This document shows positions 1-64,000 of a DNA stretch of 64,000 nt, one piece after another. Every line of letters starts with the position of its first letter. The first letter of the stretch is position 1. This DNA is from an uncultured Chthonomonadaceae bacterium (lineage in GTDB: Bacteria; Armatimonadota; Chthonomonadetes; Chthonomonadales; Chthonomonadaceae): contig CAWFQB010000010.1 in NCBI GenBank assembly GCA_963817895.1, forward strand, positions 150,877 through 214,876. The letters are read 5' to 3'. Below the pieces are notes generated by a model, which worked only from the letters and a program-made list of their open reading frames with translations, ran no database searches and had not been told where the DNA came from. A program made the position numbers and the translations under genes.

Positions 1-278
1 TGGATTTGTATCTTGCTGGCCCGCAGGAAATCGGACTGCGCGGCGAACCGTCCGATCCAATCACGCAGGCCATGCTCCGCGCCGCCTTCACGCCCTTCCT
101 GCCCAACAAGGTAATCGGCTTACTGCCAAATACCAACGCCGCCGGAAACAATATTGCGTTCCTCAATGACCGTCCCGCCGTGAATGGTCAGCCGACTGCG
201 TATGTGTGCCAGAAGTTCGCCTGCAAAGCGCCTGTTACGACTACGGAAGCCCTTGTGAGACAGTTACAGGAGGGATAA
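1..278 (+). CDS. C-terminal part of a thioredoxin-domain protein (YyaL/SSP411-like), truncated by the window edge
   Basis: C-terminal motif GQPTAYVCQKFACKAPVTT typical of the family; ORF open at the window start. Confidence 0.75.
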   Translation, partial: DLYLAGPQEIGLRGEPSDPITQAMLRAAFTPFLPNKVIGLLPNTNAAGNNIAFLNDRPAVNGQPTAYVCQKFACKAPVTTTEALVRQLQEG

Positions 279-428
279 TTCACCACCCGCTGCGCTAGAG
301 ACACAGAGGCGCAGAGGAAAAGCCAGTACGAGAAGGAGATACGAGAGGGAACCGCGAAATACACGAAATACACCAAAAATCAAAACGAAATAGACAGGAT
401 TAACAGAGTTTTCAGGATTAACAGGATC
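279..428. repeat. Cluster of short-period tandem repeat elements
   Basis: AGAGACACAGAGGCGCAGAG, CGAAATACACGAAATACAC and CAGGATTAACAGAG...CAGGATTAACAGGAT in succession; related reverse-complement copies near 3125-3150 and 3750-3850. Confidence 0.6.
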
Positions 429-440
429 TTCGTACAAACA

Positions 441-769
441 GTCTTCGTTGATTTGGGCGCGGAAAGGCCACTCGCGGCGGAAAAGAGGGGCGCAAGATTG
501 CCGTTGAGATCAAGGGATACAATCCTTTGTCGCCCATTTACGCCATACAAAGAGCGTTGGGCCAGTATCTTTTTTATCGCTATCTCGTGCAGCAGCGGCA
601 ACCTGAGCGTGTTGTTTGGCTTGCGCTACCGCAGCAGACATTGGAATTGTTTGAGCAGGAACCCGAAATTGGCGACATGATGCAGTATTATGGCGTGTTC
701 AGGCTCATCTATGATGCAGAAGAGGAGACGATTATTCAATGGATCGAACCGAACGCTACCGAATCGTAA
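441..769 (+). pseudogene. xisH: XisH-family protein, 5' truncated and frameshifted
   Basis: VFVDLGAERPLAAEK, frameshift near 485, then RKIAVEIKGY...ALGQYLFYRYLV...IIQWIE; N-terminal ~35 aa and start codon absent; overlaps xisI. Confidence 0.75.
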
Positions 770-1074
770 TCAAGGAACTGCTTCAAGAAGTGGCAGGCTA
801 CGTGCCTTCCACAGACAGCGTTCGCACGGAACTTCTGTTTGACGATGAGCGCGGGCATTATCAACTCTGCGTTGTGGGGTGGGAAGGAAAAAAGCGCGTC
901 CATAATATTATGATGCACTTCGACCTCATAGACGGCAAGATATGGGTTCAGGAGAACGCAACGGATATTGATATTGAACACTACTTTTTTCAGGCAGGTG
1001 TCCTCTTCGAACATATTATGCCGGGATTGGTTTCGCCGGAAGAGCGGCAGTACTCCGGTCTTGCTGCCGCCTGA
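739..1074 (+). CDS. xisI: XisI-family protein
   Basis: MDRTERYR...FDDERGHYQLCVVGW...HFDLIDGKIWVQENATD...PEERQYSGLA; follows xisH. Confidence 0.9.
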   Translation: MDRTERYRIVIKELLQEVAGYVPSTDSVRTELLFDDERGHYQLCVVGWEGKKRVHNIMMHFDLIDGKIWVQENATDIDIEHYFFQAGVLFEHIMPGLVSPEERQYSGLAAA

Positions 1075-1270
1075 CTAGACTAATCGCTTGTACGGCTTCG
1101 TTACAACAAACTGTTCATCCGCAAGCACCTGAAACTTGCCAAACTTCCGCTCCTCCCAGGTAATGAACAATACCGACAGTTCTTTGAACGGTACATGACT
1201 TTGATTCAATTTCAGGGTATCAAATAACGCCCCAATTCTGCCGCAGCGCGAGGCGGAACTTCTTGCAGGC

Positions 1271-1504
1271 ATGGCGCAAACCGCTAAGTATGAGGGACAA
1301 GCCCGCTACCACGACTTGAACGCAGAGTTGGGACACTGCGTCCTGACACCGGGCGAACAAAGCGAACTGCGCGAACTCATCGCCCTCTCCCAAGCGCAAA
1401 CCGCGCAACGACTTTCCCTGTTGCTTGAGTTGTCTCAACTGCGCCGTATTTCGCTTTCCACTCTGATGAAACAACTGCAAATCAAGGCGCCCGGCGTCGT
1501 CTGA
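1271..1504 (+). CDS. Small hypothetical protein (possible antitoxin-like)
   Basis: LTPGEQSELRELI...RLSLLLELSQLRRISLSTLMKQLQI helical pattern; start uncertain. Confidence 0.5.
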   Translation: MAQTAKYEGQARYHDLNAELGHCVLTPGEQSELRELIALSQAQTAQRLSLLLELSQLRRISLSTLMKQLQIKAPGVV

Positions 1505-1580
1505 ATATGTATCGAAGCGGCTCCGCGCGGAGATTGCCCGCCACGCAGGAGGCCGTTGTAAATACTGTCGAAAGAGTATT

Positions 1581-3077
1581 ATGAACGAACGCTTTAGAAG
1601 AATATCGCGGCTTTTGAGTGTTGTTGCGTTTCTTACGCTTGCCAATGCCGTGTACTCGCAGGCACGGACAGAGGAAGGCGCCGAAACCCGCTATCTGGCC
1701 TTTCAAGTGTTCACCGGTTCGCCCGACCCGGCAGTACCCATTGGCGATTCGGGGCTGCTTCCGCTCGGCCCTATCCCTTCGCAAGACGAACTGAGCGCGT
1801 TTGTTCAGGACGTTGTTCACCGGGTTGGCAGGAGTGGCGATAAACATACCCATCTGGCAATCATCTTCGGCCCGCTGTCGTTTGACCATTCTGATACGGA
1901 GGCGCGACACCTCGTCGCGTCGGCCTTTGCTATCGCTTTGAAACAGAACGTCGCCATCGGGTTTCATCTGGACGATTCGATGTTCTGGGCGCGGCGCGCC
2001 GACCTGTTGCGCAGCCCGGATAATGTAGAATGGCTGGACTGGAACGGAACGCCATCAACCGGGCGGCGCATTGAGTGGGGGCCGCAGCCCAAAAAGATTC
2101 CGCCACAGATGTGTTTCAACAGCAAATCAGTTCAGGCCGAAGTACGGCGACGCGCCACTGAAGTCATCGGCAAAGCCATCAAAGTGGGTGTAGACCAACT
2201 CCGGCAACAGAGAAAAGAAGACCTTTTCGTGGGCGTGATTGCGGGATGGGAAACGCAAATTGGGCAGGACTTCGACACGGGGCGCTATTTGGGCTACCAT
2301 GCGCTTACCAATCGCGGTTTCAGCAAGAATCATCTGCCTCCCGATATGGATAAAGAGCGCGAAAAGATCGTGCAGGAGTTTATTAACGTCTGGTGCAAAG
2401 GGCTTGCGGACGCGGGGATTCCAACCGACAAAATATACTCGCACACCGCTTTTTTGTCGCGCCGGTTATTCGAGGGACAGCCTGCGCAGACCGTTTCTTA
2501 CTCGGAACACAACCATTTCGCGTCGCCGTCCATCGCTTTTGGGCCGTCGCATCGTCCCGGCTTCAGCACGTATCCGCAGCCCGGACTTTTCGAGCAAATC
2601 TATGCGGAAACCGCGCAGCGCGGTCAGACCGGGTGGGCCTCCAGTGAAGGCACGAACTTGCAGCTCGGCAGCGGGCCGGGGCAGTCGGGCATGAACATGG
2701 AAACCTATCTGGCGAAGATGTTCAATCATGGGGCTACGCTGGTAAATATTTTCTCGTGGGGCGTTGGCGGCGAAGCGAACAGGAAAATAGACTTTCGCGT
2801 GGTGACGGAGGGGGAAGAAGCCCTGAACGCCTATCGGAAGTTTTTGCAGGGCGAACGGCTTGTGGAAACCGTGTCCACCTCAACCTCCTATCTGGAGCGG
2901 CTTCCCGCCAAAATCCATCGTATACAGCAGGAGTTGCCCGCATGGATTCAGAAAACCGGGAAGCAGGCGCAGGCCGAACCGTTGATGCGCAAATTGGAGG
3001 CCGCGCTGAAAGCCAACAACTTTACGGAAGCGGAACAGACTGCCGATAGTCTCTTGAAACTGCTGGCCTCCCCATAA
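1581..3077 (+). CDS. Secreted protein, possibly glycoside-hydrolase TIM-barrel fold
   Basis: Signal peptide (LANAVYSQA); VIAGWET and WASSEG acidic motifs resemble clan-A GH catalytic positions (inference). Confidence 0.6.
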   Translation: MNERFRRISRLLSVVAFLTLANAVYSQARTEEGAETRYLAFQVFTGSPDPAVPIGDSGLLPLGPIPSQDELSAFVQDVVHRVGRSGDKHTHLAIIFGPLSFDHSDTEARHLVASAFAIALKQNVAIGFHLDDSMFWARRADLLRSPDNVEWLDWNGTPSTGRRIEWGPQPKKIPPQMCFNSKSVQAEVRRRATEVIGKAIKVGVDQLRQQRKEDLFVGVIAGWETQIGQDFDTGRYLGYHALTNRGFSKNHLPPDMDKEREKIVQEFINVWCKGLADAGIPTDKIYSHTAFLSRRLFEGQPAQTVSYSEHNHFASPSIAFGPSHRPGFSTYPQPGLFEQIYAETAQRGQTGWASSEGTNLQLGSGPGQSGMNMETYLAKMFNHGATLVNIFSWGVGGEANRKIDFRVVTEGEEALNAYRKFLQGERLVETVSTSTSYLERLPAKIHRIQQELPAWIQKTGKQAQAEPLMRKLEAALKANNFTEAEQTADSLLKLLASP

Positions 3078-3155
3078 ATTTTCATCACAACGCGCCCTGT
3101 TTGTTCTTTTTTGTATTCTGTTCTTTTTTCGTTTATTTCGCGTGTTTGGCGATTT

Positions 3156-3737
3156 CTACTCTCTTCTCCTCTCTATTCCGGCAAGCAGTTCATTGCGGTG
3201 GGCGGCGAACTCTTCCTCTGACAGCGCAGGCGTCAAGTTGTGAAGAGGAAGCGGGCGGTCGAGTGTAACCCATGATTTACAGCCGACATATGCGGCCTGC
3301 ATATCCAGCGTGACGGGGTTGGGCAGGTTGTAAACGCGCAGGATGAGCAGGTACAGCGGGTCGTAGGGATTAAAGTCGAAGCGCTGCTTTACGTAAGCGG
3401 CGTTCCAGATGTGGCTGTCGGCAAGCGCATTTACCTGCGCATCATCCCGCGCCTGTAAAATGGTGTCCACAATGGCGTACGCGGAAATCGTGACTCTGTC
3501 CGAGTCGCTCGGCTCGGCTTGCAGGGCGTGAAGGCGCGACACCCATTCCGGTTGTAATAGCGCGGCGTCCTGATGCTCATACGTGGGCATCAGGAAGAAC
3601 TCGCGGTCTGTAATGGTAAAGTTTCCCTCTTCCTCGCGTATCCCGCCCTTGCGAATCAGCAGGATTTGCTTTCCGCACTGCAACGCCTCACAGGAAACCG
3701 CCCACTCCTTAAACGCCCGGTCACATTCTGCTTTCAT
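3156..3737 (-). CDS. DUF1802 family protein
   Basis: AFKEWAVSCEALQCGKQILLIRKGGIREE, FFLMPTYEHQ, YVGCKSWV. Confidence 0.9.
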   Translation of the reverse strand: MKAECDRAFKEWAVSCEALQCGKQILLIRKGGIREEEGNFTITDREFFLMPTYEHQDAALLQPEWVSRLHALQAEPSDSDRVTISAYAIVDTILQARDDAQVNALADSHIWNAAYVKQRFDFNPYDPLYLLILRVYNLPNPVTLDMQAAYVGCKSWVTLDRPLPLHNLTPALSEEEFAAHRNELLAGIERRRE

Positions 3738-3866
3738 TGAGATTGCTCTCCCTTTCTCGTCTTTTCTCGTTTATTTCGCGTGTAATGCGGTACTCTCTCC
3801 TCAATTTCCTCTTCTTTTCTCTGTGAAGTCTCTGTGTCTCTGTGGTGAACCGTATTTTCGTTTTTG

Positions 3867-5555
3867 CTAATCGGCGGATTCGCAGCCGTGCCGGAGTACG
3901 TTCAACGCGCTTTTGGCTTGCGGGGCGATGACGGCGGTGACGCGGGTATGGGGTTCCAATCGGGTGTCGGCAATCGGAACCCATTCGCGGCTGCCCTCCC
4001 GGCAACTGATAAGGATGCAGCCGGGGGGCAAGCCGAGTTCGCGCACCAGTTTGCCCGCGAACGGCGCGTTCGGCTCCACTTCCAGTTCCAGCACGAGGGG
4101 TTCTTTGGGATCGGGAAGCGGGCCGCCGCGCAATAGATCGCGTTCCAGCAGGTTCTCGTAAATGGGCAGTTCGCCCAACCCTTCGGCAACCGCATACGCG
4201 CCGAAACACGCCACGAGCAGGGGCAGCATCTGCGCGTAATTGCCGGTCATTTCAATAATCAGCACGATGCCGGTCAGCGGGGCGCGAACAATGGCGGTGA
4301 AGTACGCGGCCATGCCCACGACGGCGAAAATGGCGGGATTGGGAACCAGATGCGGGAACAACTGCCCCGTCACTTTGCCGATTCCTAATCCTATCAGCGC
4401 GCCAAGCACGAGCAGGGGCGCGAAAATGCCGCCCGGAGCGCCTGTGCCGTAACTCGCCATTGAAAGGACGAAGCGCAGCCCGAACCAGAGCGGTATGGCC
4501 CATAATGCGGCGTTGCCATCCAGAAACATTTCCGCAAGTCCGTGTCCACCCCCAACACTCAGGGGTGAAAACCACGCGACTAATCCCACCAGCCCGCCCG
4601 CGACAATGGCGGGAAGCAGGCGCAGGCGTTCCGGCAGGCGGGCGACAAGATTGAGCGTGGCGATAAGCGAACGGTTGTACAACACGCCGAGCAGTCCGCA
4701 CGCAATGCCGAGCAGGGCGAAAGCGGGCAGTACGCTCAGGTCGGGAACCGGATAACTCGGAACACGGAACACGGGAACCTGCCCGGACGCGAAACGCGCC
4801 ACAATGTCCCCGGTTGCCGCCGCGACAAAAGCCGCGCCGAAAACCGCCTGCCGAAAATCTTTTTGCACCTCTTCCAGCACGAAGATCAGGCCGGCAAGCG
4901 GCGCGTTGAACGCGGCGGCTAACCCGGCTCCCGCGCCCGCCGCCATCAGCGTCAGGCGGTCACGCTGCCCGACATTCAGCCAACTCGCCACTGCCGCGCC
5001 CACCGCGCCGCCCATCTGCACGGTCGGCCCCTCCCGTCCCAACGCCAGTCCGCTCCCCAGCGCCAACGCGCCGCCGAAGAACTTTACGGGCAGAACGCGC
5101 TTCCAATTCAGTTCACGCAAACGGTGCAGCACGGCCTCTAAATGCGGGATGCCGCTGCCGGACGCTTCCGGCGCGTAACGGCGAACAAGGTAAACCGAAG
5201 CCGTCGCGCCCGCCATGCCGAACAAAACGGGAAATATCCAGCCAAACACGGGCCAGTGATGGGCGCGGACAAGCAGCAGGTTACGCAGGTTGTCCCCGCC
5301 GGTTAAAATCGCCCGGAACGCAACCGCCAGCAGTCCCGCCAGCAATCCCACAAGCGCGGCGCGGGGGAACAGGCGGCGGCGCTGCTGCTGAAAACTCAGA
5401 TAGTCCTGTATTTCGGAGCGTACCTGCGCGGAGGACGCTTCTACTTCCGCCACCGTTGCTTTTCCTTCAGTTGTGGCAGTATTCACGTCTCGCGCGGCAG
5501 TGGAAGCGTTTTCCGCAACCGTTTCTATGGATTCGTCGGCGTGTTCTGGTTTCAC
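3867..5555 (-). CDS. clcA: ClC H+/Cl- exchange transporter with C-terminal TrkA-C domain
   Basis: GSGIP, GREGP, AAFNAPLAG, GGIFAP and PIYE signature motifs; C-terminal PFAGKLVRELGLPPGCILI. Confidence 0.9.
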   Translation of the reverse strand: MKPEHADESIETVAENASTAARDVNTATTEGKATVAEVEASSAQVRSEIQDYLSFQQQRRRLFPRAALVGLLAGLLAVAFRAILTGGDNLRNLLLVRAHHWPVFGWIFPVLFGMAGATASVYLVRRYAPEASGSGIPHLEAVLHRLRELNWKRVLPVKFFGGALALGSGLALGREGPTVQMGGAVGAAVASWLNVGQRDRLTLMAAGAGAGLAAAFNAPLAGLIFVLEEVQKDFRQAVFGAAFVAAATGDIVARFASGQVPVFRVPSYPVPDLSVLPAFALLGIACGLLGVLYNRSLIATLNLVARLPERLRLLPAIVAGGLVGLVAWFSPLSVGGGHGLAEMFLDGNAALWAIPLWFGLRFVLSMASYGTGAPGGIFAPLLVLGALIGLGIGKVTGQLFPHLVPNPAIFAVVGMAAYFTAIVRAPLTGIVLIIEMTGNYAQMLPLLVACFGAYAVAEGLGELPIYENLLERDLLRGGPLPDPKEPLVLELEVEPNAPFAGKLVRELGLPPGCILISCREGSREWVPIADTRLEPHTRVTAVIAPQAKSALNVLRHGCESAD

Positions 5556-6950
5556 GAGGCTGCGCTCCTGCCGGATTGCGCGTGATCGGAGCCGTCAGGA
5601 GAGCGCGAAAGGCCATTGCCGGAAGCGGCGGAGGCAAGACTTGCAAGGGCTTCGGGCATGTTCTGGATAATCACGGTTTGAATATCGGTGGGCATGGAGA
5701 TATGTTCGTGGTCGAAGGCGTCCTTCACGCGCCGCATACACCGGCTGCCGACGCGCATGTAATCAGCTCGCTGCGAACTGGCATAAAAGCGGATGCGCAG
5801 ATTGACCGTTGAGGCGGCGAGTTCATCAATCAGCACATCGGGCGGCGGGTCTTCCGCCACGCCATCGGTGCCGCGAACGGTTTCCAGCGCCACTTCCTGC
5901 GCCCGGTCAATGTCGTCCTCATAGCCGATGCCGATAATAAATTCGCGCCGCCGGTGCGGACTGGCCGTGTTCGATGTGACAATGGACGTAAATACGTCGC
6001 CGTTAGGGATAATTACGAGCCGGTTGTCATAGGTGCGCAGGTACAGGGCGCGGAGTTCGATACGCTCTACCGTGCCTTCAAACTCCTTGACGACAATCTG
6101 ATCCCCGATGTGGAACTGCCGCCCCATCAGCAGCATAAAGCCCGCGAAGAAATGCGACAGTATATCCTTGAAGGCGAAGCCAAGCACAAAGCCGGAAATT
6201 CCCAGCGTGGTGGCGATGCTACCGCTATCCAGTCCGATTGTGGACAAAATGGCGAGCGCCCCCACTGTCCACGTTCCGTAAAACGTGAGCGCGATAAATA
6301 ATTGTCGCAGATTGGCGTCGAAGCGGGCGTGGGAGATCAGGAACTTCGCGATTTTTCTATTGATGCGGGCCAGCCCCCAGAAGATAAAGGTGAGGACTAT
6401 AGCCCCGGCGAAGTGCGGAATCCAGCGCAGCACAGACGCCAACAGGTCGGAAAACGAGTTGCGAATGAGTATGCCCGCGCCCGTCACCGGGTTACTGTGC
6501 GCGGTGCGCAGCGTCAATCACGGCCCGCGCCATTTTCTCGCCCCATTTTTGCGCCAACGCCTGCCGGGTGGTCAGCGCGTCCTGCGCGTCCGCGTCCGTA
6601 ATGGTCATTACGGTGTCGCCGCCGATCTGAACGATTGTCTGATTGTCCTTCTCCTGCAAATCCTGCGGCGAAAACGGCGGCACGTCGTTGGTGCGCAAAA
6701 TCAGGTTGACCAGACGGCGGTGTATTTTGTCGGCGCGTTCGGCAGCCGTCAGGCCACTCCCGGCAAGCACATCGAACAGTTTACGATTGTCCAGTTTTAC
6801 AGAGGCGTAGGCTCCCGCAGGCGCGGCAGGCGCGCTGCTGTCCGGGGCTGTGCCTCCCGGCGTCTGCGCCCGGATAATTACGGGAAGAAGTAATCCAAAC
6901 ACAACAAGCGCAAACAGGGTGACAAGGGTAAGGCGTCGAACCAATTTCAT
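5552..6950 (-). CDS. MscS-family mechanosensitive channel with N-terminal periplasmic domain (ORFs 6492-6950 and 5552-6517, probably one frameshifted gene)
   Basis: LGFAFKDILSHFFAG, GTVERIELRALYLRTYDNRLVIIPNG, IGIGYEDD; upstream ORF has a signal peptide and overlaps by 26 nt. Confidence 0.8.
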
Positions 6951-6974
6951 ACGATTTCCTTTTGAATACAGCGT

Positions 6975-7026
6975 AAAGGAGTGTTCCTGTCGTAAATACG
7001 TCAGGAACACTCCTAATGTTGTCTGT
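6975..7026. repeat. Hairpin, duplicate of 9274-9325
   Basis: AGGAGTGTTCCTG...CAGGAACACTCCT; 46/52 identical to the second copy by manual alignment. Confidence 0.85.
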
Positions 7027-7052
7027 CTGCTCATGCCTGCCATCATACATGC

Positions 7053-7114
7053 TCACGAGTCAGTCTGGCGCGTTTGTCGGGGCGCGTAATTTCCAGAGAA
7101 CAATCGTAATCTAC
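7053..7114 (-). pseudogene. Degenerate duplicate fragment of coding region 9675-9736
   Basis: 52/62 nt identity by manual alignment; translates LEITRPDKRARLTRE versus LEITRPDKRAGLTRE. Confidence 0.8.
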
Positions 7115-7131
7115 CAGAACGCAACGGGGCT

Positions 7132-9018
7132 TTATTGTGCCCCGGTGGTTGTGGCCGGTTTCTGAGTGATAGGTGTCGTAATTGCCAGGTGTAGATCAGA
7201 ACTGTCTACTATACCTATTGCCGTCTTTCGTGGCCGTAGTCCCAACAACATCTGTCGCTCGTGACGATCCTTATAGACATGCAGCAGAGGCTGTAAATAC
7301 AGGGTCTGTTGCTCCTGGTCGCCTGTCAGAGTGTTGAAGTTCAACTCTCCCTTCAGTAAGGTCGTCCGTTGGTCGGCATTCAAGCTTGCATAGAACAGCA
7401 TCAGGCGATAGTGTAACACTAAAATTTCTATCTGTTGTCTGAAAGGGGCATACGGGGTTCGTGCCTGCGGAGCATCAGAAGGTATGTGCCTTATATCCAT
7501 CCCCCAGGCATACTGTTCCCTGTTCTCCGGTGGAAGAGTGACATAAGCAAGCCCATTGAAAATCTGCCAGGGCGTGAGCGTACTCACGACTTCCGCCTGC
7601 CAGTCCAGCATACTTCGCGTCAGCGCTGCCTTTGCCTCCGGGGAAACGGGCGATTTGCTGGCCGATGCCTTTGCCCATTCTCGAACGTTTTGAACCAGCC
7701 ACCGGCGCAACAGGGGAGCGGGAACCTCCAATCCGTCGTCCCGGTACCAGCGATTGTCGCGGCACAGGTAGATGTCGCCCGACTGCTTCCAACTTAGGTC
7801 CAGTTCCGCAGCGCACAGATTTAGTTCTTCCTTGAGGCCCATTCTCAATTGGGCAGGCATTGTCGTGGGATGCGTTCCCCCCATCAAAGAGTAATAATCT
7901 GCGACAAACTCCAGGTGTGCCAGGTCTGCCAGCCACTCCAGCGCCTCCGCGCGATTTTGGTAAGACAGGTGGGTTTTGGAGGGCAAATCATTGGGCCAGA
8001 CGCGACTCTCCTGATAAGCGGCGAGTTCTTTCCAGACGGAAGGAGCATTGCGCCCCATCTGTTTGACCCTTCTGGGCAAAGCCTCATGATCAATGCGAAA
8101 AGCAGGCTTTTCGGCATCGAAGTTTACGTCAATGTGGAAGCCGGCGGGCAGCAAGTCGCCATTGAGATTTACCACATCCGCCGAGATGATGCTTCCGACG
8201 TTCTCAAAAAGAACATAACTATTGTCCAGCGTATCGGTTTGGGAATTGTAAAGGCGCAATCGGGCCGATAACTGCTCCTGAGCCTGGGGAGGCAGGGCGT
8301 TTAAGGGAACGATTACGGCACCCTCATCCATGCCATTCTGCCAGATGTGGCCTCTTTCCTGATAGTAAGGCGTCTGATTAAGGCTGTACGCGATCTTCTC
8401 CTGGAGGGGAGCGGACAGCAGATTGAAAAATGTAGGGCCGGCGAGGAGCTGCTGTTTGAACCCCTCGTGGTTGCCGTCGGCGGAAGTCACCTCTCCTTTG
8501 ATCTCCGGCCGCGCCTGCATCGTTTGCAATGCCCGCCGGGGTATCTCCTCCCATAGCCGCTGTCGCTCTCCCAAAAAGAGATTCCACCAGCGCTGACGAC
8601 GGCTCACTGCGGACTGGCTCATCCTCAGAATATAACCTTTGCCGTCAGGGGCGTGATACCAGGCGCCCGGAACCAGTTGAGCCAGTGAGTTCATAAGTTG
8701 ACGCACAGGACGATTGAGTAGATTCAGATGAAGTTTGAGAGTGTCACAGTTCCGATCCGCTGCAAGGGCAAGGTCATCGTGGTTTACTTTGATCAGGAGC
8801 GAGTTCAGCGGAATACCGATCTCATGCAGGCTGATTTGGCGATCCAGACGGGTATCGGCAGCAAGATCAGCGGGGCGGGTATCATCTTTGCCATTCATAG
8901 ACGTGATGCTGTGAGATGCAGGAGCCTTCTGCGCGTGTGCTGGATTACAAAGACAGAGGCAGCAACCGAAATTCAGCCCCAACAAGAGATACGCAAGCGG
9001 ATTTCTGAGCAGTGCCAT
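7132..9018 (-). CDS. Secreted hypothetical protein (628 aa)
   Basis: Signal peptide ending NPAHA; long uninterrupted ORF; RBS GGAG upstream. Confidence 0.75.
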   Translation of the reverse strand: MALLRNPLAYLLLGLNFGCCLCLCNPAHAQKAPASHSITSMNGKDDTRPADLAADTRLDRQISLHEIGIPLNSLLIKVNHDDLALAADRNCDTLKLHLNLLNRPVRQLMNSLAQLVPGAWYHAPDGKGYILRMSQSAVSRRQRWWNLFLGERQRLWEEIPRRALQTMQARPEIKGEVTSADGNHEGFKQQLLAGPTFFNLLSAPLQEKIAYSLNQTPYYQERGHIWQNGMDEGAVIVPLNALPPQAQEQLSARLRLYNSQTDTLDNSYVLFENVGSIISADVVNLNGDLLPAGFHIDVNFDAEKPAFRIDHEALPRRVKQMGRNAPSVWKELAAYQESRVWPNDLPSKTHLSYQNRAEALEWLADLAHLEFVADYYSLMGGTHPTTMPAQLRMGLKEELNLCAAELDLSWKQSGDIYLCRDNRWYRDDGLEVPAPLLRRWLVQNVREWAKASASKSPVSPEAKAALTRSMLDWQAEVVSTLTPWQIFNGLAYVTLPPENREQYAWGMDIRHIPSDAPQARTPYAPFRQQIEILVLHYRLMLFYASLNADQRTTLLKGELNFNTLTGDQEQQTLYLQPLLHVYKDRHERQMLLGLRPRKTAIGIVDSSDLHLAITTPITQKPATTTGAQ

Positions 9019-9273
9019 GAATCATCTCCATACGAAAGGGTTCAAGGAGTTTTCCACCAGAGGAGGTAACGTACTGAACGCCTTGCAGTTGCTGGCGCTC
9101 AGTACGTCAGGGAACGTAATTCGCATGATCATCAGATAGAAACTTATTTATCTTCTACTTCATTAGTGGTGTGAGAGGGGAAAGTGTAACAGAGCAGGAG
9201 AAACTTTTTTCGCGCCGCATCAGGCGCAAGGGAAACATTGACAGGCGAAACGGATACTCTTCAATCAGAGTGC

Positions 9274-9325
9274 AAAGGAGCGTTCCTGTCATGAATATGT
9301 CAGGAACGCTCCTTATGTTGTCTGT
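9274..9325. terminator. Hairpin downstream of the ECF/anti-sigma operon
   Basis: AAGGAGCGTTCCTG...CAGGAACGCTCCTT inverted repeat ~50 nt after the stop at 9368. Confidence 0.55.
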
Positions 9326-9367
9326 TTGTCAGGCGTATTTGGCGTGACAGAAACTGATGGGCAGTGT

Positions 9368-10971
9368 TCAGGGAGTAGAGGAAGCGCCGTTGTGGAGCAG
9401 TCCGAATTGGGACACTTTCCAGCCTGCCGGACGCTTCACGAGATAGAATCTGGCTGCGGTTTTATACTCCTGTCCATCTGCCAGACCCGCGCTCATCCAG
9501 GCGAGAACATTCAATCCGGGCAGCGTATGATCCAGGTTCCACTCGCCCACATTGAGCGGAACCTCATCCAGCAGGCGCGGCGCGGATTCAAACGCGAAGT
9601 CTGTATTGAACACCAGATAGGACCAGTTGGGCTGACTCTGCATACGCTTCAGCCACACGCGCTGCCATACGTCTTCACGAGTCAGTCCGGCGCGTTTGTC
9701 CGGGCGCGTGATCTCCAGGGGATAATCCAAATCCACTGTGTTTCGCAGCAGGACGGCATCGTGATGCTTCCACGCCGTGGTGAATGTCCACACAACTCCC
9801 TCAATTTCAGCCTTCTCCTGCTTTGTCATTGTGAGCCATACAGGCTTTATCAGGCGTTCCGGCGGAACAGTTGTCACTTTACCAGGCAGTTTATACGCCA
9901 GCGCGATAGGCCGACCGGGGGGCAAATCCGGCGCGGCTAATTGCGGAAGGGGTTCTGCGGGATAGTCTACAAACATATCCTCGTACAGAAGGCCATCAGG
10001 CGAATTACGTAGCTGTTCCAGAGCGCGTTGCAATCGTCCCTCAGAGTTCGAACCACAGCGTCAGCGCGTCCGGCGCCTCTCTGCTATCGCCGGGGCCATC
10101 GGATCGCCTCAAACCTGCCTTCAAATCACCGAGGGATACTTTGTACTGGAACGGATTATTGATTGTGTTGTGTCCGAGTTGTACCTGGGCCTGCGCCTGG
10201 GCTGTTTTGCCACGCTCTGCAATTTGCTGACACCAGGGGCCATACCGGTAGGCCGGGTACTGAAGTGGATTGTTTGCCGGCTGCGCCGGGTCGGATGGAC
10301 TCCAGTCCAGTTGAATGGGTTTGTTCGAGCGGCCTTCAGCCTCCCATTGCAGCGTCACGCCGCCCGGAGTGCCATACCCGTAACTTAATATGGATTCTGA
10401 GGCATTCCCACTATCGTTGCCCGACGCTGCCGCCTTTTGTTGCGAAGTATGAGAGTAGTAGTAGCCTTTGCGCCACCATGTGTTGAAAAACCGGGTACCC
10501 ACCCCCCCCCTTCGCGTCTCGGAAATGCCGTATCTCGTTGACATGGATCGAATTCTCATTGCTGTATCGGGACACACTGGACGCGGCGCTCAGCAAGGCT
10601 CTCTCCTGTGAGTTGTAGGGGAAGAATTTGTGGCGTATGGTATTGGCGACACACAGGGTTCCCACGATGCAGACCGCCAGCCGGGGCAACAGCCAGGCGC
10701 GTGTCAGACGATGTTTTCTTCCGCCCCATAAAGAGGATTTGTCTGGCTGCGTGACAAGCCGCTCCTGAAACGCAGGGTACAAATCCGGCAAAGGCATTTG
10801 CGGCGCGGCGGCATCCTTTTGCAGCAGGGAAACGGCGCGTAACAGAGTTTCCTGCTCATTAGCGCAGACAGGGCAGGTATCCAGGTGAGAGCGTACCTGA
10901 CTACCCACCGCCTCGGAAAGTTCGCCTTCCAGCAGGGGCGAAAGCAGATTGGAAACATGCTTGCACTTCAT
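9368..10971 (-). CDS. zf-HC2 anti-sigma factor with TM helix and large extracytoplasmic domain; split into three ORFs by frameshifts near 10505 and 10040
   Basis: MKCKHVSNLLSPLLEGEL...HLDTCPVC (HxxxCxxC), TM LAVCIVGTLCVA; joining of ORFs 10041-10577 and 9368-10033 is inferred. Confidence 0.65.
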
Positions 10972-11005
10972 TTTTCGTTCTCCCATAGCGGTTTGAGCAA
11001 ATCTT

Positions 11006-11557
11006 TCAAAGCGTTTTTGGCGCGGTGGCGCGCATTTTGGCCTGCCCCACATTGCAGTTCAACACTTCGGCAATCTCCTCGCTGGAAAGCTGCTCGTAAT
11101 ACTTCAATATCAGCGTCATACGCGCATCATCGGGCAGGCGCTGTAGGGTTTCCTGAACCAGCAGGCTTTCGGCGCGGGGCATGCCCTCGGCAGCAGGCAG
11201 TTCGCGCAACGATTCCAGAGAAGCGGAACCCTGCCTGCGCCGCGCCAGGCGCTTTTGGCGTTCCCCGCACTTGCGAACCAGAATCCGGTACGCCCAGGTG
11301 TGGAACGAGGAACCGTGTCGAAAGTGGCGCAGGCCGTGATAAATGTCAAGAAACGCTTCCTGGGTTACATCCTCGGCTTCCCCATCGTCGTTGAGGAACC
11401 GGCGCGCAACGCTCAGAAAACGCCCCTGATATTTGCGGAACAGCGCGGAAAACGCGCCCTCATCCCCCGCAAGGAATTGCGCAATCAGGGTTTGGTCTTC
11501 GCTGTCCGTCGAAACTGCAAACGGTATTGCCGCCTCATTAGTCATGTAGCGCCTCAA
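11006..11557 (-). CDS. ECF sigma-70 factor (probable frameshift at the extreme C-terminus)
   Basis: AEDVTQEAFL, FHTWAYRI, LQRLPDDARMTLILKYYEQLSSEEIAEVL. Confidence 0.9.
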   Translation of the reverse strand: MRRYMTNEAAIPFAVSTDSEDQTLIAQFLAGDEGAFSALFRKYQGRFLSVARRFLNDDGEAEDVTQEAFLDIYHGLRHFRHGSSFHTWAYRILVRKCGERQKRLARRRQGSASLESLRELPAAEGMPRAESLLVQETLQRLPDDARMTLILKYYEQLSSEEIAEVLNCNVGQAKMRATAPKTL

Positions 11558-11669
11558 AAGTAGGTTGTCAGTTGTTGAATTTCTGTCTTCTTCATTCTGT
11601 TAGTGCGCGTGTCGGCATAAAACGTAACGGGGCAGGAAAAATCATTTTGGGTGACGAATACAACGCGCA

Positions 11670-12410
11670 ATGAAAGCATCGGTAAAAAACATACTCGCGC
11701 CCGTGTCGCCCGAAGCAATGGCGCGGGCGGAAGTCAATCATAAGGCGCGGCTGGCGCATACGACTTATGTTGTGGAGCAACTCGAAGGTTTGTACGGCGT
11801 TGCCGAATGGCTGCCCCGGCTTGATCCGTTGGAAGAACTGGTCGCCTGCATTTTGTCGCAGCATACCTCGGATGTCAACTCGTTTCGAGCGTTTGCGCGT
11901 TTGCAAACAAAATATCCCTCCTGGCGAGCGGTGGAAGAAGCGCCGGTTGCGGAACTGGCGGACACAATTCGTTGCGGGGGATTGGCGGACAGCAAAGCGC
12001 CGCGTATTCAGGCCGTGCTGCGGGCAATCGAGGCCAGACACGGCGCGTTGAACCTGACTTTTCTCAACGCGATGCCGGATAGAGAAGCCCGCGCCTACCT
12101 GATGTCCCTGCCCGGCGTTGGCCCCAAAACAGCGGGCATCGTGCTGTGTTTCGCGATGGGCCGGAATGTCCTGCCCGTAGATACCCATGTTTTTCGCGTT
12201 TCGTGGCGATTGGGCTTGATTGAAAAGAGGATCGGTGAAGCGAAGGCGCACGACGCCCTGCAAGCCCAAATACAGCCCAATATGACGTACCGCTTTCATG
12301 TCGCGCTCATCCGGCACGGACGCCAAATCTGCAAAGCGCTTGCGCCCCGCTGTGCCGAGTGTCCATTGACGGATGTGTGTGAGTTTTATAAGGTGACTGG
12401 TGGCTGGTGA
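11670..12410 (+). CDS. nth: Endonuclease III-like HhH-GPD glycosylase with 4Fe-4S cluster
   Basis: LPGVGPKTA, PVDTHVFRV, ICKALAPRCAECPLTDVC. Confidence 0.85.
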   Translation: MKASVKNILAPVSPEAMARAEVNHKARLAHTTYVVEQLEGLYGVAEWLPRLDPLEELVACILSQHTSDVNSFRAFARLQTKYPSWRAVEEAPVAELADTIRCGGLADSKAPRIQAVLRAIEARHGALNLTFLNAMPDREARAYLMSLPGVGPKTAGIVLCFAMGRNVLPVDTHVFRVSWRLGLIEKRIGEAKAHDALQAQIQPNMTYRFHVALIRHGRQICKALAPRCAECPLTDVCEFYKVTGGW

Positions 12411-12514
12411 TTGGTGGTTGGTTGTCCTGTGTGAACATTTTGCATTGTCAGCAGGGTTTAATCAGGAAACCGCCATACTGTTAATTTAGCCCTCAACCAC
12501 CAATCACCAACCAC
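12393..12514. repeat. Inverted pair of heptamer-type repeats
   Basis: GTGGCTGGTGATTGGTGGTTG (12400-12420) versus CAACCACCAATCACCAACCAC (12494-12514). Confidence 0.85.
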
Positions 12515-12526
12515 TACGGAGTATTT

Positions 12527-14167
12527 ATGCTGCACGACATTATAACAGAGGGCGCGCGGACGCGCCCGCAGGATGTGGCGTTGATTTTTCGGGATCATCC
12601 GCAGACGTTTGCGGAACTGGCCGCAATGGTAAACCGCCTGAGCGCGGGATTGTTGGCGCTTGGCATTAGCCGGGCGATAAAATCAGCCTGCTGCTGCCCA
12701 ATTGCCCGCCGTTTGTGTGGGCGTATTATGCCGCGTCGCAAATTGGCGTGGTTGTCGTCCCCGTCAATCCCCTCCTCAAACCCGCAGAACTGGAATACAT
12801 CTGGCGGGACGCGGACATTAAACTTGTAATGACGGCGGGACCGCTGCTGCCATCCGTACAGGCCGCCCGCGCCAACCTTCCCAATCTCCTTCATGTTATC
12901 AGTATCACGCCCCGCGAAGAACTCCCCGACCCCGCGCTTGCCGCCATACCGGGACTGTCTTTTCTGGCAGATGCGCTGGCTACGGGGGAAGAAAAAGGAG
13001 AAAAGGAGAAAAGGAGAAGAGGAGAAGATACGAGATACGAGATACGAGATACGAGAAGGAAAGAATTCATCCCTCATCCCTCATCCCTCATCCCTCGAAT
13101 GTGCCGTCATCATCTACACCTCCGGCACAACGGGGCATCCGAAGGGCGCGATGCTGTCGCATCAAAATTTGACGCGCAATGTGGAGCAGGTACAGGCGCG
13201 ATTGCAATTTCTGCCCCATGACCGGTTTGTCACCGTGCTGCCGCTGTTTCATGCCTTTGCCGCGACTGTTTGCATGAATATGTGTCTTGCGGCGGGCTGC
13301 GCATCTATCCTGTTGGAAAACTTCGCGCCGGTTCGGACGCTGGAAACCATTGCCCGCCATAAGGCCACTATTTTCCCCGCCGTACCCGCTATTTTCAACG
13401 CTATGCTGAATGTGCCTGCCGACCAATCTCCCGACACATCGAGCCTGCGCGTACTGGTATCAGGTGGCGCTCCCTTACCTGCGCCCACGCTTGCCGCATT
13501 GGAAGCGCGATTTGCCGTTCCGGTTCTGGAAGGGGATGGCCCCACAGAGTGCAGCCCGGTCACGTCCGTCAATCCGCTGGACGGCCCGCGCAAAATCGGC
13601 AGCGTCGGCCCCGCGCTTCCCGGCGTTTCCATCGCCATTTTCGATGAACAGGATCAGCCGTTACCGATAGATACGATTGGCGAAATTGTGGTACGCGGCG
13701 ACAACGTGATGCTCGGCTACCTGAATCAGCCGGAAGCGACGCGCGAAGCCATGAGCGGGGGATGGTATCACACGGGCGATCTTGGCACGATAGACGCGGA
13801 CGGCTACGTGTTCATCGTGGATCGCAAAAAAGACATGATTATTACGGCGGGGTTGAACGTGTATCCCCGTGAAGTGGAGGATGTCTTACTGTCGCGCGCC
13901 GACGTGGCGGATGTGGCCGTTATCGGGATGCCGGACGCGCTGCGGGGTGAAGACGTGCTGGCGGTAGTCGTTCTCCGCCCTGATGTCACGCCAATGCCAA
14001 CCGAGCGCGACCTGATTCGCTTTTGCCGCGAACGATTGGCAAACTACAAAGTTCCGCGCCAAATTCTGTTCCGCGAAACTCTGCCGCGCGGCGGAACCGG
14101 CAAAGTGGTCAAGCGCCTGCTCAAAAAGGAACTGGAATTGGAAACCAGCCCGGTATCTGTCACGTAA
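12527..14167 (+). CDS. Long-chain fatty acid--CoA ligase (two frameshifts; internal repeat insertion)
   Basis: YTSGTTGHPKG, GWYHTGDLG, DRKKDMIITAGLNVYPREVE; frames switch near 12672 and within 12990-13100. Confidence 0.85.
12991..13096 (+). repeat. Composite tandem-repeat insertion inside the ligase
   Basis: (AAAGGAGA)n, (GATACGA)x4, (TCATCCC)x4. Confidence 0.9.
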
Positions 14168-14225
14168 CCTACATGACTGGCATGGCTTGCCACTGATCTA
14201 CTGTGTTTCATTCTGGAGGGTTCTT

Positions 14226-14444
14226 ATGAGTGACATACTAACTCAACCTACATTGCAAAATGAAGACGAAGAAGTTGACTCGCGCCAGTTGTTCATTGAA
14301 ATGCAGTGTCTCAACGACTTGATGCGCCAGGATCAAGTAGATATTGACCGCCTCAAAATCGAAACCAATGTCTTGAAAGCCGAAACACTGCGCCTTAAAA
14401 CCGAATCGCGCGCGCTTCTTGTAAAATTGGGAGCCGTGATATAG
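14226..14444 (+). CDS. Small coiled-coil hypothetical protein
   Basis: GGAGG RBS before ATG 14226; heptad pattern IDRLKIETNVLKAETLRLK. Confidence 0.65.
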   Translation: MSDILTQPTLQNEDEEVDSRQLFIEMQCLNDLMRQDQVDIDRLKIETNVLKAETLRLKTESRALLVKLGAVI

Positions 14445-14447
14445 ATC

Positions 14448-14739
14448 ATGCTCAAAAGACTTTGTAAGTTTCGGCAAGCAACTCTTTGCAGTAACCCGCG
14501 ATGTGCAGCAAAACAAGGCCGACATTAAGGAAGCGCGCGAGGATATGAAGGAACTGCGGCAGGAGATCAACCAACTGCGGCAGGAATTTACCGCGCTTGC
14601 GCGTGTCGTTGAGCGTATGTCCTACGAGATGCAACGGCAACATGAAAACGCGGCGCAGGAACACAAAATACAGCAACTGGAAATTGCGCGGTTCGAGCGG
14701 CGGCTGTCACCTGGCGTTCCGCCGGAGGAAACAGAGTAA
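14448..14739 (+). CDS. Small coiled-coil hypothetical protein (frameshift in AAAA near 14455)
   Basis: Removing one A gives MLKDFVSFGKQLFAVTRDVQQNKADIKEARE... continuous with ORF 14503-14739. Confidence 0.6.
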
Positions 14740-14771
14740 CTAAACTGTGGCCTCGTTTGCAATATGAAAAC

Positions 14772-14826
14772 CTTAGCAGAGATTTAACCTCCGCTTAATG
14801 CTCGCTTAACATCGGTGGTTTAGAAT
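14772..14826 (+). promoter_or_regulatory. Four 11-bp-spaced YTTAAYNN-like repeats (Pho-box/OmpR-family-like) followed by a -10 element
   Basis: CTTAGCAG 14772, TTTAACCT 14783, CTTAATGC 14794, CTTAACAT 14805; TAGAAT 14821-14826. Confidence 0.65.
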
Positions 14827-14831
14827 GTAGA

Positions 14832-14934
14832 CGCGCTCACTCTCCGAGCGACGATCACCCTTCTTTTCTCGGGCGCGACAGTATGCCGTCGCGCCTTGAA
14901 CCGGACGCCCGCAAAGTGTCCGGTATTTTTATTT
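14832..14934 (+). ncRNA. Candidate small RNA
   Basis: Three hairpins (CGCTC/GAGCG; GGCGCGAC/GTCGCGCC; ACCGGAC/GTCCGGT plus T-run), CU-rich linker, no plausible ORF. Confidence 0.5.
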
Positions 14935-14961
14935 GTGGGTGGAAATGGAAGAAATATAAAC

Positions 14962-15001
14962 AACCCCTCTCCTGGCGCGTTGCGCGACTAGGAGAGGGGT
15001 T
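14962..15001 (-). terminator. Terminator hairpin for the minus-strand genes
   Basis: AACCCCTCTCCT...AGGAGAGGGGTT about 20 nt past the stop at 15023. Confidence 0.7.
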
Positions 15002-15022
15002 GGGGTGAGGTGAACTGGAATG

Positions 15023-15232
15023 CTACTGTTTGCCGCCCCCTGAAATGCCTGGCGGCAGGTGTTCGGTATACTTCGGGTCGTTGGGGTTGCTGGGCTTGAC
15101 GATAACCGCTTTGCCTTCGCTGCCGCCATCATTCCCGCTTCCCCGAAACACTTTGATTCCGATGAACGCGACGATGAGAACAGCCACGACTGCCACCGCG
15201 ATTCCCACTGCCGGATTGACTTTTTGACTCAT
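15023..15232 (-). CDS. Small single-TM protein, partner of the prepilin-like gene
   Basis: MSQKVNPAVGIAVAVVAVLIVAFIGIKVF then Gly/Pro-rich tail. Confidence 0.7.
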   Translation of the reverse strand: MSQKVNPAVGIAVAVVAVLIVAFIGIKVFRGSGNDGGSEGKAVIVKPSNPNDPKYTEHLPPGISGGGKQ

Positions 15233-15361
15233 AAGCCACAACTCTCTTTCGTTGAACCAAGACTGTTGCACACTGTAGCGAAGTGAACTACGTCCCCTTC
15301 TCCCAGGCTTTTTGGGAGAAGGGGTATGTCCACAAGTGGACGCCCGGGTTGAGGGACGGGC

Positions 15362-16138
15362 TTACGGATCGGGAATGCAGGTGTCGGATATATTGAATTT
15401 GTAGTGCGCGTCGTTGACATCCATCCAGGGGTTCAGATACAGGGAAGGGTCCTTGCAGTTGATGACCGCATCGGGATGCCACAGCACGGACGTACCCTTG
15501 GCCCATTTGGCGTGTCCGTCGAAAAAGGTCAGGTTGGTTCCATCCGTATGCCGCGCGCCGATGCTGCCCGCGCTGGAAGAGTTGTAGGGGATGTTCAAGG
15601 CTGTGTTCCCGAACAGGTAGCCGCGATAGCCGTCCACAAGCGGACCAGGAACCGAGTCCGCGAACATCACGTTCTTAGCGGGATACTGGATGGTCGGCAG
15701 GGAGGGCAAAATCATCTGACCACAAGCGTCCGTGACATAGTACCAGCCGCTGATGGTCTGATTGTAGCCGGAGGATACTGCGCTGCGGGTATTCCAGGTA
15801 TCTCCGTACTTGGACATGGTGGAGGAGGGGCAGACGAAAATCTGTGTGTTTTTGATGTACGGCTGAATGGTGGCCGTCCACAGCAGATGGTCGTCGGGAG
15901 TGGCGGCCGGCCCGGTGCTGGGGCAAGCCTGATAGCGCGGCAGCACCATCTCGTCATAATCCTGAAGGTACATGGTGAAAGCGACGCCCAACTGTTTGAA
16001 GTTGGACAGGCAACTCGTGGCACGCGCCTTTTCGCGCGCCTGCGCAAAGACGGGGAACAGAATGGCCGCCAGAATTGCGATGATAGCAATAACTACCAAC
16101 AACTCGATAAGCGTAAATCCCTTGCGAACCTGGCTCAT
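15362..16138 (-). CDS. Prepilin-type N-terminal cleavage/methylation protein with H-X9-DG C-terminus (DUF1559-like)
   Basis: [57 protein letters not shown]. Confidence 0.92.
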
Positions 16139-16483
16139 GAGAAACCCTCCCATCGAAAATAGAAGAAAACTGCAACAGGAAAAGAGATAGAGAAAAACGA
16201 ACAGTGACCAAACACAAAAAACGCCATGTCGCTATCCTGCAAGACGAGGCTTTTCCACAGGGAAGAAGACTCGGAACTCTGCATGGATGCGCAAGGCGTC
16301 ATTGACTTTTCTGTACCGACACCATCGCCGGATACAGAAACAACTGAGATATATGGCTAGTATACTTGCCGGTAACTGGTTTGTCAACCCGAAAACAGTG
16401 TTTTTAGAAAAAGTTATCACATTTTTTCTGTAGGCCGAACTAAAACGGCATTTTGCGCGTCGTTTCGCGCCATAATCCTTCTC

Positions 16484-17793
16484 ATGAAATATCTCACGCA
16501 AATCCTTGATAAGCGGGTTCTTGACCCGGATGGCGTTCTAATCGGGAAAGTGGTGGATACCATTGCCGATCTGGAGGGCAGATTGCCCGCTGTCCGCGCC
16601 ATTCTGGTGCGGACAGCGCAGGGCGAAGTGTGCCTGCCTTTTGACGCGCTGGAATTCGACGCCGACCCGCGCGGACCGGAAGGCAGCGGCCACATTCGGG
16701 GCGACATTCGCCTGCGCTCGTCGCTTGCCGGACTGACGCACTGCCTTCCACAGGACGCGGATTTGCGCCTGCGCCGCGACATTCTGGACAAGCAGATCGT
16801 GGACGTGCAGGACTACCGCGTGGTTCGCGTCAACGATGTGCGGCTTGCCGAAGTGGGCAATAGATACTGCGTGGTGGGCGTGGATGCCAGTTTGCGCGCC
16901 ATGCTGCGCCGCTTCGATCCCTTCCACAAGCCGGTCGAGGCTCTTGCCCGCTTGTTCCGTCACCCGCTCCGCTCTAATCTTATCGCGTGGGATGATGTCA
17001 ACGCGCTGGAACCCAATACGGTGGGCGGACGCATCCGCCTGAAAGTGTCACACGACAAAATAGCCCGCCTGCATCCCGCCGACATTGCCGACATTGTGGA
17101 ACAACTCAGCCCGCAGCACGCGCAGGAGGTAATCTCCGCGCTGGATACCGATGTGGCTGCGGAAACAATGGCGGAAATGGAGTCGGAAACGCAGGTGCAG
17201 ATTATGACGCACCTGCCTGACGAAACCGCGACGGACATTCTGGAAGAGATGGAACCCGACGAGGCCGCCGACCTGCTCGATGACCTGCCCGACGCCCGTT
17301 CCAACAGCCTGCTTGGACAGATGGAACCCGAAGAGGCCCAGGATGTTCGGGAACTGATGAGCTACGACGCGGACACGGCGGGCGGGCTAATGACAACGGA
17401 ACTCGTTGCTCTTCATGCTAATTTGACCTGCGAACAGACCCTTGCCCGCCTGCGCGAACTGGCCCCCAAAGCCGAAACCATCTATTACGTGTATGTCACA
17501 GTGAAGAGGATCGCCTTGTCGGTGTCCTGTCTCTGCGCGACCTTGTTGTTTCCCCCCCGGCAACCTACATCCGCGACATCATGGTACACAATGTCATTCA
17601 TGTGTATGTGGACGACCATGCCGATCAGGTAGCGCAAATCATCGGGCGCTACAACCTGCTCGCCGTTCCTGTCGTCAGCGAAGACGAGCGCCTGCTCGGT
17701 ATCATCACCGTTGACGACACTCTCGAACGTCTCCTGCCCCCCGAACGCCGCCGCCGCCTGCCGATGCCCGCGCTCGAAAAGGATGAAGGATGA
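16484..17793 (+). CDS. MgtE intracellular-type protein (PRC barrel, MgtE_N, CBS pair); frameshift near 17500
   Basis: LHPADIADIVEQL, EMEPDEAADLL, DTAGGLMTTE, RYNLLAVPVV...GIITVDD; no membrane domain. Confidence 0.85.
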
Positions 17794-18079
17794 AGGATGA
17801 ATAATAGTGTTCTGCTCTCATCCTTAGTGTGAGTACCCACGCAAAATTGCGAGAGATCGCATTGTAAAAGTGATAATGTTAAATTTTGCAAATAATATAT
17901 TTTATAAATTCTTGAAACAGCCTCTGCTTTGCGCATGTTGGCATGATTTATGCAATATAACCCTTAACAGGCGCATTGTTCATGAGAACAAATCCCTGCT
18001 GCCCGCTTCCCCGCTGAAGTCGCTCTCCTGCCCATAGTCGTCTGCTCACCATTCTCTCCTTCTCATCGGAGGCTCTGCT

Positions 18080-19360
18080 ATGTTCCTCTTCCGTCGAACG
18101 CATCTCTCCTGGGCAACGCTGGCTTTTTTTACCCTGCTGCCCGCTCTGCGCGCTGAAGCGCAAACGAATGTTTTCGTGGACTTTACCAATTTTGGAACCC
18201 GCTTGAACGAATCGGCGGCGGCGGCTCAGGCGCGGGACGCCATGAACGCTACTGTATTTGCCGACGCCAACTTCACCAACGCGGAAGTGACTGCCATTCA
18301 GAACAGTATTCTGGCCCAAATCCCGACCATCTACAAAGGTTTCACTGTCAACTTTGTCACGACAGCGCCGGCTATGGGCAATTACGAGCGATTAACCTTC
18401 GGCCAAACGACAGCCACCACCCTTTATGGCCTGGCCGACAAATTGGACTATCGCAATCAAAGCGCGAACGATACCGCCCGCGTCTTCTCGGCCAACTTCA
18501 GCGATTTCATTGACAGCAATGATCGCCCGACCGTGCTTTCTCACATCGCGACCAGCCTGTCTGGAACGGGCGCGCACGAACTTGGGCATGATCTGGGTTT
18601 GCAGCATTACGACAACTATGGCGACCCACGCATCACCCCTGCCAGCTATAAGGATACGGGCGGCGTCCAGAATACGCACATCATGGCGACGGGCGGCATC
18701 AATGATGATGGCAGCCCCAATCTCTCCGGCATCACCACCGCGCAGCGGGAACAGCCGCGTACCTTCTCGCAGTTGGAAACGGGCAAACTGGAGTTCGGCA
18801 CGGGCCTGCGCGCCTCCATTCCCATGAGCATTACGGAACAGGCCGCCGCGCATGCCACCACTGCCACCGCGCAGGCGCTGACATTTACCAACCTGCCCCT
18901 GTCGGGACTGAACGCCGCCAACATCATCGGGGGCATCGGCACAGTGGGTGAAACGGACTTCTACTAGTTTACCGGGGCTTTCGGGGCGGAGTTCACCGCC
19001 GATACCTTCACCACGTCTCTGACAATTGACGGCACAGGCGGGGCAACAGGGCGCGGTTCCAATCTGGATACCCTGCTGACGCTGTACGCGGCGGATGGAA
19101 CGACGGTTCTGGCAACTAATGATGACATAACCTTCATCGGCGATACCATTTTCAACGGCGGCGCGTACAGCCGGGAGTTGTTGATTCTCAACTATATCCT
19201 GCCTGCCACCTCGACCTATTACCTGCGTGTCACAGGCGCCGGCGCCGGCAATTATGAACTGTTTGTCGCCGTGCCTGAACCGGGCAGTATCACCCTGTTC
19301 GCAGGCGTAGTGGTCACGTTTAGCGGCGTATGCCTTCGTCGTCGGACTCGAAACGTGTGA
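18080..19360 (+). CDS. PEP-CTERM-sorted zinc metalloprotease with PPC-like domain; in-frame TAG at 18965-18967
   Basis: Signal peptide, HELGHDLGLQH (HExxHxxGxxH), Met-turn HIMA; same frame continues to VPEPGSITLFAG...LRRRTR. Confidence 0.85.
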
Positions 19361-19606
19361 CATTGTTATCTTCCCCGCGCTTGCCAAACGTCCTACTCCC
19401 TATTTGAGGAGTGGGGCGTTTTATCATCCGGTTCACTGCAAGAATTCATCCTTCATCCTTCATCCCTCACCCTTTGCTTTTCTCCCCTCAACTTGTCTGC
19501 TGCTTTCGCCGATAATCCCCTGTCAGCAGTTCATGCGCGGGGCGTACCCTGCCTTAATGAACCCGATTTGTCTTAAATTAGAAAATATGGCAGGAGAGTT
19601 ACACGT

Positions 19607-20368
19607 ATGAATTGGGAAGAAGACCCGCATGGACACGCCAATGATTTCGATAACCAGCGCGCGCCGTTTGCGCCAATTCCCGCGCCCCTCTCGTTTGCAG
19701 GAGGCAGTTGGGAAAATATTGCTGCGGACAGTATGGAAGATAAATTCGCGCGGCGTTTAGATTATCTGCTGCCGATAGATGGGGAAACCGGCGTCGCCAC
19801 ACATGAAGCGGTGTGTACCTATTTAGATACGATGATTGAAATGGTGTCCCGGCACGGCCTGCCCCTCTCCGTGTTGAGCATTGCGGTAGACGATTCGCCC
19901 GTGCTGCGGTTTTTGGGCATGGAGGGCGCGGCCCTGGTCGGCAGGGGCGTGGCGCGGTGTCTGCGGCAGGAGACGCGCACCCATGATGTGGTGGGACACG
20001 CGGACCCTGAAATCTCGCCCGACGCTTTCACCTTTATCATCATCTGTCCGCTTCTGCCGGAACATCAGGCGACCAGCCTGGCGGAGCGGCTGCGCGCGGC
20101 CATGACCGCCACATTAGGCGAACAGCAAAGCCCCTGGCTGAATCTCAGCGTGGGTGTCGCGCCCATGTCCCTGGATGTCACCGACTCGAAACTGCTGATT
20201 GCGCGGAGCATGGACGCGCTGCGGCGGGCGCGGCGGGGCGGCGGCTGCAAAGTGTGGCGGCATACGGACACCCTGCGCCGAATTATTGACCAGGCGCATG
20301 AACACTTTGACGATGCCGAAATCGCCGAACAGCACCGGGACAACAATGAAAATGAAGCGGACGCCTGA
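19607..20368 (+). CDS. Degenerate GGDEF-like domain protein
   Basis: LPLSVLSIAVDD, LRQETRTHDVVG, LAERLR, LSVGVA, ALRRARRGG; GG(D/E)EF motif absent. Confidence 0.7.
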   Translation: MNWEEDPHGHANDFDNQRAPFAPIPAPLSFAGGSWENIAADSMEDKFARRLDYLLPIDGETGVATHEAVCTYLDTMIEMVSRHGLPLSVLSIAVDDSPVLRFLGMEGAALVGRGVARCLRQETRTHDVVGHADPEISPDAFTFIIICPLLPEHQATSLAERLRAAMTATLGEQQSPWLNLSVGVAPMSLDVTDSKLLIARSMDALRRARRGGGCKVWRHTDTLRRIIDQAHEHFDDAEIAEQHRDNNENEADA

Positions 20369-20389
20369 ACCGCGTTCCAATCGAACCGC

Positions 20390-21499
20390 TTGAATCACGC
20401 TGTTCAATCGGGGCTGCCTGCAAACGCAGCCGGGGAGTCATGCGTTATGTTTCAGCCCAGAGCGCGCCGTGCTGTATCGCAGGAATCTTGCGACTCTTGC
20501 GAGGCGGGGCGTATTCAGATTCTGGTCGTAGATGATGATGATCTCGTCCGCGATACTTTTGCCGTGATGCTGGAATCGGACGGTTACGACGTATGCTGCG
20601 CCGGGGGAGGCGCGGAAGCGCTGGCGCTGCTGAAGCGAACGGCTTTTGACATCATGCTGTGCGACATTTTCATGCCGGGGCAGAACGGGCTGGAACTGCT
20701 GCCGCTTGTGCAGGCCGCCTACCCGGAAATGCCGGTTGTGCTGATTACGGGCTACGGCAATGTGGACATGGCGCGAACCGCGCTGCATCAGGGCGCGAGC
20801 GATTTCATCACCAAACCCCTGCAGCCGGGTGAACTGCCCATCATCATCGAGCGCAACCTGACGCGGCAGGCCGTGCAGCGCAAAAACGCGCAGCAGTACC
20901 GGCAGGCGTTGATTACCTCCAGCGAGACGGTTCTGGACGCCCTGATGACCGCGCTGAATACGCGCGATACGGAAACGCAGGGCCACTCGGAGCGTGTCAC
21001 GGCCTATACCATCGAAATCGCCGACCGGATGCAGCTAAACGAGGCCGACCTGACCCACATCGAGCGGGGCGCGCTGCTGCACGACATCGGCAAAATCGGC
21101 GTTCCCGACAGCATCCTGCTCAAACCCGGCAAACTGACGCCGGAAGAGTGGGTGGAGATGCGCAAGCACCCGGTTATCGGCTACGAAATGTGCGCTAAAA
21201 TTGACATGCTGAAGGACACCGCGAGTATCGTCCTGCATCACCATGAGGCGTGGGACGGCAGCGGCTATCCGCATGGCTTGAAGGGCAACGCCATTCCGCT
21301 CGGTTCGCGCATTTTTGCTGTTGCCGATACGCTGGATGCCATGACCAGCGACCGCCCCTATCGTCCGGCCCTGCCGTTTGCCACCGCCCGAACGGAAATC
21401 GAAAAGTTCAGCGGGAGGCAGTTCGACCCTCAAATTGTCGAGGTTTTCCTGAGCGTGTCCGAACCCCGCTGGCAGCGCGTTCTTGCGCAGGCCGCGTAG
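20390..21499 (+). CDS. Response regulator with HD-GYP phosphodiesterase domain
   Basis: ILVVDDD, CDIFMPG, DFITKP; GHSERV, LHDIGK, HHEAWDGSGYP; start uncertain. Confidence 0.92.
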   Translation: MNHAVQSGLPANAAGESCVMFQPRARRAVSQESCDSCEAGRIQILVVDDDDLVRDTFAVMLESDGYDVCCAGGGAEALALLKRTAFDIMLCDIFMPGQNGLELLPLVQAAYPEMPVVLITGYGNVDMARTALHQGASDFITKPLQPGELPIIIERNLTRQAVQRKNAQQYRQALITSSETVLDALMTALNTRDTETQGHSERVTAYTIEIADRMQLNEADLTHIERGALLHDIGKIGVPDSILLKPGKLTPEEWVEMRKHPVIGYEMCAKIDMLKDTASIVLHHHEAWDGSGYPHGLKGNAIPLGSRIFAVADTLDAMTSDRPYRPALPFATARTEIEKFSGRQFDPQIVEVFLSVSEPRWQRVLAQAA

Positions 21500-21504
21500 A
21501 ATAA

Positions 21505-22845
21505 TCAAACCACCGAGGACACGGAGAACACAACTTCCGATGTGGCGTAGACTTTTTCGTCGTCGCCTATTTTTCCGAGGGGAGAGAGAAGTTGCCGGAT
21601 AGCGAATTTGTCTTGCAAGATTTGCGCCAAACCATCGCTGTTGTTGCCGCACTCCTGCCACATCGAACTGAGTATCACGACTCCGCCGTTGGGACGCGCT
21701 AAATCCTGTAGTTTGGCGGCGTTGTTGATGGCTGCGCCAATGTAATCGTTGGCTCCATTCTCATAAGTGATGCGAATGACGTGTCCGGCATCCACGCCGA
21801 TACCCAGGGCGGGCGGCACACTGCCCAACTCCTGTTCCCAATCCTCCGTTTTGAGCCACACGCCATACTCGCTGTAGATTTGGTAGGCCAGCCGCGCTTC
21901 CGTTTCGGCGCGTTCCCACAGCCGTTTTCTGTCGGGAACTTCCCACACAAACAAGAACCCGTCCCCCAGAAACTTGATAAAGTCCGGGCGATTGTCGGGA
22001 AAACTCAACGCCTGATTACGCGCCCACTCCCGCAAACTGTCCATAAACAGCCCCACCTGCGACGCGCTGCGCTTTGCCGTCACCTGTTTGGCCCATTGCG
22101 AGGAGCCGCGCAGGTCAAAGAAAATGGCGACCACATTGACATTGGACGAACCCCCCACAAACCGCAGGCGCGACGTGTCCGAAAGTCCCCATGCCACCGC
22201 GAGCGCGATAAACAGCATGGTTAAAACGGTGCTGCTCGCGCTGTCGAGAATCGCCCGCGCGCCCGGTGAAGAGGTTTGCAGAGCCAGCAGAAACTGTTTC
22301 GCGATCTGGTAGAGGAACGTCAGGCCCGTCAGCGCGGCCAGATACTGGTTGTTGTAAATATAAAAAGAGTAGATAAGCCCCAACCCCAAAATGATAAGGG
22401 CGAGGCTGGAAACGGTCGCGTCAATCACTTTGGCCGCCGGGGGCGCAACGAACAACAGAATCCACTCTATCAGGGAAGCGGCGACTACACAGGCAACCAT
22501 GTTACGCGGCCAGAATTTGCGGTCTTTGTTGTGAAACAGTTCTCGGACGCGGGCAAGCTGAAAGGCCGTCATGGTAAACAGGATACTGCTGACCGGGGAG
22601 AGGGTGTAGCTGATGGCGTCCGCGTTGCTGATCTTCCAGGGGCCGGAAAGCAATTTGGAAGCGTGAATAAGCGCCCAACTGAACAGGCTGATACACAGCC
22701 AGAGCAGGCTCCGGTCTTTCACATCGCGCTGTCGCAGCCATAAATGGAGCAGCAGCAGAATCACCGCGCCGCACAGCATTTGCGTCGCGGAAATCGCCGC
22801 CATAATAACCCCGGTATTGGGATTGTTCCAGAGCGCGTGATCCAT
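21505..22845 (-). CDS. Multi-TM class III nucleotide (adenylate-type) cyclase
   Basis: About 6-7 hydrophobic segments, then FFDLRGSS, KFLGDGFL, DYIGAAINNAAKLQD. Confidence 0.8.
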   Translation of the reverse strand: MDHALWNNPNTGVIMAAISATQMLCGAVILLLLHLWLRQRDVKDRSLLWLCISLFSWALIHASKLLSGPWKISNADAISYTLSPVSSILFTMTAFQLARVRELFHNKDRKFWPRNMVACVVAASLIEWILLFVAPPAAKVIDATVSSLALIILGLGLIYSFYIYNNQYLAALTGLTFLYQIAKQFLLALQTSSPGARAILDSASSTVLTMLFIALAVAWGLSDTSRLRFVGGSSNVNVVAIFFDLRGSSQWAKQVTAKRSASQVGLFMDSLREWARNQALSFPDNRPDFIKFLGDGFLFVWEVPDRKRLWERAETEARLAYQIYSEYGVWLKTEDWEQELGSVPPALGIGVDAGHVIRITYENGANDYIGAAINNAAKLQDLARPNGGVVILSSMWQECGNNSDGLAQILQDKFAIRQLLSPLGKIGDDEKVYATSEVVFSVSSVV

Positions 22846-22909
22846 CGTTGACTTCCTTCCCTGTTTCTGTCCTCGTGTCCTTCATGTTCCCCTTCTCCCC
22901 AAAAAAGCC

Positions 22910-22972
22910 GTCGAGGTTTTCCTGAGCGTGTCCGAAATCCGCTGGCAGCGCGTTCTTGCGCAGGCCGCGTAG
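22910..22972 (+). repeat. Direct repeat of the last 63 bp of the HD-GYP gene (21437-21499)
   Basis: GTCGAGGTTTTCCTGAGCGTGTCCGAA..CCGCTGGCAGCGCGTTCTTGCGCAGGCCGCGTAG; 61/63 identical. Confidence 0.95.
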
Positions 22973-23120
22973 GGAAAGCAAAGAAGAAAAGCAGAATTCA
23001 CTACCGGACCCATTTTGAAGCAGGTGGCGCGAGGCTGTGGCAAGAAGATACCCGGGCCGCGCAGGACAACAAAAGGTGTCCGATAGTGAAACAACCTGAT
23101 AACCTGACGACCCTCCTCCG

Positions 23121-24029
23121 CTACCGCGCATGCTCTTTCATCATCGCGTGGAAATCATTCGCCATTTGAATGGCCTGCTCATAGGGACGCTGCCAGATGT
23201 TGCGCCCGAAAATCAGGCCGGTCGCGCCCGCTTCCATCGAGCGCTTCGCTTTCAGATGCAGAGCCGCGTCGTCCTCGTGTTCGCCGCCCGAAATCAGCGT
23301 CAGGGTTCGGCCCGCTGTAGCGATGACGCGGGCGATCATGGCGGCTTCGTCCTCGTTCAGGTCGTTGTAGGGCGCGGGCATTCTGGCGCGGTCTTCGGGT
23401 GATACCTGCTGCGGGAAGTTTACTTTCACCACGTCCGCGCCCAACTCGGTCGCCACCCTTGCCGCGTAATCCACCGCCCAGATACTGTCCTGCCCGCCCT
23501 TCGCCTTGACGTTTTCGCCGCGCGGATACGCCCACACGATCACAGGCATTCCCAACTTTTCCGCCTCGTCCCGAACGCGGGCAAACTGCTTGAAATCCTC
23601 ATCCTGACGCGGCGAACCGACGTACAGCGTGTAGCCAATCGCGTCCGCGCCCAATCGAACCGCGTCTTCCACGCTGGACTCGACGGGCGAAAGGGGCGCG
23701 TCACCGCCGGAAATCTCGGTTTTGCCGTTCAGTTTCAGCACGAGGGGAACCAGTCCGGCAAAATCGCGCATGTACTTGTCGGCCAGTCCGTATTGCAGCG
23801 CGATGCCCGTGAACTTGCCGTCCAGCGCGACATTCAGTTCAAATTCGGGGTTGGCGCTGGCGGGATTGACGAAGAAATCGCGCGGCCCGTGTTCCAATCC
23901 CTGATCAATGGGTAAAAACAGCAGTGTGCCGTTCGCCGGCCCGTGCTGATACAACAATCGGTGCAGGCGCGTCCGCTTGCCCAGATTCAGATGCGTCATG
24001 TCGCTCAGGGTGATGGGTTTGTTTGACAT
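23121..24029 (-). CDS. Class I (DhnA-type) fructose-bisphosphate aldolase
   Basis: LPIDQGLEHGP, LKLNGKT, VWAYPRG, ELGADVVKVN, GLIFGRNIWQR. Confidence 0.9.
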   Translation of the reverse strand: MSNKPITLSDMTHLNLGKRTRLHRLLYQHGPANGTLLFLPIDQGLEHGPRDFFVNPASANPEFELNVALDGKFTGIALQYGLADKYMRDFAGLVPLVLKLNGKTEISGGDAPLSPVESSVEDAVRLGADAIGYTLYVGSPRQDEDFKQFARVRDEAEKLGMPVIVWAYPRGENVKAKGGQDSIWAVDYAARVATELGADVVKVNFPQQVSPEDRARMPAPYNDLNEDEAAMIARVIATAGRTLTLISGGEHEDDAALHLKAKRSMEAGATGLIFGRNIWQRPYEQAIQMANDFHAMMKEHAR

Positions 24030-24056
24030 AGGGATGCTCCAGGTGAGAGGAGGATA

Positions 24057-24110
24057 AGTGAGAGTGGAGAGTGAGAGTGGAGAGTGAGAGAACAAGCATT
24101 TACTCTCACT
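24057..24110. repeat. GAGAGTG tandem repeat with short inverted arm
   Basis: AGTGAGAGTGGAGAGTGAGAGTGGAGAGTGAGAG ... ACTCTCACT. Confidence 0.8.
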
Positions 24111-25283
24111 TCATTCTTTCACTTTCTCCATAAACTCGTTGATTTTGGCGCGAAAGGCTTTGACATATCCTTCGATGTTGTCGGCGGTGAGCGTATCGAA
24201 CGCGCTGCCATCTACGACAGTGCCGCCTGCATAGGCTTTATTGACATTCTCCGTGGCGTATGCGGCCTGAAACGCGGCGCGTACATCCGCGTCCGTAAGG
24301 CGGGCGAGTTGTTTGCGGAACCATTGCGCGTGGGTAAGGGGAATCTTCTCGTGAACCCCAACCATGCCTGCAATCACATCCTCAAACTTCAGCAAAACTG
24401 TGCCGTTTTCCACCTTGCGGATGAAACTGCTCTCCTTCTGGTAATCGCTGAGAACGCCTTTCGATTTCATCTGCCCGAAACTCGCGCCCCAATCGCTTAC
24501 GATATACAAATTTGTCGCGCCGTCCGTGTTGGCGATGTGGACGACCTTGTTGTTTTTGGGCTGCGCGTCCCAGTTGTGTACCATCACTTCCAGTATCAGC
24601 AGGCCGGAAAGCTGTTCGGGCGGAACGCCGGGATTTTTGCGCTCATCCCAATCGGCGTCGTTGTCTTCGTCTTTGGGGTTGGCTTTGTTTTTAGTTTCGC
24701 CTTTAAGGTGCTTGCTCTCTTTATCGTGCCGCTTGAACCGCGCTTCGCCGAACGCGCCGTCCGCGCTGATAAACGGCTTGCACTTGCCCAAATCCGTATC
24801 CGCGCTCAATCCCTCTATTTTGCCGACTTTCACATAGTAGCTTTCGTCCACGCCATAGCCGAGCGCCCACGCGAGACGGGGCGCGGCCACATCCGAGTGC
24901 GCTTCGGCCCCGAACTTAACCGTCCATTTCACGCCATTCTTGTCCGTCATGCGGCATTTGGGGCTGGTTCCATCGTTATCCTTTTCAAAATTGGAAAACG
25001 GCGGCGCAGGCAGGCGGGACGCGGGGTTCTGTTCCCGGCTCGCCGCGCCCCAGAACACCTGCGCGGGCGTCAGAGTCCCCCGGTCTTCCCATAAAAGCGC
25101 TTTGCCCGCTGTGATGCCTGGCGGCGCCGCTGCCTGCTTACCGCCTGCTTTTCCCGCCTGCTCGATTTTAAGCGCGGCCCTGTCTGTGTTCGCGCCTGAG
25201 TTCGGCGCAGACTGGCAGTGTCCCGCCGTCATACAGCACCCCATCATGCCAACCGCCAGCCAACTGCGATACCCCTGTTTCAT
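24111..25283 (-). CDS. Secreted protein with atypical kinase-like motifs
   Basis: Signal peptide; GTSPK, WTVKFG, NWDAQPKNN and VSDWGASFG resemble catalytic loop and DFG elements (inference). Confidence 0.65.
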   Translation of the reverse strand: MKQGYRSWLAVGMMGCCMTAGHCQSAPNSGANTDRAALKIEQAGKAGGKQAAAPPGITAGKALLWEDRGTLTPAQVFWGAASREQNPASRLPAPPFSNFEKDNDGTSPKCRMTDKNGVKWTVKFGAEAHSDVAAPRLAWALGYGVDESYYVKVGKIEGLSADTDLGKCKPFISADGAFGEARFKRHDKESKHLKGETKNKANPKDEDNDADWDERKNPGVPPEQLSGLLILEVMVHNWDAQPKNNKVVHIANTDGATNLYIVSDWGASFGQMKSKGVLSDYQKESSFIRKVENGTVLLKFEDVIAGMVGVHEKIPLTHAQWFRKQLARLTDADVRAAFQAAYATENVNKAYAGGTVVDGSAFDTLTADNIEGYVKAFRAKINEFMEKVKE

Positions 25284-25480
25284 TCTGTCCCGATCTCCTC
25301 ACCGTTTCAATTACGCAAAAGATGTCAGGAAATATGCGGTATATTCGCATACTGTTCCAGCAGATTACCCCATCTCCAGACAGGTTTATCTGCATACCTG
25401 GCCTGAACGGAAAACGCTGTGGCGAGGTTTCTGCCTGTTCACAGCGTTCGATATGCCGACGGCCTGCGTTGAGAAATGTA

Positions 25481-25861
25481 TTATTCGTGTTCTCGATAAT
25501 CTGCCGTGATGACGGACGAGAAGCCGCCGCGCACGGCGAAATCGCCCGTAATGGTCATCTGGCGCGGGCGGCACACGGCTACCAGATCGTCCAGAATACG
25601 GTTGACAACCGCCTCGTAGAAAATCCCCTGCTGCCGAAACGCGAAAAAGTACATTTTCAGCGATTTCAGTTCCAGACAAACCCGATCCGCCACATAATCA
25701 ATGGTGATCGTGGCAAAGTCCGGCTGCCCGGTTTTGGGACATACGGACGTGAATTCAGGACACGTATGTACAATACGGTAATCCCGCTCCGGGCGCGGAT
25801 TGTCGAACACTTCCAGTATCGCGACCTGCTCATCGCGCGTAATTTCGTCCAAAACCATCAT
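25481..25861 (-). CDS. queF: NADPH-dependent preQ0 reductase QueF
   Basis: [30 protein letters not shown]. Confidence 0.93.
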
Positions 25862-25957
25862 TTTCTTCCTCTTCCATCCCCTGCGCACTGCTATTACTTT
25901 TGTTAGATTCTTCTCCTCTATTATACTCGTTTTCGGTTTGCTCTGCCGGGGTACGCC

Positions 25958-25986
25958 TTGACCGCATTGCGATTCTCTAGTATAAT
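25958..25986 (+). promoter_or_regulatory. Sigma-70 promoter
   Basis: TTGACC-N17-TATAAT upstream of 26063. Confidence 0.7.
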
Positions 25987-26062
25987 GGGACGTTACCGGC
26001 AACTCTGGTAGACATTGATATACTTCGCGCTTTTCATTTTGGCGTTTGAAACGTGACGGCTT

Positions 26063-26353
26063 ATGGCACAGCGAATAGAGGTCGTGATCGGGATGCGGGT
26101 ACAGTTGCGCAAGCAGCACCCGTGCGGCAGCGATGAATGGACTGTGACGCGGGTTGGGGCCGATGTAGGCCTCGCGTGCGCGGGGTGTGGCCGTCGCATT
26201 ATGCTGGAGCGCGAAGATTTTGAGCGGCGCGTGAAGCGGATTGTATGCGCCGCGCCGGAGCTTCCGACTGCGTGGAACCCCTCTGCTCCCGCCGTTCCCA
26301 ACAACGGTCTTACGCCGGACGCAATCCCGACGTCCGACAAGACCGTGGAGTGA
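26063..26353 (+). CDS. DUF951 family protein
   Basis: [34 protein letters not shown]. Confidence 0.88.
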
Positions 26354-26362
26354 TTTTGTGTT

Positions 26363-27896
26363 ATGGTTCAACAGCACCAACGGGGGCGAAACACGCGCTC
26401 CGTCCGCCAATCCCGCGCTCATGCCCTGCGGCTGAGTGGGGCAATGGCCCTGATACTGGGAAGTGTGGCCGCCCGGCATTTGACCGCATCTTCTCATAAC
26501 GCGCGCCCGCTGAACGGCGTGACCACGCTGACGCCGATTCGTTACGAGGCGAAACAGACAACACCAACAGAGCAGCCGCCCGTTCCTGTTCTCGTTTCCG
26601 TGGATGGGCAGGACGCCCCGGCTGCGGATTCGACACCCCTTGCCGACGCGTTGCGCGGCTTTGCCATCCTGCCCGACAGTCTTCCCAATGCCGCCCCGGA
26701 TAGCGGTTCCACGCCCCTGCCCGCATGGTTCGAGCTGGGCGCGTCTGGACGGCAAACGCGCCCATGTTCAGGTAAACGCGCCCGCCGCTATGAGCGCAGA
26801 GGGGTTGGGCGCTTACGCCACGCGCGGCGAATGGGGAACCTCCCTGTGTCTGGTCAATAAAACCAACTTTCGCCTGCTGACAACCGCGCAACTTCGCCTG
26901 CCTCGCGGCGTCTATACGATTGAGCGACTTACGATAGGTCAGGGAACAGAAGAGGAGAAAAGGAGAAAAGGAGAAGAGGAGACTCAATCCGCAATCCGCA
27001 ATCCGCAATCTACAACAGATTTATCCTTCATCCTTCATCCTTCATCCTTTGCTCACCTGGAAGGCTGCGATTTCGGGGGAACGGGGACGGTACGGAAAGT
27101 GTTTTGCCTCGAACCGGGGCAGGCGTGTTTGTACCGCTGCGTGGATACGGCGCGGGAAGCGCGGGCGGCATGGTACGATGTCTTTACGCAATTACACGGG
27201 ATGGCGGCGCATCAGCCCGGACCGGCGCATCGCCTGAGCGTGATGCTGCGCGAAGCCGACAGCTACCTGTCGGGCGTTCGGGGCGGCGGCAATCATGGCG
27301 GGCGCGACGCGCGATTGGAGTGTATTCACCATCTGCTGCTCGTGACCGCGCAGGCGCACTCGCTGCACCATAATTATCAGATGCGGCGTACCGTAGAGGA
27401 GACTTCTGGCAAAGAAGTGTTTGCGGCGATGGATCGCCTGACGGTCGCGCTTTCCGAAACCAGCGCGGTTTTATTAGGCCTGGTTCCGCAGGTATCGGTG
27501 ACGCCCAACTCCATTTTGGGCGCGCAGGCGCGAACCGCCGCGTTCATTCGGGAACAAACCGAAATTCCAAATACGAATAAAAAGGAAAAGGATGCGGGCG
27601 CGGCGAATATATCCGCGCGCGTTGACCGCGCCGTTGTCGTATCGCTGGAAAATACGGGCGGGCGCAGCGTCACCCATGTCAAACTGGGCCTGAACATGGC
27701 CGGGATGCCGAACGGCGCGACCTGTGAGCCTGCCGATCCCGCGTATTTCGATGCCCTGCGTCCCGGCCAGAGCGTTCGCGCTGTCTTTCACGTAAAAGGC
27801 GCGGCAGGCGCGGATTTGCCCACCGCGCTGTTTACCGGCGATGTCTCTTATTTCGCGGGTACGGCTCCCGCGCATTTGCGCCCACGGGCCTGGTAA
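26363..27896 (+). CDS. Hypothetical exported protein (frameshift near 26700-26745; in-frame repeat insertion)
   Basis: ORFs 26363-26860 and 26604-27896 overlap; N-terminal hydrophobic segment; C-terminal beta-sandwich-like region. Confidence 0.55.
26950..27050 (+). repeat. Composite tandem-repeat insertion translated in frame
   Basis: (AAAGGAGA)n, (CAATCCG)x3, (TCCTTCA)x3 encoding [20 protein letters not shown]...FILHPSSF. Confidence 0.9.
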
Positions 27897-28016
27897 TTGG
27901 TGGTTAGTGGCTGGTGATTGGTTAAAACCGTCGCTGCTATAATGGCTGTTAAAAGACGCGCGAAATTTCGCGTTGAGCAAGCCAACCGCCAATCACCAGT
28001 TACCAACCACCAACCA
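27893..28016. repeat. Inverted pair of heptamer-type repeats
   Basis: TTGGTGGTTAGTGGCTGGTGATTGGTT versus CCAACCGCCAATCACCAGTTACCAACCACCAACC. Confidence 0.75.
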
Positions 28017-28029
28017 AAAGGTTCAAACT

Positions 28030-29757
28030 ATGCTCATAATTCCAACCTGGAACCCTCCCATACGCCGTGTCGCGCGGCCCGGTTCGCTGTTTGCCCTTCT
28101 GTCGCTGTTGGGGCTGCTGGCGTTTACGGGCGGACGCGCCCATGCTGCCGTCACCATCAATTTTGAACTCAAGGATGGCGTGAAAGTCAGCGATGTCGTG
28201 AAACTGACCACCAAAGCCGACAGTCCCGACGGCATTGACAAGGTGGAGTTCCGCATTGACGATCAACTCAAGTATACGGATACCAGTACGCCCTACGAAT
28301 ACGATTGGGATACGCTGGCCGACAAAGAGGGACCGCACACTGTGACGGCAACCGCCTTCGATTCCAACGGTCAAACGGCCCGCGCTGTTATCAAAGTGAC
28401 CGTAGACAACGAACTTAATACGGGCGCGGACACGCTGGCGAAACGGGCGCAGGACGCGCTGGCGAATAAGGACGTGGAGGGCGCGAAACGTTTCAGCCGC
28501 CGCGCCCTGAAAGCCGATCCGGGTAACCTCAACGCCGCGCGCTCCCTTGCGGGCATTTATGTTTCCGCTCTGGACTATGACAAAGCGATTGCCACGCTGG
28601 ACAAGGCGAACGGGCTGGACAACAACGCGCAGGCCATGAATGAACTGGCGACCTACCGGATGCGCCGCGCCCTGCAGCCGGACATGGCCCCCAAGTTTTT
28701 CAGCGAAGCGCAGACGGTCAGCGACCTGCGCCGCAAAGCGGGCGACCTGACCGTTGTCGATGTTACCAAAAAACAGGCGGGCGCGAACACGCCTGCCGCG
28801 CATGACGCTATCGGCGACGCGCTGATGCGGGCGGGACGTTTCCACGACGCGGCTGCCGAATATTCCAAATCCGGCACGAGCGACGAGACGCCGATTCCGA
28901 GCATCAACCGTTACGGGCTGGCGCTGGTAATGGACAATCGCCCCCTCGAAGCCCTTGCCGCCGTGCATAATCTTCAATTGGGCAAGCGCGATGATGCGCA
29001 GTCCCGCGCTGTTGTTGGGTTGGCGCACCTGCGGATGCAGCATTTTATGGAGGCCCGCGACGCCGTGAAGCAGGACTTGCCCGACCACGTTCTCGCGTCG
29101 CTGATTGTGGCCTCGTATGCCGATACCGCCCTGAGCAGCGCGTCCACCACTCCGGCGGAACACAAACTCGCGATTTCCGCGCATAAACTGGCGGTAGATG
29201 AGGCGATGGACGCGGTTACGCTGCAGCCGGATCTGGGCGAAGCGCAGTACGCCCTTGCCCTCGCGTCCACCAAAATCGAAGAGGCCGACACGGCTCTGAG
29301 CAAAGCGCTGTACCTGTCGCCGTTCCAATCCGGCCCGTACCTGAGCTACGCGACGGAGCAGGCGTTCCAGAAGCGGCAGGACAAGTACGATCAGGCGCTG
29401 AACCTGACCGACCTTGTGCTGAAACAGGAGCCGGAAAACGTGCAGGCCAAACTCACGCAGGCGCTGATCTACGTGCATCAAAAACGGTACACGGAAGCGC
29501 AGCCCCTGTTGGCTGACCTGCAAAAGAAGTACCCCGAATCCCCGGACGTGCTGACCACTATCGGCGTGTTTTATCAGGCGAAAGGCAACAATACCAACGC
29601 GGGGCAGTTCTTCGAAGCCGTGCGCAAGTCCGACCCGAAGCGTTTCAACTACACCATTCCGCCGACCTCGCTGGACCTGCTGGCGCGTCTGCGCAGCCTG
29701 CACTACCGCTCGGATTTCTTCCTGACACCCGCCGCGCTGTATCCGGCGACGAGCTAA
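28030..29757 (+). CDS. Secreted Ig-like (Big) domain plus TPR protein
   Basis: Signal peptide (RAHAA), GIDKVEFRID...PYEYDWDT...VTATAFD, followed by helical TPR-like repeats. Confidence 0.8.
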   Translation: MLIIPTWNPPIRRVARPGSLFALLSLLGLLAFTGGRAHAAVTINFELKDGVKVSDVVKLTTKADSPDGIDKVEFRIDDQLKYTDTSTPYEYDWDTLADKEGPHTVTATAFDSNGQTARAVIKVTVDNELNTGADTLAKRAQDALANKDVEGAKRFSRRALKADPGNLNAARSLAGIYVSALDYDKAIATLDKANGLDNNAQAMNELATYRMRRALQPDMAPKFFSEAQTVSDLRRKAGDLTVVDVTKKQAGANTPAAHDAIGDALMRAGRFHDAAAEYSKSGTSDETPIPSINRYGLALVMDNRPLEALAAVHNLQLGKRDDAQSRAVVGLAHLRMQHFMEARDAVKQDLPDHVLASLIVASYADTALSSASTTPAEHKLAISAHKLAVDEAMDAVTLQPDLGEAQYALALASTKIEEADTALSKALYLSPFQSGPYLSYATEQAFQKRQDKYDQALNLTDLVLKQEPENVQAKLTQALIYVHQKRYTEAQPLLADLQKKYPESPDVLTTIGVFYQAKGNNTNAGQFFEAVRKSDPKRFNYTIPPTSLDLLARLRSLHYRSDFFLTPAALYPATS

Positions 29758-29763
29758 AGCGCA

Positions 29764-29889
29764 GGGAGTAGGGGTAGGGAGTGGGGAGTAGAAGCTCGTT
29801 CCTTGTTTGCTTCGCGTTAAATGCAAGCAAACAAAACCGAGCATCTTCATAATTCGCTCCTACTCCCTACTCCCTACCCCCTACTCCCT
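29764..29889. repeat. Inverted pair of GGGAGTA/TACTCCC repeats
   Basis: GGGAGTAGGGGTAGGGAGTGGGGAGTAG versus CTCCTACTCCCTACTCCCTACCCCCTACTCCC. Confidence 0.85.
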
Positions 29890-29890
29890 T

Positions 29891-30673
29891 ATGAACACTC
29901 CGCCCCCCGGATCGCCCATAGAAGAGGCCGCGTTTGTCGAGGTCGCGCCGTTGTACGACATGCTCATGACGGGCGTGCCGTATACGATGTGGATCACATA
30001 TCTGCGGCAGTTGCTGGAGGAGCGCAAGGCGCGTCCGCGTCAAGTGTTGGATCTGGCCTGCGGCACGGGCAACGTGTCGGAACTGCTGACGGGCGAAGGC
30101 TTTGCGGTGACGGGCGTGGATATTGCCCCCGGCATGATCGCGCAGGCGCAGGCGAAAGCGGCGGCGGCGAACCTGCAAATCGCGTATGCCGTGCAGGACG
30201 CGGCGGTTCTGGATTTACCGGGCAAGCGTTTCGATCTGTGCGTGTCCCTCTTCGACAGCCTCAACTACATCACCGACCCTGCCCGCCTGCAAATGGCGAT
30301 GGAGCGCGTGGCCGCGCATTTGACCCGGAACGGCATTTTCATCTTCGATTTGAATACCGAGTACGCGCTGGTCAACCACTTTTTCGATCAGGACAACCTG
30401 AGCAGCAGCGACCGCCTGCTGTACGATTGGAAAAGCAGTTTCGATCCGCAAACCCGCCTGTGCCGCGTCCAGATGAACTTCCGCTACCGCCCCGAAAACG
30501 GTAGTGAGCGCGTGTTCGAGGAGGTTCACTGGCAGTACGCCTACCGGACGGAAGAGATCATTTCCATGCTGGAGCAGGCCGGCTTCGACCAGATAATGAC
30601 CTATAAAGCGTACACCCTCCGCCAACCCGTCCGCTCTTCCGACCGCATTTTCTACGTTGCCCGCCGCCCGTGA
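29891..30673 (+). CDS. Class I SAM-dependent methyltransferase
   Basis: VLDLACGTG, TGVDIAPGM, FDSLNY, GIFIFDLN. Confidence 0.9.
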   Translation: MNTPPPGSPIEEAAFVEVAPLYDMLMTGVPYTMWITYLRQLLEERKARPRQVLDLACGTGNVSELLTGEGFAVTGVDIAPGMIAQAQAKAAAANLQIAYAVQDAAVLDLPGKRFDLCVSLFDSLNYITDPARLQMAMERVAAHLTRNGIFIFDLNTEYALVNHFFDQDNLSSSDRLLYDWKSSFDPQTRLCRVQMNFRYRPENGSERVFEEVHWQYAYRTEEIISMLEQAGFDQIMTYKAYTLRQPVRSSDRIFYVARRP

Positions 30674-30729
30674 AATCCTGTCCATTAGTGTTAGATATGA
30701 GGAGTTTCAGAGAAAGTAGAAATTAGCCC

Positions 30730-31260
30730 GTGAGCATGCCTGCGCGTACTGCTGCAACATTGAAAATGTACCTGTCGCGCCCCGACGCGCAACTGCCTGC
30801 GCAGATCGAGAGCAGAGAAGCCGCGCAGGAAATCATGCGGTTGTATCTTGCAAATGGAGGCGCAACGTTTAGTTTACGCTTTGGTAATCAGTCCGGGCAG
30901 CGTTTGTACGCGGTGTGCATCTATCCTGAGCGCAGTTTGATCCTTGAAGGAGGTGACATCAGCATTGAGGATATTCACGATTATTTATCTGTAAACAAGG
31001 AGTGGCTTGCTGATCCGCGCTGCTGCATCGGGATATGGTACAGCGAGGAGAGTGATATAACCTATCTTGACATTTCCATCTTGTTGCCGCAAAAAAGAGC
31101 GGCTCTGGTGCTTGGAAAGCGGTACAATCAAGAGGGCATATTCGATCTGTATCGCGCAAAGTATATTCCAACGGGCGGCACAGGCGAACCGACGGGAAGC
31201 ATGCCTGCAATCAAGCAGAGACTACCCATTTTGATGCGTGGGCGGAGGGGAAAGCCGTGA
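30730..31260 (+). CDS. Hypothetical protein
   Basis: Intact ORF with GGATFS and IGIW...YLDIS...LGKRYNQEGIFDL; overlaps the next gene by GTGA. Confidence 0.65.
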   Translation: MSMPARTAATLKMYLSRPDAQLPAQIESREAAQEIMRLYLANGGATFSLRFGNQSGQRLYAVCIYPERSLILEGGDISIEDIHDYLSVNKEWLADPRCCIGIWYSEESDITYLDISILLPQKRAALVLGKRYNQEGIFDLYRAKYIPTGGTGEPTGSMPAIKQRLPILMRGRRGKP

Positions 31261-31538
31261 AAACACAAACGATAAAATTGCGTGTGCGTGTGGGTGGCCT
31301 TGCAGAAGGCAATCCGCCGATGCTGGCCTTTTCCAAACTGGTGGCGCGACCAGACGGCAAAACCAAACTACATTCTCAAATGGCGCAGGTGACGGATATG
31401 GCGCTGCTGGCAAAATTACGCTGCGAAGCGAACAACGGAGTGGAAGCGGATGTTGTTCTGGAAACCCGGCTTTCCAGCGAAGAGATGTCCACAACGCTCA
31501 AAGAGTTCATCTTGGTTCCATCTGGCGTTATGGCGTAA
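31257..31538 (+). CDS. Hypothetical protein
   Basis: GTG start coupled to the upstream stop; GGAGG RBS. Confidence 0.6.
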   Translation: MKTQTIKLRVRVGGLAEGNPPMLAFSKLVARPDGKTKLHSQMAQVTDMALLAKLRCEANNGVEADVVLETRLSSEEMSTTLKEFILVPSGVMA

Positions 31539-31566
31539 AATATGAACAGAATGAAAGGCTACTTCA

Positions 31567-32121
31567 ATGCAGTTACCCATCCGTATGTTTATGTGTCTTA
31601 CACTTCTCACTATCATGTGCATAGGTGGCTCGGCTCAATCTCCACTACAAGGCAATCCGCCTGCTCGGGTAATAGCCGCAGGCAACCCTCTGGTATTGCA
31701 AGGAATACATGACCTTGCAGTTGTTGTATATGCTCCTCCAAAGGAGTTAGCAGCCTTCGGATTAGATCAAACAACATTGCAAACTGATGTGGAATTGAAA
31801 CTCCGTTTAGCAGGGATAAACGTGTTATCCTCAAAAGAGAATGAGCGCACACCGGGCTTTCCTCATTTGACTGTAACAATAGAAGCGATGCGAATGGATG
31901 CTCCCATCCAAGATGTCTTCATGTTTAACCTGAAAGTTCGACTTAGAGAAAACCTTCTCTCTGTTCGTATGCCGCGATCCACTATCCTTTCTATTCCCAC
32001 ATGGGAAGACGGGAGTTCTGGAGTAATAGGAGTGAACAAAATACCGCAATTGCGCGAGAATGTCAAAGATAGGATTGATAAATTTCTAAATGACTACCTA
32101 ACCGCTAATCCTAAGAAGTAG
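31567..32121 (+). CDS. Secreted hypothetical protein
   Basis: Signal peptide; LQTDVELKLRLAGI...IDKFLNDYLTANPK; visibly AT-richer DNA. Confidence 0.7.
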   Translation: MQLPIRMFMCLTLLTIMCIGGSAQSPLQGNPPARVIAAGNPLVLQGIHDLAVVVYAPPKELAAFGLDQTTLQTDVELKLRLAGINVLSSKENERTPGFPHLTVTIEAMRMDAPIQDVFMFNLKVRLRENLLSVRMPRSTILSIPTWEDGSSGVIGVNKIPQLRENVKDRIDKFLNDYLTANPKK

Positions 32122-32228
32122 CGAGTGGACGCATATATTGCACCTGCCTCGTTGCTGAGAATCTGATTTTGCTTTGCCGATAATGGAGGGGAACAGGTTC
32201 AAAACAGAAGCAAAGGGGACGGTACGGC

Positions 32229-32778
32229 ATGGCGATGATGGGAATGGCGAGTTTGCGGAGCAGTCGGGTGCAAATAGGACTGGCGATTGTGGGGGCGGCG
32301 GGCGTGTTCGCGGGGGCGCGGCTTTCCAGAGCGCATACGGTGAGCGGCGACAGCGCATTAACCGTCGCCACTGTGGACGGAACCTGGGAACTGCAATCCG
32401 TCGGGGGAGATCCCATCGGGCCGAACGTGGAATTCGGGCGTCCTTTCGCAGAGAGTGGTTTTCGGGCATGGCGCGGTGCAGGGGGAAACAAAGCTTCTTG
32501 CCGCCAGCGCTGCCGGAACCACGACGATGCCATTCCCCGACCTGAGCGTAGCAGAGGTTCAGGAGAGCGCGGACAGCCATACCGTCACCGTCACCTGGCG
32601 CGGAACCTACGCCGTTTTGCCTAACAGCCGCCTTGACCTGCGCATCGGCAAGGCGCAGTACAAACTGGCCGGCAAATTCAACCCCCAAACCCACCTTCTG
32701 GAACTGGAACAGGACGCCATTCTCACCTACAAAGGCGCGGCGCTGTACCGTCCCACACAAACCCTCGCCCGCAAGTAA
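32229..32778 (+). CDS. Exported hypothetical protein (frameshift near 32440)
   Basis: N-terminal TM, VDGTWELQSV; continues in ORF 32455-32778. Confidence 0.55.
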
Positions 32779-32830
32779 ACTTGTTTCGTAACACGAATCA
32801 ATTTGCAACATTGAAAGTTTTCCGCCGTAT

Positions 32831-32868
32831 AAGCCAGAGGAGTCCGCAAAGACTTCTCTGGCTTGTTT
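32831..32868 (+). terminator. Terminator hairpin
   Basis: AAGCCAGAGGAGTC-CGCAAA-GACTTCTCTGGCTT GTTT. Confidence 0.7.
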
Positions 32869-32996
32869 GCGCAATCCTGACGCGCAGCCATTCGTAAAAC
32901 GAACTGGTATACTGATGTTGACGAATTCGCGCCCGACGCGCTTTTAGATAAGTCTTACTTTAGTTGTTTGCAAGAACGGAAAGGCATACCCGACGC

Positions 32997-35384
32997 ATGG
33001 CTTTGCTCGACACGCTGCCCGAAGAGGTAGAAAATACATTGCGGGATCTGCGCGCCAACGCCGCAGTCACCAATGGTGAGGGAAAAGGGAAAAGGGAAGA
33101 GGGAAAAGAGGAGATACGAGAAGGAGAGGATTCATCCCTCATCCTTCATCCTTCATCCTTGCCTGACGATGACGACAATCTGGAAAACGCGCCGATTCCC
33201 ACAGCCGAAAACCCGCTCGTGTTTGAAACCGACATTACCCCGGAGGGCGCGTTTCATCCCGAATGGCTGGTTGTGGACGATGCGCAGGTGTACGTGTTTT
33301 CGCGCAATGGCGGTAACAGGGCCAAAATGCGCCACGCCATTCCGCTGACGCGAATTCAGGAAGCCAAAACCGATACGCTGGTCGGCAACGGTTCCATTCA
33401 GATTCGGACGGATGAAGAAACGATCTCTCTTGTGCGATTTTCGCAGGCCGAAATTGGCGAAGCCAGCATTGTGGCGCGGCAACTCAACGCCCTTGCCAAA
33501 GGCGAACCGCCCAAACAGGAGAAGGTAGACGAGAAGCGCAAGAACTGCCCCAACTGCAAGCGCCTGCTGCCCTCCGACAGCGAGATTTGCCCCGCCTGTA
33601 TCAACAAGCGGGCGGTCATGCTGCGCCTGTTCCAGTTTTTGACGCCCTACAAACAGCAGGTCGCGCTTGCCATCGGCCTGATTGTGGGTATCACGCTTGT
33701 TGACCTGCTGCCGCCCTGGGTTGCAGGCCGCATCATAGACACCATCAACGCCCAGACTCGCGCCCATGATACCACGATGCGGCCCCTGCTCGGCTTTGTT
33801 GGCCTATTTGCCATTGCCCGCGTCGCCAATGCCGGGTTTGTGTACGGGCAACGCCGCCTGAACCCCTGGCTCGGCGGGCGTATCACGATGGACATTCGCA
33901 TGGCGCTGTACGACAAGTTTCAGCAGTTGTCCCTCGCCTATTACGATAAGCGCAGCACGGGCAGCGTGATGGCTCGCGTCACCAACGACGCCGAAAACCT
34001 GTGGGACTTCCTCGCGGACGGCATCCCCTGGCTTATCAGCAACGTTCTGACTCTGATCGGCATCGGCTTCGTGTTGTTCAAACTCAACTGGCAACTGGCC
34101 CTGCTGATGCTGACGCCCGGCCCGTTCATTTTCGCGCTGACGCGCTGGTTCATGCCCCGCGCCCGCAAGAAATACCATGTCGTGTGGCGGCGCATCAGCA
34201 AAATGTACTCCACGCTTAACAGCACCCTGACAGGTATGCGGGTCGTCAAAGCCTTTGCGCAGGAGGGCCGCGAGGTCAACAACTTCCGTACCCGCAACAC
34301 CAATGTCTTTCAGGCCAGTTATGAGGCCAACGCCTTTCGCGCCACGTATGTCCCGCTTCTCGCGCTTCTGATGAGCAGCGGCAGCTACATCATCTGGATC
34401 GTTGGCGGGCGTCAGGTTCTTAACGGCATCACCATCAGCGGCCATCTCATGTCCATCGGCCTGCTGACGATGTTCAACGGCTACCTGATTCAGTTCTATC
34501 AGCCGTTCCAAAACTTCTCGCAGGTTCTCGACTGGTCTACCCGTTCGCTCACTGCAGCCGAGCGCGTGTTTGAAGTGCTGGATACCGAACCCGACATTCG
34601 CGAAGCCGACAACGCCGTCCGCATCCCCGACATTCAGGGCGAAGTGGAATTCAAGCACGTCGCATTTACCTACGACAAAGCCAACCGCGTCCTTGACGAC
34701 TTCAATCTGCATGTTCAACCGGGGGAAATGATCGGCCTTGTCGGACACAGCGGCGCGGGCAAATCCACCATTATCAACCTCCTCTCCCGCTTCTACGAGG
34801 TTACGGAGGGGAAAATTCTGGTAGATGGGGTGGACATACGCAACATCGCGGGCGAAGACTTCCGGGGGCAATTAGGAATCGTCTTGCAGGAACCGTTTTT
34901 GTTCCCCGGAACCCTGCGCGATAACATTGCCTATGCCAAACCCGACGCTACGATAGACGAAGTGTTTCTCGCGTCCAAAGCCGCCAACTGCCACGAGTTC
35001 ATTCTCAAGTTTCCCGACGGCTACGATACCTATGTGGGCGAACGGGGACAACGGCTATCGGGCGGCGAACGCCAGCGCATCTCCATTGCCCGCGCCATCC
35101 TGCACAACCCCAAAATCCTGATTCTGGATGAAGCGACCGCCAGCGTGGATACGGAAACCGAAAAACTCATTCAGGAAGCTATCACCCGCTTGATTGAAAA
35201 CCGCACCACCTTCGCCATCGCGCACCGGCTTTCCACTCTGCGCAACGCCAGCCGCCTCGTCGTTATGAAAGAGGGCAAAATGGTCGAATGTGGAACCCAC
35301 GAAGAACTCATGGAAGTGGACGGCGAGTACGCCAAACTCGTCAAAATCCAAACCGAAGTCAACCAGATACAGGCCGCCGTGTAA
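32997..35384 (+). CDS. ABC exporter, fused permease/ATP-binding, with N-terminal extension and zinc ribbon
   Basis: CPNC...CPAC; TM region; GHSGAGKST, LSGGERQR, ILDEAT, IAHRLST. Confidence 0.93.
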   Translation: MALLDTLPEEVENTLRDLRANAAVTNGEGKGKREEGKEEIREGEDSSLILHPSSLPDDDDNLENAPIPTAENPLVFETDITPEGAFHPEWLVVDDAQVYVFSRNGGNRAKMRHAIPLTRIQEAKTDTLVGNGSIQIRTDEETISLVRFSQAEIGEASIVARQLNALAKGEPPKQEKVDEKRKNCPNCKRLLPSDSEICPACINKRAVMLRLFQFLTPYKQQVALAIGLIVGITLVDLLPPWVAGRIIDTINAQTRAHDTTMRPLLGFVGLFAIARVANAGFVYGQRRLNPWLGGRITMDIRMALYDKFQQLSLAYYDKRSTGSVMARVTNDAENLWDFLADGIPWLISNVLTLIGIGFVLFKLNWQLALLMLTPGPFIFALTRWFMPRARKKYHVVWRRISKMYSTLNSTLTGMRVVKAFAQEGREVNNFRTRNTNVFQASYEANAFRATYVPLLALLMSSGSYIIWIVGGRQVLNGITISGHLMSIGLLTMFNGYLIQFYQPFQNFSQVLDWSTRSLTAAERVFEVLDTEPDIREADNAVRIPDIQGEVEFKHVAFTYDKANRVLDDFNLHVQPGEMIGLVGHSGAGKSTIINLLSRFYEVTEGKILVDGVDIRNIAGEDFRGQLGIVLQEPFLFPGTLRDNIAYAKPDATIDEVFLASKAANCHEFILKFPDGYDTYVGERGQRLSGGERQRISIARAILHNPKILILDEATASVDTETEKLIQEAITRLIENRTTFAIAHRLSTLRNASRLVVMKEGKMVECGTHEELMEVDGEYAKLVKIQTEVNQIQAAV
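33079..33160 (+). repeat. Composite tandem-repeat insertion translated in frame
   Basis: (GGGAAAA)n...GAGATACGAG...(TCATCCY)x4 encoding GKGKREEGKEEIREGEDSSLILHPSSL. Confidence 0.9.
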
Positions 35385-35436
35385 GCAGGATATGTTACGC
35401 TGTAGACGAATTTGGAGTTAAACATGTAAACTCCGT

Positions 35437-37506
35437 TCACAGCGCGTGTTGTTCCAGATAGCGCCGGTACAGGTCGCAGCGGAATATCACTTTGCCGTCC
35501 CGCGTCTGCTTGATGATACCCGCCGACAGCAGGCGATAGTACGAATCCTGATCATTGCGCGGGCTTCCGGCCAGCAACGCCCGCGCGTACTCCACGACGG
35601 CGGGCAGGCGCGTCACCGCCACCAGAAGCCGCTTCAAGTGGTCGGAAAACGGCCCGTCGTCGCGGGCGGCCTGCGCGTTGAGCGTGTCCAAATCCATTTT
35701 GCCGGTCGCCAGCGTGTCCAGCGCGCGGCGGGTCAGGAACGGCTGTCCCCCGATCAGGCCATGCAGAGTTTCCACTTCCTGATAGTTCTTTAAGGGACTG
35801 CCGTAGCGTCCGTTCAGGTCTACGGTTTGCTGAATGTTGAAATCTTCTAAATCCAATCGCCGCCCGACGTTGAACGGCGACTGGTTCAAATCCTGAATAA
35901 ACAGATGCGCTTCCGTGGCATACGCGATTACGACGGTCAGCTTGTTCCAGGGGCCGTCCGGTTCCGTCGAGCGCGAATTGTGCCACGAGCGCACCAGCCC
36001 GAAAAAGTCACTTGCGAACGGGGCGAGGAACAGTTTGTCTACTTCATCCATGTACCAGACAAGCGGCTCTTCCGCGCTGTCGAGCAGTTCGCGCAGGAAG
36101 TTCTCCATATTCAGGTTCGCGCCAAAAATCTCGTCCCACTCGCTTGCAAAGTCGTACTTGAACTTCAACTGCCGGGCAAGGGTGGCGGCAAGCAGGCGGT
36201 AAAACGTTTCTTCTTCCGCCATCTGCGACGAGTTGAGTTTCTGAAAATCCGTTATTCCCACCCGCCAGCCCATCTCTTTGGTATGCTTCGTTCCCTGCGC
36301 CAGCAGACTGGTTTTGCCCATTTGCCGCGCCCCTTTGACCAGCAGAATACTCTCCTGATGTTGCAGCGCGAGTAGAAACTCCTGATCGCAGGCGCGCGGC
36401 ACATAGAAGGGCGAGTCGGGCGGCACGGCTCCCCCGACCGGTTCCAGTTTGACCTCTTCCTGCCGCGCTTTCAGCGGTTCGGTAATGGCCGACAGCAGTT
36501 CCGCCAGCAATTTTTGCGTGTCCCCCTCGCCCGTCCACGCGAACTGCGCGTGGGGACTGATGAGAGTGGAAATCACGCCTTCCGGCACATCCTCGCTGCC
36601 GATACGCACGGGCAGCAGGATGGGCTTGGCCGTCCGCGTAAGTTGGTCATTCGCGATTTCGATCTCAAATTCCAGCATCTCGCTTTGCAGGGATTTGGGC
36701 GAAACAATGGCGATCACCGCGTCCGCCGTTCGGATGCGGTCCTCTACGGTTCTGGCCCAGTTCGCGCTGATTTTCGTCTGGCTGTCCGTAAACACTTCGT
36801 GTCCGCTTTCGCGCAGGCGCTCCTCCAGAAACCGCAAAACATGTTCGTCCGGCTGCTGATTGGGTTTGTACAGCAGGGCGATTTTCTGCGTTTTGCCCGC
36901 CGGCGTAGAAGTCCAGTTGGAAGCGACGGGCGCGGCCTTCATGCGCGAAGGCGGCGCATGGTTTCCGGCCTCTCCCGAGTGGAGGCTGTACAGATGCACA
37001 ACCTGATCGTGCTTGGCCCTGCTTTCGCCCAGCGGCTGAATGTGGGACGCCCAATCCTCGAACTGCTGTAGCCAGTTGGCGTACTGCACCGACATCAAAA
37101 TGTGTCCCGCGTCGCCCATGTCCATCACGCGCTGCGCGGTATTGATACCCTCGCCGACAACATTCTCCTTGCCCGTAATATCAATCTGCCGCTGCACCAA
37201 TCCGCTGTGCAGCCCCATGCGAACGGGCAGTTTCGTCGTGCCGCCATGCAGTCCGAGCGCAACGTCAAGGGCGCATTGCGCGGGCGCGATCACATCGCTG
37301 TAAAACAGCAGCGCCATGCCGTCACCTGTCGGTATCGGCTGCACGGCATTGGCGGCAAACGCATCCGCGAACGCTTTAGAGGCCGTGACCGCCGCATTGA
37401 GCCGACTCAGCATCTGGCTCTGCATCCCCGTCGTTTCGCGGGAATATCCAACGATGTCCAGAAACAATACATGCGCGATCTGCGCCGAGCGGGGTTTATC
37501 AGTCAT
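35437..37506 (-). CDS. Class III nucleotide cyclase + TIR-like + AAA_35 ATPase fusion
   Basis: FLDIVGYS/TGDGMAL/GEGINTAQRV; EVFTD...ADAVIAIVSPKSLQSEMLEFE; GGAVPPDSPFYVPR, GARQMGKTS, MDEVD, SPFNVG. Confidence 0.88.
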   Translation of the reverse strand: MTDKPRSAQIAHVLFLDIVGYSRETTGMQSQMLSRLNAAVTASKAFADAFAANAVQPIPTGDGMALLFYSDVIAPAQCALDVALGLHGGTTKLPVRMGLHSGLVQRQIDITGKENVVGEGINTAQRVMDMGDAGHILMSVQYANWLQQFEDWASHIQPLGESRAKHDQVVHLYSLHSGEAGNHAPPSRMKAAPVASNWTSTPAGKTQKIALLYKPNQQPDEHVLRFLEERLRESGHEVFTDSQTKISANWARTVEDRIRTADAVIAIVSPKSLQSEMLEFEIEIANDQLTRTAKPILLPVRIGSEDVPEGVISTLISPHAQFAWTGEGDTQKLLAELLSAITEPLKARQEEVKLEPVGGAVPPDSPFYVPRACDQEFLLALQHQESILLVKGARQMGKTSLLAQGTKHTKEMGWRVGITDFQKLNSSQMAEEETFYRLLAATLARQLKFKYDFASEWDEIFGANLNMENFLRELLDSAEEPLVWYMDEVDKLFLAPFASDFFGLVRSWHNSRSTEPDGPWNKLTVVIAYATEAHLFIQDLNQSPFNVGRRLDLEDFNIQQTVDLNGRYGSPLKNYQEVETLHGLIGGQPFLTRRALDTLATGKMDLDTLNAQAARDDGPFSDHLKRLLVAVTRLPAVVEYARALLAGSPRNDQDSYYRLLSAGIIKQTRDGKVIFRCDLYRRYLEQHAL

Positions 37507-37564
37507 AAAACGCGCATATCCTTTTCTTTCCAATTGTCTTCCAGGTAACTCCCGGTCACGGGAG

Positions 37565-40500
37565 TTACTTGGAAGACACCTTCCCAAGCCGCGTGTCATC
37601 CGCAAACCATACTTTCGCCGTGCCATCATTACTGCCCGTGACTATGCGCTTACCATCAGATGAAAACGCGACGGATCTAATACCATCCGTATGCCCTTTG
37701 AGTGTCAAAAGTTCTTGTCCGGTTTGCGCGTCCCACACCTTTGCGGTCTTATCGCTACTGCCCGTAACGATGCGCTTGCCATCAGGAGAAAAAACAACAG
37801 AACTGACACTGTCGGTATGTCCTTTGAACGTCAAGATTTTGTACCCGGTCTGAGCATCCCACATTGAGGCCGTGTTATCCTGGCTGTCTGTGACAATCTT
37901 TGTGCCGTCTGGAGAGTAGGAAACAGACCGGATATAGTCTATGTCCCCTTTGAGCATCAACACTTCATGTCCCGTCTGCGCATCCCATACCTTTACAGTG
38001 CCATCGGCACTGCTGGTTACAACGCGCTTGCTATCCGGTGAGAACGCAACGGCGAAAACAGAGTCCGTATGTCCTTTAAACGTCAGCGCTTCCTGCCCGG
38101 TCTGCGCATCCCATATTTTTGCGGTATTGTCCTGACCGCCCGTAACAACGCGTTTTCCATCAGGAGAAAAGGCGACAGTATCCACGCTAATGGTATGTCC
38201 TCTGAGGGTTAGCGCTTCATGCCCTGTTTGAACGTCCCACACCTTTGCGGTCTTGTCACCACTGCCCGTCACGATGTGTTTACCATCAGGAGAAAAGGCG
38301 ACAGCATTGATACTGCCCGTATGCCCTTTAAGCGAGAGTAGGAATTCACCTGTTTGGGCATCCCATACTTTTGCTGTCTTATCGCTACTGCCTGTGACGA
38401 TTTTTGTGCTGTCGGGAGAAAAGGCGACAGAACTGCCAGCGTTCGTATGTCCTTTGAGTTCCAGCACATCATGCCTTATTGTAGCGTCCCAAATTCCTGC
38501 TGTGTTATTGTTACTGTTGGTAACGATGTTTTTACCATCAGGAGAAAAGGCGACAGAACTGACGCCATCCGTATATCCTTTGAATGTCAGCGCTTCATGC
38601 CCTGTTTGGGTATCCCACACCTTTGCGGTCTTATCGCTACTACCTGTGACGACGCGCTTGCCATCGGGAGAAAAGGCGACAGAACTGACGCCGCCCGTAT
38701 GCCCTTTGAGCGAGAGTAGGGATTTACCTGTTTGGGCATTCCATATCCTTGCAGTGTTGTCATCACTCCCCGTGACGATCTTTGTACCGTCTGGAGAAAA
38801 ACAAACAGACGAGACACGGGAAGCATGTCCATTGAGCGTCAGCATTTTATGCCCCGTTTGCGCGTCCCATACCTTCGCCGCGCCATCCCAACTGCCCGTA
38901 ACAATTCTTGTGCCGTCAGGAGAAAAGGAGAAGGATGAAATTCCATTTGCAGCGCCTTTGACAGCTAGGAGTTCATGCCCTGTCTGCGCGTCCCACACCT
39001 TCATAGCGTCCAGGCAACCCGTAACGATGTTCTTGCCATCAGGAGAAAAACCAACAGATTCGACGCCGGTCTTACTGGCATCTATTTCGACATGCATCTT
39101 ACCATCATCAACAGAAAAAGAAATAGAACTGATGCCTTCTGTACGCCCTTTGACAGATAGGAGTTCGTGTCCGGTCTGAGCGTCCCATACCTTTGCGGTC
39201 TTATCGTGACTGCCTGTAACAATCTTTGTGCCGTCAGGGGAAAAAGCAACAGCGCTGATATAATCAGTGTGGCCTTTGAGCGTCAGCAATGCTTCGCCTG
39301 TCTGAACATTCCACACCTTTGCCGTCTTGTCCATACTGCCCGTAACAATGCGCTTGCCATCAGGAGAAAAGGCGACAGAGTTGACGCCGCCCGTATGCCC
39401 GCTAAATATTTTCAAACTTAGATGATTCAGACGGTTCCAATATCCCCACTCGAACCCGCGCCCTTTGTACCCATCCGTCGCCTTCAGCAACTCCAGCACA
39501 TGCGCAACATTGTTGCTCTCCCATTCCCGTTGTATCAGGTTCATGTTGGCGACATACAGGTTGTAGTCGGCATTGTCACGGGCGCGATTCGCTTCCAGCG
39601 TTTTGTCGTTGGCAAGTTGGGCGTTGCGGCGGGCGGCGCGGGTTTGGACAAAGCCATAGACCGCCAGCCCGGAGAGTATCACGGCAATGGCGGTTCCCAT
39701 CACGGCTGCGCGTACCATGCCCCGCCAATAGGCGGTCTTCTGCCGTCGCAGTTCGGCGTCCGCGGTATGGTCTGCCACCCACTTTTTGTCGAACACCTGC
39801 GCGTAAATGCGGTTGCGAACCCGCAATAACCCGTTTTCCACCCGCGCCACGCCGGACAGTTTCAGCGCCGCGCAGAGCGGATTGGTGTCGTCATCCGCAA
39901 CCCGCTTGCCATCACGTACCTGCCCGTACAAATCCAGCACAGCCGCCGGTTCCGCATCGCTTTTAAGCAGCCGGTCGCGCACAAACGTCAGGTTGTTGTC
40001 GCTCTCCTTCGCCGTATGCGTCAGAAACAGGTCGGCGCAGAGTTTGTCAACAGAGGGTGTTCGGTGTTCGGTATTCGGTATTCGGTATTGGGCTTCTACG
40101 ATGGCGCTGCACAAACGTTGTGTAAGATACGGGTGTCCATTCGTCCAATACAGCACTCTTTGCAGCAACTTTTCCCCGTGTCCCCCGTGTTCCCCGTGGT
40201 TCAATCCCTTTGCCAGCGGCGCGGCTTCCTGTGGGGTGAAGTCAGTCACTTCCACGCGCCTGCCTATGTTGAACGGGCTGATGCGCGTATCTTGGATCAA
40301 ATCCGAGGGCGCGGCGGTTCCGAGCAGGCAGAAAGACAGCCGTTTCAGCGCGGGATTGACGGCGCGTTCGACATACAACTGCCGAATCGCGCTGAAAAAC
40401 TCATCCGCAGAAAACGGCAGACTGCGCGTGGCGTCAATCTCGTCCACAAAAACCACAATCGGCGCATCGGAAGCCGGCAGCGCGACCTCTTCCAATGCGC

Positions 40501-40897
40501 CGAACAAACGCGGCAACGGCCCTACTCCCTGCGCGGCCTGCGTTTTCCAGTACGCCAGAAACTCACCCCGCAGCCCCAACTCCCGCCCCATGACCGACAG
40601 CAGGCCCGCGTACCACTGTTCCGCGCTCAGGTTGCTGCCGCCAAGTTTCGTCAAATCCACAAAAACGGTTCGGACGCCCGCCTGCCGCAATCGGCCCATT
40701 GTGCGAACGCACAGGCTGGACTTGCCCATTTGCCGCGAATTCAGGACGTAGCAGTATTCGCCCGCCATCAGCGCGTTCCGCAAATCCTCATCGGCCTGCC
40801 GGGTGACGTAGGAAGAGGCTTCGGGCGGCAATGTGCCGCCCGTAATGTAGAACGGGACTGCGGAGGGCGCGGGAACCGACGCCGAAGTAACAGACAT
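37565..40897 (-). CDS. AAA_35 ATPase + TM + 14 WD40 repeats
   Basis: FYITGGTL, NSRQMGKSS, FVDEID, SPFNIG; TM MGTAIAVILSGLAVYGF; 14 GH...FSPDG...VWD units. Confidence 0.92.
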   Translation of the reverse strand: MSVTSASVPAPSAVPFYITGGTLPPEASSYVTRQADEDLRNALMAGEYCYVLNSRQMGKSSLCVRTMGRLRQAGVRTVFVDLTKLGGSNLSAEQWYAGLLSVMGRELGLRGEFLAYWKTQAAQGVGPLPRLFGALEEVALPASDAPIVVFVDEIDATRSLPFSADEFFSAIRQLYVERAVNPALKRLSFCLLGTAAPSDLIQDTRISPFNIGRRVEVTDFTPQEAAPLAKGLNHGEHGGHGEKLLQRVLYWTNGHPYLTQRLCSAIVEAQYRIPNTEHRTPSVDKLCADLFLTHTAKESDNNLTFVRDRLLKSDAEPAAVLDLYGQVRDGKRVADDDTNPLCAALKLSGVARVENGLLRVRNRIYAQVFDKKWVADHTADAELRRQKTAYWRGMVRAAVMGTAIAVILSGLAVYGFVQTRAARRNAQLANDKTLEANRARDNADYNLYVANMNLIQREWESNNVAHVLELLKATDGYKGRGFEWGYWNRLNHLSLKIFSGHTGGVNSVAFSPDGKRIVTGSMDKTAKVWNVQTGEALLTLKGHTDYISAVAFSPDGTKIVTGSHDKTAKVWDAQTGHELLSVKGRTEGISSISFSVDDGKMHVEIDASKTGVESVGFSPDGKNIVTGCLDAMKVWDAQTGHELLAVKGAANGISSFSFSPDGTRIVTGSWDGAAKVWDAQTGHKMLTLNGHASRVSSVCFSPDGTKIVTGSDDNTARIWNAQTGKSLLSLKGHTGGVSSVAFSPDGKRVVTGSSDKTAKVWDTQTGHEALTFKGYTDGVSSVAFSPDGKNIVTNSNNNTAGIWDATIRHDVLELKGHTNAGSSVAFSPDSTKIVTGSSDKTAKVWDAQTGEFLLSLKGHTGSINAVAFSPDGKHIVTGSGDKTAKVWDVQTGHEALTLRGHTISVDTVAFSPDGKRVVTGGQDNTAKIWDAQTGQEALTFKGHTDSVFAVAFSPDSKRVVTSSADGTVKVWDAQTGHEVLMLKGDIDYIRSVSYSPDGTKIVTDSQDNTASMWDAQTGYKILTFKGHTDSVSSVVFSPDGKRIVTGSSDKTAKVWDAQTGQELLTLKGHTDGIRSVAFSSDGKRIVTGSNDGTAKVWFADDTRLGKVSSK

Positions 40898-41015
40898 AGG
40901 ACACCGCCTTACAGACAAATCAGATAAACATGGTACTGCCGTACCTTTGCGAGTATATTGATCTGGTTGAGATCATAATTGAGGAGAAAAATGGAATATG
41001 GGTTCTTTCTCAATC

Positions 41016-44000
41016 TCATGGCTCAGCCGAAAGGTGAATGACATCGGCAAACCAGATTTTAGCGGTTTTATCTGCGCTGGCAGTGACAAGGCGCTTGCCA
41101 TCCGGGGAGAACACTGCCGAATAGACAGCGGCAGCATGTCCTTTCAGCGTCAGGACTTCCTTCCCGGTAAAGGCGTCCCAGATTTTGGCGGTTCCATCTC
41201 CACTGGCAGTGACAAGGCGCCAGCCATCCGGGGAGAACACTGCCGAATAGACAGGAAGAGAATGCCCTTTCAAGGTGAGAAGCATTTGACCGGTAGAGAC
41301 GTCCCACACTTTGGCTGTTCCATCCCAACCGCCAGTGATAAGACGCTTGCCATCCGGGGAGAATATTGCCGTTTCAACATACGATTTATGTCCTGTAAGT
41401 GTACGAAGTTCCTGGCCGGTTGTGGCGTCCCAGATTGTGGCGCTCCCATCCCAACTGGCGGTGACAAGGCGATTGCCATCGGGGGAGAACGCTACTGTTT
41501 GTACCTTTGCGTCATGCCCTTTCAGCGTAAGAAGTTCATGACCGGTAGCGGCGTCCCAGATTTTGGCGGTTTTGTCATAACTGCCGGTCAGAACGCGTTT
41601 GCCGTCCGGGGAGAATGTTGCCGAGAGAACCTCAGCAGTGTGTCCTTTCAGCGTAAGAGATTTTTGACCGGAGGAGGCGTTCCAGATTTTGGCGGTTTTG
41701 TCGAGACTCCCGGTGACGATGTGGCTACCATCCGGGGAAAACTCCGCCGAATAGACAGCGTCATTATGTCCTTTCAGCGTCAGGACTTCTCTCCCGGTAA
41801 AGGCGTCCCAGATTTTGGCGGTGTTGTCATCACTGCTGGTAACAATACGTTCGCCATCAGGGGAGAAGGCCGCCGATTTAACGTCTTTGTTATGCCCTTT
41901 CAGAGTGAGAACCTGCTCTTGATCCGTAAAGGCGTCCCAAATTTTGGCGGTGTTGTCATAACTGCCCGTGACGATATGTTTGCCATTCGGGGAGAATGCT
42001 ACCGAATAGACTATGCCGTTATGTCCTGTAAGCGTCTGGACTACCTTACCGGTAGCAGCGTCCCAGATTTTGGCGGTTTTGTCGCTACCGCCCGTGACTA
42101 CGTACTTTCCATCCGGGGAAAATGCTGCGGAATAAAATAAAGCAAAGGGGCTTTTCAAGGTGCGAAGCACCTGACCGGAAGAGGCGTCCCAGATTTTGAC
42201 GGTTCTATCTTGACTGGCAGTGACAAGGCGCTTGCCATCCGGGGAAAACGCTGCGGAAACAAGATCCGAGGTATGCCCTTTCAGTGTACGAAGTTCTTGC
42301 CCGGAAGCAGCATCCCAAATTTTAGCGGCATGATCTCGACTGGCGGTGACAATGCGCTTGCCATCCGGGGAGAACCTGGCTTCTTGAACAACGCCTGTGT
42401 GCCCTTTGAGGGTCATAAGCTCCTGACCGGAAGCAGCATCCCAGATTTTAGCCGTGTTGTCATTACTGCCCGTCAGGAGTTGCTTGCCATCCGGGGAGAA
42501 TGCTGCCGAATTAACATCTTTGCTATGCCCTTTGAGGGTCATAAGCACCTGACCGGAAGCAGCATCCCAGATTTTGGCGGTTTTGTCGAGACTCCCGGTG
42601 ACGATGCGCTTGCCATCTGGAGAAAACGCTGCCGACATAACACCATCGTTATGCCCTTTCAACGCGCGAAGTTCCAGGCCGGAAGCAGCATCCCAGATTT
42701 TGGCGGTTTTGTCATCACTGCCAGTAACAATGCGCTTGCCATCCGGAGAAAACGCTACGGAATTAACATCTTTGCTATGTCCTTTGAGGGTGAGAAGTTC
42801 CCTGTGATAGAGATGGTTCCAGTAGCCCCACTCAAAGCCGCGATAAATGCTACTCTTCGTATCTTCTAAAATCTCCCCAACTCTTGCAAAATCGTGATTT
42901 TCATAACTGGTCTGTAACAGGTTCATGTTGACAATGTAGACCAGACGCTGAGCCGCATCGCGCTGTGCTGTTGCCTCCTGTCCGTAGTTATTGGCAACAA
43001 CCAATCTTTTTTCCGCCAACCGCGTCTGGTGGATCGCTACTCCCGCCAGCCCTCCAATGATACTCAGCACGATCCCTGCTAACGCGCCCGCCATTCCTAA
43101 ACCGCGCCGGAACGCCTGCCGCTGTCGCCGCTGTTCCGCGTCGGGCATGTGGGTTGTGGCCCACTGCCGGTCGAACACATGCGCGTAGATGCGGTTACGA
43201 ACCTGCAACGCCCCGTTCGCAACTCTGGCGACGCCGCTGAGTTTGAGAACGGCGCAAAGGGGATTGGTTTCGTCGTCGGAAACCCGCTTGCCCGCCCGCA
43301 TCCTGCCATACAGGTCGAGAAGAGCAGCAAGGTCAGCCTCGCTTTTGAGCAGGCGATTGCGCACAAAGGCCAGATTGTCGTCGGCTTCTTTCGCTTTGTG
43401 CGTCAGGAATAGTTCGCTGCACAAGCGGTCCACATCTTGATTTTCGATTGTGGATTGTGGATTGCCGCTTGACGACTCGGCAATGGCGCGACATAAGCGC
43501 TGTGTCAGGTAGGGATGCCCGCCCGTCCAGTACAGGATCCGCTCCAGTACCGGCTTGCTGCCCTTGAGCCCCTGTGCTAATGGCTCTGCTTCCACTTCGG
43601 TAAAATCCTGCAAGTCTATACGTTTGCCGATATTGAAGGGACTGAGGCGCGTGTCCTGGATCAGTTCGGCGGGCGTGGCGGTTCCGAGCAGGCAGAATGC
43701 CAGCCGCTTCAATTGCGGATTGGTGGCCCGTCCCACATAGCACTGCCGAATGGCGGCAAAGAACTCGTCCGCGCTGAACGTCAGGCTGCGCGTCACGTCT
43801 ATCTCATCCACAAACACCACTATCGGGGCGGCTGTTTTGGTCAGGGCCACTTCCTGCAAGGCTCCGAACAGGCGTTGCAAGGGGCTGAGTTCGCCCTGCG
43901 CTTTCCAGTAGGCCAGAAACTCGCTTCGCAATCCGAGTTCGCGCCCGACCTCGCTTAACAGCCCCGCGTACCACTGCTCCACGCTGAGGTTCTTGCCGCC

Positions 44001-44264
44001 GAAGCGGGTCAAATCCACGAACGCAGTGTGTACGCCCGCGTCACGCAAGCGCCCGATGGCGCGGACGCACAGGCTGGACTTGCCCATTTGCCGCGAGTTG
44101 AGGACATAGCAGTATTCCCCCGCCAGCAGGTTCGCGTACAAGTCCGTATCGGCCTGACGGGTGACGTACGAGGAGGCTTCGGGCGGCAATGTTCCGCCCG
44201 TAATGTAAAAGGAAGACGAGGCCGATGCCGCCATTTCAGGAGGTTCCACAGTGTTCAGGCTCAT
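41016..44264 (-). CDS. AAA_35 ATPase + TM + 14 WD40 repeats (paralogue)
   Basis: Same ATPase motifs; TM AGALAGIVLSIIGGLAGVAI; 14 GH...FSPDG...IWD units. Confidence 0.92.
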   Translation of the reverse strand: MSLNTVEPPEMAASASSSFYITGGTLPPEASSYVTRQADTDLYANLLAGEYCYVLNSRQMGKSSLCVRAIGRLRDAGVHTAFVDLTRFGGKNLSVEQWYAGLLSEVGRELGLRSEFLAYWKAQGELSPLQRLFGALQEVALTKTAAPIVVFVDEIDVTRSLTFSADEFFAAIRQCYVGRATNPQLKRLAFCLLGTATPAELIQDTRLSPFNIGKRIDLQDFTEVEAEPLAQGLKGSKPVLERILYWTGGHPYLTQRLCRAIAESSSGNPQSTIENQDVDRLCSELFLTHKAKEADDNLAFVRNRLLKSEADLAALLDLYGRMRAGKRVSDDETNPLCAVLKLSGVARVANGALQVRNRIYAHVFDRQWATTHMPDAEQRRQRQAFRRGLGMAGALAGIVLSIIGGLAGVAIHQTRLAEKRLVVANNYGQEATAQRDAAQRLVYIVNMNLLQTSYENHDFARVGEILEDTKSSIYRGFEWGYWNHLYHRELLTLKGHSKDVNSVAFSPDGKRIVTGSDDKTAKIWDAASGLELRALKGHNDGVMSAAFSPDGKRIVTGSLDKTAKIWDAASGQVLMTLKGHSKDVNSAAFSPDGKQLLTGSNDNTAKIWDAASGQELMTLKGHTGVVQEARFSPDGKRIVTASRDHAAKIWDAASGQELRTLKGHTSDLVSAAFSPDGKRLVTASQDRTVKIWDASSGQVLRTLKSPFALFYSAAFSPDGKYVVTGGSDKTAKIWDAATGKVVQTLTGHNGIVYSVAFSPNGKHIVTGSYDNTAKIWDAFTDQEQVLTLKGHNKDVKSAAFSPDGERIVTSSDDNTAKIWDAFTGREVLTLKGHNDAVYSAEFSPDGSHIVTGSLDKTAKIWNASSGQKSLTLKGHTAEVLSATFSPDGKRVLTGSYDKTAKIWDAATGHELLTLKGHDAKVQTVAFSPDGNRLVTASWDGSATIWDATTGQELRTLTGHKSYVETAIFSPDGKRLITGGWDGTAKVWDVSTGQMLLTLKGHSLPVYSAVFSPDGWRLVTASGDGTAKIWDAFTGKEVLTLKGHAAAVYSAVFSPDGKRLVTASADKTAKIWFADVIHLSAEP

Positions 44265-44540
44265 GCGCGTTTGTCCTCGCGAAGCGTCCGAATGGAACGG
44301 GAGAGTTCGGTGAGAAGTATATGCCGCTATTATAGCAAAAACTCGCGCAAATACAGGCTGCTCCGTAATGAGATAAGGCACAGCGCAAGTATGAAATACG
44401 TCACATGAGCGCCTCGAACAGAATTTCTCTATCCTAATCCAACGATTACTTAATGTGGTATCCTATTCCAGTTAGCCATGCATAATAATTTGCTACAAGC
44501 GACGTTGCAGGGTCAACGCTAAGAAGCGGAACTAATTGCT

Positions 44541-44795
44541 ATGCCTACCCAAACCTATAAAGCTATAACAGATGCCAACGGCAATATTCAGTTCGCCGAT
44601 ACTGTATTCCTTCCCGCGCATACGAAGGTATACGTCATTGTCCCAGAGCAAACGATTTCCTACGCAGAGATTGTGCCGGAAACCGATAACTTGCTTCCCG
44701 CAACGATGCGCTTTCCCCTCGTTCGCGTTGTGGAAGAGGGACTGACGAAGCGGCTGGTCAAAACCGTTCTTGAGAATGCCTGTGCCGAACTATGA
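44541..44795 (+). CDS. Small antitoxin-like protein
   Basis: TYKAITDANGNIQF...LPAHTKVYVIVP swapped-hairpin-like N-terminus; overlaps the next gene. Confidence 0.6.
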   Translation: MPTQTYKAITDANGNIQFADTVFLPAHTKVYVIVPEQTISYAEIVPETDNLLPATMRFPLVRVVEEGLTKRLVKTVLENACAEL

Positions 44796-45168
44796 CGCGA
44801 ATTTTGCCTCGTCTCCGGCTCCCGTCTCAAGGGTCACGATCAGAAATCCAATGGTGGGCAAAAGCGTCACGGGAGTTCCCTTGCTGATAGACACTGGAGC
44901 CGACGCGACACTGATTCCTCGCGCTATCCTTCCGTTTTTGGATATTTCGGAAGACGCTCTTGAGCCAACGGAATATACGCTCGTAGGTTTCGACGGCACT
45001 CGATCCCCGGCAGTGTTGGTTCCTGTCGAACTGGAGTTTTTGAGCAAACGATTGGCAGGCGAGTATCTTCTCACGGAAGCAAACTACGGCGTTCTGGGCC
45101 GGGATGTGTTGAATCTATTCCGCCTCGTTTTCGACGGTCCACATCAGGTCTGGGACGAAGCGCTGTAA
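44776..45168 (+). CDS. Retropepsin-like aspartic protease
   Basis: LLIDTGADATLIP and VLGRDVLN motifs; start uncertain. Confidence 0.8.
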   Translation: MPVPNYDANFASSPAPVSRVTIRNPMVGKSVTGVPLLIDTGADATLIPRAILPFLDISEDALEPTEYTLVGFDGTRSPAVLVPVELEFLSKRLAGEYLLTEANYGVLGRDVLNLFRLVFDGPHQVWDEAL

Positions 45169-45206
45169 TCCCATGCCTGCCGCTTGTGCCTAATACCCTC
45201 CTCTAT

Positions 45207-45252
45207 AAAAAACAGCGAAGCAGGCGCTTTGTAGGGCGTTTGCTTCGCTGTT
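45207..45252. terminator. Hairpin between convergent genes
   Basis: AACAGCGAAGCA...TGCTTCGCTGTT with a preceding A-run. Confidence 0.75.
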
Positions 45253-45306
45253 GCAAAGGTGGCGAGGCTGTTTTATGACAGTCTCGTCAGAGTTTCGCGT
45301 TATCCG

Positions 45307-46011
45307 TTAGACGGGGCGACCGGTCTTGTCGTCAATATGGTTGCCGGTGATCGTGTCGGCGGCTTTTTCCATGACGCCGCGCGTGTCGGGAGCGCCGGAA
45401 CCGTCAATGGCGTGTCCGCCCGTCTGGACACCGGGAATATTCCCCTCGACGCCGGTGTAGGTTTCGGCATGAGCGGGCATCCAACCCTCCTGCCGGTATT
45501 GTGCGCCCCGTTCGTCAATATTGATGGCGCCGGCGCTGCTCAGAACATTCGCCACGTTCATTGCCGCCGCATCTTCGGAGCGGACGGCCAGCAGCACACT
45601 GCCGCGCCGCACAGCTTCGGTATAGTGTACGGCATCTTCGTGGGGAACACCCACATGTGTCAGCGCCCCTACTAGCCCACCGATAATCGCGCCTGTTCCG
45701 GCTCCAAGTATCGTGCCGGCGAACCATCCTGCGGCAGCGATCCAGCCCAAACCGGGAATGGCAAGGCCCGTCAGTCCCACCAGGAACCCGACTCCGGCTC
45801 CCCACTCCGCGCCGACTTTGGCATCATGGCCGACCGCGTGACCAGTCATCGCCATACCGTCATCGGTTGTCGTAGTGACCGGAGCGTATGCCCCTCCCTG
45901 ATTGTTCGCGATCACACTGATGTCGTCGCGCGACACGCCGGCATTCATCAAAGACTGGGCGGCGCTCTCGGCCTGTGCGGTGTTGTCAAACGCGCCAATG
46001 ATTGTCTTCAT
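45307..46011 (-). CDS. General stress protein (17M/YflT-like) with glycine-zipper TM
   Basis: IIGAFDNTAQAESAAQSL...DDISVIA; LAIPGLG; GVPHEDAVHYTEAVRRGSVL. Confidence 0.8.
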   Translation of the reverse strand: MKTIIGAFDNTAQAESAAQSLMNAGVSRDDISVIANNQGGAYAPVTTTTDDGMAMTGHAVGHDAKVGAEWGAGVGFLVGLTGLAIPGLGWIAAAGWFAGTILGAGTGAIIGGLVGALTHVGVPHEDAVHYTEAVRRGSVLLAVRSEDAAAMNVANVLSSAGAINIDERGAQYRQEGWMPAHAETYTGVEGNIPGVQTGGHAIDGSGAPDTRGVMEKAADTITGNHIDDKTGRPV

Positions 46012-46067
46012 ATTCGTCTCCTTGCAATTCTAGTGAAAAGATAAGACTACCCTGATTTCAGGCAATG

Positions 46068-46121
46068 GACGCAAGCGGGCGGATACAAGTTCCGAAAATA
46101 TACATTTAGTTCCGAAAATAT
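46068..46121 (-). promoter_or_regulatory. ECF-type promoter GGAAC-N17-CGTC with a duplicated -35 box
   Basis: Plus-strand GACG 46068-71 and GTTCC 46089-93; direct repeat AGTTCCGAAAATAT at 46088 and 46108. Confidence 0.55.
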
Positions 46122-46347
46122 GCAAACGGGCAAACGCCCGGAGCAAAAACATATTTGCGCGCAAGGACAGCCGCCTTGACTTTTGCGACGCCGCTCCTTC
46201 TCGCTGTGCAAATTTTCACAAAAACGGCGCATTTTAAGGTATACTATGCGGGTTGACGGCGTAGCCACAGCCGTCTCTTTTGTTGCGTGTCCTCTGACGG
46301 ACGTGGAAATAGCCGGGAAAAGTCCGCCCTTCAGCGCAGCGACAACA

Positions 46348-46377
46348 TTGACAATCAAATCGGGCGTCTGATACAAT
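46348..46377 (+). promoter_or_regulatory. Sigma-70 promoter of the recG operon
   Basis: TTGACA-N18-TACAAT with extended TG. Confidence 0.7.
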
Positions 46378-46448
46378 GACGGCAATGCTGTTATAGCTTT
46401 GCGCGTTCTTGACCCTGTTGGTCTTATCTTGTTGGTTTCATTTAGCCC

Positions 46449-48560
46449 ATGCCCGACACCCAACACCCAACACCCAATACCTCCCGTCTTGACGACTCCC
46501 TGCGCCTGCTCAAAGGCGTGGGACCGGGGGCGGCGACCGCGCTGGAAAAATTGAACCTGCGTACGGTTGGCGACATTTTGCGCCATATTCCGCGCCGATG
46601 GGAAGATCGCACCAACTTTCGCAGTGTGGCCGATGTGCAGTCGGGCGAGTTCGTGACCGTGTGCGGCATTGTGATTGCGGTCAGCACGTCGTACCCGAAG
46701 CCCAAAATGGCGATTACCAAAGTGCTGATTGATGATGACGGCGCGGCATTAACGCTGACGTGGTTCAATCAAACGTATATCGAGCGGACGTTCAACGCGC
46801 TGAAGTTGTCGCGCAAGCCGATTGTCGTATACGGGCAGGCGAAGCGCGCGGGCTGGACGGTCGAAATTGCAAACCCGGAGTGGGAAGAATTGGGCGAGGA
46901 GGGCGACGCGCTGGGCGCGAACCGGATTGTTCCCATTTATCCCGCAACCGAAGGCGTCCGGCAAATCCGCCTGCGCAAACTGGTGTGGGAAGCCCTGCAA
47001 AACTACAGCGACGCGATTGACGAAACCCTGCCCGCCGATATTATTTTGCGGCATAATCTGGTGGGCGCGCGCCACGCGGCCCGCAACATCCATTTTCCCG
47101 ACAGTGAGGCCGATCTGGTGGCGTCGCGCCGCCGGTTGATTTTTGAAGAGTTTTTTCTGCTGCAAGTGCTGCTGGCCGTCCGGCGCAAAGCCAACAGCCA
47201 CGAAACACACGGCATCCATTTCGCGCTGTCGTCCGAAAAACTGAAAGCCGACCTTGCGCAAATCGTGCCGTTTCAACTGACCAAAGCGCAGCAGCGTTCC
47301 ATTGAGGAAATCGCCCGCGACGTGACCAGCGGACACGCGATGAACCGGCTTTTGCAGGGGGATGTGGGCAGCGGCAAAACAATGGTGGCGCTCGCGGCTA
47401 TTCTGATGGCGGTTGAAAACGGTTATCAGGCCGCGCTCATGGCTCCGACCGAAATTCTGGCGCAGCAACATGCTATTGTCCTGCGCCGATTGCTGGAACC
47501 GATTGGCCTTGCCGTCGAGTTGTCCATTGGCAGCCAGACGGCGAAAGAGAAGCGCGAAATTCGGGAACGCTTGCTCGGTGGGCAGTCGCGGGTTGCGGTC
47601 GGAACCCATGCCCTGATACAGGAGGGCGTGGAGTTCGCCAAACTGGGCCTTGCGATTATCGATGAACAGCACCGTTTCGGCGTCCTGCAACGACAGGCGC
47701 TTGCCCGCAAGGGACAACGCCCGCATATTCTGGTGATGACGGCAACGCCCATACCGCGCACTTTGACCCTGACGCTGTACGGCGATCTGGACGTATCCAT
47801 TCTGGACGAACTGCCGCCCGGACGCAAGCCGATTACCACGCACTGGAAAGCGCAGGACAAGCGTAATCAGGTGTACGCGGCGGCGCAAAGATTATTGAAT
47901 GAGGGGCGGCAAGTGTATGTCGTCTGCCCCCTCGTTGAAGAGAGCGAAAAACTACAGGCCAAAAGCGCGACCCAACTCAGCGAACATATCGCCAACGAGG
48001 TATTTCCGCAGTACCGCGTCGGACTGCTGCACGGGCAAATGAAGCCCGATGAAAAAGACGCGATCATGGCGCAGTTCAAAAAGCACGAACTGGATATTCT
48101 CGTTTCGACAACCGTAATCGAAGTCGGTATTGACGTGCCGAACGCCAGCGTGATTATCATTGAGGACGCGGACAGGTTCGGTTTGGCGCAGTTGCACCAG
48201 TTGCGGGGGCGCGTCGGGCGGGGACAACACGCGAGTTTTTGCATTTTGATGGCGGAACCGAAAACGGAAGATGGCCGCGCCCGTATGGAAGTGATGACCG
48301 CCACGCAGGACGGCTTCAAAATCTCCGAAGAGGATTTGAAATTGCGCGGGCCGGGCGAGTTTTACGGGACGCGGCAAAGCGGCCTGCCGGAACTCTATAT
48401 CGCCGACATTGTGCGCGACATGGACATTCTGACCGAAACCCGCGAAACCGCCTTCGCGCTCGTCGAATCCGATCCGCAATTGCGAAACCCGGAAAATCAG
48501 CCGCTACGCCGCGCCCTTGAACGCGCCAAAGTAGGTTTTGATTTAATAAATGTAAGTTGA
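46449..48560 (+). CDS. recG: ATP-dependent DNA helicase RecG
   Basis: MNRLLQGDVGSGKT, DEQHRFG, TATPIPRT, QLRGRVGRG, DLKLRGPGE. Confidence 0.97.
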   Translation: MPDTQHPTPNTSRLDDSLRLLKGVGPGAATALEKLNLRTVGDILRHIPRRWEDRTNFRSVADVQSGEFVTVCGIVIAVSTSYPKPKMAITKVLIDDDGAALTLTWFNQTYIERTFNALKLSRKPIVVYGQAKRAGWTVEIANPEWEELGEEGDALGANRIVPIYPATEGVRQIRLRKLVWEALQNYSDAIDETLPADIILRHNLVGARHAARNIHFPDSEADLVASRRRLIFEEFFLLQVLLAVRRKANSHETHGIHFALSSEKLKADLAQIVPFQLTKAQQRSIEEIARDVTSGHAMNRLLQGDVGSGKTMVALAAILMAVENGYQAALMAPTEILAQQHAIVLRRLLEPIGLAVELSIGSQTAKEKREIRERLLGGQSRVAVGTHALIQEGVEFAKLGLAIIDEQHRFGVLQRQALARKGQRPHILVMTATPIPRTLTLTLYGDLDVSILDELPPGRKPITTHWKAQDKRNQVYAAAQRLLNEGRQVYVVCPLVEESEKLQAKSATQLSEHIANEVFPQYRVGLLHGQMKPDEKDAIMAQFKKHELDILVSTTVIEVGIDVPNASVIIIEDADRFGLAQLHQLRGRVGRGQHASFCILMAEPKTEDGRARMEVMTATQDGFKISEEDLKLRGPGEFYGTRQSGLPELYIADIVRDMDILTETRETAFALVESDPQLRNPENQPLRRALERAKVGFDLINVS

Positions 48561-48567
48561 GGCCGCT

Positions 48568-49053
48568 ATGACTCGCGCAATCGTTCCGGGCAGTTTCGAT
48601 CCCGTCACAAACGGGCATCTGGATATTATCGCGGGCGCGGCGCGTATGTTTGCCGACGTGCGCGTGGTCGTGGCGCGGAACTCGTCCAAAACGCCCCTTT
48701 TCACCGTAGAAGAGCGTATGGAACTGCTGCGCGAAACATGCCGTCCTTTTGCCAATGTGCAGGTAGACTCGTTTGAGGGCCTGCTGGTGCGCTACGCCGC
48801 GTCGCAGTCCGCCACCGTGATTGTCAAGGGCTTGCGGTTTGTTTCCGATTTTGAGTATGAAATGCAGATGGCGCTGGCGAACCGGCGTCAGGATGAGACG
48901 ATACAAACCGTTTTTTTACCGGCGGGAACCGAGTACGCCGCGCTGAGTTCCAGTATCGTGAAAGAAATCGCCCGACATGGCGGAAAACTGGAAGGGTTGG
49001 TACCGAACATTGTCCAACAACGTCTCCAACAAAAATTCAATGCGCGCACCTGA
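48568..49053 (+). CDS. coaD: Pantetheine-phosphate adenylyltransferase
   Basis: PGSFDPVTNGHLDI, KGLRFVSDFEYE, SSSIVKE. Confidence 0.96.
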   Translation: MTRAIVPGSFDPVTNGHLDIIAGAARMFADVRVVVARNSSKTPLFTVEERMELLRETCRPFANVQVDSFEGLLVRYAASQSATVIVKGLRFVSDFEYEMQMALANRRQDETIQTVFLPAGTEYAALSSSIVKEIARHGGKLEGLVPNIVQQRLQQKFNART

Positions 49054-49855
49054 CACTGAATCGAATTCGGAAGTCACGGCGGTCACGAAACCTGTTGCAG
49101 TGGAAGCCGGAACTGCGCCGGGGAGTGTCCGTTCGCCAATGGACGCGCCCCGCTTCGTCGCGCCCACGCACAGCGGCGTGGACATCCTGAAGTTGCTGAC
49201 CGAACTGGAAGATCAGGTGGAAAACACGCGCAAAGGGCCGTTCAACAGCCTGCTTGGGTTCGACGATGACAAGTTCCACATGACCATTATGAAGATTCGC
49301 GCCAACCTGCCCGAGGAGATGAAGCGGGCATCGAAGCTGGCGAAGGATCAGGAACGCATTGTCGAGGAGACGCTGGCAGAAGCGGAACGCATTAAAGAGG
49401 AAGCCCGTAAAGCGGCCCTGTTAGATGTAGAGCGGGGCAAAAAAGAGTCCACCGCCCTGCGCGATCAGGGGCGGCAGGAAGCGGAGAGGGAGCGGCTGGA
49501 AGCGCAAAGCGAAGCCAAACTCCTGACAGCCGAAGCTAATACCGCCGTTGATCTGGCGCGGCAGGCGGCGGAGCGCGAAGCGCGGGAAGTCCTGACATCG
49601 GCGCGCGAACACAGCCGTCAAATCATTGACGATGCCCGCGCGCAGGCCGTTCACCTTGTTTCCGGCCACCAGATCGCGCAGCAGGCGCAGGCGCAGGCGC
49701 AGGATACGCAACTCCGCGCCGAACACGAAGCGCAGGCCGTGCGGCGCGGGGCCGATGATTACGCCCGCGATGTGCTGATGAATTTGGAAAACGTCCTGAG
49801 CCGCGCCACCCTGCAGGTGCAGCGCGGGCGGGAAATGCTGGAGAAACCAAGATGA
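49040..49855 (+). CDS. Coiled-coil protein (DivIVA/SepIVA-like family found between coaD and yceD)
   Basis: LLTELEDQV, IRANLPEEMKRA, GADDYARDVL; conserved gene context. Confidence 0.75.
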   Translation: MRAPDTESNSEVTAVTKPVAVEAGTAPGSVRSPMDAPRFVAPTHSGVDILKLLTELEDQVENTRKGPFNSLLGFDDDKFHMTIMKIRANLPEEMKRASKLAKDQERIVEETLAEAERIKEEARKAALLDVERGKKESTALRDQGRQEAERERLEAQSEAKLLTAEANTAVDLARQAAEREAREVLTSAREHSRQIIDDARAQAVHLVSGHQIAQQAQAQAQDTQLRAEHEAQAVRRGADDYARDVLMNLENVLSRATLQVQRGREMLEKPR

Positions 49856-49856
49856 A

Positions 49857-49945
49857 GGGAGTAGGGGAGTAAGGAGTGGGGAGTAGGAAATGCGCAGTCA
49901 TTTAATAGTGAGTTCCTATTCCCTGTTCCCCACTCCCTACTCCCT
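49857..49945. repeat. Inverted pair of GGGAGTA-type repeats
   Basis: GGGAGTAGGGGAGTAAGGAGTGGGGAGTAGG versus TTCCTATTCCCTGTTCCCCACTCCCTACTCCC. Confidence 0.85.
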
Positions 49946-49958
49946 CCCCGGAGGGGCC

Positions 49959-50528
49959 ATGCGCCTTGATATAACCGAACTTCTGCGTGATGTGGGAAAG
50001 ACCCTGCCTTACGACATACAGGAGCCGCCGCTCGTAGACGAAGATGTGGAGTGTACGCGCCCGATTGAGGGGCGCATTACATTCAACAACACGGGTGGAC
50101 TGTTGCTTGTGACCGGCAAAGCCAACACGAGCGTTGCCCTGCCGTGCAGCCGGTGCAGCGAATACTTCGAGCAACCGCTCGCGCTGGTCGTGGAAGAGTC
50201 GTTTGAACTGCGTCATTCCGGCGTAGGACCACGCACCACGCAAAATGTCGAAGTGATCGAAGAGGACGAAAGCCCGGTTGCGGGTAAACTGTTTGACGGC
50301 CATGTCTTCGATCTGACCGAAATGCTGCGCCAGTACATTCTGCTGGACGAACCGACCCAACCGTTGCCGCCCACGCAGCCGGATGGCCGGTGCGCCCACT
50401 GTCACCGCCGCCCGGAAGAGGTGCTGCCCACAGCGCCCGAACCCGATACGGCTCTCGATCCCACCGCGCCAACGCCCATTAATCCGGCGTTCGCCAAATT
50501 GAGTGAATTGCTGAATAAGGAGGAGTAG
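49959..50528 (+). CDS. yceD: YceD/DUF177 family protein
   Basis: LPCSRC, FDLTEMLRQYILL, NPAFAKL; directly upstream of rpmF. Confidence 0.88.
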   Translation: MRLDITELLRDVGKTLPYDIQEPPLVDEDVECTRPIEGRITFNNTGGLLLVTGKANTSVALPCSRCSEYFEQPLALVVEESFELRHSGVGPRTTQNVEVIEEDESPVAGKLFDGHVFDLTEMLRQYILLDEPTQPLPPTQPDGRCAHCHRRPEEVLPTAPEPDTALDPTAPTPINPAFAKLSELLNKEE

Positions 50529-50532
50529 GTGT

Positions 50533-50658
50533 GAGATACGAGATAGGAGATACGAGATACGAGTATAATGCCTATTTTACTCAATGTTCCCCTTGAAGAA
50601 AATCAACTTCCTGTTCTGAACTAACATCTCGTATCTCGTATCTCCTATCTCGTATCTC
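50533..50658. repeat. Inverted pair of GAGATAC repeats
   Basis: GAGATACGAGATAGGAGATACGAGATACGAG versus CTCGTATCTCGTATCTCCTATCTCGTATCTC (perfect complement). Confidence 0.92.
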
Positions 50659-50677
50659 TCCTGAAAGGATACCAACC

Positions 50678-50875
50678 ATGCCACTGCCGAAACGACGACA
50701 CTCCAACCAGCGCACGCGCAAGCGGCGCACGCACTATAAACTGACGCACCATCCCGCGCTCGTGCCGAGCTTTGAAAAGCCGGGCGAGTTCACCCTGATG
50801 CACCATGTAGACCCGTCTACGGGGAAATACAAGGGTCGTCAGGTCTTCGCCGCGCCGGATGAAACTCAGGGATAA
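50678..50875 (+). CDS. rpmF: 50S ribosomal protein L32
   Basis: MPLPKRRHSNQRTRKRRTH...GKYKGRQV. Confidence 0.95.
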   Translation: MPLPKRRHSNQRTRKRRTHYKLTHHPALVPSFEKPGEFTLMHHVDPSTGKYKGRQVFAAPDETQG

Positions 50876-50876
50876 C

Positions 50877-51995
50877 ATGACAGCCGCTCCGACTTCAACT
50901 CAGACGGCAGCGCAGCCGACCATACCCGCCGACGTTGACGCGACTCGCAATGCGGTTCGCAGCGTGGCTGTGGACGCGATGGGCGGCGACAGGGGCGCGG
51001 GCGAAGTAGTGCGCGGCGTTGTCGCCGCCGCGCAAAACTCTCGTATGCGCTACCTGCTTGTCGGCGCGCCCGATGTGTTGGAGGCGGAACTGGCGCAGTG
51101 CAAGCCGCGCCCGGACAATATCGAGATCGTTCCGGCCACGCAGGTCATTGAAATGACCGATCAGCCGACAACCGCGTTCAAAAAGAAGCCGGACGCCTCC
51201 ATTGTGGTTGCGGCCCGATTGGTGAAATCAAAGCGGGCGGACGCGCTTGTCAGCATTGGCAATACGGGCGCGGCAATGGCGGTATCGCTGCTCACATTGG
51301 GGCGCATTCGGGGCATTGACCGCCCCGCTATCGCCACGCCCCTGCCGTGCAGTTCCCGGCACGGCACGACGATTTTACTGGATGCGGGCGCGACGGTAGA
51401 CTGCGACCCCAACAATTTGTACGAGTTTGCCCTGATGGGGGCTGTATACGCCGAAGCCGTGTTTTCTATTCCCAACCCCACTGTCGGCCTGCTGTCCAAT
51501 GGCGAGGAGGACACCAAAGGCAACGAACTGGTGAAGCGAACCCGCGCCCTGTTTCAGCAGGCGGCGAACGGCGTGAATGGGCAGGTCCCGTTCCAATACT
51601 ACGGCAACGTGGAGGGCCGGGACGTGTTTCGCGGCACAACCGATGTGGTTGTCTGTGACGGCTTTGTCGGCAACGTGTTCCTGAAAGCCAGCGAGGGCGT
51701 CGCGGAAATGATTATGGGGCTGCTCAAGTCGGAACTGAGCGACAGCGCGTGGAAAAAGCCGCTTGTCGCGCCCCTGCGTCCCTCCTTGCAGCGCGTGAGG
51801 GGCCGCATTGACTATTCCGAGCGGGGCGGAGCGCCCCTGTTAGGCATCAACGGCATCTGCATCATCGGGCATGGCCGCTCCAACGCTTATGCGGTCACAA
51901 ACGCCTGCCGCGCCGCCGAACGCGCCATCGAACACGACATCATTGACCTGATCCGCAAGCGCGTGTGCGACATGCCTTCGCCGCCACCCGTTTAG
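50877..51995 (+). CDS. plsX: Phosphate acyltransferase PlsX
   Basis: VDAMGGD, GNTGA, LDAGAT, GNVEGRD, DGFVGNV, GGAPLLG. Confidence 0.96.
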   Translation: MTAAPTSTQTAAQPTIPADVDATRNAVRSVAVDAMGGDRGAGEVVRGVVAAAQNSRMRYLLVGAPDVLEAELAQCKPRPDNIEIVPATQVIEMTDQPTTAFKKKPDASIVVAARLVKSKRADALVSIGNTGAAMAVSLLTLGRIRGIDRPAIATPLPCSSRHGTTILLDAGATVDCDPNNLYEFALMGAVYAEAVFSIPNPTVGLLSNGEEDTKGNELVKRTRALFQQAANGVNGQVPFQYYGNVEGRDVFRGTTDVVVCDGFVGNVFLKASEGVAEMIMGLLKSELSDSAWKKPLVAPLRPSLQRVRGRIDYSERGGAPLLGINGICIIGHGRSNAYAVTNACRAAERAIEHDIIDLIRKRVCDMPSPPPV

Positions 51996-51998
51996 GAA

Positions 51999-52117
51999 GT
52001 GGCTAGTGGTTAGTGGCTAGTGGCTGGTAAAAAGCCATTCCAGCATCGCGCAGCCAATAGAAACAGGCAAAGAGTATTGTCGCAGGAACTAGCCACCAGC
52101 CACTAACCACTAGCCAC
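51999..52117. repeat. Inverted pair of GTGGCTA repeats
   Basis: GTGGCTAGTGGTTAGTGGCTAGTGGCTGG versus CTAGCCACCAGCCACTAACCACTAGCCAC. Confidence 0.9.
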
Positions 52118-52137
52118 TTTTCGAGAAGTTTCCGCTT

Positions 52138-53124
52138 ATGCAAAACGCAGGCATTGCCGGGTTGGGAATGTGCGTTCCCAACCGAATTTTAACCAATGAA
52201 GAACTGGCGCAGACGATTGACACCAATGACGAGTGGATTGCCAGCCGGACGGGAATACGGGAACGGCGCGTGGCGGACGCGCAAACGGCCACTTCCGATC
52301 TGGCGGTTGTGGCGGCGGAAAATGCGCTTGCGGACGCGAACATCAGAGCGGAAGACCTTGATTTAGTATTGTGCGCGACCACTTCAGGCGATTACATCTG
52401 GCCCGCGACGGCCTGCGTGGTGCAGCAGCGCATTGGAGCGACGCGAGCGGCGGCGTTCGATCTGGGCGCGGCGTGTTCCGGTTTCTGTTATGGACTGGCG
52501 ACAGCGGCGGGATTTATACAGTCCGGCGCGATGCGGCGTATTTTGGTTATCGGCGCGGATACGCTGACCAAGCAACTGAACTGGCAGGATCGAGGAACGT
52601 GTATTCTGTTCGGGGATGGCGCGGGCGCAGCGGTTATCACGCCTTGCAGTGAGGAAGAGGGTATTTTCGCGTCGTCACTGGGCGCGGATGGCAGCGGAAT
52701 AGAAAGCGTGTGGATACCGGCAGGCGGAACCCGTACCCCCGATACGCCCGAAGTGATGGAACAAAAGTTGAACTGCATCAGTATGCGCGGGCAGGAAGTG
52801 TACAAATTCGCGGTTCGCATCGTGCCGGAAGTTGTGGGGGACGCCCTGCGCAAAGCCTGCCTGCATCCCTCCGACATAGATTTACTCGTACTGCATCAGG
52901 CCAACATCCGCATTGTCGAATCCGCCGCGCAACGCCTGAACATTTCGATGGATAAGGTAGTGGTGAATTTAGACCGTTACGGCAACACGTCCGCCGCGTC
53001 CGTACCCCTCGCCCTCGCGGAAGCGCAGCAACAGGACCGAATCAAGCGTGGCGACATCGTTGTAACCGTCGGATTCGGCGCAGGCTTAACGTGGGCCGCC
53101 AACATCATCCGCTGGAATCGCTAA
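52138..53124 (+). CDS. fabH: Beta-ketoacyl-ACP synthase III
   Basis: AACSGF, HQAN, GNTSAAS, GFGAGLTW. Confidence 0.96.
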   Translation: MQNAGIAGLGMCVPNRILTNEELAQTIDTNDEWIASRTGIRERRVADAQTATSDLAVVAAENALADANIRAEDLDLVLCATTSGDYIWPATACVVQQRIGATRAAAFDLGAACSGFCYGLATAAGFIQSGAMRRILVIGADTLTKQLNWQDRGTCILFGDGAGAAVITPCSEEEGIFASSLGADGSGIESVWIPAGGTRTPDTPEVMEQKLNCISMRGQEVYKFAVRIVPEVVGDALRKACLHPSDIDLLVLHQANIRIVESAAQRLNISMDKVVVNLDRYGNTSAASVPLALAEAQQQDRIKRGDIVVTVGFGAGLTWAANIIRWNR

Positions 53125-53146
53125 ACGAGTAAAAGGAGAGAAAACC

Positions 53147-53362
53147 ATGTCTCTGCCGGAACTGATTGCCGAAATAAAAACCTTGTCTCGCGCCGACAAA
53201 GCCTGCCTGATGCAAACTCTGCTGAATGATTTAGTTGAAGACAACACAAAGTTGGCTCAATCGCTTGGATTCTGGGAGCTGCGAAGTTCCCCTGAAGCGG
53301 CGTTCGCTCTTCAACAGATGTTCAAGGAGGAACTTGCAAAAAATAAGGCGGGCGCGACATGA
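53147..53362 (+). CDS. Small hypothetical protein
   Basis: AAGGAG RBS; LSRADKACLMQTL...EAAFALQQM. Confidence 0.7.
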   Translation: MSLPELIAEIKTLSRADKACLMQTLLNDLVEDNTKLAQSLGFWELRSSPEAAFALQQMFKEELAKNKAGAT

Positions 53363-53520
53363 GGCTGACTGCGCGTTTTGATTACGCTCAACAGGAATTA
53401 GCGGATATGAAAACGGATGTTCTTCAGGAAGAGTTGGCGCGATTACTTCCGCCCGGTGATTATGCCATTTGGTCGCCGTATGACGCTTACGAAGCGGCAG
53501 ATATTATGCAGATATTATGA
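53359..53520 (+). CDS. Small hypothetical protein (53 aa; not in the ORF track)
   Basis: ATGA-coupled; MRLTARFDY...YAIWSPYDAYEAADIMQIL. Confidence 0.55.
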   Translation: MRLTARFDYAQQELADMKTDVLQEELARLLPPGDYAIWSPYDAYEAADIMQIL

Positions 53521-53827
53521 AGAAAGCAACGCAATGATACAGCGCAAATGTTTGCGTGTTAAGGTCAGGCCAACTAAAGTTCTGATTGTCACAATTCCGG
53601 GCAGATGGAAAGACTTTGGACAGTCCGGCACATGGACGACGGATAAATACCTCGTGCATACTAATAAACTGGGTTTTGCTGAGTTCACGGTGTTTACGTC
53701 CGGTAGCGCAGCTGATATGTACCGTTTGAAACGACAAGAACGAGAAGCAAGCCGTCAGGCGCAGCAACCGTTTATTTTGTTGCGTCCTGCTTTTGCGCCA
53801 ACAGTGTCATCGAAAGAATAGTGCAAC

Positions 53828-54784
53828 ATGGGCAAAGTGGCTTTTTTGTTTCCGGGGCAGGGTTCGCAAAAAGTGGGAATGGGACGCTCGTTTTATGACC
53901 ACTTTCCGCAGGCGCGAACGATCTTCGATCATGCGTGTCAGACGCTCGGCTTCGACCTGCGGCATTTGTGCTTTGAAGGCCCGGAAGACGAACTGAAACA
54001 AACGGAAAACGCGCAGGTCGCACTCTACGTTACCAGTATTGCCGCGTGGCGGTGTTGGGAAGCGTGCGTGAGCAACTGTGTGCCGGACGCGGTTGCGGGG
54101 CATAGCGTGGGCGAGTATGCGGCTCTGGTGGCTGCCGGTTCGCTGGACTTTGCCGATGGCCTGACACTGGTACGCAAACGCGGCGAACTGATGCGCGACG
54201 CGGCGCAAAAGACAACCGGCACAATGGCGGCGATTTTGGGACTGGAGGCGGGCATGGCGCGGGAAGCCTGCAAGGAAGCCAAAGATTCCGGCGCGGGACT
54301 GGTCACGGTCGCCAACCTGAACGGCGGCGGGCAAATCGTGATTTCCGGCGAAACCCTCGCGGTGGAGAAGGCAGGCGAAATCGCCAAATCAAAGGGCGCG
54401 AAGCGCGTGATTCCCCTGTCCGTATCCGGCGCGTTCCATTCGCCTCTGATGGTTTCGGCGGGCGATGCCCTCTTCGCGTCCCTGTCCACAACCGCATTCC
54501 GCAAGCCGACCGTGAAAATCGTGTCCAACGTTACGGCGCAGTTTGTAGAGATGCCCTCTGACCTGACGGGCGGGTTGACGATGCAGGTCAGCGGAACCGT
54601 GCGCTGGGAAAAATCCATGCGCCTGCTGCTGAACAACGGCTTTGATACGTTTATTGAATTGGGCAGCGGTGACGTGCTATGTGGTCTGATGAAGCGCATA
54701 GACAAGTCCGCGACCACGTACAGCGTGCAGGACGCAGCCAGCGCGCGGGAAACCGCGATTATTTTGGATAAACTGCCGGAATAA
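53828..54784 (+). CDS. fabD: Malonyl-CoA:ACP transacylase
   Basis: FPGQGSQ, GHSVGEY, VSGAFHS. Confidence 0.96.
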
Positions 54785-54789
54785 AACTG

Positions 54790-55533
54790 ATGAACTTACA
54801 GAACAGAGTGGCGATTGTAACGGGCGCGGGGCGCGGCATCGGACGGGCGATTGCGCTGACTTTGGCGCAGTCCGGGGCGCAGGTTGTGGTAAACTACAGC
54901 CGTAGCGCGGAAGCCGCTGAAGAAGTGGTCGCGCAGATTGCCGCCAATGGGGGCGAAGCCGTTGCTGCGCAGGGGGATGTGGCGGACGCGGCGCAGGTAG
55001 ACGCGCTGGTGAATGTCGCTGTAGAACGGTTCGGGCGCGTGGATATACTCGTCAACAATGCGGGCATTACGCGGGATAAACTGATTTTGCGCATGAGTGA
55101 AGCGGATTGGGACGCGGTTCTGGATACCAATTTGAAGGGCGCGTTTTTATGCTGCAAGGCCGTTGCGCCCCGGATGGTGAAGCAGAAAAGCGGCGTAATC
55201 ATTAATGTCGGCTCGGTCAACGGCAAAGTGGGCGCGGCGGGACAGGCCAATTACAGCGCGTCCAAAGCCGGATTGATTGGCCTGACCAAATCGCTCGCCA
55301 AAGAACTGGGTTCGCGCAACATCCGTGTCAACGCGGTTTCGCCCGGATTTATCGAAACGGACATGACGGACGCGCTCAAAGACGAGCAGCGTCAGGCCGT
55401 GATAAAGCAGGTTCCCCTGGGTCGGTTGGGAACGGGCGACGATGTGGCGCAGGTTGTCGCGTTTCTGTGTTCGGACGCCGCCGCGTACATTCAGGGCGAA
55501 GTGATTGCCGTAGACGGCGGCTTGTTTATGTAG
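54790..55533 (+). CDS. fabG: 3-oxoacyl-ACP reductase
   Basis: TGAGRGIG, NNAGITRD, YSASK. Confidence 0.96.
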   Translation: MNLQNRVAIVTGAGRGIGRAIALTLAQSGAQVVVNYSRSAEAAEEVVAQIAANGGEAVAAQGDVADAAQVDALVNVAVERFGRVDILVNNAGITRDKLILRMSEADWDAVLDTNLKGAFLCCKAVAPRMVKQKSGVIINVGSVNGKVGAAGQANYSASKAGLIGLTKSLAKELGSRNIRVNAVSPGFIETDMTDALKDEQRQAVIKQVPLGRLGTGDDVAQVVAFLCSDAAAYIQGEVIAVDGGLFM

Positions 55534-55553
55534 TTGAGCAGCAAGGGGGAGCG

Positions 55554-56184
55554 GTGAGATTATCTTTACAGTTTGTGGTCGGTTTGAGTCTGCTGACGGC
55601 TATCCTCGCGCCAGTTGTAAATGCGCAGAAATCACCCAAACGTTAGCACGTCCTCGGAAGGCGTGAAGCAGAGGCAGGAAGAAAAAGAACCGCCCCCGCT
55701 GGCAAATGGCACACCCGCCCCCGATTTCATCGCAACGGACATGAACAACAAGCCCGTGAAATTGTCCGACCTGCGCGGCAAAGTGGTCGTTATTGATTTC
55801 TGGGCCAGTTGGTGTCCGCCGTGCAATGCCGCTATGCCGCACAATCAGGCCGTGATAAAGAAGTTAAAGGCGCAGGGCTTGCCGGTCGTGATGCTTGCCG
55901 TAGACAATGGCGATGGCCGCGCCGATTTTGAAGGCTGGGTGAAGCAGAGGCAGGCGAGTTTGTCCGCCCTGAATTTTGTCTTCGTTTCGACAAAGGAAGA
56001 CCTGAGCGGCAAGAAGTTTCAGGTGTCCGGCATCCCGACGCAGTACGTACTGGACAAAAAAGGCGTAGTTCGCGCTTCGTTCGTGGGTTTTGACAAACCG
56101 AACAACGATCTGGAAAATGCCGTCCGCGCCGCGCTGGGCAAGACCGGAAACGCGAAAGCAGCGATTGCGCGGGGCAAAAAGTAG
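55554..56184 (+). CDS. Exported TlpA-like thiol:disulfide oxidoreductase (frameshift near 55630)
   Basis: FWASWCPPC, GIPTQYVLD; signal peptide from GTG 55554 lies in another frame. Confidence 0.8.
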
Positions 56185-56220
56185 TTACACACTCGAAAGC
56201 ACACAAGGAGAGAATTGAAC

Positions 56221-56457
56221 ATGAGCACATTTGATCGCGTGAAGAAGGTTCTGGTGGAGCAGTTGGACGTGGATGAAGAGGCGGTAACGCAGAACGCTTC
56301 CATCGTGGACGATCTGGGCGCGGATTCGCTGGATGTGGTGGAAATCATCATGGGGCTGGAAGAAGAATTCGACGTGGAAATCCCCGACGAAGACGCGGAA
56401 AAGATTACCACTGTGCAGCAGATCATTACCTACGTCGAGGAAAAAGGCAAAGGTTAA
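56221..56457 (+). CDS. acpP: Acyl carrier protein
   Basis: [21 protein letters not shown]. Confidence 0.97.
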
Positions 56458-56481
56458 GTCGGTCCGGGTGAGGATTGCATT

Positions 56482-57750
56482 ATGAACGCAGAAAGTGCGA
56501 GCGCAAATCAGGCGCGCCGCGTCGTCATTACGGGTGTCGGCGCGGTGACGCCCATCGGCCAATCGGCGGAAACCTTCTGGAAGGCGTGTCTGGCGGGCTG
56601 TTCGGGCGTGTCTCCCATTACGGGTTTCGACACGACCGGATATTCCACGCGCTTCGCGGCGGAAATCAAGGACTGGAACGCCGCGCCCTATATGGACAAA
56701 AAGGACGCCCGCCGCATGGCGACGTTTATTCAGTTCGCCGTGAAAGCCGCCTGCATGGCGGTGGAAGATTCCGGGCTTGTCATTAATGAGGAGAACCGGG
56801 ATCGTATCGGCGTGTACGTCGGTTCGGGTATCGGCGGTATCGGTATCATCGAGGCGCAGCACCAAATTTTGCTAGAAAAAGGGCCGGACCGCGTCAGCCC
56901 GTTCATCATTCCCGGCATTATCTGTGATATGGGTACGGGCATGGTGTCCATTGTGCTGGGAACGCGCGGCCCCAACGCCTGCATTACGACGGCCTGCACG
57001 ACGGGAACCAACAACATCGGCGAAGCCTACCACATCATTCGGCGTGGCGACGCGGACGCGATGGTGACGGGCGGGGCCGAGTCCAGCATTTCCCCGCTTG
57101 CAATGGCGGGCTTCTGTCAGGCCCGCGCCCTGTCGCAGCGCAACGACGATCCCGAACACGCCAGTCGTCCCTTCGATGGCGACCGGGACGGCTTTGTGAT
57201 GGGCGAAGGCAGCGGGATTCTGGTTCTGGAAACATTGGAAGGCGCGAAAGCGCGGGGCGCGAAGATTTACGCGGAAATCGTCGGCTACGGCTCGACGGGC
57301 GATGCGTACCACATCACCAGCCCGCCCGCCGATGGCAATGGCGCGATCCGCTCCATGCAGGCCGCGCTCAAATCCGCGAACATGCAGTCCGACGAAGTGG
57401 ATTACATCAACGCGCACGGCACGTCTACGGAACTCAACGACAAGACCGAGACGATGGCGATTAAAACCGTTTTGGGCGAACACGCCTACAAAATCCCCAT
57501 CAGCAGCACCAAATCCATGACCGGGCATCTGCTCGGCGCGGCGGGCGCGGTGGAAGCCATTGTGTGCGCCCTGTCCATCCGCGACGGCATCGTACACCCC
57601 ACCATCAATTACCAGACGCCCGATCCGAATTGCGACCTGGACTACGTTCCCAACCAGCCGCGCAAAGTGAAAGTGGATGTCGCCCTTTCCAACTCCTTCG
57701 GCTTCGGCGGCCACAACGGAACCCTAATTTTCAAGCGTTGCGAGGCGTAA
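56482..57750 (+). CDS. fabF: Beta-ketoacyl-ACP synthase II
   Basis: [30 protein letters not shown]. Confidence 0.97.
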
Positions 57751-57768
57751 AAGGAGAGCAAAGCACAG

Positions 57769-57933
57769 ATGAAAAGAGAAACTAAGTTTCACAAATTGTT
57801 GTTTTGTTTTGCCAGTTTCTTTACATGCGAGTTCTGCGTAAGTTCTCTCAAGAAAACCGTGAGTACCGCTTTTCTGAATACTTGCAGCATACCCATGACT
57901 CCGACTGATGCTTTTGTATATCGCTACGTATAA
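57769..57933 (+). CDS. Small Cys-rich peptide 1 (54 aa; not in the ORF track)
   Basis: AAGGAG RBS; MKRETKFHKLLFCFASFFTCEFCVSSLKKTVSTAFLNTCSIPMTPTDAFVYRYV. Confidence 0.7.
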   Translation: MKRETKFHKLLFCFASFFTCEFCVSSLKKTVSTAFLNTCSIPMTPTDAFVYRYV

Positions 57934-57961
57934 AGTTTCGTGACAGGGAGGTGAATCGCAG

Positions 57962-58156
57962 ATGAAAACAAATTCCACACTGCGCAAACTACTGTTTTGT
58001 CTCGCCAGTTTCTTCACATGCGAGTTCTGCCTGCCCTCCTTCAAAAAAGAGGACCGCCCATTCTTTGTGAACATCACGGCACGATACCTTTATCTGCCTG
58101 TAATATTATTACACTACTATGATGAGAATGGACGGATGCTGTTAATTTATGAGTAA
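57962..58156 (+). CDS. Small Cys-rich peptide 2 (64 aa), paralogue of peptide 1
   Basis: GGAGGTGA RBS; MKTNSTLRKLLFCLASFFTCEFCLPSFKK... Confidence 0.75.
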   Translation: MKTNSTLRKLLFCLASFFTCEFCLPSFKKEDRPFFVNITARYLYLPVILLHYYDENGRMLLIYE

Positions 58157-58233
58157 AACATGGTTGAGGCGTCGGTATTAGCAGCCCACCTTCCATGCGC
58201 AAATGACATATTGCTGCCCCTGCTATCAACTAC

Positions 58234-58750
58234 TTAAATGTTGGCGGCGCGGGACTCGGTTTCGCCTATGACGAATACCATTGCCAGCGCCAGCGCGATT
58301 TTGAGCAGGGACATACCCATCGCCAATGCGCCGATAAGCGGAATGGCGAACGAAAAGATGAACCCGCCGAGCAAGCCAAACGCGCCATCCAGAATTTGCA
58401 GGAAGCACAGCACGTTGACAATGCCGCGCGCCAGTTCCACGCGGGCAATCAGGCCGATGCCGACAAGAATGGTGACAACGGCGAAAACGATGCTGATACT
58501 GCTGAATAATCCGCCGGGGTGTTTGGACGTGAGCGCGGCTGCCACATCATAACAATCCGCTCACAATCCACCATCCCGCAATGCCGTAATACGCGGGCCA
58601 GACCCATTTCAGATTGAGTGGCTCACCCGGCGTTTCCTCCTCGTCCCCTACAGAACGGCGTTTCGGCGCAGTCGTAAAGGCATTGCCGCAAAACTGGCAT
58701 TTCCCCGCCCCATTCGGCAGAGTGGCGTTACATTTTGGACAGTTAATCAT
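58234..58750 (-). CDS. Zinc-ribbon membrane protein (frameshift near 58548)
   Basis: CPKC...CQFCG followed by four hydrophobic segments across two ORFs. Confidence 0.7.
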
Positions 58751-58909
58751 CGTCGCCCTCCCTCTTCTCCCTGCGTTATGCCATGAATTAGTCTCAATCC
58801 GTCCAAAAACGGTGCTGATTGGGATGAGCGCGTCTCCACGCCCGATGCTCTTCGTGGACATGCTCCCCCGCATATATCGGAGATACGGTAGCGGCAGCCA
58901 GCAGTATCA

Positions 58910-59140
58910 TTACGACAGCAGCCAGAGGTCCCACCAACGCGCTTCCCCGGTTCGGATGTCGTACACCACTGCGGCCAAACAGAACAACGCGAATCCGCTA
59001 AAGCATAGCAAAATGCCTGCCGAAGCGTTGCCTGCAATACTTAAAAGCCACGCGCCGCAAAGCAGGATGCAAAAGGCAATGCTTCCTGCCAGAACCAACA
59101 CGGACTTTGATTTCCTGCAATGCTGCGGTTTCATCTGCAT
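58910..59140 (-). CDS. Small two-TM hypothetical protein
   Basis: Two hydrophobic segments; 3' end may be frameshifted. Confidence 0.45.
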   Translation of the reverse strand: MQMKPQHCRKSKSVLVLAGSIAFCILLCGAWLLSIAGNASAGILLCFSGFALFCLAAVVYDIRTGEARWWDLWLLS

Positions 59141-59163
59141 TGCCTGTCTGTTGCGCGCTCACA

Positions 59164-59658
59164 TTAAGCGGTCAGGGATGCAAAATGTGGTTTTAGGACC
59201 AGGTTGTACCCCGATTGATTTGCGGCTGCTGTTGCGGCGGGGGCGCGAGGACGGAAAGCGGGTAGGTGGCAATCAGTTCGCCGTCCGCGTACACTTCCGC
59301 CTGATAGACGCCGTGTTTGGGAAGCGGGAGGGATTGCAGGTTCAGGCCGATTTGCAGGGTCGCGAAACTGGCGGTTTTCAGGCTGCGCTGAACGCCGTTC
59401 CAGTCGCAGGGCAGGTTGGGCGAATTGAAAATCGCCTCGCCGTCCGGCCCGATGAACTTGAAACACCAGTTCGCGCGCCTGGGGCGTGGTCACGCGCAGG
59501 CACATCGCTACCGCCACATTCACCAGAACCGGCAACTGCTGCGCCATCAGCGCGGAATAAACGCCGATAAGGGATTGCTTGCTCGTCTGCGCTTCGGTAA
59601 TCACCTGGTCGCACAGCACAAAATAACTCACTTGAATGTCGTTGTCTATCATTGCCAT
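59164..59658 (-). CDS. Hypothetical protein (DUF6941-like), frameshifted
   Basis: FVLCDQVITEAQTSKQSLIGVYS; frame lost near 59460; 3' end uncertain. Confidence 0.55.
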   Translation of the reverse strand: MAMIDNDIQVSYFVLCDQVITEAQTSKQSLIGVYSALMAQQLPVLVNVAVAMCLRVTTPQARELVFQVHRAGRRGDFQFAQPALRLERRSAQPENRQFRDPANRPEPAIPPASQTRRLSGGSVRGRRTDCHLPAFRPRAPAATAAANQSGYNLVLKPHFASLTA

Positions 59659-59741
59659 GTTGGTTTCTCCTGTCGCGTTTTCGCAGTCACTTATTTTGGC
59701 TGTCCTCATTATAGGCGAATAGCGGGGATTTTGCAACCGAA

Positions 59742-59770
59742 TTGACGTTTGTTCCGTCTTGCACTATAAT
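59742..59770 (+). promoter_or_regulatory. Sigma-70 promoter
   Basis: TTGACG-N17-TATAAT upstream of 59829. Confidence 0.7.
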
Positions 59771-59828
59771 GTAGAAAGAAATCGGCAGACGAGCAGGCGA
59801 CGTTGCGCCGGCATTCAGGAAGAAGCGC

Positions 59829-61163
59829 ATGGACTTGTTTGAGAAAATCAATCGCTCGTTCGGCTCGTGGTACGAGGGGCTGTTCGGGGGCGGCAGTGAC
59901 GACGTGCGGCCCAAAGACATTCTGCGCCGGATTCTGGCCGCGATGGAAGACAACCGCAAGGAAGGCTTCGACAATCGCGTGTACGTGCCCAACCAGTACG
60001 TGCTGGAAATCAACGTCCATGACGACGAGGAGAAAGACTATCTGCTGTCGTTTCTGGATCGGGGCGAACTGGAATCCGCCATCCGCCGCTACTGCAAACA
60101 GAACAACTATGTGATACGCGGCGCGCTGGATTTCACCATCAAAGAAGTGGACGATCCCGAACTCAACGACAAAAAGGGCGAGAAAGTCCGCGTTCGCTGC
60201 CGCTACAATACCAAAATCACCGGCCCGGAAACCGCTCCGCCAGCTTCGGCGCGACGAACCATTTGCGGCGGCAAGCGGCGGTCGCGGGCGCGTGGATACG
60301 GACGGCGAAGACCGCACGGTTGCCAGCGTGTCCCGGCAGATGGAGGAAGAGGAGGGCGGCACGGTTCCCTTCCGTTGCCCGCGCCGCGCTCGTAGTCTAT
60401 GCCCCGGATCGCCCGCCGTTTCGCTACGCCATCGCGCGCGGCAATGTCACCATTGGACGCTCCAAATCCGGCAACGACCTGACCGTAGACAACGACGGGC
60501 AGATTTCCAAGCGCCATGCCCGCATCGAACTCGACCCGGACGGCAAATTCACCCTGTATGATCTTGGCAGCACGAACGGCACGAAAGTAAACGGGCGGCG
60601 CGTGGAAAACCGAACGCTCAACGATGGCGACGAGATCACCGTAGGCGCGACCCGGCTTGTGTTTCAGCAGTCCCGGCCCGCGGAAATGGAAGCCGCAGTC
60701 GCAATTGGAGGACGAGGAGATGGGCACCGTCGCCAGCGTGGCAACCCGCGCGCCCGCTCCGCAAACCGGTACGCAAAACGGCCTGGCGTCCACGCCCCGC
60801 GCTCCCCTGCGCGATGACGAGGGCAGTTCCGGCCCCGCTCCGCCCATCCGCTCCCTGCGCAATCGCACCGCGCGCCTCGTGCTGACCAACAAAGGGCATG
60901 ATGTGGATGATTTTCTGCTGGCTTCGGAAACCGTGATCGGCAGGGGCGTCACCAACGACATCGTTCTGCCGGATCGCTCCATCGCCACGCGCCACGCCCG
61001 CATCATCAACGACGGCGCGGACTACACGCTGGAAAGCCTGGGCAACGCCGTCACCACGCTCAACGCCCTGCCCATGCCCGCCGGCCACGCCCAACCCCTC
61101 AAAGACGGCGACCGCATCGGCCTGGGCGAATTGCTGCTGCGCTTTGAGAGTGGGCAACCATAG
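59829..61163 (+). CDS. FhaA-like protein (DUF3662 plus two FHA domains), several frameshifts
   Basis: VRPKDILRRILAAME...YVPNQY; TIGRS...ISKRHARI...DLGSTNGTKVNG; VIGRG...IATRHARI. Confidence 0.8.
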
Positions 61164-61168
61164 AAGAA

Positions 61169-61233
61169 GTGAGAGTGAGAGTGGAGAGTGAGAGTAAATA
61201 CTTGTTCGTCTCACTCTCACTCTCACTCTCACT
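61169..61233. repeat. Inverted pair of GTGAGA(G) repeats
   Basis: GTGAGAGTGAGAGTGGAGAGTGAGAGT versus CTCACTCTCACTCTCACTCTCACT. Confidence 0.85.
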
Positions 61234-61249
61234 TTCTGAAAGTGACACA

Positions 61250-61348
61250 ATGAACGTACTATTAGGCATGGCGCGGTATCTGGTGGCGGCGGGGTTTTTG
61301 CTGTTTATGGCGTTGTTGGTCGGGCTGATGCGCCGTGACCGCGAGTAA
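61250..61348 (+). CDS. 32-aa single-TM peptide resembling the FhaB N-terminal anchor
   Basis: MNVLLGMARYLVAAGFLLFMALLVGLMRRDRE; lies between fhaA and PP2C. Confidence 0.6.
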   Translation: MNVLLGMARYLVAAGFLLFMALLVGLMRRDRE

Positions 61349-61384
61349 TCAAATAGAACCTGAATTCTTCTGAGGCTGTTTTTT

Positions 61385-63119
61385 ATGGATACACAAATTG
61401 ATAATTCCCCCACTCAGGGCTTTCACCCGATTGCCGTTGGCTATAAGACTGATAAGGGGCGCAAGCGTTCCGGCAACGAGGACAGTTTCGCCGTGTTTTC
61501 CGGGGAGGAGATGGGCGAGTATATAGATGGCCTGTTTGTCGTTGCCGATGGCATGGGCGGCACGAAGGGCGGCGAAATCGCGTCCAATCTGGTCATCAAC
61601 AGCCTGCCGGAAGAGGCGCGAATCGGCGCGGCGGAGTTGACCGGCAAGGATTTACCGCAGGAAATCGCGCAACTGCTCAACAGCGGTCTACAGTACGCCA
61701 ACAGCGAAGTGTGGAATTACAAACAGCAGCACGACGGCTTTCAGGGCATGGGTACGACCTGCGTAGCGGCCATGATAACGCACGTTCGCAAGTCGTGGGG
61801 GGCGATGCAGGGCGGGCTTGTTCTTGCCAATGTGGGCGACAGCCGCGCATATCTGCTGCGGGGCGGCAAACTCAGCCAGATTACCGAAGACCATTCGGAA
61901 GTGTGGGAACAGGTCAAAGCGGGCAGAATGACGCCGGAACAGGCCGCGACAAGCCGCTTTCGCAACACCATCACGCGGGCTATGGGATTGCGCTCGACGG
62001 TTCAGCCTGACATCACGATTCGACTGCTGGAAGCGGGCGACGCGCTTCTGCTCTGTTCGGACGGCCTGACAACCGAAGTGGACGATGCCACAATCGCGCG
62101 TTTGCTGGCGGGCAGCCCCGACCCGCAAACCGCCTGCGACCGTCTGGTGGAGGCCGCGCTGGAAAACGGCGGCTCGGATAATGTCACCGTTGTCGCCCTG
62201 CACTACGGCGCGTTTACCCCATTGGAAACCGCGACGCCCGTTCAAAAATCGCCCTCGACTCCGTGGGAAACCGAAGAGGACGTTACCGATCCCAATCAGG
62301 CGTGGAAGCGCAGCCTGAGTTCCGGGCGCGAGTCAGAGCGCGAAGTCTGTACCCGAACGCGAAGACCGCTATGTTTCCCATGCGAACGACCGCTACAGCA
62401 GGGATGTCGCGACGCCCCGGCGCGGCGTATCCCCCGTCTTGTTCGGCCTGCTGTTGATTGCGGCCATTGCGGAAGGGGTTGGCCTGTATTTATTCTGGAG
62501 CGGCAAACTACAGCCGAAAACGCCCGCGCCCAAATCACCGCCGGTTGTCTACGAACCTACCTCAGTGTCTCTGGCCTATAAACAGCCGGTTATGCTGTAT
62601 TCGCGCTTACCGCTTTGGGAGGGCGCATTGCACGTCATGCCGGACGGCAGATTGCTTGTGGTCACGACAAAGGGGCAGGAACTCGCCATTTCACCGGGCG
62701 GCACTCCTACCGTTCTGGCGAATACTCTTGCCACGCCCCTGCCCCTGATGCCGACTATTTTGCGCAAGGATGGTTCTGTCAAAACCACACCCATTCTGCC
62801 CATGCTCGCCGTAGACGCAAGTGGCAACCGCTACGAATTCAACCCCATTTCGCGCGCCATTGACAAGTACGATCCGATGGGCGTGATGATGAAACCCGGC
62901 ATCGGGCAGGGCAGTTTGCAATCCCCTGTGAATCTAGCTGTGGACAAGTTCGGCAGTATCTACGTGATTGACGGCCACGCGCTCAAAAAGATTATCGCCA
63001 CTCCCGATACCGGGCCAGCAGCGACACAGCCCGACACAGCCGTTCCCCCGCAACCGCCAGCAGGCGGCAAAACACCCGACACAGTCAAACCGTCTGTCGG
63101 TGAGCCAACGCATGAGTAG
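61385..63119 (+). CDS. Stp1-type PP2C phosphatase with TM and extracellular domain (frameshift near 62345-62430)
   Basis: RSGNEDS, VADGMGG, MGTT, NVGDSRAY, LCSDGL, GGSDNVT; TM and NHL-like tail in ORF 62439-63119. Confidence 0.85.
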
Positions 63120-63158
63120 AAATACGCAGTATTGTTCGAGATCAAACCGGAGATAGCG

Positions 63159-63734
63159 ATGGCAGTTTCGCAAACGCTTCAAATTGCAAGACACACGGTT
63201 ACGGAAGAGGAATTCAAACGGCTGCCCTCGGATGGGCGGAAGTATGAACTTGTAGATGGGGAGGTACGCGAAGTGCCGGCCAGTGTCCGCCATGATCAGC
63301 TTGTGATTCGATTGGCTCGCCTGATGGGAACGGCTGCCGATCCCGTAGGAATTCTGGTTGGCTCACAGGCGGGCTTCCGCATGAGAAACGGCAATGTGCG
63401 GTGTCCCGACCTGAGTTTCATTCGCTATGAGCGCCTGCCCGGTGGCGAAGCGCCGGAAAACTTCGGCGATTTTGCGCCGGATTTGTGCGTTGGAGTGATC
63501 TCGCCATCCGAAGAACCGGCGGATATGCGGCGCAAACTACAAGAGTATTTCGACGCTGGGGCGCAGCAGGTATGGCACATGTTTCCCACCACACAGACAG
63601 TGAAAGTATTTACTTCGCCATCCGTTTTTGTGGAGTATGTTGTCGACATGGAGATTTACGCCGGATCGCTCCTGCCCGGTTTCCGAGCGCGCGTGTCAGA
63701 AATCTTTGCTGTCCAGAGAAGACCAACTTTGTAA
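63159..63734 (+). CDS. Uma2-family endonuclease
   Basis: YELVDGE, RCPDLSFI, APDLCVGVISPS, KLQEYFDAG, LLPGF. Confidence 0.9.
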   Translation: MAVSQTLQIARHTVTEEEFKRLPSDGRKYELVDGEVREVPASVRHDQLVIRLARLMGTAADPVGILVGSQAGFRMRNGNVRCPDLSFIRYERLPGGEAPENFGDFAPDLCVGVISPSEEPADMRRKLQEYFDAGAQQVWHMFPTTQTVKVFTSPSVFVEYVVDMEIYAGSLLPGFRARVSEIFAVQRRPTL

Positions 63735-63755
63735 ATTGTCGGAAGTGAAATTGCC

Positions 63756-63828
63756 ATGCCATTAGGATTGATAGGAAAATACGAGAAGCTGGACGTGCTG
63801 GGTTCGGGGTGTCGGGCATTGTTTATAC
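63756..63828 (+). pseudogene. 5' fragment of a Ser/Thr protein kinase gene
   Basis: MPLGLIGKYEKLDVLGSG[shift]VSGIVY matches subdomain I; similarity stops before the VAIK lysine. Confidence 0.6.
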
Positions 63829-63851
63829 TGTCGCCCTGTGGGAGAATTTCA

Positions 63852-64000
63852 ATGTTACCACAAATTTTAGAGGGACCATGGGAAGATATACGCGCGCATG
63901 ACGCGGAATTAATTGGGCATCAAGTACGCCTGACGATTTTAACAATAGAAAACTCACAGTTACATACCATTCCGCAAGGGCCTAATGAAGCAATGCTGGC
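63852..64000 (+). CDS. Small antitoxin-like hypothetical protein, truncated by the window edge
   Basis: GGAG RBS; MLPQILEGPWEDIRAHDAELIGHQVRLTIL... open to the end. Confidence 0.55.
   Translation, partial: MLPQILEGPWEDIRAHDAELIGHQVRLTILTIENSQLHTIPQGPNEAML

Follow-up and report, generated by a model that had tools for sequence, protein, structure and literature searches.

The window analysed here, a stretch of 64,000 nucleotides from an uncultured Chthonomonadaceae bacterium, contains three intact and co-oriented open reading frames on the minus strand, which encode two putative receptors and a putative output protein. The gene of receptor A (41016–44264) starts with an ATG at 44264, an alternative GTG start being possible upstream at 44381, and the gene of receptor B (37565–40897) starts with an ATG at 40897 and codes for 1110 amino acids. 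Both proteins consist of an AAA_35 STAND module, a single predicted transmembrane helix, a helical stalk and 14 WD40 repeats. The output gene (35437–37506, ATG at 37506) codes for a soluble protein of 689 amino acids with a class III nucleotidyl cyclase domain, a TIR domain and a C-terminal AAA_35 module. This organization had been proposed in an earlier note on this DNA, namely two co-oriented receptor paralogues each with an ATPase, one transmembrane helix and 14 WD40 repeats, and a soluble cyclase–TIR–ATPase fusion with the motifs GARQMGKTS and SEMLEFE. The open reading frames and the hydropathy agree with this proposal, and a domain-wise HMM check with Pfam places AAA_35 in all three proteins and Guanylate_cyc and TIR_2 in the output. 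A 24-bp inverted repeat that could form a hairpin (37545–37568, no strand assigned) spans the stop codon of receptor B and is present in three copies in the genome. A scan for promoters and terminators gave results at chance level (5 vs 6.0 and 16 vs 12.7), and NCBIfam has no name for any of the three proteins, with one weak match below the cut-off.

The ATPase modules extend from 43119 to 44210 in receptor A, from 39734 to 40858 in receptor B and from 35440 to 36444 in the output, all on the minus strand. Both receptors, whose modules are 72% identical to each other, have the Walker A motif NSRQMGKSS and the Walker B motif DEID, and the output has GARQMGKTS and DEVD. The AAA_35 model (PF14516) matches the receptors with E-values of 2e-25 and 2e-27 and the output with 4e-76, and the bit scores of the three modules (90, 96 and 256) are all above the Pfam gathering cut-off of 27 bits. 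The output ATPase and that of receptor A are homologous along their full length with 29% identity. Walker A, Walker B and a GxP motif (GGQP/GHP) are conserved in receptor-type and output-type ATPases; the Walker A lysine and the Walker B Asp-Glu pair are each found in 120/120 output homologues, and the Walker A GKS is invariant in the receptors. AAA_35 is probably, as we assume, the Npun2340/2341 family of the MNS-clade STAND NTPases, for which Leipe et al. reportedly described paired cyanobacterial genes in 2004. The name Npun2340 family is given in the available part of PMC8195603. No solved structure was found for the AAA_35 module, and the matches to RecA comprise only the P-loop repeats.

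The single hydrophobic helix of each receptor (43032–43088 in A and 39647–39703 in B, minus strand) reaches KD19 values of 2.08 and 2.22, compared with 1.42 in the output. Of 120 receptor homologues, 118 have an uncharged stretch of at least 19 residues behind the ATPase, with an excess of K/R on the N-side of this stretch in 109 of the 118, and the hydrophobicity at the helix exceeds the 5th percentile of 120 soluble outputs in 104 of 105 receptors scored. Receptor A has five K/R in the 15 residues preceding the helix and three after it; in receptor B the positive-inside bias is slight (5 vs 4). By these hydropathy and charge rules the ATPase is predicted to be cytoplasmic (N-in) and the propeller periplasmic, so that the single helix with a sensor outside, as claimed in the earlier note, holds for the helix as such and for the topology as a prediction. 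Among the relatives, L066 has a peptidoglycan amidase distal to the helix (E 6e-44) and L003 a carbohydrate-binding module beyond it. On the other hand the helix might be re-entrant or buried, and the propeller might stay inside the cell, so that the proteins would form a cytoplasmic sensor–helper NLR pair reading intracellular ligands. Known STAND WD40 sensors are intracellular according to the available part of PMC13581612, the relative L013 carries GAF/PAS domains without a helix following its ATPase, and TPR and caspase domains, which are often cytoplasmic, lie past the helix in some relatives and count against a periplasmic topology. Nevertheless, the near-universal uncharged helix, its charge bias and the amidase behind it in L066 all argue against a propeller inside the cell, and we regard this arrangement as very improbable.

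The WD40 array of receptor A (41046–42791, minus strand) is built of 14 units of 126 bp and would form a periplasmic double propeller; that of receptor B (37598–39409, minus strand) also has 14 repeats and an insertion after repeat 2. When identical residues are compared, codon identity is 0.55 within A, 0.445 within B and 0.306 between them, indicating that the repeats are homogenised per gene. The array of receptor A is most variable at the repeat columns −8 to −6, −4 and +12, and on the sensor face the variation at columns −6, −4, +12 and +14 is spaced like the four codons under positive selection in Podospora HET-E (PMC1805685). At columns −7, −6, −4 and +12 of receptor A pN is 0.62–0.73 compared with a pS of 0.57, values near saturation for pN and thus no formal proof of positive selection. 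The same genome also encodes orphan receptors. One of them, P0127 (G000:C1:131844), matches receptor A at 90.5% (~0.91) identity in the ATPase and at only about 41–43% in the propeller. Another, P0125, shares 0.90 of its ATPase residues with receptor B, and its WD40 part is 0.46 identical to that of B and 0.76 to that of P0127. At the sequence level sensors have thus been swapped by recombination near the membrane helix, and the exchangeable sensors postulated earlier are seen in these orphans with their conserved ATPases and divergent propellers.

The cyclase domain of the output (36964–37485, minus strand) is matched by Guanylate_cyc with an E-value of 3.8e-5, over the cut-off, and the TIR domain (36475–36888, minus strand) by TIR_2 with 2e-14. 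Residues are numbered here on the open reading frame of 730 amino acids, the gene itself coding for 689 from the ATG. The hallmark of class III cyclases, two metal-binding aspartates and the Asn/Arg pair of the transition state, is present (D58, D103, N163 and R167), as are R137 and K206. Among the 120 homologues D58 is conserved in 101/106, D103 in 105/110, N163 in 117/118 and R167 in 116/118. Guanylyl-type cyclases select the base with a Glu/Cys pair, and this pair is absent from the output cyclase. Likewise the adenine-selecting lysine and Asp/Thr (K101 and D157 in Ma1120, PMC4215837) are replaced by I99 and N156; lysine is not among the five commonest residues at positions 97–99 of the homologues, and position 156 is Asn in 104/117. 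A plain adenylyl cyclase label was therefore rejected, and with its odd base-selecting residues the domain is a candidate for making an unusual cyclic nucleotide. Eight cNMP-binding domains were matched genome-wide and none of them on this contig (C10), so that no target for a cyclic-nucleotide signal is in view.

In the TIR domain a glutamate occupies the usual catalytic position, as had been noted from SEMLEFE: E322 is conserved in 120/120 homologues and aligns, in weak matches (E 0.02–0.07), with the glutamate of the WTEYE motif of 7uxr. The pocket of canonical NAD+-cleaving TIR domains has a serine in beta-A and a tryptophan in alpha-C. Here methionine stands at the usual Trp position in 120/120 homologues and Leu/Val at that of the beta-A serine, also in 120/120, with Leu in the window. 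These substitutions and the missing adenine-selecting pair weaken cAMP and a plain NADase reaction as outputs. Thus, of the proposed synthesis of cyclic nucleotides and cleavage of NAD+, the conserved catalytic residues stand, and the products implied, cAMP and those of a plain NADase, have lost ground. One could go further and regard the TIR domain, the cyclase or both as nucleotide-binding or scaffolding domains, not enzymes. The altered base-selecting and pocket residues would be in accord with this, and of the cyclase paralogues in the same genome one is without the second metal aspartate and another without the transition-state asparagine. All residues for metal and phosphate binding and for the transition state, as well as the TIR glutamate, are, however, nearly invariant in domains whose average identity among homologues is only 59% (cyclase) and 55% (TIR), and we give a non-enzymatic role hardly any credence.

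The arrangement of the three genes is not due to chance, as the same layout recurs across genomes. An output-type and a receptor-type ATPase occur together in 32 of 40 loci, a count biased upward because the loci were hand-picked from a table in which some partners were already visible. A receptor lies within 2 kb of 32 of 43 output genes; 6 of the 17 cyclase–TIR outputs have no receptor in the fetched stretch, two of the six being near contig ends. In Capsulimonas corticalis the output CCAX7_35850 is encoded beside the receptors CCAX7_35860 and CCAX7_35880. Pairs are also found in cyanobacteria and Chloroflexota, with 99 places in 45 plasmid records; among the matches listed, 28 of 30 records have 2, 4 or 6 places, and an output paired with a transmembrane WD40 receptor was seen in four of five plasmid regions inspected. 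The gene neighbourhoods, in which absence of linkage across genomes would have counted against the earlier proposal, thus show conserved linkage, in line with its statement that AAA_35 genes often occur as pairs. The family comprises many members (3774 and 4380 scored matches; 27 of 151 genomes of the phylum) and is patchily distributed: at E<=1e-100 it is matched in 8 of 31 genomes, that is 30 relatives and the source genome, and at this threshold it is missing from a congeneric genome that is 97% complete. A closed unit of three genes was rejected, as 25 AAA_35 matches occur in the genome, some of them orphan receptors that fall into the same clade.

The partners also diverge together. Distances between neighbouring ATPases are correlated (Mantel rho 0.786, 35 pairs, p=0.0006 vs within-genome shuffles), a correlation that would also follow from co-inheritance of linked genes. 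In quick trees the receptors of the window belong to a clade of nine rows (SH-aLRT 97), and 7/7 of its non-orphan members adjoin an output from the 11-row clade (SH-aLRT 100) of the window output; other cyclase–TIR outputs adjoin receptors from scattered branches of the tree (L030, L033, L034, L038, L040 and L045). From linkage and co-divergence we infer that receptor and output ATPases may contact each other. Alternatively, the genes could belong to one co-inherited pathway in which the ATPases only homo-oligomerise and the signal reaches the output indirectly, for instance by proteolysis, via a third protein or via a small ligand common to both. Tandem receptor-type ATPase domains within a single chain, found in 17 of 120 matches, make receptor–receptor assembly likely; fusions of an output and a receptor ATPase are absent from the same 120 matches, and the lone cyclase–TIR outputs point the same way. 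On the contrary, no third gene is conserved in the scanned neighbourhoods, the partner clades match even among paralogues within one genome and the output itself lacks a sensor domain. We consider such an indirect route quite unlikely.

The sister outputs give a hint what the pathway may serve. The 43 output genes comprise 17 cyclase–TIR, 13 BTAD, 2 other HTH, 4 cyclase, 5 TIR and 2 unassigned proteins, and DNA-binding regulators (15/43) are about as common as cyclase–TIR outputs; this spectrum fits general signalling. By the same receptor–output mechanism the module could instead provide immunity against phages or predators: the propellers would detect virion or injection proteins, the TIR domain would deplete NAD+ in an abortive response and the cyclase would warn or amplify. 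The invariant TIR glutamate, the homogenised repeats with their HET-E-like variation, the pN above pS in receptor A and the patchy distribution are in line with this proposal, as are a cyanobacterial plasmid member with Trypco1 plus trypsin–TIR and the placement of STAND-fused cNMP cyclases, as a group, in a predicted immune clade (available part of the 2026 preprint 10.64898/2026.08.12.744502). Against it, the three proteins match PADLOC system models only through generic TIR/WD40 overlaps, 50,697 phage records contain no match, and the near-saturated pN and the DNA-binding outputs also have to be considered. Defence-type near-full-length matches were found for 4 of 147 neighbouring open reading frames, at 4 of 21 loci, counted without a background control and with 22 more open reading frames left out. 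These four are an orphan-type methyltransferase, a PD-(D/E)xK protein, NsnA and a type I specificity subunit; the named neighbours are mostly housekeeping genes and by eye, again without a background control, form no defence-island pattern. The defence role considered earlier is weakened by the PADLOC result, the neighbours and the regulators among the outputs, and we hold immunity to be possible, on the unlikely side.

We favour a split, membrane-spanning and NLR-like STAND signalling relay, a reading to which we give about an even chance. Each receptor would be a single-pass protein of the inner membrane, with a cytoplasmic AAA_35 switch and a periplasmic double propeller of 14 repeats on its stalk. 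The variable top face of the propeller would bind an external macromolecule, probably of biotic or cell-envelope origin, whereupon the receptors may cluster. Once clustered, the receptor ATPases would bind ATP and seed an oligomer into which the cognate output ATPase is incorporated, as linkage and co-divergence suggest. Class III cyclases act as dimers and TIR enzymes as assemblies. The proximity of the N-terminal domains could thus switch on the output enzymes, with a putative cyclic nucleotide and a putative NAD+-derived product as the result. Several receptors, the orphans of the genome included, may converge on one output. By default we would expect a regulated signal or a stress response, not necessarily cell death; the TIR domain, the Trypco1–trypsin outputs and the HET-E-like variation of the sensors point toward conflict or immunity instead.

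The split relay is a variation on the known STAND/NLR theme, and no experimental study of paired AAA_35 receptor–output genes was found among the papers listed; the terms AAA_35, pfam14516 and Npun are absent from seven of the supplements of PMC13581612. A further lead, Synechocystis slr0143 (Hat), was dropped, as a paper on it is, in the part available, silent on its domain layout. Characterised STAND/NLR proteins sense inside the cell, and a sensor across the membrane would extend the class to surface sensing; by handing over to a second STAND protein, such a receptor would give bacteria a kinase-free transmembrane relay. Tentatively, and we think it rather unlikely, paired AAA_35 proteins might even constitute general transmembrane signalling, a two-component system of two STAND switches without a kinase, in which recombining periplasmic propellers serve as variable pattern-recognition receptors for predators, phages and neighbouring cells and feed a single output, whose complex would produce both a non-canonical cyclic nucleotide and a new NAD+-derived messenger. 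This would be a bacterial counterpart to Toll-like surface immunity run by NLR hardware. The module is directly testable in a cultured organism, Capsulimonas corticalis, where the same output is accompanied by two receptors.

When compared with the Npun2340/2341 family, all three ATPase modules of the window are above the AAA_35 cut-off. The MNS architectures in supplement 1 of PMC8195603 (all 10 Npun2340 and 30/44 MNS-STAND places) are TPR–GreAB–PIN or FGS fusions in the part available, whereas the window has transmembrane WD40 receptors and a separate output. The two-gene nSTAND2 system (Kaur et al. 2021, available part of PMC8195603) is similar in having two adjacent STAND genes, a proposed hetero-multimer and variable effectors on one of the partners; its effector-bearing ATPase is, however, inactive and its effectors are GT4 or HEPN, whereas here Walker A and B are intact in both ATPase types and a membrane receptor is one of the two partners. 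An assignment to nSTAND2 was rejected given the intact Walker motifs and the absence of GT4/HEPN and of an nSTAND2 Pfam match, and in the Atlas nSTAND2 is only a more distant look-alike (rank 8). Pycsar/Pucsar loci share with the window a class III cyclase and a TIR domain at one locus, but in Pycsar the cyclase product activates a separate cNMP-binding TIR or transmembrane effector (available part of PMC11224242), whereas here cyclase and TIR are fused and lack a cNMP-binding domain. Pycsar was rejected on the grounds that there is no separate cNMP-binding effector, no PycC match at E<=0.01 in PADLOC and no cNMP_binding match on contig C10.

STAND regulators of the AfsR/SARP and MalT type each consist of one soluble protein that includes its sensor. 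The family resembles AfsR/SARP in that 13 of the 43 sister outputs combine the same ATPase with BTAD and often with a winged helix; in contrast to these regulators the window output has enzyme domains and no DNA-binding head. Closest in the sensor part are the fungal HNWD/HET-E proteins and the Apaf-1-like bacterial STANDs, which combine a STAND switch with a highly repetitive WD40 sensor, and in the case of HET-E the homogenised repeats vary at the same four relative positions. Activation of the effector by oligomerisation is a property of these proteins that we propose for the window module as well. HNWD and Apaf-1-like proteins are single cytoplasmic chains (effector–NACHT/NB-ARC–WD40), and in contrast to these and other NLRs such as Avs, sensor and effector in the window are encoded apart, on different genes that each specify an ATPase, and switch and sensor are separated by a transmembrane helix.

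The three co-oriented genes recognised in the earlier note proved real and intact in an ORF check, and every sequence motif cited there was found in the encoded proteins. All lie on the minus strand: receptor A (44264-41016) comes first in transcription, then receptor B (40897-37565), then the gene of a soluble output (37506-35437), whose 689-aa start agrees with database proteins; residues of the output are numbered here on the 730-aa ORF (P0001). Each receptor has an AAA_35 module at its N-terminus, a single hydrophobic helix and 14 WD40 repeats, and the output combines a class III cyclase, a TIR domain and a C-terminal AAA_35 module. A hairpin-forming inverted repeat of 24 bp (37545-37568), extended by short flanking arms, overlaps the receptor B stop codon. 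This genome contains exactly three copies (C10:188421, C2:614824 and C14:663644); the repeat could be a small repeated element or a hairpin that stabilises the mRNA. The module is surrounded by genes for an ABC exporter, recG and coaD. Divergent from receptor A (44541-45168, plus strand), an 84-aa ORF overlaps the gene of a 132-aa retropepsin-like aspartyl protease with a DTGA motif and a weak Pfam match to RVP under the cut-off. The two look like a small toxin-antitoxin-style pair, and no tie to the AAA_35 module was seen at other loci. In addition, a series of small ORFs, none clearly matched in Pfam, lies downstream of a methyltransferase gene (30730-32778, plus strand).

The nearest loci with a named source belong to Chthonomonadaceae and Chthonomonadales, which is probably also where this genome belongs. 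The genome, which is 81% complete, contains 25 AAA_35 matches of two subtypes. In the receptor subtype an N-terminal ATPase is followed by a helix and a variable C-terminus, and in the output subtype a variable N-terminus precedes a C-terminal ATPase; the two ATPases are homologous from end to end (probability 99.95, identity 26%). The ten output loci comprise six with BTAD/winged-helix-like heads, one of these judged by eye alone, two with just a cyclase, one of TIR type and the cyclase-TIR output of the window. Several paralogues are truncated or frameshifted, and the frameshifts may reflect assembly error or decay; the three genes of the window are unaffected. At C2:628253-633002 a DUF4062-like plus TIR output with one in-frame TGA directly past Walker A is followed by one receptor-type ATPase without helix and one with two C-terminal helices. 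The 31 BTAD matches found genome-wide, mostly outside AAA_35 fusions, suggest that SARP-like regulators have expanded greatly.

Among 151 genomes of the phylum, 27 have AAA_35; the 14 control genomes have none. A survey of neighbourhoods, as called for in the earlier note, revealed a gene linkage conserved across genomes: both ATPase subtypes occur together in 32 of 40 stretches fetched around output-type matches, a count biased upward because these were picked by hand from the 151-genome table. A receptor lies ≤2 kb from 32 of the 43 output genes, in varying order and with some pairs divergent or convergent. These outputs comprise 17 cyclase-TIR, 13 BTAD, 2 other HTH, 4 cyclase-only, 5 TIR and 2 without assigned head; a receptor is found in the fetched stretch for 11 of the 17 cyclase-TIR outputs and not for the other 6. 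One output with two receptors also occurs in stretch L039 and, judged from locus tags, in Capsulimonas corticalis (CCAX7_35850, 35860, 35880). Beyond the phylum there are 99 matches in 45 plasmid records of mainly cyanobacterial origin, with an even number per record in 28 of the 30 records listed (of 45), and the output adjoins a TM-WD40 receptor in four of the five plasmid regions examined. On a plasmid of Nostoc sp. ATCC 53789 (L066:5464-12356) Trypco1 is followed by trypsin-TIR-AAA_35 and AAA_35-TM-WD40-Amidase_3: the receptor paired with this conflict-type output has a peptidoglycan amidase at its end. Other receptor variants have GAF/PAS after the ATPase and no helix (L013:9207-12179), a caspase domain past the helix (L033:6003-9389) or WD40, carbohydrate-binding and TPR domains (L003:5560-12528).

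Quick trees, built from 46 receptor and 52 output modules, place the window output in an 11-row clade (support 100) and receptors A and B in a 9-row clade (support 97). Leaving aside orphans, which have no neighbouring output, all seven members of this receptor clade adjoin an output from the 11-row clade; the L030 output, though in that clade, adjoins a receptor from outside the 9-row clade. The ATPase distances of 35 neighbour pairs are correlated (rho 0.786 vs a mean of 0.652 for within-genome partner shuffles, p=0.0006), which on this measure shows long-term pairing. As linked genes share inheritance, the correlation is no proof of ATPase contact, and receptor and output might be coupled indirectly, which we consider improbable. 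Receptor-type modules stand in tandem within one chain in 17 of 120 hits, suggesting that they assemble in multiples. Two such modules per chain are present in P0130, P0133, P0144, P0148, P0154-P0158, P0163, P0165, P0167, P0176, P0179, P0181, P0182, P0187, P0205 and P0218, the named ones from Chloroflexota and cyanobacteria; in P0130 a membrane region sits between them. Two arginines past Walker B, kept in both ATPase subtypes, are candidates for contacts in trans.

Of 120 receptor homologues, 118 have the hydrophobic helix right behind their final ATPase module, and K/R residues are more numerous before than after it in 109 of the 118, equal in 7 and fewer in 2. Of the 105 receptors scored on the Hessa scale, 104 exceed the 5th percentile of the best windows found in 120 soluble outputs; the score leaves out 15 receptors in which the anchor motif was not found. 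Domains past the helix include a peptidoglycan amidase and a carbohydrate-binding module, and also TPR and caspase. The best reading is a predicted topology with the propeller facing outward; a cytoplasmic sensor seems quite unlikely.

Identity between receptors A and B is 72% in the ATPase, 41% over helix plus stalk and 56% for the propeller. The orphan receptor at C1:131844 (P0127), with its nearest output ~390 kb away, shares 90.5% identity with A in the ATPase and some 43% past the stalk, and P0125 of a relative joins a B-type ATPase (0.90) to an orphan-type propeller (0.76, vs 0.46 to B). Exchange near the membrane helix is the sole way to reconcile these four sequences, and the idea of exchangeable sensors is thus borne out at sequence level. 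Two further orphans lie at C1:781725-784286 and C1:844601-848584, the former in the clade of the window receptors and with a non-WD40 C-terminal domain without Pfam match.

WD40 repeats are closer within a gene than between genes, including at synonymous sites (0.55 in A, 0.445 in B, 0.306 between). Their variation is highest at columns -8 to -6, -4 and +12, and +14 is variable too; columns -6/-4 and +12/+14 each flank conserved residues, the pairs being 18 apart. In receptor A pN, near saturation at 0.62-0.73, exceeds pS (0.57) at columns -7, -6, -4 and +12, and in receptor B at +12 only (0.71 vs 0.64). The spacing resembles that of codons 7/9 and 25/27 of the fungal WD40 protein HET-E, located on the propeller top face (PMC1805685), and hotspot variable sites are already described for highly repetitive prokaryotic WD40 proteins (PMC5587647).

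Across 120 homologues with a mean cyclase identity of 59%, the cyclase residues are kept: D58 (101/106), D103 (105/110), R137 (113/113), N163 (117/118), R167 (116/118) and K206 (115/118). The TIR Glu is invariant; Met stands at the usual Trp position and Leu or Val at the usual beta-A Ser position, both of which we take to be canonical pocket residues. Such a conserved but altered pocket could yield a signalling product instead of bulk NAD+ loss. Beside this conservation, inactive enzyme domains are very unlikely. Six of the 120 output homologues (P0021, P0066, P0072, P0080, P0086, P0088) add an N-terminal protein kinase and are four-domain outputs of kinase, cyclase, TIR and AAA_35. The closest solved cyclases are 3mr7, Rv1900c/LipJ and Ma1120. 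The ATP-selecting pair of Ma1120, K101 and D157 (PMC4215837), has no counterpart in the output cyclase, where the common residues at 97-99 do not include Lys and 156 is Asn; therefore the product cannot be called cAMP.

What the sequences establish is the domain anatomy, the linkage, the matching of partners, the exchange of sensors and the conservation of catalytic residues. Concerning the mechanism, we suggest, with about even confidence, a relay from the receptors to the output with a regulatory outcome. Ligand binding by the propellers would cluster the receptors, the clustered ATPase modules would seed a mixed oligomer that takes in the cognate output module, and being brought close together would turn on the cyclase dimer and TIR assembly. 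The cyclase, TIR, BTAD regulator, kinase and trypsin heads found on outputs across the family are all plausibly switched by self-association, and such heads would be favoured if the outputs share a switch that works by oligomerisation.

The same relay might serve abortive defence, a reading we hold only tentatively, as PADLOC finds no system that fits the three proteins, named neighbours at the loci are mostly housekeeping genes, the module is absent from all 50,697 phage records searched and DNA-binding outputs are nearly as frequent as cyclase-TIR outputs. Defence-type neighbours number 4 of 147 from 21 loci, a raw count without background control and with 22 further ORFs outside the scan. 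On the other hand, the HET-E-like variation of the sensor repeats, the patchy presence (8 of 31 genomes), the contrast of 4 versus 21 AAA_35 matches between two genomes of one genus and the Trypco1-trypsin-TIR member at L066 are consistent with defence, as is the placement of STAND-fused cyclases as a group in a predicted immune clade in the Pucsar preprint (10.64898/2026.08.12.744502). According to Lee et al. 2026 (PMC13581612), STAND clades of defence and non-defence type are interspersed.

The component parts of the module are known families; the module is real and recurrent, and its functional role is predicted. Leipe reportedly noted paired genes in the Npun2340/2341 family in 2004. Our literature search, which covered few subscription papers and part of the supplements, turned up no paper that describes or tests AAA_35 pairs acting as transmembrane relays. 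The conflict systems described in PMC7159879 and PMC10907252 are related to the AAA_35 pair module and distinct from it. For nSTAND2, a published two-STAND operon, a hetero-multimer has likewise been proposed; unlike in the window module, one of its ATPases is dead, and a membrane receptor is not described in the part of that article available (PMC8195603).
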